Shown here: positions 1 through 64,000 of the stretch, one piece after another
Layout of the letters: the number at the start of each line of letters is the position of its first letter
Numbering within the stretch: position 1 is the stretch's first letter
Origin: a virus
Direction: 5' to 3' (one strand)
DNA length: 64,000 bases
IMG/VR virus record: IMGVR_UViG_3300023175_000009
The notes under the pieces: model-generated
The model's input: only the letters and a program-made list of their open reading frames with translations
Databases searched by the model: none
Told to the model about the DNA's origin: nothing
Translations under genes and position numbers: made by a program

Positions 1-1052
1 AATATTAATCTGCTAGCACAAGCAACAGAGTATTTACAATTAGAACAATCTTTTACTTTACTAGATTTATTTATACCTTTTGTTACTAATTGATTTTTTC
101 TTTCTAATATTTCTTCAAATGATAAACCCGTTACATCTAAATTTTTATTTTGTAAAAAGAACGCTTGTTCATGAAGCATTACATTTAAATGCGTTGTAGG
201 CCCATCTTTACCAGGAATAACAGTTAATCCTATAAAATTAATAGAATTACAATATAGATTAGCCATAGACATTGTTGCATTATAAGCATTATCCTCGTCT
301 ATAACTTTACCTAAAAATTCGTTCCAACTATCTAAATTTCTTTTTTGAATAAAAGTAGATGGTGCTCTAGAAAAAGCAGGATTCATTTCTACAATTGTTT
401 CGTATTCATTTAGAGATTTTTGTATAATTCTATTATATGTTTCTTTATCTATTTTTTTACCAACAACATTAGATGCTTGTAATGTCCAAGACCAATCCAT
501 TTTCTTTGGAGTTTCATTTTTAAAGAACTCTATTTTTTCCATTACATCATTAAAGTATTGATCGTCATCTAACATTTGATCTATTTTACTAATAGGCATA
601 ATAAATTCAATAATCATATCTCTTCTGAATTTATTTTCATCGTCTAATATAGAAAATATTTCTTTTACTTTTTCCATTGTTGCTAAATCAAATTTAGCAG
701 GAGCAGCAATACGAGCACCTACATGCTCTCTCATTATTTCTTGTATTGTTTGATTATTTAGAATTTCTTTTGTGTTATTTGCTGTAAAAAAATCTGTAGG
801 TCCTATTACAAATTCTCTAAGATTTAATCCTGTTCTTTTTACGCCATCAGCTAATTCTTTTGCTCTATCTAATATTTGCTGATTCATGCTTTTATCAATA
901 TTTTTATTAACAAAACATCCTAAGCAGCCATGATCGCATCCAGATAAAACTTCTGTTTGAATAAGCACATCAAATTTCTGAGCATTCGAAGGTGGCAGGC
1001 TTTCAGGACCAGAATATCTCATTTGTTTACAATATGATTTTTGCATACTCAT
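1..1052 (-). CDS. Divergent radical SAM protein with C-terminal SPASM/twitch-like Cys cluster (truncated by the window edge, >=350 aa)
   Basis: Not in the ORF track. Manual translation from ATG at 1052 is open to the edge: MSMQKSYCKQMRYSGPESLPPSNAQKFDVLIQTEVLSG-CDHGCLGC-FVNK... (CxxxCxxC at 915-938) and ...KVKD-CSNCKYSVAC-ASRLI (CxxC-x5-C at 18-47). Starts 2 nt after the upstream stop. Confidence 0.85.
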   Translation of the reverse strand, partial: MSMQKSYCKQMRYSGPESLPPSNAQKFDVLIQTEVLSGCDHGCLGCFVNKNIDKSMNQQILDRAKELADGVKRTGLNLREFVIGPTDFFTANNTKEILNNQTIQEIMREHVGARIAAPAKFDLATMEKVKEIFSILDDENKFRRDMIIEFIMPISKIDQMLDDDQYFNDVMEKIEFFKNETPKKMDWSWTLQASNVVGKKIDKETYNRIIQKSLNEYETIVEMNPAFSRAPSTFIQKRNLDSWNEFLGKVIDEDNAYNATMSMANLYCNSINFIGLTVIPGKDGPTTHLNVMLHEQAFFLQNKNLDVTGLSFEEILERKNQLVTKGINKSSKVKDCSNCKYSVACASRLI

Positions 1053-1054
1053 TT

Positions 1055-1438
1055 TTATCTTCTCCCTCTAGAGCCGTGACAACTTTGGTGACAACTATTG
1101 TGACATAGATAAGCATTAACTGACCTATTACTTATTCTACCTTCAATTACATCTACGGTTCTTCTTACTAAATCTTCTAATGTATCAACAATATCCTGAG
1201 CATACATTAAATTACCACTGGTAATACCACCATCTACATAATTATTATATATACTGTTTGATGCGTTTACATACTCAAATCTAGAATATGCATATGTTGT
1301 TCCAGTACTAGACCACTGACCTTGTGTAGCTCGTCTATATACATTAAGTGTCCATCGCATGGTTTTATCAAACGTTCTTAACTGTGCTCCTCCATACGAC
1401 TGCACCCAAGAATTAATATCACCTCTATCTGCAGTCAT
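1055..1438 (-). CDS. 127-aa protein with C-terminal (CHxS)3 Cys/His repeat; putative radical SAM substrate (paralog 2)
   Basis: Ends AYLCHNSCHQSCHGSRGRR, aligns over nearly its full length with 1441..1821, and abuts the rSAM gene. Confidence 0.8.
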   Translation of the reverse strand: MTADRGDINSWVQSYGGAQLRTFDKTMRWTLNVYRRATQGQWSSTGTTYAYSRFEYVNASNSIYNNYVDGGITSGNLMYAQDIVDTLEDLVRRTVDVIEGRISNRSVNAYLCHNSCHQSCHGSRGRR

Positions 1439-1440
1439 AG

Positions 1441-1821
1441 TTATCTTCTCCCTCTAGAGCCGTGGCAACTTTGGTGACAACTATTGTGACACAAATAGGC
1501 ATTAACTGTCCTATTACTTATTCTACCTTCTATTAAATCAACAGTTCTTCTTACAAGACTTGTTATAGAATCAGTAACATCAGCAGATCTAATAATACCG
1601 CCTGTATAAATTCCGCTATCTAAATAATTATTATATAAGGAATAAGCGGCATTTACATACTCAAATCTATGATAAGAATAGTGCGTGCCAGTGCTAGACC
1701 ACTGACCTTGTGTAGCTCGTCTATAAGTATTAACACTTAATAGTATGGTTTTATCAAACGTTCTTAATTGACTTCCTGCTTGACTTTGCATACTAGAATT
1801 TAATTGTGAATATGTTGGCAT
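1441..1821 (-). CDS. 126-aa protein with C-terminal (CHxS)3 Cys/His repeat; putative radical SAM substrate (paralog 1)
   Basis: Same C-terminal tail as 1055..1438. The ATG directly abuts the stop of the 3194-aa fibre gene. Confidence 0.8.
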   Translation of the reverse strand: MPTYSQLNSSMQSQAGSQLRTFDKTILLSVNTYRRATQGQWSSTGTHYSYHRFEYVNAAYSLYNNYLDSGIYTGGIIRSADVTDSITSLVRRTVDLIEGRISNRTVNAYLCHNSCHQSCHGSRGRR

Positions 1822-4800
1822 TTATACTTTAACCTCAACTTCTCCATTACCATCGCAATCACCTACTGCAACGCCTATTATCTCAAAAGTATTTATATCT
1901 TTTGTGCCATAATCAACAGCTTTTCCTCTACCGTCTTTATCTGCAATGATCCATTGTCCTTTTTTAGCAGTACCATTAATTAATACTGGAATACGTCCTT
2001 TAAGAGCAATAAATGGATTCATCTTAGCTTTCTTAGATTTACTATCTGGTTTAATTCCCATATCGTTCATTTGTACCGCAGGATTAGTAGAAACTGCACC
2101 GGCTAATGGCATACCAGGTTGGAAAAGAGTAACCTCTGAATCACCATCTAAGTTAATACCAAGTACAGTACCTGGCTCATAGATATCATCTGCTCTATAG
2201 CGCTCCGCCAAGTCAGCCCATCTTGCTGATGTTGCTGTACCAACATATAAACCGTTATTATCGATATATGATCTGTTAGAACCATTACGACGGAACTGAA
2301 CGATAAGTGATGAGTTACCACCAGATTCTAAATAGAAACGGTTTGAGTGGTATTCAAGTTTACCAGCGTCGTTACCAATGTTACCAGTCCAAGATTCGTT
2401 ACTAGATTCGATAAAGCGAAGAGTTGGTGAGTAACCATCTTGGTGGCGAGTTTGTAGCTGCCATTGACCTGCCGCATTTAAGTCACCAGACCAAGTTCTA
2501 TCACCATACATCCAACGACACATTGTACCATTATAAGCAGCTCTTAACTGTAAGCTCATTGAAGAACTGTTGTTGTTACCAGTTATAGCATAGTATTGGC
2601 CTTGATATGAATAAGCGTGTACACCAGTGCCTTGGTTGTAGATACCTTCACGAGAGTTATCATTACGGAACCAGTTACGGGCGTAGATTTCGGTAGCTCT
2701 TATATAACTATTAAAATTAGATCCAGATGCTGGATTTACATAGTAACCAGTATTATCTGAATCATAGAAGATAGGTGAACGCATACTTGACGAAGCATAA
2801 GCTACACCACCAACATGTAATCTATAAGAATCAGGTTCACCACCACTTAATGATAAGTTACCATTGTGTTTAAGTTGGAAGTATTCGGAACCGTGCGATG
2901 TCCAATCTTGTGGGAATGGAGAATTATTACCCCAGCGAATAACAAATGAACCAACATAACGATCATCTGCACCCAATGCCCAAACTTGGTCTTGCCCCGC
3001 AGAGTTGGTAGCGTCTGAGAACTCAATACACGGATCACCTGCATAACCAAACATGCGAATACGAGCATAACCATTACTAGCAGATTGCATCGTTAGCCAA
3101 GTGTCATTATTATCTCCATCTATTTGAATATAACCACGAAGACGAGCTGCTCTACCACTATCTGCTGGATTAATATAATATGTTGTATTATTTGAATCGT
3201 AGAAGATTGGTGCTCTTAATGAAGAACCAGCTTGTAGGCTGTTATTAACATAAACGTTATTACCACCCAATGGATCAGTCGCGTTGTTAACCGACATGAC
3301 CTGACCAGCCATGTTGTAATCATTATAGAAACGAATACCATTATAGTCAGCATTTGCACCAAGTTTAATACCAGTATGGAACGCAATACGTAGATCAGGA
3401 TAACGATAAGACCAACCACCACCTTCACGGAAGATAGCGTAAGCTTCAGATCTACCAGAATCCCAGTATAAACCAAATCTATCGTCTGAAGAAACACTAC
3501 CGTCGTTTGTAAAGTAGTTTGCACGAACTTGGTTCATTCGAGATGTACCGTTAGGATCTACATAATAATTGGTATCATTAGAATCATAGAAGATCGGTGA
3601 ACGTATATCTGAACTATGCCAGAGGTAATCAGTATTTAGTCTACCATATCGAGTACTACCTCGGTACCATTCCATAATTTCTGTATTATCAGAAGAGTAT
3701 TGGTCTGCATCAACAACAGTACGTGCTTGCAATCTAATATAATCAGAAGAACCAGTACCGTCATTTTCAGCACCAAGTACTAAAGCACCGTTTTCACCGG
3801 AATTATCATAGTCTGGATCATATGAAATATATGCAAAGTCAGATGGAGCATTTACACCAGATCTAAAGTAAATAGTAATAGGCTGATCATTTCCTGAATG
3901 GAATTCAGCAGCGGTATTATTAAGCATATCACGTAATTTACCGCCTAAATGCGATGGAGAGATATACGAAGAAGATCCTGCGGAATCTGCGTGGCGACCT
4001 TTGAAGTATAATTTACCTCGCAAATCAATATAATTAATTATAGAAGTACCACCAAAATCACCATAATAATTAGTATCGTTTCGATCATAGTATTGTTGAG
4101 CATAATTAGATCCAAGAGTTAATACGTTACCATCACCACGAATAATCATATTCCATTGACCACCGAGACCACCATCACGGAATGAAATATCTTCGCCACC
4201 CGATGTTGCAATAATTAGGTGAGCATCATTTGATTCAGTAGCTTGAATATAACCACGAATATTACCACCCGAAGTTTGATACTCAGTATATCCACCAGAA
4301 GCATGTCTTGTAATATTCACTATTGAAGTACTAGCTGGATCCATATAATAACTAGTATTATTTTCATCATAATATCTTGAAGCATATAAGTCATTACCAC
4401 TACCATCTGGATTAGAATTATATACAGCGATATTACTATAAGAAGAATATGCAGTGCTTGATCCCCAAGATTGTTGCCACAATCTCATTTGGCGACCAGA
4501 TTTCTTAAACATTAATAAGTTATCTGAACCACCAGAAGCATCTGTGTAAGATCTTAAGTGTAAGTAATCAGCGTATGGCGAAGCGTTGTCGTTGTTCCAA
4601 GAAGTGAAACCAAACTTCAATTCACCAGCAGTGTCTTCACTTGGAGCAATAATGCGATTATCTCTTCTTCTTAGAGATCCTGAGCTTCCTGTAATACCAG
4701 GCGCAGTAATATCTTCAAGAACTGTTAGTCCGCGGAATCTTGATGTACTATTTGGATTCGCGTAGAAACCGGTATCGTTAGAATCATAGAAGATTGGAGC

Positions 4801-7800
4801 ACGGTAAGAACCGCGGGCTTCCATGTATCCTGACGCTGTTCTTTCTTCCCAAGTACCGTTATAATACAAATATACTCTAGCATCACGCTCGATGTAAACA
4901 GCCCATTCATTGCTTGGAGTTTTTAAACCAAAATGATTATCATCGTCAAAGTAAATGCGACCACAATCAGTACTATCTGAGTCGCGGAAAATGATTTGAC
5001 CATGATCACTGTTATTAGAACGAATATTTAATTCTTCACCATTAGTATCGTAAATATCCCAACCGTTTGGAGTTTGGAATCTATTAGCTTGCATAACATT
5101 GGTAATAGAAGTACCAGCAAAATTACCATAATAAGATGTATCATCTTGATCATAGAAAAGAGGAGAACGCATAGAGTTAGGTGCATAACCATATCCTCCA
5201 CGAGTACCTAATTGTTCTACGTTATCTGCATAAAGTTGTACAAAATGCGCATTACCATTACCTGGACCATTAGTATTGAATCGAGCGATATCAAAGGCAC
5301 CAGCAGAACCACCTCGGATTCTAAGACCTTGATAAGTATTCCAATACATACCATCGAAGCCACCAGAACCTGCAGCACCACGAGTAGTAGGACCACCATA
5401 ATAATTGTTCCAAAGAACGTGGTTTGTATCTGTTCCAGAGTTAAACCAAATGGCATTTTCGTTATAATCTCTTTGTAATTTAAGACCACCAGTTCTCAGA
5501 TATAAATTAGCAAAGATGGATGAACCTGCTGGATCTGCATAGTAGTTTCCATCATTGGAATCATAGAAACGCTGGGCTCGCATATAACGACCAGCCCAAA
5601 CATCACCAACAGAATCAACACGCATGCGCATTGTACCATTGCCAGTTCCAGAAGTAAACTGTAGGTTACCACCTGAGTTTGTACTTAGGTTATCTGGTGA
5701 TTCGTAAATCTTCCAATCATTACCGCCTTTCCAACGAATACCTTCGCTTGGACCTGGATCATTAAACGTTAAGTTGTTTAAGTTATCAATAGTACCATTG
5801 TTCCAATTCCAAGTACCCTGAACGTTACCGCCTGAAGCAGGATCCATATATCTTGCTGTATTATCACGATCTCTAAAGTTGCTTGCATCAACTGTATTTA
5901 ACTTAGATGTTGAAGCAGGATCTAAATAGAAAGTATTGTCATCTGAATCATAATAACGAGGTGCATACACATTAGATGTAGTACGTATATTAGCTCTTAA
6001 TTGAGATCGTTTAAGAATTGGTGGACCAAATTCTCTAATAGCTCCACCAGCACTATAGTTCATTAATAAAATTAAACGAACATATTTAACTGCTCCACCA
6101 TCAGATCCATTATATGGAGTATGAGATGTTGGAAGTGTATGATGCCCACTAAATGTTCTCCAATTAGTGTCTGTTAAATTATTACCACCTACAACAAAAT
6201 ATGTAATACCATCATTTGTTGCAATTGGCTTTTTATCTTTATCATATCGGCGAACACCCATGTATAATAATCCGCCTGATCCTGAAATAAATCTGGCAGA
6301 AACTTCACCGTAAATTTCTTCACCTGGTTCTACAGCGATAAAGTCTGAATCAAATGTTCTATATCCAGATGTTCTTAATGCATAACTAGCATTAAATGGA
6401 CCATTATTATTTTTGGTATATTCTGATGTAGTTGTTGTAGGAGGATTTTCAATACCTGTTAATGTTTGAATTACTCGTTTTTCCCAGTAATCGTTACCAT
6501 CAAATAATGTATCGTCAGCAATACCAGTACCATATTGCTTTAATAGATTTAAGTTTTCATTACCGCCAGATATTGCAAAACTTCCAGCACTAACTTCTCT
6601 CTTAAACCAAGCATCTCCGTTGTCTAAATCAATAGCTGCTTTAGGATCGCCTGCTCCAACAAATATAACTTCGTTTGGATTAGCACTACCAAAATGACTT
6701 AATGATGATGTTGTTGTTGCCCAGAACATACCCCAGTTATTTGCTGGAGTCCAAACCCAATGGTTTGCATCTTGCGGTACAAGTAATTTATTTGTTGTTA
6801 CATCTCCTGTAGCAAATCCATCTCGAACAATTTGTCCATTAACTTTCAGCGCTGTAGCAGTATTTCCTGCAGCAAAATTTGCATAGTAATTACTGTTATC
6901 GCTATCATAGAAAATAGGTGAACGCATTGAAGTAGGTGCATAACCATATCCATTTTCAGCACTTAATTGATGTACACCATTAGAATATAATCTAGTAAAG
7001 TTATTATCTTGTGCGTATAGTACCCATTCGTTACGAGTATCATTATAGAGACCCATATTAGTACTACCATCTGAAATAAATGCCCAGTCATTGCTAATAG
7101 CATAACCAGCATATCCATTAGTAGAACCTTCTACTTTAATAGTACCGTAATCTCCATTTGGTGAATCGATATATCTTGAAGCAGTATCCATTTCAAATCT
7201 ACTACCTCTAACATTATTCATTACTGAAGTGCTAGCAGGATCTGTGTAGAATGAAGTATTATTACTATCATAAAATATTGGTGCTCTAAAACTATCGCTT
7301 GCTAATACATAATTGTAATATGCAATTAAAGCATCTTTTGAAGTATATGGACTAGCACTTTTCTTAAGACGTAAACGAATTGATTCGTTAGCATCATAGT
7401 CATTTCCAGCTTCAAGAATTAATGCACCTGTACCTGTGCCTGCCGGTGATTCACCATAAATTTTCCATCCATCAGTGTCACCCATTTCTTGGCCAATGTA
7501 ATAAGTAGGAAGATTAGCATTACCAAAATGACTAACACCAACCGTATTTTGCGGCATTGTAATACGAGCCATAACAGATGTACCAGCAAAATCACCATAG
7601 AAATTATTATCGTTGAAATCGTAATAAGTTGGGAAGTATGCATAATCATTTCCACTATAAGCACTAATACCGCCACCATCAAATTTAGTAAACTTTTGGA
7701 AATAAAATTCTGGTCTATCTGTTTGGAACTGAACGAAACTTGCGTTCATAGAACCAATATCTAAAAATCCTGTAGGAGTTTGTAATCTAAATGCATTTGA

Positions 7801-10800
7801 TGTATTAGGATCAATATAGAAATTATTATTTGATATATCACCAAATCTATCCGAATAAACATTTACAGCAAAATCTGCTGAATCATTATCAATGTTTAAT
7901 CTTTGAGTATTGCCAGTCCAAACTCTAAATGTATCATTTGCAGCAAAACCAAAATAGTTATCTGTATCTCCGTTGTGCTGAATATAATCATCAATACCAA
8001 TTCTATTAAGAACAGAAGTACCAGCTGGATCTAAATAATAATTCGCATCTGAATAATCGAGATATCTACCTGCTTGAATATCACCAGATGTATAAATTGT
8101 TTTATTGTTACTTACTCTTAAATAAGTAGAGTCGGTCATATACCAACCACCACCTTCACCAAATGTAAGTTCATTGTGTTTTATAAATGAGCTAGTACCA
8201 TTTCCAAATACAACTGCATCATCACTACCAGTTAATTGAACAGATCCATTAACATGTAATTTATTAGGATTAATACTACCAATTATAGGAGTGGCATCTG
8301 AATTAGCATATGTAATAGATTGGTCACCAACAATAACATTCATGCTCGAATCTACTGTTAGACCAAATGTTGCACCTGTATCAATAATACTCCATGCACC
8401 TGTTGATTCTATAACATTATAGAAATTATTAAGACCATCACCACGCTCACTTAAGATTTCTGTACCATCTGCATAGTAAGATGTAAATTTATTGTTTGTT
8501 GATAAAGGATTATTTCCAATATCAATTCTATTTAAGTGACTTAATGCATAATTACCATTACCACCAGATATTGCAAAAAGAGGATTACTTGTTGCTGCAT
8601 GAGCGCCATAAGGTGATATTGTTATACCACCATTACCAGTAGTATCATCCCATCTATCAACATCTGTTAAATTACCAAGTGCAATTCTACCACTAAGTGC
8701 TAATGCTGTAACTGTACTAGATGCACCAACATTCAAATAATTAGTTGTTCCTGTTGTTGCATAATAATAAGGTGCTCTTACTGGAACAGATGCTGCAACA
8801 TTAGAGCTAGTAATTGTTAATCTAGTTGCTGAGTCTGCATCAAATGCTATTTGATTATCAGTAAAAGAAAGTTTTGTATCAGTATCTCCATTATGGAATA
8901 AATCGCTATCAATACCAATAGAGCCTAAAGTTGAAGCACTACCTGGATCTAAGAAATAAGAATTATTGTCAGAATCATAATAACGAGGAGCATAAACATT
9001 TACAGCAAAATCTGCTGAATCAGTATCTATATTAAATCTTTGTACTCCACCTGTGAAAATTCTGAATGTGTCATCAGCTGGAAAACCAATATAAGTATCT
9101 TCGTCACCAATATGACGAATGTAATCCGCAATATCAATTCTACTAAGAATAGAAGTTCCTGCAGGATCTGCATAGTAAGTATTATCATTACTATCGTAAT
9201 AACGAGGAGCATAAACGTTTACACTAAAGTCTGCTGAGTCTAAATCAATACTTAATTTACTTGTATTATTTACAAATACTCTAAATCTTTGATTAGTATC
9301 AAATCCAAAGTATGTTGTAAGATCTCCTCTATGTCTAATATAATCATCAATATCAACGGTATTCATTTGAGAATTACCAGCCGCGTCTACAAAATATTGA
9401 GTATTATCTGAATCGTAATAGATAGGTGAACGCATTGCACCTGTTGCAAGAGCATAAGTACTTGTAATTCTGAATTCGTCATTTCCGCCAGCACTAAATC
9501 CAATAGTATCAGCACCATAACGATACATACCAGTATTATTATCTAATTCAAATGAGTATGTTGGTAAAGCTAAAGTACCAGCTGCTGCTGTAATTCTACC
9601 AGCAGTATTAATTGCGGTGCCTGTATTACTAAAGTCTCCAAAGTATGCTAAATTATCTGCATCATAATAAATGCTTGCATATGATGAAGATACTGAAATA
9701 GTTCCACCAAGGAAGTCATTATTTCCAATATTTACATCAGCATTAAAATTAAATCTATTTAAACCAAATCCACCAGATACTATTTCAAAGTTTACTGAAT
9801 GATCTGTCGCATTTGTTTCATCTTGATAATAACGAATATATCCTTGACCGTCTGTTGATTGGATTTGGAATCTTTCTGTTGCACTAGAACCAATACTAAT
9901 TTGAGCATTAGCTGTACCAGTATAAACATTTAAATTATAAAGCTGTGAATTACCATCCGGATCAACTAAGTAGTTAGTATCTGCAGAAGAAATAAATGAT
10001 GTACCTTTAATGTCATTAAAAGCATATACAAAATTATTATCGGCTTTTAATCTACTTGAACCACCAGTTTGAATATCTATTGTATCGCCTAAGAACTGGA
10101 TGCCTGTGTCTGAATCTCCATTATGCTTAATGTATTCATCTATACCAATTTGATTTAATACTGAATTTCCATCAGGATCTAACAAATAAGTATTATCTTC
10201 AACATCTACAAAACTTTTACCATAAACGTTTTCTTCTACAATCCAGTCATCATTTGTATCTAATCTTGCGGCATAATTAAATGTAGTATCTAAAAAACCA
10301 ATTTCACCAGCAGAAGAATAAATTGTTCTATTATTACCAGCGCCATCCATATAAATGTAAGCACCACCTGTACCAGTACCAACAGTTAATGTACCTTGTA
10401 CAGCATGATTTCCAGAAGTTACAGCACCAGTACTAGTTGCTCTTAATTTTGGACTTCCTCCATAAAGTACCTCACCATAAGATACTCCAGACTGATTCCA
10501 AAATGATGCAATACCAGCGTCTGCAAATGTAGAACCTTGCTTACCAGAAAGATATACGGTACCATTACCTACACCAGAAGCACCACCGGCCTCTATAGGA
10601 AACGAATTTGCAAAAGATGTAATTGTACCAGTTAAACTAGAAGAATCACCTATTAATAAACCTTGTGAGACACCACCAATTTGCCACTTATCAGAAGCTT
10701 CTATCCAAGTAAATGATGCGTTATCTAAAGTACCTCTTTCAACTTCGATACCAGCATTTTCTGATGGAGTGCTTCCTGTATAATTACTATTAAGAGTAAT

Positions 10801-11406
10801 AATATTATCAGCAAGTAAAATCTCTTCTGTATTAACAGTTGTTGTATTACCAGTTACTGTAAGATCACCATTAATAACAAGACTACCATTCATAGTATCG
10901 TCTTGATCTGATCTTAAGAATTGTAATGAATCTAAACCATCAAGTAAGTCAGCGTCTAATCCTGAGTTAGCACCATCATTACCGGCATTCCAAAATACAT
11001 TGCCGTTATAAGTTGGTTCGCGGAAAAATGTAATACCAGAAGAATCAAATGATATGTCAACACTATTATTATATCCAATTTCGATACCATCAATATCGTT
11101 ATTAAATTTAATAAAATTATCTTCATTACTTAATTTATAATCATTACCACCAGTATAAGTAATTGTTAAACCATCTGCGTGGCTTGAAGATGATGTGAAA
11201 TTAGCAATTGTAGCATTAACTCCACTAGTATTATTAATACTAATGCTTGCTGTATTAGATGTGGAATAGTTAACTTCAAATGTGCCGGTATATTTAGAAT
11301 CACCGACTACTGTAAGTATTTCACTTCCGTAGGAAGATGTACCTATGACGACACTCTCTAAAGACAAGAGTCCGTTCTTTACTCTGAACTTGTTATTGTT
11401 TGCCAT
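1822..11406 (-). CDS. Giant long tail fibre protein (3194 aa) with C-terminal intramolecular-chaperone-like domain
   Basis: About 20 repeats of (R/I)(Y/F)YDSxxxxYYxDPxxxS, a GLDADLLDG fibre motif, G/S/N/T-rich composition, and a C-terminal WADLAERY..YEPGTVL...IALKGRIPV (peptidase G2-like chaperone pattern). Confidence 0.85.
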   Translation of the reverse strand: MANNNKFRVKNGLLSLESVVIGTSSYGSEILTVVGDSKYTGTFEVNYSTSNTASISINNTSGVNATIANFTSSSSHADGLTITYTGGNDYKLSNEDNFIKFNNDIDGIEIGYNNSVDISFDSSGITFFREPTYNGNVFWNAGNDGANSGLDADLLDGLDSLQFLRSDQDDTMNGSLVINGDLTVTGNTTTVNTEEILLADNIITLNSNYTGSTPSENAGIEVERGTLDNASFTWIEASDKWQIGGVSQGLLIGDSSSLTGTITSFANSFPIEAGGASGVGNGTVYLSGKQGSTFADAGIASFWNQSGVSYGEVLYGGSPKLRATSTGAVTSGNHAVQGTLTVGTGTGGAYIYMDGAGNNRTIYSSAGEIGFLDTTFNYAARLDTNDDWIVEENVYGKSFVDVEDNTYLLDPDGNSVLNQIGIDEYIKHNGDSDTGIQFLGDTIDIQTGGSSRLKADNNFVYAFNDIKGTSFISSADTNYLVDPDGNSQLYNLNVYTGTANAQISIGSSATERFQIQSTDGQGYIRYYQDETNATDHSVNFEIVSGGFGLNRFNFNADVNIGNNDFLGGTISVSSSYASIYYDADNLAYFGDFSNTGTAINTAGRITAAAGTLALPTYSFELDNNTGMYRYGADTIGFSAGGNDEFRITSTYALATGAMRSPIYYDSDNTQYFVDAAGNSQMNTVDIDDYIRHRGDLTTYFGFDTNQRFRVFVNNTSKLSIDLDSADFSVNVYAPRYYDSNDNTYYADPAGTSILSRIDIADYIRHIGDEDTYIGFPADDTFRIFTGGVQRFNIDTDSADFAVNVYAPRYYDSDNNSYFLDPGSASTLGSIGIDSDLFHNGDTDTKLSFTDNQIAFDADSATRLTITSSNVAASVPVRAPYYYATTGTTNYLNVGASSTVTALALSGRIALGNLTDVDRWDDTTGNGGITISPYGAHAATSNPLFAISGGNGNYALSHLNRIDIGNNPLSTNNKFTSYYADGTEILSERGDGLNNFYNVIESTGAWSIIDTGATFGLTVDSSMNVIVGDQSITYANSDATPIIGSINPNKLHVNGSVQLTGSDDAVVFGNGTSSFIKHNELTFGEGGGWYMTDSTYLRVSNNKTIYTSGDIQAGRYLDYSDANYYLDPAGTSVLNRIGIDDYIQHNGDTDNYFGFAANDTFRVWTGNTQRLNIDNDSADFAVNVYSDRFGDISNNNFYIDPNTSNAFRLQTPTGFLDIGSMNASFVQFQTDRPEFYFQKFTKFDGGGISAYSGNDYAYFPTYYDFNDNNFYGDFAGTSVMARITMPQNTVGVSHFGNANLPTYYIGQEMGDTDGWKIYGESPAGTGTGALILEAGNDYDANESIRLRLKKSASPYTSKDALIAYYNYVLASDSFRAPIFYDSNNTSFYTDPASTSVMNNVRGSRFEMDTASRYIDSPNGDYGTIKVEGSTNGYAGYAISNDWAFISDGSTNMGLYNDTRNEWVLYAQDNNFTRLYSNGVHQLSAENGYGYAPTSMRSPIFYDSDNSNYYANFAAGNTATALKVNGQIVRDGFATGDVTTNKLLVPQDANHWVWTPANNWGMFWATTTSSLSHFGSANPNEVIFVGAGDPKAAIDLDNGDAWFKREVSAGSFAISGGNENLNLLKQYGTGIADDTLFDGNDYWEKRVIQTLTGIENPPTTTTSEYTKNNNGPFNASYALRTSGYRTFDSDFIAVEPGEEIYGEVSARFISGSGGLLYMGVRRYDKDKKPIATNDGITYFVVGGNNLTDTNWRTFSGHHTLPTSHTPYNGSDGGAVKYVRLILLMNYSAGGAIREFGPPILKRSQLRANIRTTSNVYAPRYYDSDDNTFYLDPASTSKLNTVDASNFRDRDNTARYMDPASGGNVQGTWNWNNGTIDNLNNLTFNDPGPSEGIRWKGGNDWKIYESPDNLSTNSGGNLQFTSGTGNGTMRMRVDSVGDVWAGRYMRAQRFYDSNDGNYYADPAGSSIFANLYLRTGGLKLQRDYNENAIWFNSGTDTNHVLWNNYYGGPTTRGAAGSGGFDGMYWNTYQGLRIRGGSAGAFDIARFNTNGPGNGNAHFVQLYADNVEQLGTRGGYGYAPNSMRSPLFYDQDDTSYYGNFAGTSITNVMQANRFQTPNGWDIYDTNGEELNIRSNNSDHGQIIFRDSDSTDCGRIYFDDDNHFGLKTPSNEWAVYIERDARVYLYYNGTWEERTASGYMEARGSYRAPIFYDSNDTGFYANPNSTSRFRGLTVLEDITAPGITGSSGSLRRRDNRIIAPSEDTAGELKFGFTSWNNDNASPYADYLHLRSYTDASGGSDNLLMFKKSGRQMRLWQQSWGSSTAYSSYSNIAVYNSNPDGSGNDLYASRYYDENNTSYYMDPASTSIVNITRHASGGYTEYQTSGGNIRGYIQATESNDAHLIIATSGGEDISFRDGGLGGQWNMIIRGDGNVLTLGSNYAQQYYDRNDTNYYGDFGGTSIINYIDLRGKLYFKGRHADSAGSSSYISPSHLGGKLRDMLNNTAAEFHSGNDQPITIYFRSGVNAPSDFAYISYDPDYDNSGENGALVLGAENDGTGSSDYIRLQARTVVDADQYSSDNTEIMEWYRGSTRYGRLNTDYLWHSSDIRSPIFYDSNDTNYYVDPNGTSRMNQVRANYFTNDGSVSSDDRFGLYWDSGRSEAYAIFREGGGWSYRYPDLRIAFHTGIKLGANADYNGIRFYNDYNMAGQVMSVNNATDPLGGNNVYVNNSLQAGSSLRAPIFYDSNNTTYYINPADSGRAARLRGYIQIDGDNNDTWLTMQSASNGYARIRMFGYAGDPCIEFSDATNSAGQDQVWALGADDRYVGSFVIRWGNNSPFPQDWTSHGSEYFQLKHNGNLSLSGGEPDSYRLHVGGVAYASSSMRSPIFYDSDNTGYYVNPASGSNFNSYIRATEIYARNWFRNDNSREGIYNQGTGVHAYSYQGQYYAITGNNNSSSMSLQLRAAYNGTMCRWMYGDRTWSGDLNAAGQWQLQTRHQDGYSPTLRFIESSNESWTGNIGNDAGKLEYHSNRFYLESGGNSSLIVQFRRNGSNRSYIDNNGLYVGTATSARWADLAERYRADDIYEPGTVLGINLDGDSEVTLFQPGMPLAGAVSTNPAVQMNDMGIKPDSKSKKAKMNPFIALKGRIPVLINGTAKKGQWIIADKDGRGKAVDYGTKDINTFEIIGVAVGDCDGNGEVEVKV

Positions 11407-11459
11407 TACGGTTCACTCTCCCCAGTTTGGCTATTAAATTAAATTTTTATATATCTTTT

Positions 11460-11467
11460 TATTTATA
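11460..11467 (-). promoter_or_regulatory. T4-type late promoter TATAAATA
   Basis: Exact consensus in the intergenic gap, 53 nt upstream of the 3194-aa gene; a GGGGAGAG RBS-like sequence follows. Confidence 0.8.
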
Positions 11468-11474
11468 AAATTAC

Positions 11475-14015
11475 CTATGATGTAAGCAACGTTGCTTGTA
11501 TTTTTATTTCTGTTGTTGTACCAAAAGCAGGTGTAACTAATAATTGGCAATCACTTCCTGAAATAGTAACATCAAACTCTGCTAAAGAAGTTCCGGTAAA
11601 TATTGTACCATATTCAGTTGCAATAGCTGTTGCTGAATCATGTGTTACTAATAATTTAGTAATATGTTTTTCAGTACCATTTTCTACTTGCACTAAAAAT
11701 TCTCCGCCACCATAGTCTCCATAAAAGAACGAAAATGCTACTACTTGATTAGTACTTGCCGTTGATAAACTATTACTAGTATAAGTTACATTAGAACTTT
11801 GATTAATATCTGCATTAATATTTAAATCACCAGACATTGTATCGCCAGTTACATCTACAAATTTATTATCTGCTTCTGTTTCTGTATAATAACGACTATC
11901 TAATTGACCTGCATCCAGTTCTGCTTCTGTATAATATCTACCATCTAAATCGGTTGAAGAAACAGATTGAGTATGACCAAATGTATCAAAAGTAATTCCT
12001 GTAACAACATTACCACCACTTAATGAAGTATTTGCTACAGATGATGTATCTGCATGCGAAATAGATATAACCGAGTTATTAGCATCGTTTAAATTGAAAG
12101 AACCTCCACCTGATATTCCAGTACCAGGATTTATAGATACTTCACCATTACCAATTAAGCTTGAGGCAGTATTAGCGGCTTCATCGAAAATACCAGATGC
12201 GTCATATCCATCTACTTTATCTGCATCTAAACCAGATCCAGGACCATCTAATGTTAATACTGCTGCAAATATTTCTGCCGCAGTTTGATCTGCTGTTGCT
12301 CCTGCTTCTATACCATCAAGTTTTGCTCCGTCAATTGCAAGATCTCTTCCATCAACTGTTCCACCAACTCCAATATTACCAGAAACATTAAGAGCGCCTC
12401 CAATACCAACACCACCTGTAACAATTAATGCGCCTGTTGTAGTATTTGTAGAAGTTGTGGATGCTTTAATTTCTACTGATTCAGTAAAATCTTGTATAAT
12501 AACATTATCGCCATGCGATCCTAATACGACTGGACCATCAGCACCAAATAATTGTACACCTTCTCCTGTACCAATACCATCACTGCTTGATGCAAATGGA
12601 TATATAGATGTTGAAATAGTACCACCACTAATAATTGCACCACCATTATTAAATAGTTGAATACCATTACCACCAATGGCTGAAGAATAAAAAGCATCTG
12701 GTGCAGGCGCTCCAGGATTGAGATACATATTACCACCAGGTGTTGCTATACCTCTATCGCCTGCTCCACTAAGTACTAATGAATTATATCCGTCACCAAC
12801 TCTAACTTCTTGTGCAGCATTATCTGTTCTTAATATTGCAGTACCTGTACCAACAGTTAAATCGGTGTTAATACTAACATTAGAACCAAATGAAGAAATA
12901 TTTACATCATAAACTGATCCATCGCCAGTTTCTAATTGTAATGTATTATTTGCACTTACCCAACCAATATCATCAACACCAGCGACTGATGTTGTACTTG
13001 CTGCAGTTAATCTACCATCTTCATCTACTGTAATAACTGGAATTGCTGTTGCGGAACCATAAGATCCAGCAGTAACACCAGTGTTAGCAAGCTCAGTTGC
13101 TAATGTCATTACACCAGTATTAGATGAAGCAGTACCTGTAACTTTACCGGTTAATGTAAGATCTAAACCATCTTCTAATAAATCAAGTTTAGCACCGTCT
13201 GCTGCTATATCACGACCATCTACTAAACCATTAACAATAATATCATTATTAACTGTTAAGTCTCCATTAACAGTAACATTATTTGCAGTTAAATCTGTTG
13301 TTGCCGCAGCATTAGTATCTTGACCTAAGATTGTTAGATCACCTCGAATTATAACGTTACCTTCGTAAACCGCTGTATTACCAGTAAATAAACCATCTAC
13401 TGTTGCATCGCCTGTAACACTAATTTCGTCGAATGTATCAATTACAACTGGATATTCTGTACCATCTCCAGTTTGTAATAATAAAGTACTATTGCTTGAT
13501 GTCCAATAAAAGTCTTCAACACCTGCTACAGCAGTGTTTGACATTGATGTAATTCTACCATCAAGACCAACAGTAAGAATAGGAATTTGAGATGCGGATC
13601 CATATGATCCTGCTACTACACCTGAATTTGCAATATCAGTTGTAAGTGTCATTACACCGGTATTTGAGAATGCGTTACCGGTAATGTCTCCTGCTAATGT
13701 GAGATCTAATGTTGCGGGAGGGACATTTGTAAAATTATTATAATCTAAGTAATACGCGCCTGATTCACCATCTAATAAATCTGCATCTAATCCAGAGTTT
13801 GCTCCATCTACTGTTTTAAGTAGATCAAGAATTGCACTTGCATCTAAGTCTGCAGAAACATCTATAATTGATTCTTGATTTGCAACGGGATCATATTTTT
13901 TGAAGTACAGCTTACCATCAGCTGTATTGATAGCGATTTCACCAAGTGCTAATTGTGATGTAGTCGGTACTCTGCCCGCTACAGAACTCCTGCGGAGTTT
14001 AATAGTTGTTGACAT
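11475..14015 (-). CDS. Tail fibre protein (846 aa)
   Basis: N-terminus IKLRRSSVAGRVPTTSQLALGEIAINTADGKLY is typical of fibre/Mtd-like N-termini. Also GLDADLLDG motifs and an internal duplication (SNTGVMTL...AGSYGSA..IP..TV..DGR x2). Confidence 0.75.
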   Translation of the reverse strand: MSTTIKLRRSSVAGRVPTTSQLALGEIAINTADGKLYFKKYDPVANQESIIDVSADLDASAILDLLKTVDGANSGLDADLLDGESGAYYLDYNNFTNVPPATLDLTLAGDITGNAFSNTGVMTLTTDIANSGVVAGSYGSASQIPILTVGLDGRITSMSNTAVAGVEDFYWTSSNSTLLLQTGDGTEYPVVIDTFDEISVTGDATVDGLFTGNTAVYEGNVIIRGDLTILGQDTNAAATTDLTANNVTVNGDLTVNNDIIVNGLVDGRDIAADGAKLDLLEDGLDLTLTGKVTGTASSNTGVMTLATELANTGVTAGSYGSATAIPVITVDEDGRLTAASTTSVAGVDDIGWVSANNTLQLETGDGSVYDVNISSFGSNVSINTDLTVGTGTAILRTDNAAQEVRVGDGYNSLVLSGAGDRGIATPGGNMYLNPGAPAPDAFYSSAIGGNGIQLFNNGGAIISGGTISTSIYPFASSSDGIGTGEGVQLFGADGPVVLGSHGDNVIIQDFTESVEIKASTTSTNTTTGALIVTGGVGIGGALNVSGNIGVGGTVDGRDLAIDGAKLDGIEAGATADQTAAEIFAAVLTLDGPGSGLDADKVDGYDASGIFDEAANTASSLIGNGEVSINPGTGISGGGSFNLNDANNSVISISHADTSSVANTSLSGGNVVTGITFDTFGHTQSVSSTDLDGRYYTEAELDAGQLDSRYYTETEADNKFVDVTGDTMSGDLNINADINQSSNVTYTSNSLSTASTNQVVAFSFFYGDYGGGEFLVQVENGTEKHITKLLVTHDSATAIATEYGTIFTGTSLAEFDVTISGSDCQLLVTPAFGTTTEIKIQATLLTS

Positions 14016-14069
14016 ATCTATGTCCCTTAAATTTTAATTAACCTATATAGGCTTTATATTACTTATAAT

Positions 14070-17000
14070 TTAGAAGGTTCCACCATCTAATTCATTGACT
14101 GCAATATTTACTTTACCAGCAGAAATAGTTGTATCTACACCTTCTCCTGCTTCAAATGTTAAAGTACTTCCCAGTGCAATCACCTGGTTATTTCCGCTTT
14201 CTCCTGCTATAGTAATATTAGGATTAGCTAGTTTTGCGTTTTCTATATCACCATCTGTTATAGAAAATTCTGTTCCTGTAAGTGTTAATGCTTCTCCTGC
14301 AGTATATGTACCTGCTCCAGAGAATTGATACCAAACAATACTATCAGTACCTAATGTAAATGTTTCAGCATCTGAAACTGTTATTACCCAACCAGTACTT
14401 CCGTTTTCTGTACCGTCTGTAATAAATTGGAATGATCCTGGTATCTCACTTGTTTCATTAAAGTATTCACTTCTAGTAAGTACCCAAGGTGTATTTGTAT
14501 CACCAACAGTTGTAACTTCATACGTTCCGTTTTCAAATAATGCAGTTTGATCTTTAACAAGAATTAAATCACCGACAGAAATATTTGTTACGTCGTCAAC
14601 TTCGAATGCACCATTTGCAGATGCTGTAATTGTTCCAGTTCCTGTATTATAACTACCACCTAAATCTTCTGTTGTACCAGCAATAGCTTGAGGAATAACT
14701 CTTAGTCCTTGTGCAACTCCATCTACATAAGCTTTTGTTGCAGCATCATTTGTTGCTGTTGGTGTAGCAAGATTAATAATTTTTGAATTATCAACATCAA
14801 CAATATTAGTCGATGGCGCTAAAGTTATATTTCCGCTAGTTCCTTCAAGAGTTAAAGAGGCACCTCTAATTTTATTATTTCCAATACCTCCACCAATTTG
14901 TAAACCACCTGCTTCAAATCTATTTTCTACCTCTATATTCCATATTGTTGATGTTCCAGAAGGATTAACTATCTTAGTGTTATCACTTATATCTATTAAT
15001 GATGCAGCAGTTATGTTATTTGAAATCCATAAATTTCTAGTAGATCTTTCAAAATACATACCAAAATTATATGTATTATCAAGGAAACCAATTTTACCAG
15101 AACCTGAATATAATGTTGTATATGATCCTGGACCATCAAGCATTCTAATTTGAGCAGATGTTCCTGTACCAAAATCAACTCTATTAAGTTTAGAAGTTCC
15201 CGCTGGATCTAAATAGAAAAGATTATTATCTGCGTCTACAAATTTTGGTGCATAGATGTCACCATTTGATGTACCACCAGAAGTTGTAATATATCTTGTA
15301 TTTAATTCTGCGTAATCAACTTCAATCTCAGAATTTGAATCAGGACCTGCAGTATGTGTAATAATAATACCGCTATTTGCATCTGTTACTACATTAGAAA
15401 TATAATCAGCAGTAATTGTAGCATTAATAGTTGTATTAGAAAGATTTATCATTTGGCTACTGCCAGATAAATCTCCTCCCAAAGAAATGTATGGATCTTC
15501 AACTTCTATATATAGTTGGTTATTTAAATCATCATTGACTAAATATGCACCTTCATTCATATTATTAGCCATACCATCAGAAATCATTAAACCAATAATA
15601 TCTCGAGTTGTTTCTGTAAAGTTTGGAATAGCATTTGCTTGAAGCTCAACTGGAATATCAGTAGCAAAGTCAATACGACCATCTTCTGTAATACGAATAC
15701 GAGGTACGAAGTTATCATTTCCGTAAATACCGGCTTGTACACCAGAGTTTTCAATGCCAATTGTGAATGAATTATTTGCTTGAGATATTTCTTCAATCTC
15801 AAGACCAGTGCCCATTTGTAATGTTGGGCTATTTAATAAATTGACTTCTGTAGAATAGGTATTTGCTCCATCTACAATTGTTAAATCAGAAGAAAATTCT
15901 CCTTCTAAGTATCCAAGATTAACCGCATCTCCAGGATTAACTGGACTTGCAAGATCTGTAAGAGTGTTATTAGCAACACTAATAACGCCAGCTGGATCTA
16001 AAACTAAATTATTATTTGCAGTAATCTTTGAATTAACTTCTAGATTACCAGTTGTATAATCAACAATTAGTTTACCTGTTGATCCGAATACTGTATCACC
16101 ATCAGAATTAATTTGCCAGCGCTTTGTGCCAGCAGTATAGAACATTAATTGATCGTTATCTGCATTAGGACTTGTCTCAGCAATAATTTTTGTATCTTGG
16201 TCAATATCAATTACTGATCCAGAAATGCCTGCCCATTGAGTACCATCGTATCCTTCAAATCTTCCATCATCTGTATTGAAACGGAACATACCCGCTGAAG
16301 GAGTAGGTCTTAAACTTGTATTAGCTGTTGGAACTTTAATAGCACCAGTATCACTAAAGTTAACTACTCTTGAATCATTTCCAATTTGTCCAATGAACAT
16401 TTTGTTCCATTGAGAACCAGCTTTACCAAGATTATAAGTTAAATCTGTTTTAGGAATTAAATTAGATGTAAAGTCTGCAACTACTTGTACTTCATCAACT
16501 TCTTGATTACCAATAGTAAGTCTACCACCGATAGTAACATCACCATCGACATCTACATTACCATAGAAATGAGCTGTGTTTGCTGCATTTAATGTTGCTG
16601 CAAGAGTACCTTTTGTATAAAAATATAAGGTATCTTCATCTTGTGATGGACCAGATTCAGCTTTAATGTAAGTATCTTGATCAACATCAATTACACCGCC
16701 AAGACCAGACCAAGCAATTCCATCATAACCTTCAAATTGATTTGCTTCTGTATTAAAGCGAATCATACCAGTAGAAGATGTAGGTCTATCTCCATCCGTA
16801 CCAACTGGTAAAATTATAGCACCATTACCACTAATTTGTTCAATATCTTGTATTTTATCTACAACAAATTGAGTACCATTAAGTGTTAAACCTCTTCCTG
16901 CTGTAAATGTTCCTTCACCTTGGAATTGTTCCCAAGTAATATTATCATAATTTAGTCTAAATGTGCTAGCATCAGCAACTGTAATAACCCAACCAGTGTG

Positions 17001-17972
17001 AGCGTTTTCTGTACCATCAGTTACAAATTCATATGATCCAGGAATTTCTTCGTTTTGATCTTGGAATTGAGCTCTTTGCCAAACCCAAGGAAGTCCAGTA
17101 GAACCTTTTTGTATTAGATCATATGAACCATTTTGTCTTGGATCTGTTTGATCTTTAACAACAATATTATCACCTTCTTCCCATATTCCAACGTCATCAA
17201 TATATAAAACTGCTCTTGGAGTAAATGTTAATGTTGAAGCAAATGTTGTATTACCTGAATAATAAGTAGCATCTAAATTTTCTGTTGTTGCTGCTTTTGC
17301 CGATCCTCTAACTACAAATCCTTGTACAAAATTATCTACATATCTTTTATTTGCAGCATCAGTAGGAAGAATAGGATCTTCTACTACTTTGAATTTTTCT
17401 TCTACACCTGCAATTGCAGTATCTAAAAATCTTTTATTAACACTATCTTGATCATTAACAGCGTCTGCGATATTTGTTATTCTAGTAGCATTAAAATCTA
17501 TTGTATTATTAGCACCTGATATAACACCAGAAATTTGAGGAACACCAGTTAAACTGATTCCATCTAAAGTATTTGTTGATTCACCAAGTGTAAGAGAAGT
17601 TGTTCCAAATGTAATATCATTTGGTGTAATAACTGTTGAATTTGCGGTAAAACTAGAAGTGGCTAATTGAGTATTATGTAATGCAGTAATATGACCAAAA
17701 TTATCAATATCAACATTACTTACAAATTCTAAACCACCATTATTACTACTAACTTCTGTAGATGTATTAGCATGAGAAATAACAATGTTTGCTGATTCAA
17801 TATCACTTTCTGGGAATACAACAATACCTTGCCCACCATCAATACGAGCAATGTATTGACCGACAGTATCTATACCTAAGGTAATTGAATCTGGTACAAT
17901 TACAGGACGCTTTTCGCCAGATGCTACTACTCTTAGCTTATGCGGTTGACCAACTTTTACTTTAACACTCAA
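14070..17972 (-). CDS. Tail fibre/virion structural protein with YadA-stalk-like motifs (1300 aa)
   Basis: NLATPTATNDAATKAYVD-type motifs occur several times, the VKDQT...NG.Y...IPGS..F.TDGTEN domain is duplicated, and GMxRFNT...FEGYDG..W and IDxDQDT repeats are present. TTG start. Confidence 0.75.
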   Translation of the reverse strand: MSVKVKVGQPHKLRVVASGEKRPVIVPDSITLGIDTVGQYIARIDGGQGIVVFPESDIESANIVISHANTSTEVSSNNGGLEFVSNVDIDNFGHITALHNTQLATSSFTANSTVITPNDITFGTTSLTLGESTNTLDGISLTGVPQISGVISGANNTIDFNATRITNIADAVNDQDSVNKRFLDTAIAGVEEKFKVVEDPILPTDAANKRYVDNFVQGFVVRGSAKAATTENLDATYYSGNTTFASTLTFTPRAVLYIDDVGIWEEGDNIVVKDQTDPRQNGSYDLIQKGSTGLPWVWQRAQFQDQNEEIPGSYEFVTDGTENAHTGWVITVADASTFRLNYDNITWEQFQGEGTFTAGRGLTLNGTQFVVDKIQDIEQISGNGAIILPVGTDGDRPTSSTGMIRFNTEANQFEGYDGIAWSGLGGVIDVDQDTYIKAESGPSQDEDTLYFYTKGTLAATLNAANTAHFYGNVDVDGDVTIGGRLTIGNQEVDEVQVVADFTSNLIPKTDLTYNLGKAGSQWNKMFIGQIGNDSRVVNFSDTGAIKVPTANTSLRPTPSAGMFRFNTDDGRFEGYDGTQWAGISGSVIDIDQDTKIIAETSPNADNDQLMFYTAGTKRWQINSDGDTVFGSTGKLIVDYTTGNLEVNSKITANNNLVLDPAGVISVANNTLTDLASPVNPGDAVNLGYLEGEFSSDLTIVDGANTYSTEVNLLNSPTLQMGTGLEIEEISQANNSFTIGIENSGVQAGIYGNDNFVPRIRITEDGRIDFATDIPVELQANAIPNFTETTRDIIGLMISDGMANNMNEGAYLVNDDLNNQLYIEVEDPYISLGGDLSGSSQMINLSNTTINATITADYISNVVTDANSGIIITHTAGPDSNSEIEVDYAELNTRYITTSGGTSNGDIYAPKFVDADNNLFYLDPAGTSKLNRVDFGTGTSAQIRMLDGPGSYTTLYSGSGKIGFLDNTYNFGMYFERSTRNLWISNNITAASLIDISDNTKIVNPSGTSTIWNIEVENRFEAGGLQIGGGIGNNKIRGASLTLEGTSGNITLAPSTNIVDVDNSKIINLATPTATNDAATKAYVDGVAQGLRVIPQAIAGTTEDLGGSYNTGTGTITASANGAFEVDDVTNISVGDLILVKDQTALFENGTYEVTTVGDTNTPWVLTRSEYFNETSEIPGSFQFITDGTENGSTGWVITVSDAETFTLGTDSIVWYQFSGAGTYTAGEALTLTGTEFSITDGDIENAKLANPNITIAGESGNNQVIALGSTLTFEAGEGVDTTISAGKVNIAVNELDGGTF

Positions 17973-17975
17973 AGT

Positions 17976-18302
17976 TTAAATCTCCGTTACTGTAGGTACT
18001 ACGAATGCTAGACCTTCAACAATCTTTGATAATTCTCCAGTTGGTTTTTTCATAAGCACATCATACTTATATTTTCCTTCTTTTAAAATACTTGTAGTAT
18101 CAGAACCTAAAACAAGTGTGATGTCATTGTTTGCTTTTTGTATCTCAAATTCAGCTGCTCTTTTTTCTGAGTACAGCTTTTTCATATCAGCATAAAATGT
18201 ATAATAATCAATAGGTAGATCTAGATCTTCCTCGTCAAACAATTCTATTGTTAACCTGAAATCCGCATTCTTATCTATGTAAATATTTACTTGAGAACTC
18301 AT
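17976..18302 (-). CDS. Small conserved virion-associated protein (108 aa)
   Basis: VNIYIDKNADF...GKYKYDVL...KIVEG...PTVT pattern typical of small genes in T4-like tail regions; late promoter upstream. Confidence 0.65.
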   Translation of the reverse strand: MSSQVNIYIDKNADFRLTIELFDEEDLDLPIDYYTFYADMKKLYSEKRAAEFEIQKANNDITLVLGSDTTSILKEGKYKYDVLMKKPTGELSKIVEGLAFVVPTVTEI

Positions 18303-18323
18303 GTAATAATCTCTTTTTCTTTA

Positions 18324-18331
18324 TATTTATA
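18324..18331 (-). promoter_or_regulatory. T4-type late promoter TATAAATA
   Basis: Exact consensus 21 nt upstream of the ATG at 18302. Confidence 0.8.
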
Positions 18332-18335
18332 ATTT

Positions 18336-18368
18336 AAAGGGGGCAACTTTAGGCCCCCTCTCTTTTTT
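18336..18368. terminator. GC-rich hairpin, probable intrinsic terminator
   Basis: Stem agggggc (18338-18344) pairs with gccccct (18353-18359) around an 8-nt loop, with A/T tracts on both sides; lies downstream of the collagen gene. Confidence 0.6.
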
Positions 18369-18400
18369 ATCCTAACAATTTGTTTTTAAAAGAATGAGGA

Positions 18401-21400
18401 TTAGTCAGACTTAAGCTGATCGATTTCATCTTTCAAATCCTTAATTGCTTCGATGAGAAGACCAACCATATTTCCGTAAGCAACACTCTTTGTTTTATTT
18501 TCATCATCAGCAGTATGTACTACTTCTGGTAAAATCTTTTCTACTTCTTGCGCAATAACACCGATAGATCTTACATCTGGATTGTGTATCATATTATAAT
18601 AAACACCTCTCATTTCCACTACTTTTCTTAAAGCATCTTTAACTGTTTCTATATTTTCTTTATGTCTTTCGTCTGATAAAGATTCTACATCACCGGTTAT
18701 TGTTAAGTTACCAGTTGAGATATCTAATGATAATCTATCAACACTAGTTTGACTATCAGTAACAGTAAATGTGGTTGTTACTGCTGAATTTGCATCAAAA
18801 GTAAATTTAGTTCCTGTAGATTCCCAATAAGCTCGCACATATGGAGTTGCTTCTAAACCACCAAACGTCGCTGCTATATCTGATGTGAAATGTAAGTCAT
18901 CACCTACACCACCAGCAAATGTGGTTGCATTTAAATCACCAGTAATTGTAATATTACCAGCAACTTCTAAATTTTCGACTGTTAATGTATCTGCATCAGA
19001 TGTATAATAGAAGTTAGATTCACCACCTGGATTAGGACCAGTTGTACCCATAATCGGTCTATGAGTTGCTCCACCTTCAAACATTGCAATAAATACTGGA
19101 GTACCTTGTAAACCAGTTTCGTGAATATTTTGTAGGTTAGGAACACCACCTTGAATACCAGGTCCTTGTAAACCTTGAATACCTTGGAAACCTAATAAAC
19201 CTTGAACACCTTGGAATGCTTGTGTACCTTGCATACCTTGTACACCTTGTCCGGTAAATCCTTGGAAGCCATTTAAACCTTGTATTCCTTGTATTCCTTG
19301 TAAACCTTGAGCACCTGCACCAATAGGACCTTGGAAACCTAAATCACCTTGCAGACCTTGTACACCTTGGCCACCACCTACACCTGGATCACCAACCGAG
19401 CCTTGAATACCATAACTACCTTGGATGCCTTGCGGACCTTGGAAGCCTTCAGTTCCTTCCTCACCTGTTATACCTTGTATACCTTGGAAACCACCTATAC
19501 CTTGAATACCTTCGTCACCAATACCAGTAGGACCTTGGAAACCTTGTACACCTTGATTACCTTCTCCGCTAATACCTTGAGTACCTTGACCACCGGCGTC
19601 ACCTTCAGTACCTTGAGAGCCTTGGAAGCCTTGTGCACCAGTTCCTAATAAACCTTGAACACCTTGAACGCCTCCATCACCACCTGTACCTTGGAAACCT
19701 TGCGCACCCTGTGGACCTTGATTACCAAATCCAGCAGGACCAGTATCACCTTGTACACCTTGAATACCTTGATTAGATATACCTTGTAAGCCTTGGAAAC
19801 CTTGTACACCAGTAGCACCTACACCACCAATACCTTGAGTACCTTGGAAACCTCCACCACCTTGGATACCCTGTGGACCAAAGCTACCTTGCAATCCTTG
19901 GAAACCTTGAATACCTTCGTCTCCGCCTTCACCTTGCTCACCTTGTAAGCCTTGAATACCTTGTGCACCATCTGTACCTTGTGTACCGTCGCCACCAACA
20001 AAACCTGCAGTACCTTGGAAACCTTGTGTACCTTGAATACTTTGTGTACCTTGAATACCTTGAATACCAATTCCACTAACACCTTGTACACCTTGTCCAC
20101 CATCTGTACCTTGAGGACCGGCCGGACCTGGATCACCAATATCACCAGTTCTAGCAAATGTAATAATAATATCTTCGCCATCCGGGAATGAAGTAGTAGA
20201 TCCACTTACATAACTACAAGTAACTGAAAAATAACCAGAAACTTCTGCTAAAGCGGTAATCTGGAATACTGCGAAAATTGCAGGATCGGCTTTTTCTGTA
20301 ACCTTAAAGTGACCTTTCATTGTACTAGTTGAATCATCAATAGTTCTTAAGAAAGGTTGAATATCTGTAAAGCTATCATCTCTATCATCAATATACATCG
20401 TAGTAGCTGAATTTAGAGCTGTGTTATTGAATTTTAATTTACCTACACCAGGATCTACGTTTTGAGTATCTGTACTAAATGTATAATCAAATGTTACACC
20501 ACCAAATGAACCTGTTGCACCTTGGAAACCTGGACCACCTTGAATACCCGTAGCACCTTGAATACCTTGCGGACCAATTAATCCTGGAAAACCTTGTACA
20601 CCTTGGAAACCACTAGCACCTTGTGTACCTAATGTACCTTGTGTACCTTGAAGACCTAAACCTTGAGCACCTTGTAAACCTAATGTACCTTGTAGACCTT
20701 GCGCACCGTCTGTGCCTTGTATGCCTTGAGGACCAGCATCACCAGCTCTCGAGAATGTAAAGATTACGTTTGGATTATTTGTAAAATATGTAGATGTTGC
20801 ACCACTAGCGCCAGTAACATAAGTAATGTTCATGTCAAAGTGGTTTGTAAACTGTGTTAATCCTGTTAAGTTATATAGTAAGAATACCTCAGGATTATCT
20901 ATTGAAAGAATCTTAATAAATCCTTTAAAGTTACCAGCAGCATCATCTAAACTTGCTAACCATGTTTCAATATTAGTTCCACCTGCTTCAACATCATTCA
21001 TTCTTAATATTGTAGCATTAGAAGGAGCTGAATTATTAAACTTTAATAATCCTGAAGCTGGTGCTGATGGAGAAATATCAGGTGTATAATTATATTCAAA
21101 TGATGCACCACCAAATGCTCCTGCAAAACCTTGAGCACCTTGAATACCGTTTATACCTTGAATACCTTGAATTGATTGAGGACCTTGAATACCTTGTGGA
21201 CCAAAGTCACCTTGAATACCTTGAATACCTTGCGCAGCTTGAGCACCTTGAATACCTTGTGGACCAAAGTCACCTTGAATACCAATAGGACCTTGAATAC
21301 CTTGGAGACCATATGCAGCTGGGATGAAAGTAATATATGCATCTGACCCGTAAGTTGGAACAACTCCTGTAGTCCAACTTGTTCCAGGATTTGAATCTGT

Positions 21401-23647
21401 TCCACCTAATAAACCTTGATCAATAAGAGTTACATCAAAATTACCCCAGTCTGGCGAAGTATTTGAACTCCAAGTCCAGTTATCATAACTATATAATAAC
21501 CACTCATAATCTCCGCTAGCGTCTTTTTCTGTTCGAACAAAAATTTGACCTTTTGGATCTGCTGTATTATTAGCTAAGTAGTTATATAAATCATCAACTC
21601 TTTTACCGGTGTCTGTTAGATCATCAATCCAAAACTCAGTTACATTAGCAACGTCACTATTATTTAATGACCAACCATTTAATCCAGGAAAACCGCCCGA
21701 TGTACTTGAATTAAATGTATATTTGAAAGTCATTCCACCATCATAACCGATGCTACCTTGAAGACCTTGGATACCAGTATCACCTTGAATACCTGTAGTA
21801 CCTTGAATACCTTCTGGACCGGCTGGTGTAAATGTAATTAGTGTATTAGGACCATGATCATTTAATACATTATCCCAATCGTAAGATGCAACACCACCAG
21901 AAGCAATATACGTGACATCAAAAATACCATATGATTTAGTTCCGCTATCCCAACTAAATCCGTCTATTTGATAAACTACAAAGTGATGACCAGATGGACC
22001 ATCATTATCTGCAGTACTTTCAATAAGCATTTGTCCTTTTGGATTGCCAGGTAAAGTAGCAATATAATCAAAGAATTCGTCTAATTCATTATTATATTGA
22101 TTGTTAGGAATATCATCAATATAAATTGTGTTAGCAGTTCTAATATCTGTAGAATTATTTCTCCAATATTTTGCTGAAGCACCTGGAGTTTTGAAACTTT
22201 CATATTGCCATTCCCAAGTTAATCCACCGTGATCACCGGTATGTCCTTGTAATCCTTGGAAACCTTGTACACCTCTAGAACCTTGTAAGCCTTGAATACC
22301 TTGCATTCCTTGAATGCCTTGAATACCTTGTACACTTTGTGTGCCTTGTACACCTTGAATGCCTTGAAGACCTTGAATGCCTTGTGTACCTTGAATGCCA
22401 GTTGTGCCTTGTGTACCTTTTTCGCCTTGTAAACCTTGTACACCTTGGAAATTACGAGGTCCTTGTACACCTTGAGTGCCTTGAATACCAGTTGTGCCTT
22501 GCATTCCTTGAACACCTTGAACACCTTGATCACCGGTAATATCAAATGATACTAATAAAGGATTTTCTGTTGTGTTATAACTAAAGTCTCCTAAAACAGC
22601 ATCGCCTGAAATATATTGTACATCAAATTCCCAATAAGTATTTGCACCTGGTTGGTTGGTCATTCCATCGACACCAAATGTAACATAATTTGATGGATCA
22701 CCCCTTTGAGTAACTTTCATATACATCTTTCTACTAGAAGATGTAGTTGCTGCAGCAGTAAATAATCCTTCTAAATCTACATTATAAAAATCTAAATCGT
22801 CGATCCAGATTTGTGTAGTATTTGCAAAGTTTGCAGTATTACTTGTTGGTCCATCAATTAAGAATTTACCTGCTGTTGGATCTTGTTTTGTATTTGAAGC
22901 TAATGATAATCTGTATTCATATACACTACCTGAATCATCGCCATTATAACCTTGGAGACCTAGTGTACCTTGTACACCTTGGAATGCTTGCGGGCCTTGA
23001 ACACCCTGAACTCCTTGATCGCCTTGAATACCTTGTATGCCCTGTACTCCTTGTACACCCTGCACACCTTGAATACCTTGTGTGCCTTGCATTCCTTGAA
23101 TACCCTGAACACCTTGTGCTGCTTGAGTTCCTTGAATACCTTGAATACCTTGGAAACCAATAAAACCACGAGAACCTTGAATACCTTCGTCACCAAGAAT
23201 ACCTTGAACACCTTGAATTGCTTCACCTTGTAATCCTTGGAAACCTTGTACACCTCTAAATGAACCAACATTAATCCAAAGATCAGAACCACCTACATAG
23301 ATCCAAAGTGTATCATCTGATTGGTCAATTACACCATCACCAACACTTGATCCTGGAAATTCTGTTTCTAATACTGAAGTATTGCCATCTGCTGTTTCAC
23401 CAACAATAGTAAAACCTGGTCCATAAGCACCTTGGATACCTTGAACACCTTGAATACCTTGAACACCTTGTACTGTACCGTTAGCTTGACCAAGCTCAAC
23501 CCATGAAGTACCATCTGAAAGATAGACTTTTCCGTCATCGCCATATACCAAAGATCCTTCGTAAGGACTTGGATCTAATGTAATAGGAGTTGGTTGTGGC
23601 TTACCACTACCAATTATCCTGCTACCACTTATAGAACGAAAAGCCAT
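18401..23647 (-). CDS. Collagen-like (Gly-X-Gln) fibre with five repeated globular inserts and a C-terminal peptidase S74-type chaperone (1748 aa)
   Basis: Long G-[I/V/F/L/T]-Q triplet runs; C-terminus [13 protein letters not shown]...[15 protein letters not shown]...[17 protein letters not shown]. Confidence 0.9.
19140..23475. repeat. Degenerate 9-bp tandem repeats (ccttgNNNa) encoding collagen triplets
   Basis: Visible 9-nt periodicity, e.g. ccttgaata/ccttgtaca/ccttggaaa; exact 39-nt duplicate at 21182-21220 and 21245-21283. Confidence 0.9.
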
Positions 23648-23673
23648 TTATTTCTCCTTCAAAATTTTATTCA

Positions 23674-24129
23674 TTAATCAACGTCATATTCTTCTGACTG
23701 GCCAATTGTATATGATATAGTTGCATCAAGTGCTAAATTAGTATCGCACTTCGCTTCCAAAAGATCACCGGACGCAAAAAACTGTCCGTTAAGTGGAATT
23801 GGAATAGTATCATAAGCCGGCACAGGCATATTTCTAATTAGATAATAATTATCATTTTGCTCAAATCTATAGATTCTAACATCTAAATTAACAGTATTTG
23901 CAGTTTTATTACTAATAATAAATGGAGAGATTACCTCACCAACGCCCGGCTCAACTGTAGTAGATCCACCAAATACAAGTTCTGGTACCTCAAATTTTGG
24001 AACCGTAATAACTTCTTGCCAATTGGTTGATAATTCTAAATTTTTTCCTATCGGCAACGCGTCAGGCGCTTGGGAAGTCTCAACGATTGTGATTCCTGTA
24101 TTTGCCTCTATATAAGTTGTGTATGCCAT
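23674..24129 (-). CDS. Hypothetical virion-associated protein (151 aa)
   Basis: Clean ORF between structural genes with an AGGA RBS and beta-rich composition. Confidence 0.65.
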   Translation of the reverse strand: MAYTTYIEANTGITIVETSQAPDALPIGKNLELSTNWQEVITVPKFEVPELVFGGSTTVEPGVGEVISPFIISNKTANTVNLDVRIYRFEQNDNYYLIRNMPVPAYDTIPIPLNGQFFASGDLLEAKCDTNLALDATISYTIGQSEEYDVD

Positions 24130-24180
24130 TTTAAATTTTTCCTATGTTTATAATCATTATCTATGTTATTTATCTATTTT

Positions 24181-27100
24181 TTACAAGGCTGCTCTACTAT
24201 TAGAAGCACGTCTCGCAAGTTTTCTCACTGAAGAGGTAAACGGTCTTCCTTCAATTCTACCCGTTCTACCATTAATTCTTAGTCCTCTTGCAAAGTATTG
24301 GTTGTTCAATTCATCTGCGCCAGACCATCTAATTCTACCACCATCTTCGGAAAGAACAGAAGCTGTTGCTGAAATAGCAGAACCTAAGTTTCTAAAGTTA
24401 AGTGGTAATGCGTTTCTATTAACACCTGCTGATGCACCGTTAAACTGGTGAGCAATTGATTCAACTAACGAACCAAATGTTAAGAAATTAGGTCTTAATA
24501 CACCCTGAATAAGTACATCATTAAATAATCCATTAACCATTTGTGTATGAGCTAAATTAGGACTTAAATTACCAGTAATATAATCTCTCATTTGTTGCCA
24601 AGCAAAATAGAATGATTCTAAAAGATCTACATTATTATTACCTGCAGTTTCCCAAGATGTACCATTCCAATAATGAATAACACCATCATATCTATTACCA
24701 TTCCAGCTAGTTGGAATAATATAAGCATCGTTACGTTTCATACCAGTTAATGCATCTCTTTGTGTTTGAGATTGTACTGTACCCTTAAATCTTAAATCTT
24801 GCCATCCAGAGAATGAAGTAGGTGGATTAAATACTGGGAATACATGTTTAGAATCAATATTAAATAATGCTGCTACTACTGATCTTGTACCTTGATCGCT
24901 ACCTTCATCACCATTTGTTGGATTAGTATATTTGAAGTCATTAGCAATAAACTCAAGAATATTTCCAGCATCACGTCTAGTCTTAGGTAAGTCAATAAAC
25001 TTATAAGTCATTCCAATAAATCTTTGTACTTCTTTTTGGAGATTAATTCTATTATTATTTAAGATTAATCTAGCAAACTTAAATTCTTTATTATCATCGT
25101 AATCGAAGTTAGGCTCAACTAATGGACCTAAAGCGTTAACATCGTTATTTAAGAATGCTCTATAGAAAATCATTCCTAACTCTTCTGCTTCTTCTGATAA
25201 AGCCTTAGTACTAACATCGGTTCTTACAACCTGACCAGGTAATTTACCAAGAACACAATCACGAGCTAATCTACCTAATACACGATATGCTTGTCCAGTT
25301 GGAACTTGCTGATCGGCTGGGATTCTAAAGATGTTATTCCAGAAGTAGAAATCTGCATTCCATCTTGAAGCAGAATTACCACCGTAGTTAAGATCGAAAC
25401 TAAATGCATCTAACAAGTAATGACCATCTCTATAACACTTAGACTTATCATAATCTAATACGTTATATTCTTTATTAATCCATGTAGTAACTTCATCTGA
25501 TAATACATCTAAGTTATCATCAATTTCTTTACCAGCCCAAATTAAATCTTCATCAACCCATGAAGTATCAGGCTCTCTAATTTCTGGTACTGCATCTAAA
25601 CTATCTCTTCTAATTGCTTCTTCGATAATTCTAACTAAGCTTGCTACTTCTTCACCAATTGCTGAAGTACTTGCTACACCTGAAACATCTTGTCCAGGAG
25701 CTAATTCTTGTACAATATCACTTACATAGTTTGCCATTTCAGCATAGAACTCTGCAGTTTGTTGTCTTTGATCGTATGGTAAAACACTTGTACCATAACT
25801 AAAGTACATGTTAGCATTTAATCTAGTAGCATAGTTAGTGTTATAGTTAATATCATGTGATAATGCATCTACAATAATACCAACATCTCTTCTACATTTA
25901 TCTTGAGGATAACTTAAACCTTTGTATTCTTTAGTAATAAAGTTAATCATATCCTTAGTTAATGACTCGTTTGCACGATCAAGAATCTGTTTAGAATCTT
26001 TAAGATCTGCTGTAGCCCAATCAAGTAATGGCTCAACCTTATATGGTAATGCAGTAGGATTATTTTCGTAAACTACATTTGCAATAATCATTGCTTTTTC
26101 TTTAGCTTCGTTAGCAATTCTTCTTCTAGCAACTAAACCTGATCTATCTTGTTTAATATGATTACCAGTAATTTGAGTAACTGCATTCTTAGAAGCACTT
26201 ACAAATGTATGAGCTCCATCATATCCTTTAGCAGAGCCAACATTAACTGTAATTGTATTTAATCCAACTGATGTAATCTTTAATGGCTTATCAAATGCAG
26301 GATCGGTAGTTCTTGGATGAGAAATTTGAACTGCAGGAGAACCACAACTAAATGTTAAACTCTCTTTAGCAAGTTTGATATAATCACCTGCATTAAGAGT
26401 ATGCTTACCAATTGTAAGAACTGCTTCACCAGTTGATACATCATAAGTTGCACTTGATGGTGTCCAACGATTACCTGTCTTAACAGTAATTTCTTCGTTT
26501 CTAATAATATCCCAAACAACGTCTGCCATATGAGTAAATGCTCTTCTTGTAGGTTCTCTTTGTGCTACAGGAAGTAAGTTAACTGCATTTACAAAATAAA
26601 TTTGTGCTGCATTCCAAACTGCACTATTACCACCATATTGGATATCGTGTGATAATGCATCTACCATATAACCAACATCTCTTCTACATTTGTTTTGGTT
26701 ATATTCTAAATAATTGAATTGATCTTTTAAGTACTTAGTTACACCAGTAGAAAGAGTTGAAAGTCTTCCACCAATGATTGCTGCTTCTACATTATAATCG
26801 TAATCTGTTCCAAGAGTTGATTGAGCCTCTCTTGCTGCTGGAGCTGCATCAAATGTATTTGCTGCAATAACGTCTGCAACTAAATTCCAACCATCTTGTA
26901 CATCTTGAGCAATACCTGCTGCAACAGGACCAAATCCTAATTTTTCTTGTGGAGTTGTATTACCCGCAGTTGGAGTAACAGTTTGTTTAGTTACTAATAA
27001 TTCTGAAACATTACCTAAGTGAGTATATAATTGTGATGTTGCTGATCTTTGATCTGCAGGTAATATAGATAATCCATTTTCAAAATACATTCTTGCGACA

Positions 27101-30100
27101 TCTAACATACCAACATTACAATCATGTTGAACGTCATATGAAATTGCGTCAACAATATATCCAATATCTCTGCGACACTTATCAGCGTCATAAGTTAAAC
27201 CTGGAGCATTAATTGCTATCCAAGCAATTGCTTCTGACTTTAAGAAATCTTTATTTAATTGTAATCCGGTTTGAGCATTAATATAATTACTACCTTGAGA
27301 ACCGACACCATAAACGTATCCAACTGTTTCTGGATCGTAGTCATTAATCATTGCGTCTTTAAGATTTTCAAACGCTGCTGTTGCTCTTGTTAATGCAGTA
27401 CCTGTTAAACGTGATTCAATATCTTTTTGAATCCAATTAACAGCTTGAACAGTTTCTGCTAATTGATCTTGTACTACAACTTCTGTTCCGGGATTACCTG
27501 ATCTATAAACTTTACCAGCAATTAATGAATTATAATTAGCTCCAGTTTCTACATCTCTTCTAACTGCATCTAAAATATAACCTGTATCTCTTGCGCATTT
27601 ACCACTATCAAATGTGAAGTATTCGTCATTGATAAAGTTAATAATTTCTTCTTGAATAAATTCTTTATTATTTTGTAAAGCTTTTCTAGCAAATGTTCTA
27701 CTTGGCATCATAGCAGGAGCACCTGATGATTCAGGTATTCCATTTGTTGAATTATCATCAACAATTGCTGAAATAATATTTACAAGGTCTTTACCAGCAG
27801 CTGCTATAGTAGCAGATCCAGGTGTTCCAGACTTATCTTGTGTGCTCGAATTCCCTGATGTAGGTGTTACTGTAGTTTCTTCGATAATATCTTCAACTAC
27901 ATTGGCAAGATACTCATATGCTAATCTAGTAGGTTCTCTTTGATTTTCTGGTAAGATATTAATAGCATTATTAAAGTAGTAAGTTGCAGCATTTACAGTT
28001 GCATCATTACCACCGTATTCTAAATCTTCTGAAACCGCGTCAACAATATATCCAATATCTCTATAACAGAAATCAGTATTATATCCAAGACCATTATAAG
28101 TTTCTCTAATATAATCGATAATTTCTTGCTGATATTTAGCTGAGCTACCAGAAATTAATTGTGAATCTGTATCTAACGCAGAATCGTAACCTATGACTGT
28201 ATCATCATACGCTGGTTCTTTAACTGCAGGTAATTCACCAAAGTCGCTATGTCTAATCATAGTAGCAACTGTACTTAATAGACTTTCTACTTTTTCTGAT
28301 GTTGTTGGATTAGAAGCTTTCTTAACACAATTAACATTTGCACTTACAAATGTATGAACACCAGCATAACCATTTGGAGCAGCACCAACTTGAATCTTAA
28401 TAGTTGAATCAGTTGTTTCTAATACTTCTACTGGAGTATTAAATGCCGGATCAGTTGCTCTTGGATGTGAAATAGTTGTTACAACACCTGTTGCAGTATT
28501 AGCACAACTAAATGTAATTGAATCTTGATCCATAATAATCCAATCACCTTTTTCTAATCTATGAGTACCAATAGTAAGTACTGAGATACCAGTAGTTGGA
28601 TCGTAAGTTGCTGTTGATGGAGTATAAGCAGGAGCCATATTTGCTTTCTTAACTGCATTAGCATCGGCTGATACAAAAGTATGAGCTCCGGTGTAACCAC
28701 CTGCATCACCAACATCTATAGTAATTGTATTAGAGGTTGCTGAAATAATAGTAATTGGTTCATTAAACTTAGGATCAGTCGCTCTAGGATGCGAAATATT
28801 AACTGTTGTATTTGCTACAGTATTAGCACATGAGAATGTAATTGATTCTTCAGCAAGAATAACTCTATCACCTTCTCTTAAGTTATGAGTACCAATATCG
28901 ATTGTTGAAATACCAGTAGTTGGATTGTATGAAGCATCAACAGGAGTATAGAAATCAGAAGATCTAATACTTTCTGGTTCAGCACTTACAAAGGTATGAG
29001 CACCTGTGTAACCACCAGCATTACCTGAATTAAATGTAATTGTATTTGCAGTAACTTCTGTAATTGTTGCTGGAGTATTTCCACCCATTGGATCTGTCGA
29101 ACGAGGATGCGAAATTTCTACAGTTGTATTAGCAGCAGTATTAGCACATGAGAATGTAATAGCACCCTCATCAATTGTAATTCTGTCACCAACAGTAAAT
29201 TGATGTTTACCAACAGTAAGTACTGTATCACCAGTAACTGGATCATAAGTAGCATTTGTTGCACTATATGTAGATCCTGCACTTCTTACTTGTTGATTTT
29301 CTGCTGATCTTACAGCTCCAGAGTCTGCACTTACAAAAGTATGAGCTCCGGTGTAACCACCTGCATCACCAACATCTATAGTAATAGAAGTTGGAGTAAC
29401 ACTTAATACTGTAATAGGAGTATTAAATGATGGATCAGTTGGTCTTGGATGTGAAATATTAATAACAGTGTTAGAAGCAGTATTAGCACAAGAGAATGTA
29501 ATTGATTCTTGATTTAATCTAATTCTATCACCTGGTTCGAAATCGTGTGAACCAATTGTTAATGAAGAAATACCTGTAACTGGATCATAAGTAGCATTAC
29601 TTACATCATACTCTGCATAATTTGCTGCATCTACAATTTCGTTTCTTACAATTTGTCCAGCAACTTCTGCAACATGATCGAATGCTGCTGCTGTTGGATG
29701 TCTTTCTTCGATTGGTAATATTGCAACTGCATGATCATAATACATTCTTGAATTATGAACTGTAGCAGAATTAGAACCATGTTGAATATCCCAAGCTGCC
29801 GCATCAATAAACCAACCAACATCTCTTTCACACTTAGTTGAACTATAATCTAAGTTTGGATATCTACCATTAATCCATGCTGTTGTTTCATCAATGATAA
29901 ATTGTCTATTTGCTTGTAATGCTTTACTTGCTTCGTATGCTTCATCATTAACATATGAAGTACCAAAGTCTTTAGCAGGATTAGCAGTTACTGCATCAGC
30001 AATTGCACTCACAAATGTATGAGCTCCTGTATAACCATTAGCATCTCCAACATTAACTGTAATAGAAGTATTAGATGTTGCAGTAATTTCTAATGGAGCA

Positions 30101-33100
30101 TTGAATGATGGATCAGTAGTTCTTGGATGAGAAATTTCAACTGCTGGAGAACCACAACTAAATGTTAAACCTTCTTGTTTTAAGTAAATAGTATCACCAG
30201 TAGTAAATGTATGACTACCAATTGTTATTTCTGAAATACCTGTAACTGGATCATAAGTCGCATTTGTTGGAGTATATGAACCGTGTTTAAGAGTTTGAAT
30301 TGTAGCATCAAATGCATTATTAGCATATTGTTTAGCATCAGCATCTGAAAGCATATTCCAAATTTCTTCTTTAAGCCATTCTAATGCACCAACTGTTTCT
30401 GTTAATTCATTTTCAACTACCGAATCTGTTGAAGCATTACCCGAACGATATGCTAATCCGTGGAATACACTATTAACATTTGAACCTGTTAATACATCTC
30501 TTGCAACTGCTTTTAAGATTAGATCAGTATCGCGTTTACATAATGCATCTTTATAAACAAAATAATTATCTCTAATCCACGCGTCAATTTCATCCTGAAT
30601 AAATTTCTTATTCGCTTGAAGTTGTCTACGCGCGTATGTTCCATCCTGAGTAGCAGAGACTTTCATTATAGCGTCTGCATCTGCACTTACAAACGTATGA
30701 GCACCAGTATAACCATTGGCCGCGCCAACGTTAACGGTAAATGTGTTTGTAGTTGCTGCTGTAATCTCTAACGGTAGGCCGTATGCCATATCCCCGATTC
30801 TTGGGTTAGAAATTTCAACAGTCGTATTAGCAGCAGTATTAGCACAGCTAAATCTAAAGCTCTCAGGTTTGATCTCAATATGATCGTTTGTTGTTAAACC
30901 GTGTCCTGTAATTGTTACAACGAAGTCACCTGTTGCTGGATCATAAGTTGCTGTTTCAGGTGTATGGAATGATTCAATCTTGGCAGCATCAGTCCAGTAA
31001 ATAGCATTTGTATCGATACAATCATCGAGAGCACTCACAAATGAATGATCTGCTGAGTAACCACCAGCATTACCTACATTAACAGTAATGGTAGTACCAG
31101 TCACATCTGTGATTCTCACAGGGCTATTATAAGCAGGATCTGTTGGTCTTGGATGTGAAATAGTTTCTACATATGAAGCATTTGCTGTATTAGCACATGT
31201 CATTGTAATACTTTCTGGTGCCATTGAAATCCATTTACCAATATTAAGATTATGATGACCAATTACAAATGTCATATCACCAGTAACTGGATCGTAAATA
31301 GCATCTGTTGGTGTAACCTTACCACTATAAGCAGAGGTCTTAGTAATTGATAATGGTTTAGCACTTATAAATGTATGAGCTCCAGTGTAACCACCAGCAT
31401 TACCTACGTTAACACTAATTGTAGTATCGGTAACACTTAATACTGTAAGATCAGTATTGAAAGCTGGATCAGTTGATCTAGGATGAGAAATTTGAACTGC
31501 AGGAGAACCACATTCAAATGTTAGTGCTTCTTCAGCAATCTTAATAGTATCACCGGCTTTAATTGAATGAGGACCAACTGTAATTACTGAAATACCAGTA
31601 AGAACATTATAAGTTGCATTTGTTGGAGTAAATTTATTATTCGGGAATCCAACAGTCTTAACACAATTAGCATCAGCTGATACAAAAGTATGAGCTCCAG
31701 TGTAACCACCAGCGTCTCCACTAAAGAATGTAATAGTATCATCTGTAATACCAGTAATTTCTACTAATGAATTATAATTAGGATCTGTAAATCTTGGATG
31801 TGAAATACTAACAACAGTATTAGAAGAAGTATTAGCACAACTAAATGTGATTGATTCTTTATTTAATACAATTCTATCACCAACTTTAATTCCATGTTCA
31901 GGAATAGTAAGAACGGTAATACCAGTATTTGGATTATATGTAGCATCAGTTGGAGTGTAAGAATCATTTACACTAGTATATTGTTTAACACAATTTAATT
32001 TAGCTCTTGCAAATGTATGAGCACCTGTGTAACCATTAGCGCCACCTACATAAATTTTAATTGTATTATCTGTTGCTTCAAAAATAGTAATTGGACTTTC
32101 AAATGCTGGATCAGTTGATCTAGGATGAGAAATTTCTGTAATAACAGAAGCATTTGCTGTATTAGCACAAGAGAAAGTTAAACCTTCTTCGGAAAGAAGA
32201 ATTTGATCTCCAACTTCGAAACCATGATTTTCAATAGTTAATTCTGAAACACCTGTTGATGGATCGTATGTTGCATTAGATGGAGTAAACTCTCTACCAT
32301 CATTTTGCATAATATTAATAAAGTTATCAAATGCTTCATTAGCATGATAGATTGCAATAGGATCTGAAAGAGCATCTTCAACTTCACTCTTTAAGTGAGT
32401 AAATGCGCCAACCGTTTCTGTAAGTTGTGATCCAGGAACTGCAGTAGTAATACCTTGACGATAAGCAATACCTGATTGAATAGCATTAAAGTTAGAACCA
32501 GATACCATATCACGTTTAACAGCAGGAAGAATATATTCTTGGGTATCACGTTGACATTTTTCGCTATCGTATAAGAAGTAATTAGAATCTGCCCAATCCA
32601 TCATGTAAGATTGGATATAATCTTTATTAGTTTGTAATTGCTTACGAGCATTTCTTCTATCTGCTGAAATAGAAGTTGAATCACTAAATGTGATTTCTGT
32701 ACCAACTACCGATACTGAATCAAATTCTGCTTTAACAAATGTATGAACGCCTTTATAAGGTGTTGCACCAACATTAACTGTGAATGTTGTAGAAGTAACT
32801 GAAAGGATTGGAAGCGCTGAACTTGTAGCAGGATCTCCTAATCTTGGATGTGAAAATATTAATGTATTATTATCAGTATCACAAGTAAATTGTAAACTTT
32901 CAGGCATTAAGTTAATGTATCTTCCTACAGTTAGTGAATGAGCACCAATTGTAAATACAGCCTCACCTGTTGCAGGATCATAACTTACATTTGTTGGAGT
33001 ATACTTAGTTCCATTATTTTCTATAATATCAATAATTTGATTAAACTTATCATAAGCTCTTACTGCACCTAATGCAGTGTTTGCTTCGATAATTCTGTCT

Positions 33101-36100
33101 GTTTCTTTTCTTAATTTTTTATAAGCACCAACTGTTTCTTCTCTTTGATTATCTAAAACAAGTTTTGCTTGATTAAAATAGTATGCATTACCAGCTGTTA
33201 CTGAGTTATAATTTGTGTCAAGTAACATATCGTATTTGACTGCCGGTAAAATAAATTTCTCAATATCTCTTTGACATGTTTTACTATCATATGCAAAGAA
33301 ATTATCGTTATTATCAATCCAATCTATCATTCCTTGAATGATAAGTTCTTTATTATCTTGGATTAATTCACGAGCATTTGTTCTTGCAACATCACCAGTA
33401 TCTGCGAAGATAATATCACTTGCGTTTTCTTCGCCATTTTTAAGAATGTTTAATGTCTCATTCATAGAAACATCAACACGATCATTAATTACAGTGTTAG
33501 CATTTCTAAATAGATATTTAACTTGATCTCTTAAATGCTCATTAGCACCAACTGTTTCTGTAAGTTGCTCATTTTTAACAACATATGAAATAGGAGATGA
33601 ATAAGTAATACCATTCAAACGACCCCAGTAGTTTGTATTAAGAGCAACGTCATATCCAATATTATCTGCAATAATACCAGAATCTCTATAACATTTATCT
33701 GCGTTATATCCTTGATAACCTGCTCCACCAGATGAAGTATTAGCAGTTAAGTAATCAATCATATCTTCAATAATTACTTCTTTATTATCTAATAATTCCT
33801 CTGCAAAATCTGTATTTGATAATAATAAAGAACTATTAATATTATCAGGTAATACAATATTAGTAGAACCTTTAGCACGCATTGAAATATCACCGAACTG
33901 TGTACCTGAGTTGTTCAGTGTCATTTGACCGCCGTTTAATGCATAGAATGCAGTACGTACAAAGATTGATAGAGAACCAATACCGTTAACACCAGCACCG
34001 TCTCTTGCTACATAACCCACACCATTTTGAGTACGAGGTGTGAAACCGAAACATAATACGTAAGTATATAATGAGTCAGCATCTAGAACTCTTCTATCTG
34101 CTAATAGACAACCACCACCTCTACCAACTAATCTGTTAGGGAAGTCGTCAATACCAATTTCTTTAATTTGACCAGTACCACCTCTTTGTGCGTATAGATA
34201 ATCGCCAACTTCTACATTACCTTTTAAGTTACGAACATAAATTTGATGATCTGAATCAATATTAGTAGTCCAACTAATAAATCCTGTAGCGCCTGATGAG
34301 AAAGTAACTTCATCACCATCTTCGAATAAAGCTTCTACTGAATGTCCAGTTTCTAAAATAAATTCTTGACCAAGGTCTGCAATTGTACCTTTACTATTAA
34401 ATGGAGATAAAGGCGGCTCAACATCTAAACGATTGAAGTTTGATAGTTGGGATGAGTCTCTAATATATGGAGAACGTCTTAGTAATGCGTTTGGTCTATA
34501 AGCGATTGCGAAACCGCCTTCTGGATAATCAAAGTTATCTACTTCAAAGTTCATATAAGCAAAACCTTGAACATAACAACCTGATCCAACTAGAATACCA
34601 TTTGTTCTTTCCCAACCTGGCAGTTTACGAATAACTGTAGCATATTGACCAGCAGTTGAAGACATAGCACAATCATCTGGTAACCAGATTGGTTCATCAA
34701 CCCAATAAACACCTGGACCTACTGAGATATGTACAGCATTATTGATATCGTTACGATCATAAGAACCACCTGCTTTTTCAAGTGCAATAGCTGCTGCTCT
34801 CTTAAGTGTTCTCACAGGTTGTAATATTGTACCTGGATATTCATCGTTACCATCTGATGCAACATAAACTTTAAGACCTTTTTCTGTAGATTTAGAAATC
34901 TCCTCAAACATTTGTTTATAAGAGATTTGTTCTGTTTGTCCTGTCTTAGAATTTTTGATTGCAAAATATGAATTTTCATCCATATTTGGTTCCCAAACTT
35001 TGTGTAACTCCATGTCGAAGTCAACAAGCTTGGATTCATCAATTGTACCATCTTCGAATGTTGATCTTGTAATCTTACCACCATCAAATGTAGATGATGT
35101 AGAGGACATATTATTAGCAGATGAACTTGTAATTGTTAAGTCATTTGCAACAACACCATCCATTGAACCAGTAAATGAAGAATTAGCAAGTGTTGCATTA
35201 CTAATTGCAGCGGTATCAATTGTTGAGTTTGTCCAAATATTATTGTTACCAGTACCATTAGAAAAATCTGATGTAGTAAGATCAGAATTTGACATATTAG
35301 TAAGGATAACATTATTACCTGTAATGTTATAAATCTCAGAGTTTTGCATAACAACGTTATTAGCATTCGTATCGAATATTTCTCCATTAGAGAAAACGTT
35401 GTTATCAAAAATACTTGTAGTATGAATATTGTTTGCGAAGCCTGAATCCCAAATTGTACCATTTGAGAAACGTGAATTTGTAATATCTACATCATCTAAT
35501 CTTGTTGTTCTAATTACACCATTTGAAAAATCAGAATCAACTACAGTAGCATTAGAAACTGCAACATTTGAAATATCACCATCATGGAACCATGTAGTAA
35601 TAATTTCTGAATTAGAGATGAATGCATCTTCAAGAATAAGTTCATCGATTTCGATGTTTGTAAGGATAAGACCGTTTGCAGTACCTTGATCGATTGTTAC
35701 ATTATTATATTCTGAATCATCGATGCGAGAATTTGTGAATACATTATTATTACCAGTTGAATTATTTAACTCACCTTGGTCAACAATTGTATTTGTAAAG
35801 ATGTTATTATTACCGGTACCTTCTGAGAAATCTGAGTTAGCAATTTCAGACTCAGACATTGTAATGTTCTTAGCCTCAGCTGTATCAATAGTTACTTCGG
35901 TAATATCGGTACCTTCCATAGTACCGTTGATAATTTGGTTATCAGAAAGAACGTTATTATCTAGTGTTGCACTAAATATTCTAACGCCTGAGATGTTACC
36001 ACCAGTGATGGTAATTCTAGCAAAGATTTCATATTGTAAAGCATCAACAAGCTCTTTACGGGTGATGTTTTTGGTACCGTCATCGCCTTGAATTAAATTA

Positions 36101-36171
36101 ACGATGACAAATAGGTCTTCTGATCTAGTATTACTACCCTTAATCGAACCTAGTTCTGAAATCTTTGACAT
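24181..36171 (-). CDS. Giant repeat-rich virion structural protein (3996 aa)
   Basis: N-terminal N/S/T pentapeptide-like repeats, a YVASDGNDEYPGT..PVRTLKRA beta-helix cap, 12 ATYDPxTG...ISHPRxTDP...GAHTFVSA beta repeats, and 11-12 helical CxRD repeats. Confidence 0.8.
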   Translation of the reverse strand: MSKISELGSIKGSNTRSEDLFVIVNLIQGDDGTKNITRKELVDALQYEIFARITITGGNISGVRIFSATLDNNVLSDNQIINGTMEGTDITEVTIDTAEAKNITMSESEIANSDFSEGTGNNNIFTNTIVDQGELNNSTGNNNVFTNSRIDDSEYNNVTIDQGTANGLILTNIEIDELILEDAFISNSEIITTWFHDGDISNVAVSNATVVDSDFSNGVIRTTRLDDVDITNSRFSNGTIWDSGFANNIHTTSIFDNNVFSNGEIFDTNANNVVMQNSEIYNITGNNVILTNMSNSDLTTSDFSNGTGNNNIWTNSTIDTAAISNATLANSSFTGSMDGVVANDLTITSSSANNMSSTSSTFDGGKITRSTFEDGTIDESKLVDFDMELHKVWEPNMDENSYFAIKNSKTGQTEQISYKQMFEEISKSTEKGLKVYVASDGNDEYPGTILQPVRTLKRAAAIALEKAGGSYDRNDINNAVHISVGPGVYWVDEPIWLPDDCAMSSTAGQYATVIRKLPGWERTNGILVGSGCYVQGFAYMNFEVDNFDYPEGGFAIAYRPNALLRRSPYIRDSSQLSNFNRLDVEPPLSPFNSKGTIADLGQEFILETGHSVEALFEDGDEVTFSSGATGFISWTTNIDSDHQIYVRNLKGNVEVGDYLYAQRGGTGQIKEIGIDDFPNRLVGRGGGCLLADRRVLDADSLYTYVLCFGFTPRTQNGVGYVARDGAGVNGIGSLSIFVRTAFYALNGGQMTLNNSGTQFGDISMRAKGSTNIVLPDNINSSLLLSNTDFAEELLDNKEVIIEDMIDYLTANTSSGGAGYQGYNADKCYRDSGIIADNIGYDVALNTNYWGRLNGITYSSPISYVVKNEQLTETVGANEHLRDQVKYLFRNANTVINDRVDVSMNETLNILKNGEENASDIIFADTGDVARTNARELIQDNKELIIQGMIDWIDNNDNFFAYDSKTCQRDIEKFILPAVKYDMLLDTNYNSVTAGNAYYFNQAKLVLDNQREETVGAYKKLRKETDRIIEANTALGAVRAYDKFNQIIDIIENNGTKYTPTNVSYDPATGEAVFTIGAHSLTVGRYINLMPESLQFTCDTDNNTLIFSHPRLGDPATSSALPILSVTSTTFTVNVGATPYKGVHTFVKAEFDSVSVVGTEITFSDSTSISADRRNARKQLQTNKDYIQSYMMDWADSNYFLYDSEKCQRDTQEYILPAVKRDMVSGSNFNAIQSGIAYRQGITTAVPGSQLTETVGAFTHLKSEVEDALSDPIAIYHANEAFDNFINIMQNDGREFTPSNATYDPSTGVSELTIENHGFEVGDQILLSEEGLTFSCANTANASVITEISHPRSTDPAFESPITIFEATDNTIKIYVGGANGYTGAHTFARAKLNCVKQYTSVNDSYTPTDATYNPNTGITVLTIPEHGIKVGDRIVLNKESITFSCANTSSNTVVSISHPRFTDPNYNSLVEITGITDDTITFFSGDAGGYTGAHTFVSADANCVKTVGFPNNKFTPTNATYNVLTGISVITVGPHSIKAGDTIKIAEEALTFECGSPAVQISHPRSTDPAFNTDLTVLSVTDTTISVNVGNAGGYTGAHTFISAKPLSITKTSAYSGKVTPTDAIYDPVTGDMTFVIGHHNLNIGKWISMAPESITMTCANTANASYVETISHPRPTDPAYNSPVRITDVTGTTITVNVGNAGGYSADHSFVSALDDCIDTNAIYWTDAAKIESFHTPETATYDPATGDFVVTITGHGLTTNDHIEIKPESFRFSCANTAANTTVEISNPRIGDMAYGLPLEITAATTNTFTVNVGAANGYTGAHTFVSADADAIMKVSATQDGTYARRQLQANKKFIQDEIDAWIRDNYFVYKDALCKRDTDLILKAVARDVLTGSNVNSVFHGLAYRSGNASTDSVVENELTETVGALEWLKEEIWNMLSDADAKQYANNAFDATIQTLKHGSYTPTNATYDPVTGISEITIGSHTFTTGDTIYLKQEGLTFSCGSPAVEISHPRTTDPSFNAPLEITATSNTSITVNVGDANGYTGAHTFVSAIADAVTANPAKDFGTSYVNDEAYEASKALQANRQFIIDETTAWINGRYPNLDYSSTKCERDVGWFIDAAAWDIQHGSNSATVHNSRMYYDHAVAILPIEERHPTAAAFDHVAEVAGQIVRNEIVDAANYAEYDVSNATYDPVTGISSLTIGSHDFEPGDRIRLNQESITFSCANTASNTVINISHPRPTDPSFNTPITVLSVTPTSITIDVGDAGGYTGAHTFVSADSGAVRSAENQQVRSAGSTYSATNATYDPVTGDTVLTVGKHQFTVGDRITIDEGAITFSCANTAANTTVEISHPRSTDPMGGNTPATITEVTANTITFNSGNAGGYTGAHTFVSAEPESIRSSDFYTPVDASYNPTTGISTIDIGTHNLREGDRVILAEESITFSCANTVANTTVNISHPRATDPKFNEPITIISATSNTITIDVGDAGGYTGAHTFVSADANAVKKANMAPAYTPSTATYDPTTGISVLTIGTHRLEKGDWIIMDQDSITFSCANTATGVVTTISHPRATDPAFNTPVEVLETTDSTIKIQVGAAPNGYAGVHTFVSANVNCVKKASNPTTSEKVESLLSTVATMIRHSDFGELPAVKEPAYDDTVIGYDSALDTDSQLISGSSAKYQQEIIDYIRETYNGLGYNTDFCYRDIGYIVDAVSEDLEYGGNDATVNAATYYFNNAINILPENQREPTRLAYEYLANVVEDIIEETTVTPTSGNSSTQDKSGTPGSATIAAAGKDLVNIISAIVDDNSTNGIPESSGAPAMMPSRTFARKALQNNKEFIQEEIINFINDEYFTFDSGKCARDTGYILDAVRRDVETGANYNSLIAGKVYRSGNPGTEVVVQDQLAETVQAVNWIQKDIESRLTGTALTRATAAFENLKDAMINDYDPETVGYVYGVGSQGSNYINAQTGLQLNKDFLKSEAIAWIAINAPGLTYDADKCRRDIGYIVDAISYDVQHDCNVGMLDVARMYFENGLSILPADQRSATSQLYTHLGNVSELLVTKQTVTPTAGNTTPQEKLGFGPVAAGIAQDVQDGWNLVADVIAANTFDAAPAAREAQSTLGTDYDYNVEAAIIGGRLSTLSTGVTKYLKDQFNYLEYNQNKCRRDVGYMVDALSHDIQYGGNSAVWNAAQIYFVNAVNLLPVAQREPTRRAFTHMADVVWDIIRNEEITVKTGNRWTPSSATYDVSTGEAVLTIGKHTLNAGDYIKLAKESLTFSCGSPAVQISHPRTTDPAFDKPLKITSVGLNTITVNVGSAKGYDGAHTFVSASKNAVTQITGNHIKQDRSGLVARRRIANEAKEKAMIIANVVYENNPTALPYKVEPLLDWATADLKDSKQILDRANESLTKDMINFITKEYKGLSYPQDKCRRDVGIIVDALSHDINYNTNYATRLNANMYFSYGTSVLPYDQRQQTAEFYAEMANYVSDIVQELAPGQDVSGVASTSAIGEEVASLVRIIEEAIRRDSLDAVPEIREPDTSWVDEDLIWAGKEIDDNLDVLSDEVTTWINKEYNVLDYDKSKCYRDGHYLLDAFSFDLNYGGNSASRWNADFYFWNNIFRIPADQQVPTGQAYRVLGRLARDCVLGKLPGQVVRTDVSTKALSEEAEELGMIFYRAFLNNDVNALGPLVEPNFDYDDNKEFKFARLILNNNRINLQKEVQRFIGMTYKFIDLPKTRRDAGNILEFIANDFKYTNPTNGDEGSDQGTRSVVAALFNIDSKHVFPVFNPPTSFSGWQDLRFKGTVQSQTQRDALTGMKRNDAYIIPTSWNGNRYDGVIHYWNGTSWETAGNNNVDLLESFYFAWQQMRDYITGNLSPNLAHTQMVNGLFNDVLIQGVLRPNFLTFGSLVESIAHQFNGASAGVNRNALPLNFRNLGSAISATASVLSEDGGRIRWSGADELNNQYFARGLRINGRTGRIEGRPFTSSVRKLARRASNSRAAL

Positions 36172-36205
36172 GTATATGTACCTTTAAAACGTTATTAATT
36201 TCTAT

Positions 36206-36213
36206 TATTTATA
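36206..36213 (-). promoter_or_regulatory. T4-type late promoter TATAAATA
   Basis: Exact consensus 34 nt upstream of the 3996-aa gene. Confidence 0.8.
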
Positions 36214-36230
36214 AAAAAATGAGTATGATC

Positions 36231-36845
36231 TTAAGGCATTCTATTGTTGGTAACAATAAAGTAACCTTGGTCTATACTAACTTTTTTCATCATAGCATAA
36301 TATAAGTTTTGTTTTTTTACAACATCAACTATTTCACTTGGTCCGTTCCAATCAGAAATTTTACCTAAGACTTCTTTTTCAACTTTAAGTAAGTTATTAT
36401 CTTTATCATAATAGTGAATTCTATATTCACCTACTTTTTCATCTCTTGTATATGTTTTAGTACCATATACATTAGCTTCTCTATCAAGATAATAACCAAT
36501 GTTTTCAATCCAAGGTTCACCTGGTCCGACCAGACTCCTTCCGTGTGGTTGATCTTTATATAATCTAACTTTATCTGTATTTAAACTTTCTAAGTCTACA
36601 CAAATAGCAGCAATATTACCCTCTGGTGTTAGATAAAAATCATCCGGAAGTTTAAAGCCTATTAACGTTTCGAAATGTACTCTATCAGTATCATTGTTCT
36701 CATATCTGACGACTAAACCAACAGAAAAATCTGACTGTCTTCTAGAAAAAATCAGTCTCCATATTCTGTCATGTGGATATTGGTCCAATACTTTATCTAG
36801 CATTGGATAAAATCCTCTAAACTCGTTCAGATCGGCTAGTTTCAT
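36231..36845 (-). CDS. Hypothetical protein (204 aa)
   Basis: Clean ORF with charged, non-fibre composition; no motif recognised. Confidence 0.65.
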   Translation of the reverse strand: MKLADLNEFRGFYPMLDKVLDQYPHDRIWRLIFSRRQSDFSVGLVVRYENNDTDRVHFETLIGFKLPDDFYLTPEGNIAAICVDLESLNTDKVRLYKDQPHGRSLVGPGEPWIENIGYYLDREANVYGTKTYTRDEKVGEYRIHYYDKDNNLLKVEKEVLGKISDWNGPSEIVDVVKKQNLYYAMMKKVSIDQGYFIVTNNRMP

Positions 36846-36849
36846 ATAT

Positions 36850-36857
36850 TATTTATA
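36850..36857 (-). promoter_or_regulatory. T4-type late promoter TATAAATA
   Basis: Exact consensus only 4 nt before the ATG at 36845. Confidence 0.6.
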
Positions 36858-36863
36858 TTCCTT

Positions 36864-37904
36864 TTATCCTATGACAACACTTCCGTTGCCTTTTATTGTA
36901 ATTTTTACTAAATTTGTTAATAGTCGACTATTAATGGCACTGATCGGGGCTGGTACTATTTGAGTGTTTTGACCTGATTCTAGCTCTGTTGTTATTGCAA
37001 GTGTACCCTTTGCACCAAGTCCGCCATTAAAATTACCAACAGTAGCTCTGGATCCAACTTTACCAAGTACGGCATAATAAGTTCCTGGTGCTAATTCAAC
37101 TTTAAAAGTAATTGTCTGGCCAGCCTCACCGCCAGATCCACCTTTACCAGCCTCGTCTGGAGGAGGACCACCGCCACCATAATAACCTCGTGCTACATCT
37201 ATTTCAAGCCGTCCACCATCAGCACCTGATGAAGGATACGGCATACTTGCTCCGGTATCAGATCCGCCAGAAGGATCTCCACCACCGCCACCACCTCCGG
37301 CGCCATAATTGAATGGGGCATCATCTCCAGCTTTCCAGGATGCACCTCCTGCACCTCCAGTTCCATAATATGATGCTTTACCGTCAGTACCCGTGTCACC
37401 TTGATTACCATTTGATCCGCCAAGACCACCGTTTGCATACATTCTTTGATTGGCTCCAGATACAGTATTTTGTCCAAGAATAAAATCAGAGGCTGCCCAA
37501 TCAGAATCATTATTGTAAGATCCTGATTGTACTTTAGCGTTGTATGTTGCTTCTGTTATAAGACCGCATTTTGCGCCTGATCCTGCTCTTCCTGTACCAG
37601 CTCCATCTTGAAAACCTTGTCCTCCAGTTCCGCCTGATCCTGTTATTCTAACTTCTAATGGTACTAAAACGCTTGAGCCGAAAAAGTCATCAAATTCAAT
37701 CTTTCCCGATTTTGGAATACCAGTACCAGTCTCCACAAATGTTCCATCAGATTTTCTTCTTTTACCACAAGTTCTATTTGTTGGAGTATCTGGAACGTAA
37801 GCTCCACCTCGATAATATTCGTTTAAAGACGTTGGTTCTGTACCACCAAACTCATTTTGAATAGCAGTTAAAGTAACTGTATTATTAGTAGGATTGATTG
37901 CCAT
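36864..37904 (-). CDS. Glycine-rich fibre-tip adhesin-like protein (gp38-like architecture, 346 aa)
   Basis: N-terminal AIQNEFGG...SLNEYYRGG...IPKSGKIEFDDFFG segment followed by many poly-Gly motifs; directly follows an S74-chaperone fibre. Confidence 0.6.
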   Translation of the reverse strand: MAINPTNNTVTLTAIQNEFGGTEPTSLNEYYRGGAYVPDTPTNRTCGKRRKSDGTFVETGTGIPKSGKIEFDDFFGSSVLVPLEVRITGSGGTGGQGFQDGAGTGRAGSGAKCGLITEATYNAKVQSGSYNNDSDWAASDFILGQNTVSGANQRMYANGGLGGSNGNQGDTGTDGKASYYGTGGAGGASWKAGDDAPFNYGAGGGGGGGDPSGGSDTGASMPYPSSGADGGRLEIDVARGYYGGGGPPPDEAGKGGSGGEAGQTITFKVELAPGTYYAVLGKVGSRATVGNFNGGLGAKGTLAITTELESGQNTQIVPAPISAINSRLLTNLVKITIKGNGSVVIG

Positions 37905-37907
37905 GAT

Positions 37908-39131
37908 CTATTTTTTTCCAATTTGTTCTTTCAATTCCTTAATTGCTTCTATTAAAAGTCCTATAATATTTCCATGTCTTACTGCATAACATGTTTCTTT
38001 TGTTCTTGGATCTGTTGTTTCATAAACAATGCCTGGTAAAACATCTTTTAATTCTTGCGCAATTACACCAGTCATAGGAGTTTCATCTCCTTTATAATTA
38101 AATGTATATCCACCTAATTGTGAAATTTTATCTAATGCATTTGTAATAGGATTAATATTTTCTTTCATTGTAGCATCTGAAATACTACCAAACGCGGTAA
38201 TATTACCTTCTGCAAGAATATTACCACTTGCATTTATATTATTAAATGTAACATTAGAACCTGTTCCAACTGCTTGACCAATTGAAATAACACCAGTACC
38301 ATTATTGTAAGTTACACCAGTGCCCGCGCTTAGTGAAGCTCTTGCTCTTGCAGTAGTAAAATAAAGATTAGTAGAACCTTCTGCGAGTGCATCAGTATTA
38401 TGGTTTAATAAAGAACTTACTGTTCCTTGTACGTTTCCTTTAAATGTAGGAAGATTATTATTAGTTGGTCCACCATTTTCAAAAATTTTATTCGAATTAT
38501 CTAAACCAGGAAAATCTGCATTAGGATGATAGATATCACCAGTAAAGTTTCCATTAATATCCAAACAAGTAAGCTTTGTAACATTAGCGGTGTTTGCAGT
38601 AAGTGTATCAGTACTAGTAACATTTGCAACATTAATATCACCACCAACACCAGATGTTTCAATGCTATTTGTAATTTTTAATGTTTCAATCTCTAATGTT
38701 CCATCAGTAGATAACGCAAATTGTGGAGTACCACTACCTGTTGTAATTATAAAACGATCGTCTGTTGCATTTTCATATCCGACATCCCAAGCACTAGCAC
38801 CATCTGTATATCTTGTTCTAGCACCTGTTGAATTAAATTGGAACGTGGCACAAATATTAGATGCAGAAGAAATAACTTCAATTGGAGAAGTTATGTGTAC
38901 ATTATTACCAGTAACTCTTGAAGTAATTAAATCTGTTTCTACTTTATCATAACCTATTAAAGTATTTGCAGTAAATTCTCCTAGAAGGATAGAATCACCT
39001 GTAACAGAATCACCAGCTACTGAAGCTGTAAGAGCTGAATTTCGCCACAAATCAACTTGTTCATTAGTTTTATCAAACCAATTTTGAAAAGTTTGAGTTG
39101 TTGTAATATTTGTTATACTTGGTTTTGCCAT
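37908..39131 (-). CDS. Short fibre protein with C-terminal peptidase S74-type chaperone (407 aa)
   Basis: N-terminal TQTFQNWFDKTN motif; C-terminal ISDATMKENI...GVIAQEL...[10 protein letters not shown]. Confidence 0.8.
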   Translation of the reverse strand: MAKPSITNITTTQTFQNWFDKTNEQVDLWRNSALTASVAGDSVTGDSILLGEFTANTLIGYDKVETDLITSRVTGNNVHITSPIEVISSASNICATFQFNSTGARTRYTDGASAWDVGYENATDDRFIITTGSGTPQFALSTDGTLEIETLKITNSIETSGVGGDINVANVTSTDTLTANTANVTKLTCLDINGNFTGDIYHPNADFPGLDNSNKIFENGGPTNNNLPTFKGNVQGTVSSLLNHNTDALAEGSTNLYFTTARARASLSAGTGVTYNNGTGVISIGQAVGTGSNVTFNNINASGNILAEGNITAFGSISDATMKENINPITNALDKISQLGGYTFNYKGDETPMTGVIAQELKDVLPGIVYETTDPRTKETCYAVRHGNIIGLLIEAIKELKEQIGKK

Positions 39132-39311
39132 TTACTTACTCTCTAATTTATCCAATCTTTCATTAATTGCTTGTAAAAGATTTTTAACTTCATTAATTTC
39201 TTTATCCAAATTTTGTACTTTTCTATGTAATGCTCTTTCTTGTTTATATTTATTTAGAGCTTGTACATCTGTATTAACTACTGCATTACTTTTTGAATGT
39301 CTTTTTAACAT
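39132..39311 (-). CDS. Small coiled-coil protein (59 aa)
   Basis: Not in the track. Manual translation: MLKRHSKSNAVVNTDVQALNKYKQERALHRKVQNLDKEINEVKNLLQAINERLDKLESK. It exactly fills the gap and its start overlaps the upstream stop (TAATG). Confidence 0.75.
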   Translation of the reverse strand: MLKRHSKSNAVVNTDVQALNKYKQERALHRKVQNLDKEINEVKNLLQAINERLDKLESK

Positions 39312-42300
39312 TATGTCAACGCAATTGCTCTATAATCTTTAAGTGTTGGAACATCAAACATAGTAGGAGCTAACATTTCAATTTTAATAGCAAATGTTCT
39401 ATATCCTGAGAATGTACCAGCATCACTTGTATATTGTAAAATGCCATTACTATCTTTATTAGCATCAGCAACTTTATATCTAAATTCTCTCCAATCATTT
39501 AGATTTCTATTATTAGAATATGTATTAACTCCTTTGAATAATTCTAATTCAATCCAATTAATATTATCAAATGTAGAACTATCATATGGATTTTGTGGTC
39601 TAATATAAACTTTAATATTAGTTCCCTCAGGTCTAAATCCTGTAACAATAACTTCCATATCTTCAGCATCTAAATCTTCAGCTAATTCTACCGGAATAGA
39701 AATATATTTAGATGATGTTGCTGATGACGTATTAGTTATTTCGTATTGATAAGCTAATAAGCCAGAAACTTCAAAATCAATAATTGGCGTAGATGTTTTC
39801 TCACCTCTATTTTCCATTTCTAATGTTATATCAAATGGTTTTGTTCTACTTGGATCATTTGATTTACTATATACAACAACTCCTTTACCATTATTAAAAT
39901 ATAAATTAGAACCAAAGTTCATTGGAGTATTATATGTATTAATTGGATTAGTAGAATCTACGAAAGTACCATTCATTGTTACATTTGTAATTGAATCATT
40001 TGCTTTCATAATCATTGGTTGAATATAACTTAGATTGATATCATCAATTGTTCCAATAGTCGCTGTTGTACCACTATCAAAACCTGTAATAGTATCTCCA
40101 GCTACAAATTTCTTAGTAGATGTTGCAGAGCTTGCTTGAAGATGCATTACAGATCTATCTAATGAGCTATAATGAGAAATTAAACCAGCAACAATTGGTG
40201 TTGCTTCACCAGCTCCATTACTAGCAGTGAATGGACTTGGTTTAGTAAGTGTCATTTCTGTTGCACTATCTACAGAAGCAATTCTAAATATTTCTTTATT
40301 TGAACCACCATCATTTACATGAACATAATCACCTGCTGAATACGTTGTTTCAAAATTAACTGTTGAAGAAGTAATTACATTATTTCCTGTAGTAAGACTT
40401 ACTGATTCAGAATTTGCTATTGATTTATAAACCATCTCTGCAGGTGCATCTAAAACACCTCTTGAAGGGCCATTAAATCTACCAGACCAAGAACTCAATG
40501 TAAAGAATTCGTGATCATTATTTGTCATTGTAACACTACCAGTTAATGCATTAAAATCATGTCTGTATAAAGTAAATTTAATATCTTCATCTTGATATGA
40601 TTTCCATGCTCTATTATTTGTTGAAGCAAATAAAACACCGTCTCCCCAGTCAGCACTTACTGCTTGTCCTATTGTACTACCACCCAAAGATATTCCTCCA
40701 ACCTTAGATGTATAGATTAAATAGTTTGGATCATTGGCATCAGGCATAATAACAAACGCATATTCTGTTTCTGTATCCAATCTTATTGGTGCTCTAAATT
40801 CTACTGTTGTAACACTTTCTCCATCATCAGAAACATTTACATCTTCTGCATCTATGTGTACTTTTGAAAAAGGTAAAATTTCAGAACTTGGATAACCATT
40901 AACTACTTCTCTTAGCATTACAGTTATACCATTACCTGCATCACTCTTTCTTTTAAAATAAAGATCTATTTTAGAAGCAAATACTGAATTAGATCCTGGA
41001 CTATTTTTACTTGATTGCCCCATAGCTTTCTTAATAAAGAATGTTTGAGCAATAGGATCTCCAGACGGTTGAGGTGGAACTCTACGTCTTGGTAAGTTTC
41101 TAGTAGTTTCTGTTTCTCTTATTGTAAACTCTGGTGGTCTTGTAGACAATGTAGCACTACTTAATCCTACATTATAAGCATAATAAGTTAATTCTGCTTT
41201 TGAAGAAGACGCTGAATCTATATTATCATATGTTGGAACATCAACAATAGTTAATACTCTTTCGCCAACAAAGAATTTACCACCTGGTAGACCAAATACT
41301 GCAGTTAATACACCATCATCATCTGTTGTACCTGGATAGATATCTTCATTATTTGGTCCCTTAATTGGCTGTCCAATTGCTCCAAGTTTTTCGATCTCAG
41401 CTGCATCTGTTACATTTGTTCCATTATACATAAATGAACTTACATCTTCTCCATCAAAATAAAAATAATGTCTTGTGTTGGGACGAAGTCCTGAAACAAA
41501 TATTTTAATTTCTTTAGATCTCATATAAGGTTCAAATGCAACATCAGTTACAAATGATCCATCAAAAATCTTTTTAGTTTTTCCTGTGCCAACTTCTAAC
41601 TGTGATTCAATACCTCTTTGTACTTCTGTTCTTTGCCAAACATTTGGATCACCAATTTGTACAGTACCAACAATTTCTTTCCAATCTGTTTTAGTTAATG
41701 GATAAAATTTTTGGAATTGAGTTACAAAATCTTTAAATGGAGTTGCTAAATCTAATTCAATTTTTTCTGGGTTAGTATCAACATCAGGTAAAATATCACA
41801 TTGCGGAGAAAGTTGTCCAATACCATCGTATTTCCAGAAATTACTTACACAACTTCTATAATTAGTTGCATATTTTTGTCCAAGTAATTCTACATGTGCA
41901 TTTCTACTTAATGTTCCAACTTCAGGATTATTTGATGTTGGCCAAGGTAAGGCATTCGATCCACTCTTATATTTTAAATCTAATGGGAAATGATTTTGTT
42001 TAGGAGTCAATACCTCTCTATCAGACATAACTGCTGCATTAAATTCAGGATCAATAAGATTTGCAATATTTAAATCTTTAAATGGATCTACAACATAACC
42101 ATTCTTAAATCTAGTTAAACCATTTTCATCAAGTACAAGAAGATTTTCTGTATCTTGTTCTAATTGGCTTAAACTAATATAGTATTCTAAACTTTCTACT
42201 TTTCTTTCAATCTTTGCAATATCTCGCATCGTATAACCTTCGGTACCTGATGCTTGAGTTTTAATTGCATAATCTCTTTTATTTTGTTCAGCCGCTTCTT

Positions 42301-44767
42301 TAGGACTTAATGCAGGATAACCTGGAATAGTAATTGTGCAAATTGCCAATTCACCTTCACTAGTTTTTGGAGGAATAGGACGATCTGCTTCATTACCTTT
42401 TACTAAATTAAGAATACCATAAGAGTTCATAGTAATTACATCAATTCTCTTATTATATGCTTCTATATCTGCATTTGAATTACCATTAAGAGCAGGAATA
42501 ACATGATTACCAGCATTATCACTAAACGAAACTGTATATGCTCCGACCGCAGTTGTAATTGTAGGAGCAGAAGCTGGAGTTAGTTGATTATAATCTGCTA
42601 AAGCGTCTTTATTAACGTAAGGTCTAAAGTCATAGCATTCTCTTAAATTATATTCTATTCCATTTTTGCCTGTATATACTGGAATACTCCAAGAACGAAT
42701 TTTACCTGCAGGCAATGAAGTTGATGTATCATCAACAGGATAACTATTAACATTAAAGAAATAATCACCTGTAGAAGTATTTAATTGGAATACTTTAAGT
42801 TGAATAGTTAATACGCCGTTTGCCGGTAATGGTCTACCTGGAATATATTCCATGTATGATATATCATAGTATCCATCTTTCTGATTTGTTTGTAATCTAA
42901 AACTGTCTTTATATTCTGTTAATGCTGTATCTTGTACAGACATAATCTCAACTACATCAGGAAAACCTAAACTGTATTTAGTTGTTGCTGATGTAAAATT
43001 AACTTTAATATATGGCTCAACTGCAACTTTATTATATGGCTCAACACCAACTTTTCTAATATTATAATAGAGTTTACCAGATGAATCTGAACTATAGGCA
43101 GGATCTAAATCAATATTAAGTTCTGTATTGTTATTTGAAGTAGTATAATTTGTAATAGGAATAATCTTATTAGAAGCATCTACAAATAACATATCAGTAT
43201 TTTCTACCGCAAAATCTGTATCCGCATCTGCAACAACAGTAAATTGATTAGCAGCAATACCTGTAATGTCTTTACTTACTCTTACTGGTAAATTAATATT
43301 TGTAATAGATTTTATACTTGACGTACCGGTTGGGAAAATAGCAGGAGCTTTATGTTGTTCATGTAAAATTGAACTGGCATCAATACCTACTTTATCAGCA
43401 TTTAAATAATTGTTATTAATTGAAACAACATCTTTAATAGAATTACTTCCTGTCATATTAACAGCAAATAAGTATACTTCACTCGGCGTAATATTTCTTA
43501 CAAATGCTGTACCAATTTTTGCATTACTTGAATTAATTAAATCAACTGGATCATATTCTAAATTAAGTTGACTTCCAGTATTTGCAGTAGTAATATTTAC
43601 ATATGCACCATAATTAAATGATGTAGCACTTGATTGTGTAAATGTATTTGCAACTTCATCAATTGCAAAATTAGAATCACCTCTTTGTTCTACTCTATAA
43701 CCTTTGACATATGCAATACCTTTTCCAACTAATGCATTTAATACATTATTTCTACGTTCTGCATTAACTTTAAATCTTTCAACAACATAGTTACCTGATT
43801 CTTCATATGTTCTATTTGCAAGTTCTGTTGCAATAGAATTAAATTGAGAAACATCTCTTAACGTAACAGCAGCTCCATTTTTATATCTTATTAATGAAAA
43901 GAAATTAGAGTCAACATCTGCAAGAGTTGTGTCTTTAGTAACTAATGATGGGATTAATTTGAGTCTATCTGCACCCGGCGCGTTTTCATTAGATGATCCA
44001 TTTGCATTATCATATAAAGATGGATCTTGTAATGATGAAATTAATTCTTCTTTTACTTCAAAGCCAACAGATACACCATCAGGATTATCGTCATACTTAG
44101 AAACAATTAATGTTTGTGCATCAGAAAATAAGAAATGACCTTTTTGGAAAATTACACCAGCAGATGATTGAATACCAAATGATTTACCAACTGGATCTGT
44201 TTGTAATGTAACGTTAATATTTTCTATATTTAATTCTGAGCTATAAATTGCTCCACCATTATATTTGTAACGATTAATTCTTAATTGCTCACCAGCAATA
44301 AACTGTTTATAACCGCCAGTTTCATTTGAATTTGTATAGTTAATATAGAAAGTATTTAAATTAGGTGGACGAGTTTCAAATCCACGAGTAGCAGAAACAA
44401 TATTTGCTTTAAGTCCAGATTGTACACCTTCTAATTCATATGCAACATCAATTTCTGTTTCAACACCACCAATAATATCTGTATCTGCACCACCAATAAG
44501 TGTTTGTACATCAACACCAGATTTATCAACTACTTTAACATATTGTAAACCGTCCAAATCAGTAAATGTACAACCTTTAATAATACTTCCATCTTGGAAA
44601 ATATTATCTCCAAATTGCTCTACTTGGTTTTGTAAAATAGTTTGAAGTTGAGTTAATTCTCTTGCTTGAACCGCATATGCAGGTTTAAACAATATCTTAT
44701 AGAATTGATTTTCTATATCGAAGTCATCGAAATATGGTGCTATGTTTAAATCTGTATTAATTGGCAT
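39311..44767 (-). CDS. DUF4815/VrlC-like large virion structural protein (1818 aa)
   Basis: N-terminus TDLNIAPYFDDFD...LFKP..AVQARELTQLQTILQNQ, APGADRLK, RTYEESGNY and DPIAQTF motifs; follows gp8. Confidence 0.85.
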   Translation of the reverse strand: MPINTDLNIAPYFDDFDIENQFYKILFKPAYAVQARELTQLQTILQNQVEQFGDNIFQDGSIIKGCTFTDLDGLQYVKVVDKSGVDVQTLIGGADTDIIGGVETEIDVAYELEGVQSGLKANIVSATRGFETRPPNLNTFYINYTNSNETGGYKQFIAGEQLRINRYKYNGGAIYSSELNIENINVTLQTDPVGKSFGIQSSAGVIFQKGHFLFSDAQTLIVSKYDDNPDGVSVGFEVKEELISSLQDPSLYDNANGSSNENAPGADRLKLIPSLVTKDTTLADVDSNFFSLIRYKNGAAVTLRDVSQFNSIATELANRTYEESGNYVVERFKVNAERRNNVLNALVGKGIAYVKGYRVEQRGDSNFAIDEVANTFTQSSATSFNYGAYVNITTANTGSQLNLEYDPVDLINSSNAKIGTAFVRNITPSEVYLFAVNMTGSNSIKDVVSINNNYLNADKVGIDASSILHEQHKAPAIFPTGTSSIKSITNINLPVRVSKDITGIAANQFTVVADADTDFAVENTDMLFVDASNKIIPITNYTTSNNNTELNIDLDPAYSSDSSGKLYYNIRKVGVEPYNKVAVEPYIKVNFTSATTKYSLGFPDVVEIMSVQDTALTEYKDSFRLQTNQKDGYYDISYMEYIPGRPLPANGVLTIQLKVFQLNTSTGDYFFNVNSYPVDDTSTSLPAGKIRSWSIPVYTGKNGIEYNLRECYDFRPYVNKDALADYNQLTPASAPTITTAVGAYTVSFSDNAGNHVIPALNGNSNADIEAYNKRIDVITMNSYGILNLVKGNEADRPIPPKTSEGELAICTITIPGYPALSPKEAAEQNKRDYAIKTQASGTEGYTMRDIAKIERKVESLEYYISLSQLEQDTENLLVLDENGLTRFKNGYVVDPFKDLNIANLIDPEFNAAVMSDREVLTPKQNHFPLDLKYKSGSNALPWPTSNNPEVGTLSRNAHVELLGQKYATNYRSCVSNFWKYDGIGQLSPQCDILPDVDTNPEKIELDLATPFKDFVTQFQKFYPLTKTDWKEIVGTVQIGDPNVWQRTEVQRGIESQLEVGTGKTKKIFDGSFVTDVAFEPYMRSKEIKIFVSGLRPNTRHYFYFDGEDVSSFMYNGTNVTDAAEIEKLGAIGQPIKGPNNEDIYPGTTDDDGVLTAVFGLPGGKFFVGERVLTIVDVPTYDNIDSASSSKAELTYYAYNVGLSSATLSTRPPEFTIRETETTRNLPRRRVPPQPSGDPIAQTFFIKKAMGQSSKNSPGSNSVFASKIDLYFKRKSDAGNGITVMLREVVNGYPSSEILPFSKVHIDAEDVNVSDDGESVTTVEFRAPIRLDTETEYAFVIMPDANDPNYLIYTSKVGGISLGGSTIGQAVSADWGDGVLFASTNNRAWKSYQDEDIKFTLYRHDFNALTGSVTMTNNDHEFFTLSSWSGRFNGPSRGVLDAPAEMVYKSIANSESVSLTTGNNVITSSTVNFETTYSAGDYVHVNDGGSNKEIFRIASVDSATEMTLTKPSPFTASNGAGEATPIVAGLISHYSSLDRSVMHLQASSATSTKKFVAGDTITGFDSGTTATIGTIDDINLSYIQPMIMKANDSITNVTMNGTFVDSTNPINTYNTPMNFGSNLYFNNGKGVVVYSKSNDPSRTKPFDITLEMENRGEKTSTPIIDFEVSGLLAYQYEITNTSSATSSKYISIPVELAEDLDAEDMEVIVTGFRPEGTNIKVYIRPQNPYDSSTFDNINWIELELFKGVNTYSNNRNLNDWREFRYKVADANKDSNGILQYTSDAGTFSGYRTFAIKIEMLAPTMFDVPTLKDYRAIALT

Positions 44768-44779
44768 TTATCTATTTCC

Positions 44780-46426
44780 TTAAAATTCTAAAACCAGTTT
44801 ATATTCTTCTCTAGAAGTTTCCGATCTTTCTAACGGGAAGAAGTCTTCCATAAAATATACTGTGCCAGATCTTTGTACATATCTTGACTCAATAACATTA
44901 TTGGCTACTGGATTATTTATTTGTATTCTCTGTCCTGTTGAATTAAATAAATCTTTTGTATAATCAAAAGAAATATCATTGTTTGTTTGATTAATATATG
45001 GTCCCATATAATCACATAAGTATACAGTGTTTGCTTGTCCATATATGTCATGTACTCTAGAATCAAAAATTATATTTTGATCTGTATCTACTTGATATAA
45101 TCTTCCATCGACAACTGCTTTTCCATAATCGTCTGTTATAACTTGAATTCTATTATCAAATACATGTGGCGATGCTGTATTACCACTTGCATCTGAAGTA
45201 AATTCTGGATTTTTTATAATACCAATTGCTGAATAATTATTTGTTGCACCTATTTGGTTATTATCATCTTCTGTAATATAACCATAAAGCAATATATGAC
45301 GACAATGCATTTCATCAATTAGATTCCAATTATGATAACCTTCTGGAGAAAGTACTGGTCTTAAAGTTGCTCTAACATCAATTGTTGTTGGATCATCAGG
45401 ATCAAAATCAAAAGCTGGATCTTTTACGGTTGCAGTAATTCTATGATAGCCAGAACCTGTTTCTAATACTTGTACTGAAGTAATACGTCCTTCACTATTT
45501 ACATAAGGTATTGCTACAGCACCTGTGCCATCACCTTTAATTTCTATTGTAGGAACAATCTTAAATGACGCGCCTAATGTTACACCATCACCTTGCGGAT
45601 CACCAACGACCGTGGCAAAACCAGTGCCAGAAGAATCTCTATAAGTATATGAATCAATTAAATAAGTCCATGTTTGTGTATTTTTAGTAAGGACGAGAGT
45701 CATTCCAGAATAATAATCTGTAATCTGACTTAATTCAGAAGATGATAATTGAACTTGAGATTGATTACCGGGTGTTGATGGAACATTTCCAACAGATACA
45801 AAAGTATAACCATTATTATCAATATAATTTTCTACAAAAATATCACTTACCTCAGCTCCTGTAATAATATTATTTGCATTCGCTGAAGGATTTGGATTAA
45901 TTTCAAACGTGCCATGTAATGGAATAAAACCAATAGCATTATAAGCTTCGAAATCAGACTCTGTAAGATAATACATAAATTTCCAAACATAACCATCAGC
46001 AGTTCTATAAATTTGATTGATTGTTGTTGGATTATAATTAGGTGGTACCGTAGAAGGATTGCCATTATTATTTGACAAGCATTTATAAACTCTATAATCT
46101 CCAGAGTCATTATTAGTTGGACCAACTACAGCATAGAAATTAGTTCCTTCTAAATCAACTTGATCATCATATTGAGTATATGTTTCATCCTTTTGCCAAG
46201 GATAATATTTAATCATAAACTTAAGATCATTTTGATATAATTTTTTACCAAAAAGAACTTTTTCTTTAAATTCGTTTTTACTATATTGAGAATTAACAGC
46301 GTCAACTCTTACTAATTCTTGGTTAGAGACAGAAGAAACCATAACGTAATAATCATTATTAGTTAAATCTTCGTAGAATAATCTAGCGATATCGTTTTTT
46401 AGTGTGGTAGTTAGTACTTCAGCCAT
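44780..46426 (-). CDS. gp8: Baseplate wedge subunit gp8-like
   Basis: YRVYKCLSNN...RTADGYVWKFMY motif and C-terminal EEYKLVLEF; synteny. Confidence 0.85.
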   Translation of the reverse strand: MAEVLTTTLKNDIARLFYEDLTNNDYYVMVSSVSNQELVRVDAVNSQYSKNEFKEKVLFGKKLYQNDLKFMIKYYPWQKDETYTQYDDQVDLEGTNFYAVVGPTNNDSGDYRVYKCLSNNNGNPSTVPPNYNPTTINQIYRTADGYVWKFMYYLTESDFEAYNAIGFIPLHGTFEINPNPSANANNIITGAEVSDIFVENYIDNNGYTFVSVGNVPSTPGNQSQVQLSSSELSQITDYYSGMTLVLTKNTQTWTYLIDSYTYRDSSGTGFATVVGDPQGDGVTLGASFKIVPTIEIKGDGTGAVAIPYVNSEGRITSVQVLETGSGYHRITATVKDPAFDFDPDDPTTIDVRATLRPVLSPEGYHNWNLIDEMHCRHILLYGYITEDDNNQIGATNNYSAIGIIKNPEFTSDASGNTASPHVFDNRIQVITDDYGKAVVDGRLYQVDTDQNIIFDSRVHDIYGQANTVYLCDYMGPYINQTNNDISFDYTKDLFNSTGQRIQINNPVANNVIESRYVQRSGTVYFMEDFFPLERSETSREEYKLVLEF

Positions 46427-46447
46427 TTCTTATCCAATCTTTTGTAA

Positions 46448-46455
46448 TATTTATA
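46448..46455 (-). promoter_or_regulatory. T4-type late promoter TATAAATA
   Basis: Exact consensus 21 nt upstream of the gp8 ATG. Confidence 0.8.
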
Positions 46456-46463
46456 ATCACAGT

Positions 46464-48152
46464 CTAGCCTCTTCTTCTAATTCTTGGTCTAGGATATGCA
46501 GTACCAGACGTAGGTCTTACTGCAAAATTTCTTTGTGGAAAATTATTTCCATCTATTTGTCTTTGATTAATCCATCTAGCATATTTGTTATCGCCAAATT
46601 GTAAACTTACTCTATCTGTAGGATCATCTGTATTTGTATCGTACATTTTATTATCATTAGCATTATCAACAATCCAAGCATGAGCTTCCTCTTGATTCAT
46701 ATTTGGCCAACTTTCAGCAAGCAAAGCAAGTATTCCTGCAACCTGCGGTCCGGACATACTTGTTCCTTGATATTTACCAATAGCATAACTAGCATTTCTT
46801 GGATCATTTACACCACTACCTGCTCCTCCACTAGAAGCTCTATGTAAAGAACTATTAATCGCTTCACCTGCGGCATAAACATCTACTTGACTTCCACAAT
46901 TACTAAATGTTGCTTTTTCTTCTGTTGTATTATTACATACGGCACCAACTGTTATAACAGGGGCGTAGCCTGCTGCTGATCCTGTACCTCTATGTAAATA
47001 CCAACTAAAATTAACGCCTTGATAAACCATTTCAAAATAATTATTATAATCTTGGTCATTACTATTAACAATCTTCCAACTATCATTTCCTGCAGAAGCT
47101 ACAATAATAATTCCATCATCAATAGCATCTTGGATATCAGCTTCACGAGATGTAAAATAATTCGGAATACTCATTGTAGTACTTGCATTAGTATAGCAAC
47201 CTCTTGCTTCTAACTCAGCAACGGTTAGATCTCTACCAGGATTAAAATCAACTCCTCTATAATTTATTCTAGTAATAGCACCTGTAGTATAACTTCCAGA
47301 ATAATTTGAAATAATACTAGATCCATAACTATTATTTGATATAGTAGGATTTCTTCTGCCAGTTGCAGAATTAATTGGTTTTGAATTGTGCCAAGCTCTA
47401 ATATAATCCCACATTGTAGAAGAGCCGTAGCCTACATTACCCCAGTTTGGATTCGAACCATAAGGACTAATATTATAAATGTTTGCATCTCTAGCCCATC
47501 CTTGTGTATTACCTGCTACTGTTCCTGCGCAATGACAACCATGATCGTTATCATCCGCATCTAAAGCATTTGTATAAGAACCAGATCTATCATAAGTATA
47601 AGTACCTGTACCAGAACCAACATTATTTTGAAACCAATTATATTGTACAACTCTTGAACCACCAGAGCCATCTGAATTAACTGCAAATTCTGGATGATCT
47701 GGATCAATATGACCATCTACAATTAATACATCTACATTTTTTCCCGAAGCAGTAATTGTTAAATTATCAGTAACTAATGATGTTCCATTATCTCCCCAGT
47801 TAGTTCTATTATCAACTTCTGTTTCTCTTAATAATCCCCAGTTAATATCCGTTGCAGCAGCACTAAGCCAAGACTTTTCAAAATCTGCATTTGTAAGAGA
47901 ATAACCACAGGGTTTTGTTGTATTATCAACAAGTTCTCTTAAATCACAACCCCATACTCTTGGATCTTTTTTAACTTCTTCAACTTCTTCATCAGTTAAC
48001 ATATAATGCGTATTACGACTAATTTCTCTTCTATTTACTAGGTCAACAGCTCTGTCTGGAATATATAAATTGCCTCCCGGTGTTTCCATATCATTATAGA
48101 AATCTTCGAGATCTTCTTTATTATGGAGAGTGACAATCCATTCTCTTAGCAT
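46464..48152 (-). CDS. Subtilisin-like S8 serine protease (562 aa)
   Basis: Catalytic motifs VLIVDG (Asp), HGCHCAGTVAG (His), ASAGN (oxyanion Asn) and GTSMSGPQVAG (Ser); N-terminal propeptide-like segment. Confidence 0.92.
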   Translation of the reverse strand: MLREWIVTLHNKEDLEDFYNDMETPGGNLYIPDRAVDLVNRREISRNTHYMLTDEEVEEVKKDPRVWGCDLRELVDNTTKPCGYSLTNADFEKSWLSAAATDINWGLLRETEVDNRTNWGDNGTSLVTDNLTITASGKNVDVLIVDGHIDPDHPEFAVNSDGSGGSRVVQYNWFQNNVGSGTGTYTYDRSGSYTNALDADDNDHGCHCAGTVAGNTQGWARDANIYNISPYGSNPNWGNVGYGSSTMWDYIRAWHNSKPINSATGRRNPTISNNSYGSSIISNYSGSYTTGAITRINYRGVDFNPGRDLTVAELEARGCYTNASTTMSIPNYFTSREADIQDAIDDGIIIVASAGNDSWKIVNSNDQDYNNYFEMVYQGVNFSWYLHRGTGSAAGYAPVITVGAVCNNTTEEKATFSNCGSQVDVYAAGEAINSSLHRASSGGAGSGVNDPRNASYAIGKYQGTSMSGPQVAGILALLAESWPNMNQEEAHAWIVDNANDNKMYDTNTDDPTDRVSLQFGDNKYARWINQRQIDGNNFPQRNFAVRPTSGTAYPRPRIRRRG

Positions 48153-48153
48153 A

Positions 48154-49320
48154 TTAAGCCTCTAGTTGTAATAATTTAAGTGTAACTTGTACAGTAGCTG
48201 TAGAACCAGATTTATTTTTAACTGCGCAAGGAATTGTTGTAGTTGGAGTTGCTTCATTATTAAATCCAAATACACCAGGTGAAACTAATATAGTACTTGC
48301 TCCTGTTGTAATTACTTCTGCAACAACACCAGCATCTGGAGTAGGATCTGTTGTTTCTGCTCTAGATGCGTCTGCAGTTCTTGAAGCATCATCTGTATAA
48401 ATTCTTACCCAAGCAGCTTTATCTGTTTGAATTGACATTAATCCATAAGATTTAAATCCTGTAATGTCTAAATTACCACTAGCGCCATCAGCAAGAGATG
48501 TTGTTGTACCAGTTTTTGTAGTTCTTGTTGGTAACATGACTAGGCCAGATCCAGATACTAGATTAATAATTTCTGTATTTGATAATCCACCGCCGCTGCC
48601 ACTACTTTGTGCAACCCAGTCGTAATCAGTACCATTCCAACTTAATACTTCATTATTTGCGGCAGAACTTGTATTTAAATGAGCATCTACATCGGAATCT
48701 GCATATGAAACACCACCAGTTGTAACTGTTTTAAATGTAAAATTACCTGCACCATCGGTTGTTAATACTTGATTATTAGAACCATCGCTAATACCCAAGT
48801 CTAATAAATCTGCTGGAATAACTGGAGGAGTGTATGTAAATACACCGCTAGTATTATTATATGCTAAAGCACCACTGCTATTAGCGGAAGCTGGAGTACC
48901 AACACTTAAATCAGTAAGAGCGATTCCACCGCCACCAACAGCTCCAACTGATAAAAATCTAAAATTTCCACTACCATCAGTTGTTAATACAGTACCATTA
49001 GCCCCGTCTGCGATTCCTAAATCAGTTAAATCATCTGGAATTCTTCCTGGTATTAAAGTTATTGTTGCAGTTGTATTATTATAGTTTAATGAAAAAGTAT
49101 TTGCTGTGTTAGCAGTATTAACACTAATATTATTTGCTGTGAATAAGGTTGGCAAACCCTGTAAATCTCCGTAATCTCCAGATGTTGCAACTGCCGGCAA
49201 ACCCGCATCGAAGTTATACAATTCTGTAAAATTATCATTAACTTTATCAAAAGCATCTCTTATAGGATCGCCATTTCCATCATTAGGAGCTAATCCGATA
49301 TTAATTGTTTGCTTTGCCAT
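48154..49320 (-). CDS. Baseplate protein with gp9/gp10-type N-terminus (388 aa)
   Basis: MAKQTINIGLAPNDGNGDPIRDAFDKVNDNFTELY; duplicated DLxDLGIxDG...VLTTDGxGNF. Confidence 0.7.
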   Translation of the reverse strand: MAKQTINIGLAPNDGNGDPIRDAFDKVNDNFTELYNFDAGLPAVATSGDYGDLQGLPTLFTANNISVNTANTANTFSLNYNNTTATITLIPGRIPDDLTDLGIADGANGTVLTTDGSGNFRFLSVGAVGGGGIALTDLSVGTPASANSSGALAYNNTSGVFTYTPPVIPADLLDLGISDGSNNQVLTTDGAGNFTFKTVTTGGVSYADSDVDAHLNTSSAANNEVLSWNGTDYDWVAQSSGSGGGLSNTEIINLVSGSGLVMLPTRTTKTGTTTSLADGASGNLDITGFKSYGLMSIQTDKAAWVRIYTDDASRTADASRAETTDPTPDAGVVAEVITTGASTILVSPGVFGFNNEATPTTTIPCAVKNKSGSTATVQVTLKLLQLEA

Positions 49321-49361
49321 TTTTCTATTCCTATTTTAATTTGTTTAATTTATTATTTATT

Positions 49362-51683
49362 TTATCTTGCAAGGTCAGCAGCAAATGAAGTAGTATCTAC
49401 TGTATAAACATAATTATCTGCTGTTACAACTTGACTTCCTATACTTTGACCTGGACCGACAATTGGATTACCGCCTTTAATATAATCATCTTTAGTTTGT
49501 ACAAACATCTTAGCACCAAGTCCAACTGAAGCTTTATTTTTATAAATGAAGTCTCCATATAATTTAGTACCTGCTAAATGCATACTTTCTTTTAATACAG
49601 TTTCATAACGTTTAGGATCAATTGTAGATTTAATTTCATAAGAAAATTCTTGATAATAATCACTATCTTGTATTTTCATTTGAGAATCGTAATAAAAATC
49701 TTCTCCATCTTCTGCTAATGTTTTAGTATATCCATTAATATGAGATGTTGTTGATCCCCAAAATCCTGCAGTAATACCTTGTGAATTTGCTCTTAATTCT
49801 GCTTCTGCATGACGAGTTCCTTCATCATCTGTTAGATATACTGTTTCTTTATCAATATAACCAAAACCAGAATTTAAAACTTTTGCTGCAGCAATTCTTC
49901 CTTGTGAAAATAATGTTTTTGAAAATAAATCAGCGTTATCACCAAATTGTTCAGAGCTATAATCTACCTCAACAGAAATTACTTCGAAGTAATTACCGAA
50001 ATGGTTAACATTAAAGCCTTTCTTAAATCCATAATAACTATAAGGTCTTACATTAATATATTTTAAATTACTATTAACTCCTAAAATAACACCACTAACA
50101 ATTACACCCCCACCTTGATTTTGAGATATAACATCTCCTTCAGAAAAAGATGCATTAAAATCATCAAATGTTAAAATTTGGTTTCTTCTGTCAAAACCAA
50201 TCATTACCTCATCTTTAACGAGAGTCCAAACATCATTAACATAATTTTCGCCAGGATCGATATTTTCAAATGTTTCAATAGTACCAATATCAAATGGAGT
50301 TAAATCGAAAGCATCTTCTAATGCTGTAGCAAGTGTTACTGGATCTGTATTACCAGACATTGGTTGGGTCGCAGGAGGGACAGCATTAAAATTCGATGAA
50401 TTTAATGGTACATTTAAAAAGCCTGCTAATTTATCTGTAATGAGACTAACAGTTTCAATATTACTTAATGTTTCTACTTTAGCATGAGTAGGATCACCGG
50501 TATTTGCATATAACGGACCAGGCGATGAATCATTTTTTCCACCTACTGTTAAAATACCATCAGGCGCTGAATTAGCATTATAAAATGGAATTACAATATT
50601 TGGACTTCTGTCCATTGTTTCAATCGTGCGGCCCCATGCAAATTCTTGTCCACCTTCCATTTTTAAACCAACTGCAATACCATTTTGTCCAATAACAGTA
50701 CCGACATTATTTGCACTATCTTTTAATCTTTCTAATACGGTAAATCTTCTTGGTTCATTTGGTATAACTAATACTTGATTAGATACAAGTATTTTAGTAT
50801 TTTCTATTGTATATCCAAATCCTCCATCAAGAAGATTGTAATCAATAGTACCGGTAAATTCATCTTCAAGATCGGTTACGATACATGTACCGCCTTTACC
50901 ATATTCAGATTCTAAATTAAATATATCACCTACTTTATTTCCAGTTGTTCCGCCGTATCCTAAATTTATTTCTAATTCATCAGCAGAACCATTTAATTTT
51001 CCGAATGAAATATCCTCTCCATCAATTCGAGAAACGATCTCATCAAATTTTACAAACTTACCTTTTGGATTAGAAATGTAAATAATAGGAGTGAGTGTTT
51101 TATTAAGAAAAACAAAATTAATTTTATCTACAACTGCTCTTGCTTTAGAAATAGATCCGACAATATCTCTACTAATTAAATCTAAATACGTGTATATAAT
51201 TGTACCCGCTCTATTTGGAAACTCATTATTATTTTGCATCATTTGCAAATAAGTACCAGTTTGCCATTTTGAATCAGATGGCTTTAACATATATTTAGAA
51301 GGATAGATTACATCAATATCTTCTTCATAAAACATTCTAAAAAATAATCTAATACCCGATTCAGTACCCTTTCTTCGATATAGATCTAAAATGTTTTTAA
51401 TTACAAATTTTGTTTTTTCATCAGATAATACAGGAAGATCTGCCATGAATTTCTTTCTAAAGAAATCAAGCATTGAATCTAATGTTTGACTAATATCTCT
51501 ATATTCAAATAATCGTCTATTATTATAGACACTCATATCTGGTTGTGTTTCAAGGAATTCATAATAATCTTTTACTAATTGAACTAATTCGGGGCCATTC
51601 TCTCTAAAGTGAGCAGGGAATTGCTGTGGTATCTTAAAAGATATTTTCTTTTCAATTAAAGGCTGATTATTATAAAATGCCAT
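49362..51683 (-). CDS. Baseplate wedge subunit (gp7-like)
   Basis: LYRRKGTESGIRLFFRMFY and IQDSDYYQEFSYEIKS...HLAG motifs; follows gp6. Confidence 0.75.
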   Translation of the reverse strand: MAFYNNQPLIEKKISFKIPQQFPAHFRENGPELVQLVKDYYEFLETQPDMSVYNNRRLFEYRDISQTLDSMLDFFRKKFMADLPVLSDEKTKFVIKNILDLYRRKGTESGIRLFFRMFYEEDIDVIYPSKYMLKPSDSKWQTGTYLQMMQNNNEFPNRAGTIIYTYLDLISRDIVGSISKARAVVDKINFVFLNKTLTPIIYISNPKGKFVKFDEIVSRIDGEDISFGKLNGSADELEINLGYGGTTGNKVGDIFNLESEYGKGGTCIVTDLEDEFTGTIDYNLLDGGFGYTIENTKILVSNQVLVIPNEPRRFTVLERLKDSANNVGTVIGQNGIAVGLKMEGGQEFAWGRTIETMDRSPNIVIPFYNANSAPDGILTVGGKNDSSPGPLYANTGDPTHAKVETLSNIETVSLITDKLAGFLNVPLNSSNFNAVPPATQPMSGNTDPVTLATALEDAFDLTPFDIGTIETFENIDPGENYVNDVWTLVKDEVMIGFDRRNQILTFDDFNASFSEGDVISQNQGGGVIVSGVILGVNSNLKYINVRPYSYYGFKKGFNVNHFGNYFEVISVEVDYSSEQFGDNADLFSKTLFSQGRIAAAKVLNSGFGYIDKETVYLTDDEGTRHAEAELRANSQGITAGFWGSTTSHINGYTKTLAEDGEDFYYDSQMKIQDSDYYQEFSYEIKSTIDPKRYETVLKESMHLAGTKLYGDFIYKNKASVGLGAKMFVQTKDDYIKGGNPIVGPGQSIGSQVVTADNYVYTVDTTSFAADLAR

Positions 51684-53477
51684 TTACTTTGCCTCAATCA
51701 TATTTACTGTTACGTCATCATCTTGAATTAAGAATATTCTACCAGCAGGAGAAACAATATCATCTCTCTTAGTAGTTACCATAATTCTAATACTAGATCC
51801 TTCTAATGCAGTAACTTTAAAATTAATTAATTCAATAGCACCAGTTTTATAATTTACACTTCCTGCAACAGGAACGATTACTTCTGGGTTTACAATATTA
51901 GATGTTACAATTTGGATATTACCTTCACCATCATCTTGTAAATACGCATCTACGTAATTATATTCAAATACACTACTTTTAACAGCAGGTTTATAATCAG
52001 TAAAGTTTGAATCTCTAAATGGATATGGTTTCTTTAATTCGGCAAAGAATTTAAATGAAGGCGATTCTGCAATACCAGCAACAGGTGAATATAAAACATA
52101 AGGATTTACTTCTACCTGATTAGATTGAATTGAACTATCAGCTGCGTCAATTGCGGAAATTAATTTAGATAGTCTTAATGTAACATTAAAGTTATCAAGC
52201 TTATCTTTATTATAAGTAGTTACCGCGTCTCTAACTAATGTTTCAATTTGTGCTGCAGATTTATTAGTTCCTTTTGCATCAAAATAAACATCAACATATG
52301 TACAACCATACATAAATTGTGATTCGATAAAGATTGGCTCGATTGCTAACGGACTCTTATCTTTTAAATATTCAATATATGCGGAAGATAATGTACTTGA
52401 TAAACCTTCTCTGCCTTCACCAAGATAAACTGAAATAGCAACTTTACCAAATTGTGGTGGATCTAATTCTTCACCGCCATAAGCTGAAATGGCTTGAATT
52501 TCTGGGAATTGCTTTTTCAATAAAATTTCATAGTCTGTTGTTGTTACAGCACGCTCTTGAATTTGTAATGATTTTGGAGCAAAATATCTAATACTTTCTT
52601 GAGTTTCTCTTTCAGCTCCGCCGGCTGCTGCTTCAACTGTTTGAACTGTTGCTTCTGAATTTGATGATGTTGTTTCTAATGAAAAAGTATATGCACCGTT
52701 TGCTTCAGGACCAGAAGTAATACGATATCTTACACGTACATCTTCATACTCAGCAGGTTGTAGACCAAATATATTATTACCAAAATAAATAGAATATCTT
52801 CCATCATAAAATGGTTCTACATAAAATACTTTATCTGTTGGACCTACACCAAAAACATCATTTTTACGAATGAAAACATTTTCATTATCTGTTGCTTCAG
52901 CATCGATAAACACTTCGATAGAATCAGTATCAGCATTTTCGTTAGAAAGAATAACTCTTAAAATACCATCATCATCTATAAAGAAACCTTCTCTTTCAAA
53001 ACTAGAAAGCATTTCTCCTTCAAAAATTTCTACATTACTTGCAACAAAAGTACCTGGCGCAGTTTTACGAGCGATATATGTTTCTGCATTAATAAAGTTA
53101 TAATTTGTACCTTTAAAGCTTGTTGTAAACGCTGAATAAGCAGGAATAGTTACCGTTTGTCCTGATACAGTTGTGTCTGTAATAGTTACATTAACAACAG
53201 CACGAGCTGATCTTCTAGAACGCGGTAGATAATTTAATTCTTTCGCATGTGATACAATAGAATTTTTTAGTACGGCTGAATCAAGGAACATTTCATTGAC
53301 TGCCATATTGGTATAAAAGTTATTTTGAAATGTATTATAAGCTAATACATCCAAAAATACAGACATATTAGATCCTTCAAAGTTATAATCTTTAAATTGA
53401 GTCTGATCTTTTAAATATGTTTTAAAGTTTGATTTAATCGTTTCAAAATCTAATTCTGAAATATTTAGTTTAGCCAT
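51684..53477 (-). CDS. gp6: Baseplate wedge subunit gp6
   Basis: LDFETIK...FKDYNFEGSNMSVFLDVLAYNT...EMFLDSA; QERAVTTTDY; AYGGEELDPPQFGKV. Confidence 0.93.
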   Translation of the reverse strand: MAKLNISELDFETIKSNFKTYLKDQTQFKDYNFEGSNMSVFLDVLAYNTFQNNFYTNMAVNEMFLDSAVLKNSIVSHAKELNYLPRSRRSARAVVNVTITDTTVSGQTVTIPAYSAFTTSFKGTNYNFINAETYIARKTAPGTFVASNVEIFEGEMLSSFEREGFFIDDDGILRVILSNENADTDSIEVFIDAEATDNENVFIRKNDVFGVGPTDKVFYVEPFYDGRYSIYFGNNIFGLQPAEYEDVRVRYRITSGPEANGAYTFSLETTSSNSEATVQTVEAAAGGAERETQESIRYFAPKSLQIQERAVTTTDYEILLKKQFPEIQAISAYGGEELDPPQFGKVAISVYLGEGREGLSSTLSSAYIEYLKDKSPLAIEPIFIESQFMYGCTYVDVYFDAKGTNKSAAQIETLVRDAVTTYNKDKLDNFNVTLRLSKLISAIDAADSSIQSNQVEVNPYVLYSPVAGIAESPSFKFFAELKKPYPFRDSNFTDYKPAVKSSVFEYNYVDAYLQDDGEGNIQIVTSNIVNPEVIVPVAGSVNYKTGAIELINFKVTALEGSSIRIMVTTKRDDIVSPAGRIFLIQDDDVTVNMIEAK

Positions 53478-53894
53478 TTATCGCGTCCTCTCTAAAAATA
53501 CATCCACTGTTATAGGCTGTTGAATGTTAGATATGTAAAATACAATTTTAACACGTACTATATTGTCATCGATGTTTGATTCTGCGACAACATCAATAAG
53601 CTCTGCTCTTGGTTCGTATAAATTGATTGTTTCTTCAACTCTATCTTGAATTAATTTAAGAGTTGCAGGAGTAATATTTTCAAATAATAAACCTCTAATA
53701 CTTGCACCTAAATTTGGTTGCATTAATCTTTCACCTCTATCGGTAAGAATAAGATTTTTGATTGATTCTTTTACAGCTTCTTCATCTTTATTTACCGTAA
53801 GATCTGCAGAGACAGGACTTTTTTCAAGATTCTTTTTAAAATCTTGATAGATTGTTATCTTTTTTGTATTACCTGTAAATAAAGTTTGTGACAT
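53478..53894 (-). CDS. gp25: Baseplate wedge subunit gp25
   Basis: AVKESIKNLILTDRGERLMQPNLG...YEPR motif. Confidence 0.93.
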   Translation of the reverse strand: MSQTLFTGNTKKITIYQDFKKNLEKSPVSADLTVNKDEEAVKESIKNLILTDRGERLMQPNLGASIRGLLFENITPATLKLIQDRVEETINLYEPRAELIDVVAESNIDDNIVRVKIVFYISNIQQPITVDVFLERTR

Positions 53895-53903
53895 TTATTT
53901 TTC

Positions 53904-55547
53904 CTATTGTGTTCTTACATCCCAATAATTAGTTTGTCCCATACCAAGATGTATAAACTTATCTCTCATTCCTATATTTCTAAATCCTGCCTTTTTTGCC
54001 AATTCGGCAAACTCATCCGTTTTATCTGCTCGAGCATAAAAATCATCCCAAGTAACATCAACAGCTAATCCAAAGCTGTGTGATCCAGTTCCAGGATCTT
54101 GTTCAACTTGCTTCTTATTATATTCTTGGCTTCTCCAGCCACTCATAATAATTAATTGATCTGTAATTCCTGCTTCTTTAGCAGATTTTTGTAAACTTTG
54201 TAATTGAAGTTTAACTTTATCTAGTATTCTATTCCAACCGTCAGCACCAAGATCTTTAACCCAATCACCTTCTACTTTAAATCTAGAATCTTTTCCGTTT
54301 TTCAAATCTTTCCATTTAGGAAGAGACTTCATTTGTTCTACTAAACCATCATATTTAGATACTGGTATTTCACCATCATCTTCAGTAGTCGTTTGAGTAG
54401 TTTCTGTTATTTGATACTGATAATCAGGATCTATATTTGCCCACTCTTCCTTAGTATTATTTATTACCTCTTTACGTCTTGGCTCAGAAAATCTTATTGC
54501 ACCAGCTCTAATAGATTCACCTTCAATTCTATTAGAAGCATTTTGTAAATTGTTAAAAACTTCTCTATATCTATTTTGGAAATCGTCTAATGGTGCTCTT
54601 GTTCCTTTAATTAATCCTTCGACACCTGCTGCAAATCCACAAATTCTCAAAATTAAAAATTGAATTTCTTCTAAAGAAGGATTTTCAAATAATCCTACTG
54701 CGTAATCAAATAATCCAGTGATTTTGTTTTTAATACCTTCTATATTTTCATCACTAAAAAATTCTACAATACCATTTTTAATATCTTCAACTCTATTAAT
54801 AATATTTTCTTGAATAAAAACTCCAATATCATTAACAACTTCACCTATATCAAAATTCTCAATCGCGGAAACAACGCTCTTAATAACACCTTCAACAGTA
54901 TCAACAATTTTCTTTTTAATTGCTTCAATTAATGCTTTAACTTTTAATTGCTCAAAGAATGCTTTAGCCGCATCTTCAATATTTTTAATTTTATTTACAA
55001 AAGATATTGCATCACTTATTAAACCTTGAACTTGTCCTACTAAATTAAAGAAGCCATTAATTAATACAAATGCGCTTTGGAATAATCCACAAAATCCGCC
55101 CATAATACTAGATGAAAAACTATCTCTATAATATCCATCTAATTGAGTTAATACACCATCAAATCTTTCATTAATTGCTTTTGTAAGAGTGTTAACAGTA
55201 AATCCATAATCATCCATCATTGCAGCAGTTTCTGCTGGAGTTATTGCTGGACTTTTTCCGCCATCTGTTCTTTCACTAAGAGCACCAAAATTATTTAATT
55301 TATCTTTATTATTTTTTAGAGCTTGATTTAAATAATTATGAACGTCATAAAAATCATTTCCATATTCTTTAACCATTTTAGATAATGGATTAGTTTCTAC
55401 TTCTCTTACAATTGAATCTTTAAATTCTTTTTCAAATACTGCAATTTGATCTTTTGTATATTCTCCGTTATTATTCGTTAGTATTCCGGAGCTAATATTT
55501 ATTGCAGCTGATGATGGAGTTAAGCAAGGATCTAAATGTGGAATCAT
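53904..55547 (-). CDS. Baseplate-associated protein with C-terminal peptidase M15-like domain (547 aa)
   Basis: IMSGWRSQEYN...GSHSFGLAVDV...FIHLG zinc-peptidase motifs after a long helical region. Confidence 0.8.
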   Translation of the reverse strand: MIPHLDPCLTPSSAAINISSGILTNNNGEYTKDQIAVFEKEFKDSIVREVETNPLSKMVKEYGNDFYDVHNYLNQALKNNKDKLNNFGALSERTDGGKSPAITPAETAAMMDDYGFTVNTLTKAINERFDGVLTQLDGYYRDSFSSSIMGGFCGLFQSAFVLINGFFNLVGQVQGLISDAISFVNKIKNIEDAAKAFFEQLKVKALIEAIKKKIVDTVEGVIKSVVSAIENFDIGEVVNDIGVFIQENIINRVEDIKNGIVEFFSDENIEGIKNKITGLFDYAVGLFENPSLEEIQFLILRICGFAAGVEGLIKGTRAPLDDFQNRYREVFNNLQNASNRIEGESIRAGAIRFSEPRRKEVINNTKEEWANIDPDYQYQITETTQTTTEDDGEIPVSKYDGLVEQMKSLPKWKDLKNGKDSRFKVEGDWVKDLGADGWNRILDKVKLQLQSLQKSAKEAGITDQLIIMSGWRSQEYNKKQVEQDPGTGSHSFGLAVDVTWDDFYARADKTDEFAELAKKAGFRNIGMRDKFIHLGMGQTNYWDVRTQ

Positions 55548-57688
55548 GCGATGTTACCTCCAGGCGTTATAGTTTGAGCTAATGCAGTACCTTCTTTAAT
55601 AGAATAACTAGATTTAACTTTATCTAATACTTGTAAAAAGTCTTTTACTTTAGTTAAAGATTTATTCGTATTACTATCATATCTACTCTTACCAGCATTA
55701 GGTCCAGTAACTAATGGTAATGAAGCCCATTCACATGCTAGGTTATAAGCAAATTTTTCTCTACTAATTTTACCTTTTAAGTATGAATCTAATCCTCTTG
55801 TTTTTAATAATGCAATTGCTAATTTATCTTGGTTTGCAGCACTAAACTTATCACTTGCACTTAAGCCGGCTCTCTTATATAATGGTCTTCCTGGACCATT
55901 ATTATTATCATTATTATAACCTCGTAAAGTATCTTCCATAATTTGATAACGACCAGCAGCCTCTGAGCTTTGTTTACTATCAATACTTTCTTGCCAATCA
56001 AGTACTTCTTGAATAGTCATATCAGTAAGCTTCTTGGCCGGATATCTTGATTTGGAAACTAATCCAGAAATATCATCATATCCGTTACTTTCTAAATCAC
56101 CAATAAAGTCTAATAATGGTGCAGCTGCTCCAGCAGAAACAGAAGCAATCACATTACTTGCGTATAATGTACGAGTTTCACCTTTATGATCTATAGAATT
56201 GTAACCAGTACTACCCATCGAACCTAAATCTGCTGTAATAAGAGCAGTTGATTTATTAACTGGTTCAGGTGCAAATACTGTAGCGGCTCCCCAAGCAATT
56301 TCAGGAATAGGTGATGTTGGAATAAATGCTTTACTTGGTATTGGCGGAATTGTGAATTTAGCTGCTACTAATGAAGGTATAGCAGGTCGTGCTAATCCAC
56401 CAGCTAAGTTAACAAAGTTATCAATATTTACAATTGGAGAATTAATATTTGTTTGTACTCCACCTCCAATAGCAACATCAATGCCTCCAGTAATATCTGT
56501 AGTAAGTGCACTAGATATTGTAGTTGTTAATGAAGCTTGTGCTGACCAAGTCGCTGAAAGTTGATTAATTGTAAGTGCCGAGAAATTCATTTCTGCAACA
56601 GATTGTACATTAACTTGTGTATTACCTCTTAAATGTAATTTATCTGTAGCATCCACAAGAATTTTTTCTGACTTAATTGAAAGTGCTCCATATGGATTAC
56701 CAAACTTACCAGCTTGGATTTGCATTTCTTTATTAGCATTAATTGCCATTGTACCTACGTTGGCTTCTATCTTAACATCAGCTCCTCTCATTTGAGCTTG
56801 ATCAGAAGCATTAATCGTGCTTTGTCCACCTACTGATAACATATGATTACCGTGAACTAATGTTTGTAAATCTCCTTCGATTTCTTCTATTTTATTTCCT
56901 TTCACGTAAACATAACTATTACCTTCAATGGTTACTGTGCTCATCCCGCCAACAACTACGTGTTGTTTACGGTCCATCACTTCAAATTTATCTGATACTG
57001 CTTTTTCTGTAACAGTACCTCTAGTATCAATTTGCACAAAGGAACCGGAACCGTGATGGATCATAATCCTTTCGGCACCTGGAGTGTCGTCTAGTTCAAT
57101 AGTATGCGCTCCGGTTTCTATTACTTTATTGAAGGGATACTCAGCATTATAAGCAGTGCCAGGCTCATCCCACGTTTCATCTTTACCTCCGACTTTAACG
57201 TTTTTCTTTCTAGCCATTTCTTGTTGAAAGACTTTTGTTTCCTCAATCTTTTCACCACGAGCAAGTCTTGAATTTTGAGGTTGTCCAAAACTTTCTGGCT
57301 CAGATCCTTGTGCTAAGAGTTTACTATCTCTATCTGGTATTACACCCCATCCTTGTTTTTTAATTGAATCAGGTGTTAATGGTTCTGTCATTTGAGTTGG
57401 AATTAATCCAAGTACCATTGGTTGTTGTGCATCTCTACTATCTAAGAACACACCAAACACCCAGCTGTTTATCTTTGGAATATTGTTAGGGTTATAGTCA
57501 CCTTGCACAACAATAGCCCAAGGAAGCATATCTGTAGGGACATCAGAGTTAGTTCCGTGCACACCAAAGGCTCTTACTTGCACGCGTCCTTCTTTGCGAG
57601 GATCGATATTATTTTCGACCACTCCTACAAAAAATACCGGATCTTTAAGACCTACACCAAAATCAAACATCGCCTCTATTCCAATCAA
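55544..57688 (-). CDS. gp5: Baseplate hub/needle gp5-like with C-terminal lysozyme-like domain (714 aa)
   Basis: OB-fold FVGVVENNIDPRKEGRVQVRAFGVH; EYPFNKVIETGAHTIELDDTPGAERI; beta-helix repeats; C-terminal AAGRYQI...EWASLP. Confidence 0.9.
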   Translation of the reverse strand: MIGIEAMFDFGVGLKDPVFFVGVVENNIDPRKEGRVQVRAFGVHGTNSDVPTDMLPWAIVVQGDYNPNNIPKINSWVFGVFLDSRDAQQPMVLGLIPTQMTEPLTPDSIKKQGWGVIPDRDSKLLAQGSEPESFGQPQNSRLARGEKIEETKVFQQEMARKKNVKVGGKDETWDEPGTAYNAEYPFNKVIETGAHTIELDDTPGAERIMIHHGSGSFVQIDTRGTVTEKAVSDKFEVMDRKQHVVVGGMSTVTIEGNSYVYVKGNKIEEIEGDLQTLVHGNHMLSVGGQSTINASDQAQMRGADVKIEANVGTMAINANKEMQIQAGKFGNPYGALSIKSEKILVDATDKLHLRGNTQVNVQSVAEMNFSALTINQLSATWSAQASLTTTISSALTTDITGGIDVAIGGGVQTNINSPIVNIDNFVNLAGGLARPAIPSLVAAKFTIPPIPSKAFIPTSPIPEIAWGAATVFAPEPVNKSTALITADLGSMGSTGYNSIDHKGETRTLYASNVIASVSAGAAAPLLDFIGDLESNGYDDISGLVSKSRYPAKKLTDMTIQEVLDWQESIDSKQSSEAAGRYQIMEDTLRGYNNDNNNGPGRPLYKRAGLSASDKFSAANQDKLAIALLKTRGLDSYLKGKISREKFAYNLACEWASLPLVTGPNAGKSRYDSNTNKSLTKVKDFLQVLDKVKSSYSIKEGTALAQTITPGGNIA

Positions 57689-59051
57689 ATTTAGAAAGTT
57701 GTAAACTTGTTTCTAAAACACCCTCACTAATTACATGTGAAGTACTTTTTATTAAATATCTACCTGATAATGTTTCGTTATTTAAAGTGCCAGTAGATAA
57801 TTCTGGTATATTTAAATTTACAATATAACCAGGTCTAATATCTAATCTACCTTTTAAAGATACTTCAACTTGTGTATTATTTAAATGAGAAAGATAAGAT
57901 ACTCTATTCTGAATTATTTCAGATAGAAATCTATTTCTATGTATATTAGAACTTAGATCACCACTAGATTGATAATCTTTAAAGATCATAAATGATCTTG
58001 CATTTTCTTTTGTGAATATATCATTACGAAATTCTTCTGTATGAGGATTATCATCCAGGCTTCTAATATCACCTTTCATATCCATATATTTACCATCAGT
58101 ATCATAATTGAAATTTCTTATATTTGCTTTCTTTCTCACAAAATCTAATTCAGTTACTTCACTTCTGTATGAGCCAGAAAAAACATCTTTTTCTAAATCA
58201 ATACTTTTTTGAGCGATATGTAATGATTCTATTCTATTAATTTGATCTAAAGGTGCTTTAGGATCTACACTTGCCGTTGGGCTGTAATACAATTGTATAA
58301 CATGATCATTTTCGATATCTTTTACTAAGAATTCATCTGTACAAAAATAATAATTTTCTAAAGTTTCAAAAAATCTAAAAGTACAAGAAGGAGTTTCTGG
58401 ATTATATGATCTAGCTCCTAACATTTGCATTGTTTCTGCAGGAGTTAAACGCGGTATTACTAATCTAGAACGAGATGCAGTATCTTGTATAAAAAGATTT
58501 CTTTGTTGTTTTCTTTTTTGTGTTTCTGTTATTAAATATCTTCTTGCACCAAACGGTAATACTCTATCATGTACTGAATCTTGTGTTGATGCATTTTCTT
58601 TTGTAGGAATATTAGAATAATATGTATTAAATACTTCTCTTACAGTATCACTTGTTTGTAAATCATATGCTTTAGATACTGATCTTGTACCACCTTTAAA
58701 TGTTTCTTCAGATACAAAATGAATTGTATATGATGATCCATTATTACTTTGAAGCGGTTGAATATCTGTTACTTTTATTATATTTGTATATAAATTAATT
58801 TCCGTATTTAAATCAGAAGCAATTAATTTTAATTCCATTTTTTCTTCTGCTCTTAATGGAAACTTTTCTAAAAAACCAATAGCATCAATAACTTTGATAT
58901 AACCTTGCCAAGCAGGAGAATCTATGCTCTGTTTTACGCCAAACTCATAATAAAAGTTTGTTGATAAATCTTCTGTTTTTGATCCATCATATGAAGTAAT
59001 TTTAATAGAAATTATTTCGGCTTCAGACGGATTAAATGATGTGTCAGCCAT
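57663..59051 (-). CDS. Baseplate hub protein (gp27-like, 462 aa)
   Basis: Position between gp53 and gp5; FRFFET and C-terminal GRLDIRPG...LSGRYLIKSTSH motif. Confidence 0.7.
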   Translation of the reverse strand: MADTSFNPSEAEIISIKITSYDGSKTEDLSTNFYYEFGVKQSIDSPAWQGYIKVIDAIGFLEKFPLRAEEKMELKLIASDLNTEINLYTNIIKVTDIQPLQSNNGSSYTIHFVSEETFKGGTRSVSKAYDLQTSDTVREVFNTYYSNIPTKENASTQDSVHDRVLPFGARRYLITETQKRKQQRNLFIQDTASRSRLVIPRLTPAETMQMLGARSYNPETPSCTFRFFETLENYYFCTDEFLVKDIENDHVIQLYYSPTASVDPKAPLDQINRIESLHIAQKSIDLEKDVFSGSYRSEVTELDFVRKKANIRNFNYDTDGKYMDMKGDIRSLDDNPHTEEFRNDIFTKENARSFMIFKDYQSSGDLSSNIHRNRFLSEIIQNRVSYLSHLNNTQVEVSLKGRLDIRPGYIVNLNIPELSTGTLNNETLSGRYLIKSTSHVISEGVLETSLQLSKFDWNRGDV

Positions 59052-59308
59052 TATCTACTTCTTATCTTTCTGCGGAATTCGTCACTAATTTGGTTTAAAT
59101 AATCTCGATCGAGTAAGAAAATTTCTTTTCTATTTTCATTATCGGTAATTTCTTGATCGTATATTCTCCATTCAATCCACTCGTCTGGAATAATACGTTT
59201 AACAATAATTTTACGGCCAAGTTCTGTGCGTAAAATAACACGATCTTCTTTACGAAGATATATTGTTCTAAAAGATTCTGGTGCTAATTTAACAATTTCT
59301 ACAGCCAT
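59051..59308 (-). CDS. Probable C-terminal half of a split gp53 (85 aa)
   Basis: IYDQEITDNENRKEIFLLDRDYLNQI resembles the gp53 C-terminal YExExxxNExKRxIxLL motif; own AGGA RBS. Confidence 0.6.
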   Translation of the reverse strand: MAVEIVKLAPESFRTIYLRKEDRVILRTELGRKIIVKRIIPDEWIEWRIYDQEITDNENRKEIFLLDRDYLNQISDEFRRKIRSR

Positions 59309-59311
59309 ATT

Positions 59312-59689
59312 TTATCCTACTACTTTATAATAATAAACAATGTTTTCACCGTTTTGCTCAAATGCCCATTCAACAACTTCTTCTCCAACTTTGCCAGATT
59401 GCTCACCATATTTTGAAATTAAATAGTCATTAAATTCTGCAGTCGCCATTGGCCATTGAATATACGGATCAATGATATTATTAGACATATAAACTAACCA
59501 TGTATAATCTGTTGAGCCATAATAAAAACTTGCAACATCTTCTGGACGCTGACCTTCTTTTACTGTATAAGGCATATACAGCATAGGATTATTTAATACA
59601 AAGTTAGTTAAAGAATTTCTACGAGTAATATCTTTTACTTGTTGTCCTTCGTATTCTACAGTTGGAAATTCTTCAAAGTATCTAGTCAT
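59312..59689 (-). CDS. gp53: Baseplate wedge gp53 (N-terminal, LysM-like part; 125 aa)
   Basis: RYFEEFP...YTVKEGQRPEDVASFYYGS..YTWLV...NNIIDPYIQWPM. Confidence 0.88.
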   Translation of the reverse strand: MTRYFEEFPTVEYEGQQVKDITRRNSLTNFVLNNPMLYMPYTVKEGQRPEDVASFYYGSTDYTWLVYMSNNIIDPYIQWPMATAEFNDYLISKYGEQSGKVGEEVVEWAFEQNGENIVYYYKVVG

Positions 59690-60690
59690 TAGTCTGTATC
59701 TCCTTCACCATCATATCCTGTAGCAAATGTTTTTGCTTTATCAGGAGCAGTTACTCCATAATCTTGGGCACTTTCAATTTCTAGTTCTGATAATTGTAAT
59801 GCGATATTTACACCTGCTGGTTTACCACCTTTTATAATTGCTAAATTACCACCTGCACCATAATCAACAGTAAAGTTAGTAACCATAGAAGTTTTAAATT
59901 TCATATAATATTCTTGATTAACACCTAATAAGTAAATATCTACAACTGATGGATATTTTAAGAATGCTCTTCTAATTCCTGGTAAATCTTGTACAGATGG
60001 TAAAGAATTTTGTTTAATTTTTTCAACTATTTCTCTAATCCTTTCTGAATCTCGTTGGTTAGTTGGATATAAATCCCAATTAAATTGATGATTTCTTAAG
60101 TTAACACCTTCAAAAGCAAGTGTTTCACGAGGATTAACTACTTGTCCTGTAGCTGAGTTAATACTTCTAGCAATATCGCCAGGAATTAATTTTCTTGCTA
60201 AATATGTAGCAGCACTTGCAACATCTTGTACCTTAAAACCTTTTATAGAATCCATAACTTCACCGCCACTTGTGCTTTGAGCTAAACCAGCAATAGAAGC
60301 ACCTTGAGCTTGTATTAATTGTGGTAGTTGATTTATAGTAGCTTCTCCCTTTCCCATATCTTTTGTTAATTGTAAAGTAAGGTTTTCTGTAATTGGAGAC
60401 CTTTCATATCCATTAAGTCTCATTGTATTTGTATCAACTAATTGTTTTGGAAAAGGCAATTCTATAGAATCAGAACTTCTTAGTCCAATCCCAGATCCTC
60501 TATCAGCAGCATCAAACGCAGATTCGTTTAAACCAAAACCACTTTTATATTGTTGGAAATCATATTTTTTAAATACCATTAACATTGTATGTGGAAATGG
60601 CTTATCAGGAAATCTTAAATGAGACATAGCACCAGCATTTTCTTTTTCTGCTAGTCTACTATAAAACTCAACCCGTTTAGTTCTTGCCAT
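59689..60690 (-). CDS. gp48: Baseplate tail-tube cap gp48-like
   Basis: IELPFP; VVNPRETLAFEGVNLRNHQFNWDLYP; FLKYPS; synteny. Confidence 0.8.
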   Translation of the reverse strand: MARTKRVEFYSRLAEKENAGAMSHLRFPDKPFPHTMLMVFKKYDFQQYKSGFGLNESAFDAADRGSGIGLRSSDSIELPFPKQLVDTNTMRLNGYERSPITENLTLQLTKDMGKGEATINQLPQLIQAQGASIAGLAQSTSGGEVMDSIKGFKVQDVASAATYLARKLIPGDIARSINSATGQVVNPRETLAFEGVNLRNHQFNWDLYPTNQRDSERIREIVEKIKQNSLPSVQDLPGIRRAFLKYPSVVDIYLLGVNQEYYMKFKTSMVTNFTVDYGAGGNLAIIKGGKPAGVNIALQLSELEIESAQDYGVTAPDKAKTFATGYDGEGDTD

Positions 60691-60708
60691 ATGATCGCCC
60701 TTATTTCT

Positions 60709-60716
60709 TATAAATA
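60709..60716 (+). promoter_or_regulatory. T4-type late promoter TATAAATA (rightward)
   Basis: Exact consensus upstream of gp4. Confidence 0.8.
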
Positions 60717-60729
60717 AAATTATTATTTC

Positions 60730-60737
60730 TATTTATA
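60730..60737 (-). promoter_or_regulatory. T4-type late promoter TATAAATA (leftward)
   Basis: Exact consensus upstream of gp48. Confidence 0.8.
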
Positions 60738-60756
60738 TTGAATTGCGAGGAACGAT

Positions 60757-61209
60757 TTGGCTTATAGTGGAAGATTTCGTCCAAAAAATCCTAGCAAATA
60801 TAAGGGTGATCCGTCTAAAATATACTACCGCTCAATGTGGGAGTTTAAATTTTTTAGGCATGTAGATATTCATCCTGATGTTATTTGGTGGGCAAGTGAG
60901 GAATACGTAATACCATATTACTCACCAATTGACGGTAAAAGACATAGGTATTTTCCAGATGTAGTAATACATAGGAAAACACCAGCAGGACCTAGAACTT
61001 TGATGATTGAAATCAAACCTAAGTCTCAAACTAGACCGCCAGATATTAGAAATAAAAAGACTGCAAACGGAAAGGTTTCAAGAAGGTATTTAAACGAGGT
61101 TAAAACTTGGGGAATAAACGAAGCAAAATGGAAAGCGGCTCGAGCTTGGTGCACAGGACGAGGATGGGATTTTGCAATTTATACGGAAGATCAGCTAGGA
61201 ATAAAATAA
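60757..61209 (+). CDS. gp4: Head completion protein gp4 (TnsA-like nuclease fold)
   Basis: MAYSGRFRPKNPSKYKGD...YRSMWE...RYFPD...IEIKP...INEAKWKAA; TTG start with GAGGA RBS. Confidence 0.93.
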   Translation: MAYSGRFRPKNPSKYKGDPSKIYYRSMWEFKFFRHVDIHPDVIWWASEEYVIPYYSPIDGKRHRYFPDVVIHRKTPAGPRTLMIEIKPKSQTRPPDIRNKKTANGKVSRRYLNEVKTWGINEAKWKAARAWCTGRGWDFAIYTEDQLGIK

Positions 61210-61821
61210 ATGGCTTCTAAACTTTTTGACGATATTTTATTAGACGGAATACGTGGTGGTAAAGTACCAGCTCGTACAGCCGAAGCTCGTGAATGGTATC
61301 GTGAACAAGCTAAAGGCGTTAGTAGATCTAGAGCAGATCCAGAAAAAACTATTAGAGCAATAAGTCAATCTCGCGTTAATAGAAAAGGCACATTTATGTT
61401 AGGTCATATGTATATGTTTGGTTATGACCCAAAACATAAAGAAACTTTACCATATTATGATAGATATCCTTTAATATTTCCAATAAATAATGCTAAGGGT
61501 GGATTTTTAGGAATAAACTTTCATTACTTACCACCTATTTTAAGAGCTAAATTGATGGATCAATTATATACAGTTCTTAATAATAAAAGGTTTGATGAAA
61601 GCACTAGGATAAGAGCGTCTTATAAAATGTTAAATGGTATAACAAAGTTTAAAGAATTTAAACCTTGTGTTAAACATTATTTAAGTGAGCATGTAAGAAC
61701 TAAACCTGCTCATATATTACCATCGGAATGGGATATTGCTTTATTCTTACCATCACAAAGATTTGTTGGTGCAACGGCAAATAAAGTTTATACTGATTCT
61801 AGAAGAATTATAAGAGGATAA
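61210..61821 (+). CDS. gp2: DNA end protector protein gp2
   Basis: YMFGYDPKHKETLPYYDRYPL...GINFHYLPP...KPCVKHYL. Confidence 0.92.
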   Translation: MASKLFDDILLDGIRGGKVPARTAEAREWYREQAKGVSRSRADPEKTIRAISQSRVNRKGTFMLGHMYMFGYDPKHKETLPYYDRYPLIFPINNAKGGFLGINFHYLPPILRAKLMDQLYTVLNNKRFDESTRIRASYKMLNGITKFKEFKPCVKHYLSEHVRTKPAHILPSEWDIALFLPSQRFVGATANKVYTDSRRIIRG

Positions 61822-61822
61822 A

Positions 61823-62596
61823 ATGGCATTTAATGTATCAGAATTTAAATCACAAATGGATTGGTTTGGTGGCCCAGCCAAACCTTCTTTATTTGAATTA
61901 CAGATTGTAAATTATCCTGGTGTTAGATCTAGAGCTAATTCTAGAGATATGACTTTCTTTTGTAAAAATGCTACTATTCCTGGAATGGTTTTCCAATCTC
62001 AAATTTGGGAACCTGTTGCACAAATGAGAAAAGTTATGCCAATGACTTGGAATCCAGAACCAGTGCAAGCTATTTTTATGCTAGATTCTGATCATCAAGT
62101 ATTATCATTCATGCATTCATGGGCACAAAATGTAATCAACTTTTCTAATGAAGGTGGTGATTTTGCCGAAGTAGATGGTAAATTACCTTTTGAAGTAGGA
62201 TATAAAGATGAGTATTCAGCTCGTGTTATTATTAGAGCTTATTCTACAAACTATTATATCTCAGGCCAATATTATGAAGTTGTTTTAGATGGTGCATTTC
62301 CTTTACAAATGGGAGATGTAGACTTGGCTTGGGAAAACAATGACCAATTTTCTGTATTACCAGTAAGTTTTCAATACGATAGAATTCATTATGCTGGTGA
62401 AAAAATTGGTTCACCAACTGCACCTTTTGGACGCGGTAATGGCTTATTAGGACTTATAAGCGCTATCGGAGGAGTCGGACAATTAATTGGACAAAATATT
62501 ATACCAAGAAGTGTACAAGATGCAGTAAATAAATTTACAAGAGTTACTAATTCAGTTGATAGAATTTCAAGGGAGATAAATCAAGTAACTAGATAA
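61823..62596 (+). CDS. Baseplate tail-tube initiator (gp54/gp19-like)
   Basis: FFCKNATIPG...YKDEY...GAFPLQMGDVDLAW motif; position between gp2 and gp26. Confidence 0.75.
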   Translation: MAFNVSEFKSQMDWFGGPAKPSLFELQIVNYPGVRSRANSRDMTFFCKNATIPGMVFQSQIWEPVAQMRKVMPMTWNPEPVQAIFMLDSDHQVLSFMHSWAQNVINFSNEGGDFAEVDGKLPFEVGYKDEYSARVIIRAYSTNYYISGQYYEVVLDGAFPLQMGDVDLAWENNDQFSVLPVSFQYDRIHYAGEKIGSPTAPFGRGNGLLGLISAIGGVGQLIGQNIIPRSVQDAVNKFTRVTNSVDRISREINQVTR

Positions 62597-62611
62597 TGAG
62601 GAGTTAATATT

Positions 62612-63316
62612 ATGGCTTTACCAAAAATTGATTTGCCAATATTTGAGTTGATTTTACCATCAACACAAGAAAAAATTAAATATAGACCGTTTACGGTTAA
62701 AGAAGAAAAAATTCTTTTGGTAGCACAAGAATCAAAAGAACCGGAGCAAGAGGTACTTGCTGCAAAACAAGTTGTAAATAATTGCTTAATTGATATGGAT
62801 GTGGATGATTTAGCAATGTTTGACTTGGAGTATGTTTTATTAATGTTAAGATCTAAATCAGTAGATAATAATATTGCATTTACGATTAAAGACCCGGATA
62901 CTGAAGAAGAAGTTACACTAAGTATAGATGTAGAATCTGATCCAGTATTAACATATGATGATGAACATACAAATGAAATACAAGTTAATGAAGATTTTGT
63001 ATTATATTTAAAGTATCCGACAATTAATGAATTTTTTGCATTATTAAGTAATAAAGATGATGATGCTCTTACGAACTATAATGTAATGATTAATTGTTTA
63101 GATAAAATTGCTTCTGCAGATGAAGTGCATTATTTTAAAGATCATTCTGCTGAAGATATTGATGGTTTTATGGATAATTTAGACGGGAATGTTATTAAAA
63201 GCATTCAAAAGTTTTTTGAAACTATGCCTAAATTAAGACATGAAATGAAATATACGAATAGTAATGGAGATGAAAAAACGTTTGTAGTGGAGGGAATGCG
63301 AACTTTTTTTATCTAG
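62612..63316 (+). CDS. gp26: Baseplate hub assembly protein gp26
   Basis: MALPKIDLPIFEL.LPST..KIKYRPFTVKEEKILL...DLEYVLLMLRSKSV...FFETMPKL...EGMRTFF. Confidence 0.92.
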   Translation: MALPKIDLPIFELILPSTQEKIKYRPFTVKEEKILLVAQESKEPEQEVLAAKQVVNNCLIDMDVDDLAMFDLEYVLLMLRSKSVDNNIAFTIKDPDTEEEVTLSIDVESDPVLTYDDEHTNEIQVNEDFVLYLKYPTINEFFALLSNKDDDALTNYNVMINCLDKIASADEVHYFKDHSAEDIDGFMDNLDGNVIKSIQKFFETMPKLRHEMKYTNSNGDEKTFVVEGMRTFFI

Positions 63317-63489
63317 TGCTGAGTCATACAAGTCTTAGTGAGTATTATAAAATTGTATTCGCTTTGGCTCAGCATCATAAATATTCTATAAGTGATATAG
63401 AAAATATGTTACCTTATGAGAGAGATATTTACTTTACTATGTTAATTGAATATATAAAAGAACAGAACGAACAAAATAAATCAAAATAA
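63316..63489 (+). CDS. gp51: Baseplate hub assembly catalyst gp51-like (57 aa)
   Basis: Not in the track. Manual translation from GTG: (M)LSHTSLSEYYKIVFALAQHHKYSISDIENMLPYERDIYFTMLIEYIKEQNEQNKSK. Confidence 0.8.
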   Translation: MLSHTSLSEYYKIVFALAQHHKYSISDIENMLPYERDIYFTMLIEYIKEQNEQNKSK

Positions 63490-63502
63490 AGGTTAAAATT
63501 AA

Positions 63503-64000
63503 ATGGCTATTTCTGAAAACACACAGGCTATAATCGACAGACTTCGAGCTGAAGGCGATCTTATACGAAATTCAGGAACAAATTCAATTCGTAATGTAAA
63601 AATTGAGTTAGAAAAATTTGCGCCATTATTTAAATCTATTGAATATAATATAAGAGCTTCGACAAATATATTAAGAAATCAAGCTGGGATTATGTCCGAT
63701 CAGCTTGAAGCGCAAAGAACTTCTGAACAATTAGCAGAATTAAATAGCGCTGCTGCAACTAATCAAATGGCAGAAGATTCAAACACGGTAGAAAAAGAGA
63801 AAGAGCAAGAAAAAGTTACAGTAAAAGGAATTGTATCTGATGCATTAAAATTTGCAGGAATAAGTGCAGTAGGTGTAACTGGATTCTTAGTTGCTAAAGG
63901 TTTTTTCGATGCTTATGGTGGTGCAAGTAAGTTTTTTGAAGACGAACTTGGTATTCCAGTAGCAAAATTAAAAGAAAGATTTGGAATTATTGGAACAGCC
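63503..64000 (+). CDS. Probable tape measure/gp29-like protein (5' part, truncated by the window edge)
   Basis: Open 166 codons, MAISENTQAIIDRLRAEGDLIRNSGTNSIR..., helical with a hydrophobic Gly/Ala stretch; position after gp26/gp51. Confidence 0.55.
   Translation, partial: MAISENTQAIIDRLRAEGDLIRNSGTNSIRNVKIELEKFAPLFKSIEYNIRASTNILRNQAGIMSDQLEAQRTSEQLAELNSAAATNQMAEDSNTVEKEKEQEKVTVKGIVSDALKFAGISAVGVTGFLVAKGFFDAYGGASKFFEDELGIPVAKLKERFGIIGTA

What the first reader, a model, noticed from the sequence alone, without database searches (positions are those of the whole stretch)
1..1821. Candidate phage-encoded RiPP-like system: two (CHxS)3 proteins plus a radical SAM/SPASM-like enzyme, fused to the tail fibre operon
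Seen: the 3194-aa fibre gene, paralog 1, paralog 2 and an unannotated ORF follow each other with gaps of 0, 2 and 2 nt, downstream of a late promoter (11460). Both paralogs end in CHNS-CHQS-CHGS-RGRR. The unannotated ORF has CxxxCxxC (915-938) and CxxC-x5-C (18-47). Established: rSAM/SPASM enzymes next to small Cys- or His-repeat genes are peptide maturases, e.g. sacti/ranthipeptide thioether formers, CXXX-repeat systems, His-Xaa-Ser (Hxs) systems and triceptide cyclophane synthases. The tail satisfies both the CxxxCxxxC and the H-x-S pattern three times. Inference: the phage post-translationally cross-links these proteins late in infection, making either a modified fibre-tip/virion component or a released peptide. 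More maturation genes probably lie left of the window.
Basis: partly seen in the sequence, partly recalled or inferred. Interest (0 to 1): 0.92.

Follow-up and report, generated by a model that had tools for sequence, protein, structure and literature searches.

The report
Radical-SAM kit maturing fibre-associated virion protein
Behind its giant tail-fibre gene, a T4-like phage carries two small proteins with an almost invariant Cys-His repeat tail and nine radical-SAM enzymes; this undescribed kit also occurs in jumbo phages and beside pilin-fibre genes of predatory bacteria, and most likely chemically finishes a protein of the host-binding apparatus rather than making a free peptide.

Summary
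Observation confirmed; interpretation partly supported. Near-identical contigs extend the window leftwards: the ORF is a 391-aa radical-SAM-fold protein, the first of nine, with Fe(II) oxygenases and three conserved unknown genes. The two paralogs belong to a family of over 400 proteins with a freely varying folded body and a 16-residue tail, (Cys-His-x-Ser/Asn/Ala)x3-Arg-x-Arg-Arg. 112 of 117 viral loci have rSAM genes in the held flank. The Atu_ph07 homolog gp170 is in the published virion proteome and peaks in the top gel band; its rSAM neighbours are absent from that list. This favours a virion protein over a released peptide. Correction: the enzyme next to the paralogs belongs to a non-canonical, dispensable clade (no aromatic residue in the Cys motif, no GGE, no AuxI cysteines); the likely maturases are four canonical rSAM/SPASM enzymes 7-13 kb left of the window. 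In Bdellovibrionota the kit is chromosomal, beside a pilin-fused S74 fibre gene. No curated family cut-off is met, and I found no paper describing the kit. The chemistry is unshown; His-to-C-beta cyclophanes and Cys thioethers fit best. This scan has reported the same kit many times on other DNA.

The parts
1822..11406 (-). 3194-aa fibre protein; its last 130 aa (window about 1822-2214) look like a Peptidase_G2-type intramolecular chaperone that is probably cleaved off
   Evidence: (atlas 0.94 to PF11962 clusters); homologous domain ends Atu_ph07 gp176
1441..1821 (-). Paralog 1 (126 aa): folded helix-hairpin-helix body plus invariant 16-residue Cys-His tail (1444-1491); putative substrate and virion protein
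   Evidence: (pLDDT 85, tail 52-59); homolog gp170 in virion
1055..1438 (-). Paralog 2 (127 aa), 70% identical to paralog 1, same tail (1058-1105)
1..1052 (-). rS1: first 350 of 391 aa of a non-canonical radical-SAM-fold protein (Cys motif with Gly in place of the aromatic residue at 915-938; GPTD in place of GGE; four C-terminal Cys of AuxII type starting at 18-47); accessory clade with five copies in this phage
11460..11467 (-). T4-type late-promoter consensus in the 68-nt gap before the fibre gene; by position only
   Evidence: 8-mer not above chance
1..1 (.). Left of the window (not in window coordinates): X (365 aa), Y (262 aa), rS2-rS5 on the same strand (L018 11942-18118); then a convergent arm cupin, rS6, rS7, rS8, Z (135 aa), rS9, 233-aa ORF (L024 6153-12129); then a 2OG-Fe(II) oxygenase (L024 5523-6083)

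Best explanation
The two small proteins are structural proteins of the phage's host-binding apparatus, most likely added to the end of the trimeric fibre after its C-terminal chaperone is cut off (the position gp38 holds in T2-like phages). Before assembly, in the cytoplasm, a dedicated kit modifies their invariant C-terminal tail. The core enzymes are the four canonical rSAM/SPASM proteins rS6-rS9 with a His-x-Asp...His cupin oxygenase and the unknown proteins X, Y and Z; the five non-canonical copies rS1-rS5, including the window ORF, are accessory (scaffolds, Fe-S carriers or enzymes with altered chemistry). The likeliest chemistry is His-to-C-beta cross-links on each His-x-Ser/Asn/Ala triplet and/or Cys thioethers, giving a rigid, basic C-terminal module that anchors the protein or binds the cell surface while the body varies. 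Shown: gene content, linkage, folds, motif constraint, one homolog in virions. Inferred: that the tail is modified, by which enzyme, the chemistry, and the place on the virion.
For: Linkage: 17 of 17 close loci, 112 of 117 viral and 37 of 39 genuine genome loci have rSAM genes in the held flank, the exceptions mostly with short flanks; every cultured phage lineage with an rS7 homolog that I checked has the tailed protein. Constraint: Cys, His, Arg nearly invariant while bodies fall into 169 clusters at 50% identity; the residue two after His is Ser, Asn or Ala and never Gly, Thr, Val or Ile in 507 positions, against 107 Gly and 39 Thr one after His, which fits the aromatic-to-C-beta rule of triceptides (PMC11499958). 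Enzymes: rS6, rS7 and rS9 keep full or near-full SPASM Cys sets, and the best NCBIfam hits of rS6 and rS7 are peptide and protein maturases. Virion: Atu_ph07 gp170 has 8 unique peptides, 35% coverage, 31.9 kDa yet peaks in band 1, whereas other 29-35 kDa proteins mostly peak in bands 7-8; rSAM genes gp165, gp168, gp171 are not listed (PMC6102473 Table S5; numbering and mass checked). Fibre link: 47 of 63 viral loci have a chaperone-ended fibre gene within 4 kb upstream; gp176 (66 kDa) peaks with 50-56 kDa proteins, as expected after chaperone loss (52.5 kDa). In 5 of 5 Bdellovibrionota chromosomes a pilin-S74 fibre gene lies within about 17 kb of the tailed gene. Precedent for rSAM maturation of a His-x-Ser repeat protein: HXS (PMC13128918).
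Against: No experiment shows any modification. Four to nine rSAM enzymes and several oxygenases are many for 16 residues, so some may act elsewhere. Virion evidence is one distant homolog (shared tail plus about 30% identity over 83 aa) in a PEG-purified preparation that also held some non-structural proteins. The band-1 position could be a stable or disulfide-linked oligomer, since the listed loading buffer names no reductant. The fibre tip does not co-vary with the tailed protein more than the chaperone domain does (rho 0.39 against 0.54). In the phiKZ-like phages RSL2 and DT01 the upstream genes are of another kind, without this chaperone domain.
Confidence: 0.6

Rival explanations
1. The tail is a ligation signal: the kit cross-links it to another chain (the next subunit or the fibre), so the protein forms a covalent polymer such as a whisker or a fibre extension, rather than an intramolecularly cyclised cap.
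For: gp170 peaks in the top band and smears through bands 1-9 after boiling in SDS; Atu_ph07 has hairy whiskers; the model is elongated with a low-confidence free tail; invariant tail on any body.
Against: Known rSAM/SPASM cross-links are mostly within one chain (own knowledge); disulfides or SDS-stable trimers would give the same gel pattern; one other 36-kDa protein (gp321) also peaks in band 1.
Confidence: 0.14
2. The tail is a metal or cofactor site (three Cys-His pairs). The enzymes build or load a metallocofactor on it, or work on other substrates (DNA bases, glycans, host metabolites), and the peptide backbone is not cross-linked.
For: Cys-His pairs are common metal ligands (own knowledge); enzyme number exceeds the apparent sites; glycosyltransferase-like and nucleotidyltransferase genes lie next to the cassette here; earlier papers read phage rSAM clusters as metabolic (PMC2853527; PMC5332604).
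Against: The strict exclusion of Gly and beta-branched residues two after His and the invariant terminal Arg residues are not what a simple ligand array needs; closest enzyme families are peptide maturases; the kit follows the tailed gene into bacterial chromosomes beside fibre genes.
Confidence: 0.15
3. Classic RiPP: the body is a large leader and the modified 16-mer is cut off and released as a bioactive peptide.
For: Core-like C-terminal motif; rSAM/SPASM enzymes nearest to DarE, DynA, PapB; X, Y, Z are unassigned and might hide a peptidase.
Against: RiPP leaders are the conserved part and cores vary (own knowledge); here it is the reverse. The body is folded and is found in virions. No peptidase or transporter family among the cassette genes scanned.
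Confidence: 0.08
4. The window ORF rS1 is itself the dedicated maturase of the two paralogs.
For: Directly downstream in most close relatives; rSAM/SPASM-like fold, best matches ChlB Z 13.5, anSME 13.4, CteB 12.4; about 80% conserved among relatives.
Against: 92 of 99 clade members have Gly where rS6-rS9 have an aromatic residue, and most have GPTD for GGE; only 7 conserved Cys; clade not found in the cassette regions of Atu_ph07, Phosso and two Bdellovibrionota genomes, which keep the same tail.
Confidence: 0.03

Closest known systems
HXS antiphage system (HxsA matured by rSAM enzymes HxsB/HxsC with HxsD; PMC13128918)
   Same: A full-size protein with His-x-Ser repeats rich in basic residues, matured in the cytoplasm by more than one rSAM enzyme plus a small partner, then working at the cell envelope.
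   Different: Here the repeats carry an invariant Cys and end the protein; no peptidoglycan-binding domain was detected; enzymes score 25-30 bits against cut-offs of 268-370; the system is phage-encoded and virion-associated, with 4-9 rSAMs and oxygenases.
Triceptides with His-specific cyclophane synthases (HaaB, HtkB, YhhB, ChlB; PMC11499958; PDB 9GM3)
   Same: Aromatic-x-C-beta triplets; the residue spectrum two after His fits; ChlB is the top fold match of rS1.
   Different: Substrate is a folded structural protein, not a short leader-core peptide; no cyclophane synthase family cut-off is met; Cys before every His is not part of triceptide motifs.
Ranthipeptide/sactipeptide and protein-modifying rSAM/SPASM enzymes (CteB, PapB, anSME; QhpD from own knowledge)
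   Same: Cys every fourth residue; rS9 has seven auxiliary Cys, a count seen in thioether-forming enzymes (own knowledge); fold matches 5WGG and 4K36.
   Different: No Cys-x3-Asp motif; far below PapB and anSME cut-offs; no N-terminal recognition element in these compact enzymes.
T2/S16-type gp37-gp38 fibre tip (PMC7917993)
   Same: Small gene directly after a fibre whose C-terminal chaperone is autocleaved; fibres share only the last few residues before the cut.
   Different: No sequence or fold likeness to gp38 found; gp38 needs no radical enzymes; binding to the tip is not shown here.
Unexplained rSAM clusters in large phages (Campylobacter CP220/CPt10, PMC2853527; marine T4-like EVG with 12 rSAM genes, PMC5332604)
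   Same: Many rSAM genes in a T4-like phage.
   Different: Those papers read them as metabolic and name no substrate; Campylobacter phages gave no hit to rS7, rS1 or the tailed protein, so theirs are probably other enzymes.

Membership tests
Radical SAM superfamily (window ORF rS1) | Three-Cys CxxxCxxC motif near the N-terminus | tested here: met
   C39, C43, C46 invariant
Radical SAM superfamily (window ORF rS1) | Partial TIM barrel | tested here: met
   pTM 0.83; ChlB Z 13.5, rmsd 5.8, 317 aligned; anSME Z 13.4, rmsd 4.8, 308 aligned; Foldseek E 4e-6 to CteB
Radical SAM superfamily (window ORF rS1) | Aromatic residue before the third Cys and GGE motif for SAM binding | tested here: not met
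   Gly in 92 of 99, GPTD-type in most; rS6-rS9 are canonical
Radical SAM superfamily (window ORF rS1) | PF04055 above cut-off | tested here: not met
   no PF04055 hit for rS1; rS7 37.7 and rS8 32.5 pass 29.5, rS6 27.2 falls just short
Radical SAM superfamily (window ORF rS1) | Reductive SAM cleavage | not testable with these tools
   needs reconstituted enzyme
SPASM domain | Two auxiliary cluster Cys sets | tested here: not met
   rS1 clade keeps only C336, C339, C345, C362 (assignment to AuxII from own knowledge of anSME); rS6 and rS7 keep eight, rS9 seven; rS6 reaches TIGR04085 at 27.1 against 27
HXS system | His-x-Ser repeats in the substrate | tested here: met
   three per tail; Ser in about 80% of positions, Asn or Ala otherwise
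HXS system | HxsB and HxsC equivalogs (TIGR03978, TIGR03977) | tested here: not met
   rS6 29.5 against 370; rS7 24.5 against 267.9; none for rS1-rS5
HXS system | HxsA family match with peptidoglycan-binding domain; HxsD partner | tested here: not met
   no such NCBIfam or Pfam hit for the paralogs, five distant homologs, X, Y or Z
CXXX-repeat rSAM systems (TIGR04114-04119, from own knowledge) | Cys every fourth residue | tested here: met
   three Cys at i, i+4, i+8; described targets have many more (own knowledge)
CXXX-repeat rSAM systems (TIGR04114-04119, from own knowledge) | Match to target and maturase models | tested here: not met
   no such hit listed for substrates or enzymes in NCBIfam (only the best 25 hits shown for rS6 and rS7)
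Triceptides | Aromatic-x-X3 motif with a C-beta at X3 | tested here: met
   0 Gly in 507 positions
Triceptides | Cyclophane synthase family membership | tested here: not met
   rS6: AmcB 36 against 425, FxsB 34 against 370, YhhB 33 against 445
Triceptides | Aromatic-to-C-beta cross-link | not testable with these tools
   needs MS/MS and NMR
Ranthipeptides/sactipeptides | Maturase family match (PapB and kin) | tested here: not met
   rS6 44 against 340
RiPP in the strict sense | Leader removed by a peptidase, product exported | tested here: inconclusive
   no peptidase or transporter recognised, but X, Y, Z are unassigned
gp38-type fibre-tip adhesin | Gene directly after a chaperone-ended fibre | tested here: met
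   0 nt gap here; 47 of 63 loci within 4 kb
gp38-type fibre-tip adhesin | Sequence homology to gp38 | tested here: not met
   no Pfam, PHROG or PDB sequence hit to gp38
gp38-type fibre-tip adhesin | Fold likeness to gp38 and binding to the fibre tip | tested here: inconclusive
   best Z 5.8 to unrelated helical proteins; complex job gave no verdict

The most novel reading that the evidence does not exclude
Phages of several unrelated lineages and predatory Bdellovibrionota share one enzyme kit that turns the C-terminus of a fibre- or pilus-tip protein into a polycyclic, natural-product-like module, used either as a covalent anchor for a hypervariable adhesin or as a ligand for a conserved Gram-negative surface target: a post-translationally built host-recognition device with no described counterpart, in which the non-canonical rS1-rS5 clade adds new radical chemistry.
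Probability: 0.3. Interest if true: 0.95.

Novelty: new variant of a known kind. Interest (0 to 1): 0.8.

Why it matters
I know of no virion protein matured by radical-SAM enzymes, and found none in the library searched. If true, it explains the long-noted rSAM clusters of many large phages, adds a chemical layer to phage host recognition, and links phage fibres to the prey-contact apparatus of predatory bacteria. It is directly testable in cultured phages (Atu_ph07, Phosso, RSL2, FLC6, DT01), and offers four new canonical maturase families plus one non-canonical rSAM clade acting on a tag that appears portable across very different protein bodies.

Tried and rejected
No genome G000 is held; I used near-identical contigs instead. 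Complex prediction of three fibre tips with paralog 1 gave no verdict; it is not used as evidence either way. Fold searches with the paralog model found only common helical arrangements; atlas no usable hit; PDB sequence searches for the paralogs, X, Y and the rS1 clade empty or spurious. Co-variation of fibre tip and tailed protein was no better than background. Homology of the Bdellovibrionota 200-aa protein to the phage chaperone domain was not established (no hmmsearch hit; hhalign probability 11%). PADLOC gave only generic viperin-type rSAM hits. Promoter scans were at chance level. Haem c attachment (CxxxCH) considered and set aside: virions assemble in the cytoplasm and no cytochrome maturation genes are linked (own knowledge). 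Eight of 47 genome pattern matches had no tailed ORF and were treated as chance or truncated. Paper searches found no description of the kit; a jumbo-phage review does not mention radical SAM enzymes.

Full report
Observation. The four genes, their gaps of 0, 2 and 2 nt, the shared 16-residue tail and both Cys motifs are as described. The paralogs are 70% identical, and their last 22 codons differ at four nucleotides with no amino-acid change. The late-promoter 8-mer sits in the gap before the fibre gene, but the 8-mer is not enriched in this DNA. The rest of the window is a T4-like baseplate, tail and fibre region.

What lies to the left. Contigs of about 200 kb that differ from the window at 9-16 of 11,821 nt carry the same genes. 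The cut ORF (rS1) is 391 aa. It is followed by X (365 aa), Y (262 aa) and four paralogs rS2-rS5 (18-27% identical to each other), and then by a convergent arm: cupin, rS6, rS7, rS8, Z (135 aa), rS9 and a 233-aa ORF; a 2OG-Fe(II) oxygenase follows, and T4 gp13 lies further on. The phage thus has nine CxxxCxxC proteins. All 17 IMG/VR relatives show the two paralogs and an rSAM cluster.

The tailed family. A word search gave 121 close homologs, a profile search 156 clusters, and a DNA pattern for the tail at least 119 viral stretches and 47 genome contigs. Among 414 distinct proteins (median 177 aa, up to 747) the Cys, His and Arg positions are nearly fixed (partly by my selection pattern; among the 148 profile hits, which were not so selected, 135 have the full pattern), while bodies split into 169 clusters at 50% identity. 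The unselected positions are informative: two after His is Ser 404, Asn 67, Ala 25 and never Gly, Thr, Val or Ile in 507 positions, whereas one after His has 107 Gly and 39 Thr. Triceptide synthases link His C2 to the C-beta of the residue two further on (PMC11499958), so this spectrum is what such a link would need; that is inference. The body of paralog 1 folds with pLDDT 85 as helix, hairpin, helix, with a low-confidence tail, and has no clear structural relative.

Linkage. 112 of 117 viral loci with an intact tailed ORF have rSAM genes in the held flank, as do 37 of 39 genuine genome loci; most exceptions have short flanks. The usual order is fibre, cupin, rS6, tailed gene, Y, X, rS9, rS7, rS8, optional rS1-type genes, Z, oxygenases. 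Cultured carriers are the phiKZ-like RSL2/RSF1/FLC group and DT01 and the T4-like giants Atu_ph07 and Phosso.

Which enzymes. The rS1 model (pTM 0.83) matches rSAM/SPASM peptide and protein maturases best: ChlB Z 13.5, anSME 13.4, CteB 12.4, SuiB 12.3. But the clade is non-canonical: 92 of 99 members have Gly before the third Cys, most have GPTD where others have GGE, and only seven Cys are conserved. rS6-rS9 have the aromatic residue and GGE or GGD; rS6 and rS7 keep eight auxiliary Cys, rS9 seven, and rS8 four plus conserved His. rS6-rS9, cupin, Y and Z are present in every full cassette examined, whereas the rS1 clade was not found in the Atu_ph07, Phosso, G002 and G005 regions. The cupin keeps a His-x-Asp...His triad, as in Fe(II)/2OG oxygenases (own knowledge). 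No enzyme reaches a curated maturase cut-off; the best are DarE (50 against 650) and DynA (42 against 450).

Virion evidence. In the Atu_ph07 particle proteome, gp170, the tailed homolog, has 8 unique peptides and 35% coverage; gp165, gp168 and gp171 (rSAM) are not listed (PMC6102473 Table S5). Gene numbers and the mass (31,894 Da) match. It peaks in band 1 with 76-139 kDa proteins, whereas most 29-35 kDa proteins peak in bands 7-8, so it survives boiling in SDS as a large species; the listed buffer names no reductant, so disulfides are not excluded. The upstream fibre gp176 (66 kDa) peaks with 50-56 kDa proteins, in line with loss of its C-terminal chaperone (52.5 kDa left).

Fibre link. The window fibre ends in a domain like the Peptidase_G2 autoproteolytic chaperone, and 47 of 63 viral loci with enough flank have such a gene within 4 kb upstream. 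These fibres range from collagen-like 300-aa proteins to 3,000-aa beta-rich ones and share little but about ten residues before the predicted cut. In S16-type phages chaperone loss exposes the docking site for gp38, and only the last few residues are shared (PMC7917993). This is an analogy; co-variation gave no extra support and the phiKZ-like carriers have other upstream genes.

Predatory bacteria. 27 of the 39 genuine genome loci are Bdellovibrionota. In five examined over 40 kb the kit lies among housekeeping genes, with no phage genes recognised, and each has nearby a gene with a pilin-type N-terminus and a Peptidase_S74 chaperone (N_methyl above cut-off in three of five), a single-copy 200-aa gene, and a small protein with a twin-Arg-like N-terminus. 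In an even sample of 151 genomes the 200-aa gene occurs in 8 and rS7 in 7, with 6 shared and 5 of these within 10 kb (P about 2e-7 without the centre genome, ignoring kinship). The kit thus stays with chaperone-folded fibre genes in a cellular setting too, which supports a role in a surface-contact apparatus.

Mechanism. Most likely (0.6) the core enzymes rebuild the invariant tail in the cytoplasm, by His-to-C-beta cyclophanes and/or Cys thioethers with possible hydroxylation, and the protein then joins the fibre end. Rivals: inter-chain ligation into a polymer (0.14), a metal or cofactor site or other substrates (0.15), a released peptide (0.08), rS1 as the sole maturase (0.03). No step of the chemistry is shown.

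Comparison. It works like the HXS system, where HxsB and HxsC mature a His-x-Ser repeat protein with a +8 Da change (PMC13128918), and its motif fits triceptide logic, but it fails the family tests for HXS, triceptides, CXXX-repeat systems and ranthipeptides. Earlier papers noted rSAM-rich phages without a substrate. I found no paper on this kit in the open library, which lacks most subscription journals.

Earlier notes of this scan. The same kit was reported many times on other DNA; I had reached the virion reading before looking. Those notes gave me the HXS paper, and one used the gp38-position wording. One note says part of the same claim fell in a later check, without saying which part. 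They are not independent evidence.

Verdict. A real, widespread and apparently undescribed system: a new variant of rSAM protein maturation, applied to a virion and probably pilus-associated protein. Interest 0.8.

Noticed in passing
window 1890-1897 (minus): A second late-promoter consensus 69-76 nt before the paralog 1 start, inside the fibre gene; could raise expression of the paralogs, but the 8-mer is at chance level.
   Followed up: partly
L024 6153-12129: The core enzyme arm (cupin, rS6-rS9, Z) is on the opposite strand, converges on the fibre operon with overlapping ends, and has no late-promoter consensus on its strand; it may be expressed earlier than its substrate.
   Followed up: partly
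L024 8626-10020: rS8 here carries an extra C-terminal 2OG-Fe(II)/cupin-like domain (464 aa against about 305 aa in relatives).
   Followed up: partly
L027 17622-18581 (RSL2 ORF071): The annotated start misses the upstream CxxxCxxC motif; the true gene is longer and is an rS1-clade member annotated as hypothetical.
   Followed up: yes
L024 1618-5444: Next to the cassette: nucleotidyltransferase-cupin, glycosyltransferase-like and two DUF7936 genes; the same block borders the cassette in several other phages (L035, L037, L043, L071, L111).
   Followed up: no
L197-L206: Bdellovibrionota genes joining a type IV pilin N-terminus to a phage-type S74 chaperone fibre, with a single-copy 200-aa partner and a small twin-Arg protein; a possible phage-derived pilus tip.
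   Followed up: partly
L178 3907-4266; L179, L186, L187: Variants with more than three Cys-His repeats (four in some Bdellovibrionota, many in a Dysosmobacter contig), suggesting processive chemistry.
   Followed up: no
L203 16153-17880; L075, L077, L125, L132, L196: A 575-aa protein recurs inside many cassettes (about 50% identical between a Pseudobdellovibrio and phages); not identified.
   Followed up: no
L007-L011: Collagen-like 355-aa fibres share the last 60 residues before the chaperone with the 3,000-aa beta-rich fibres of other phages of this group.
   Followed up: partly
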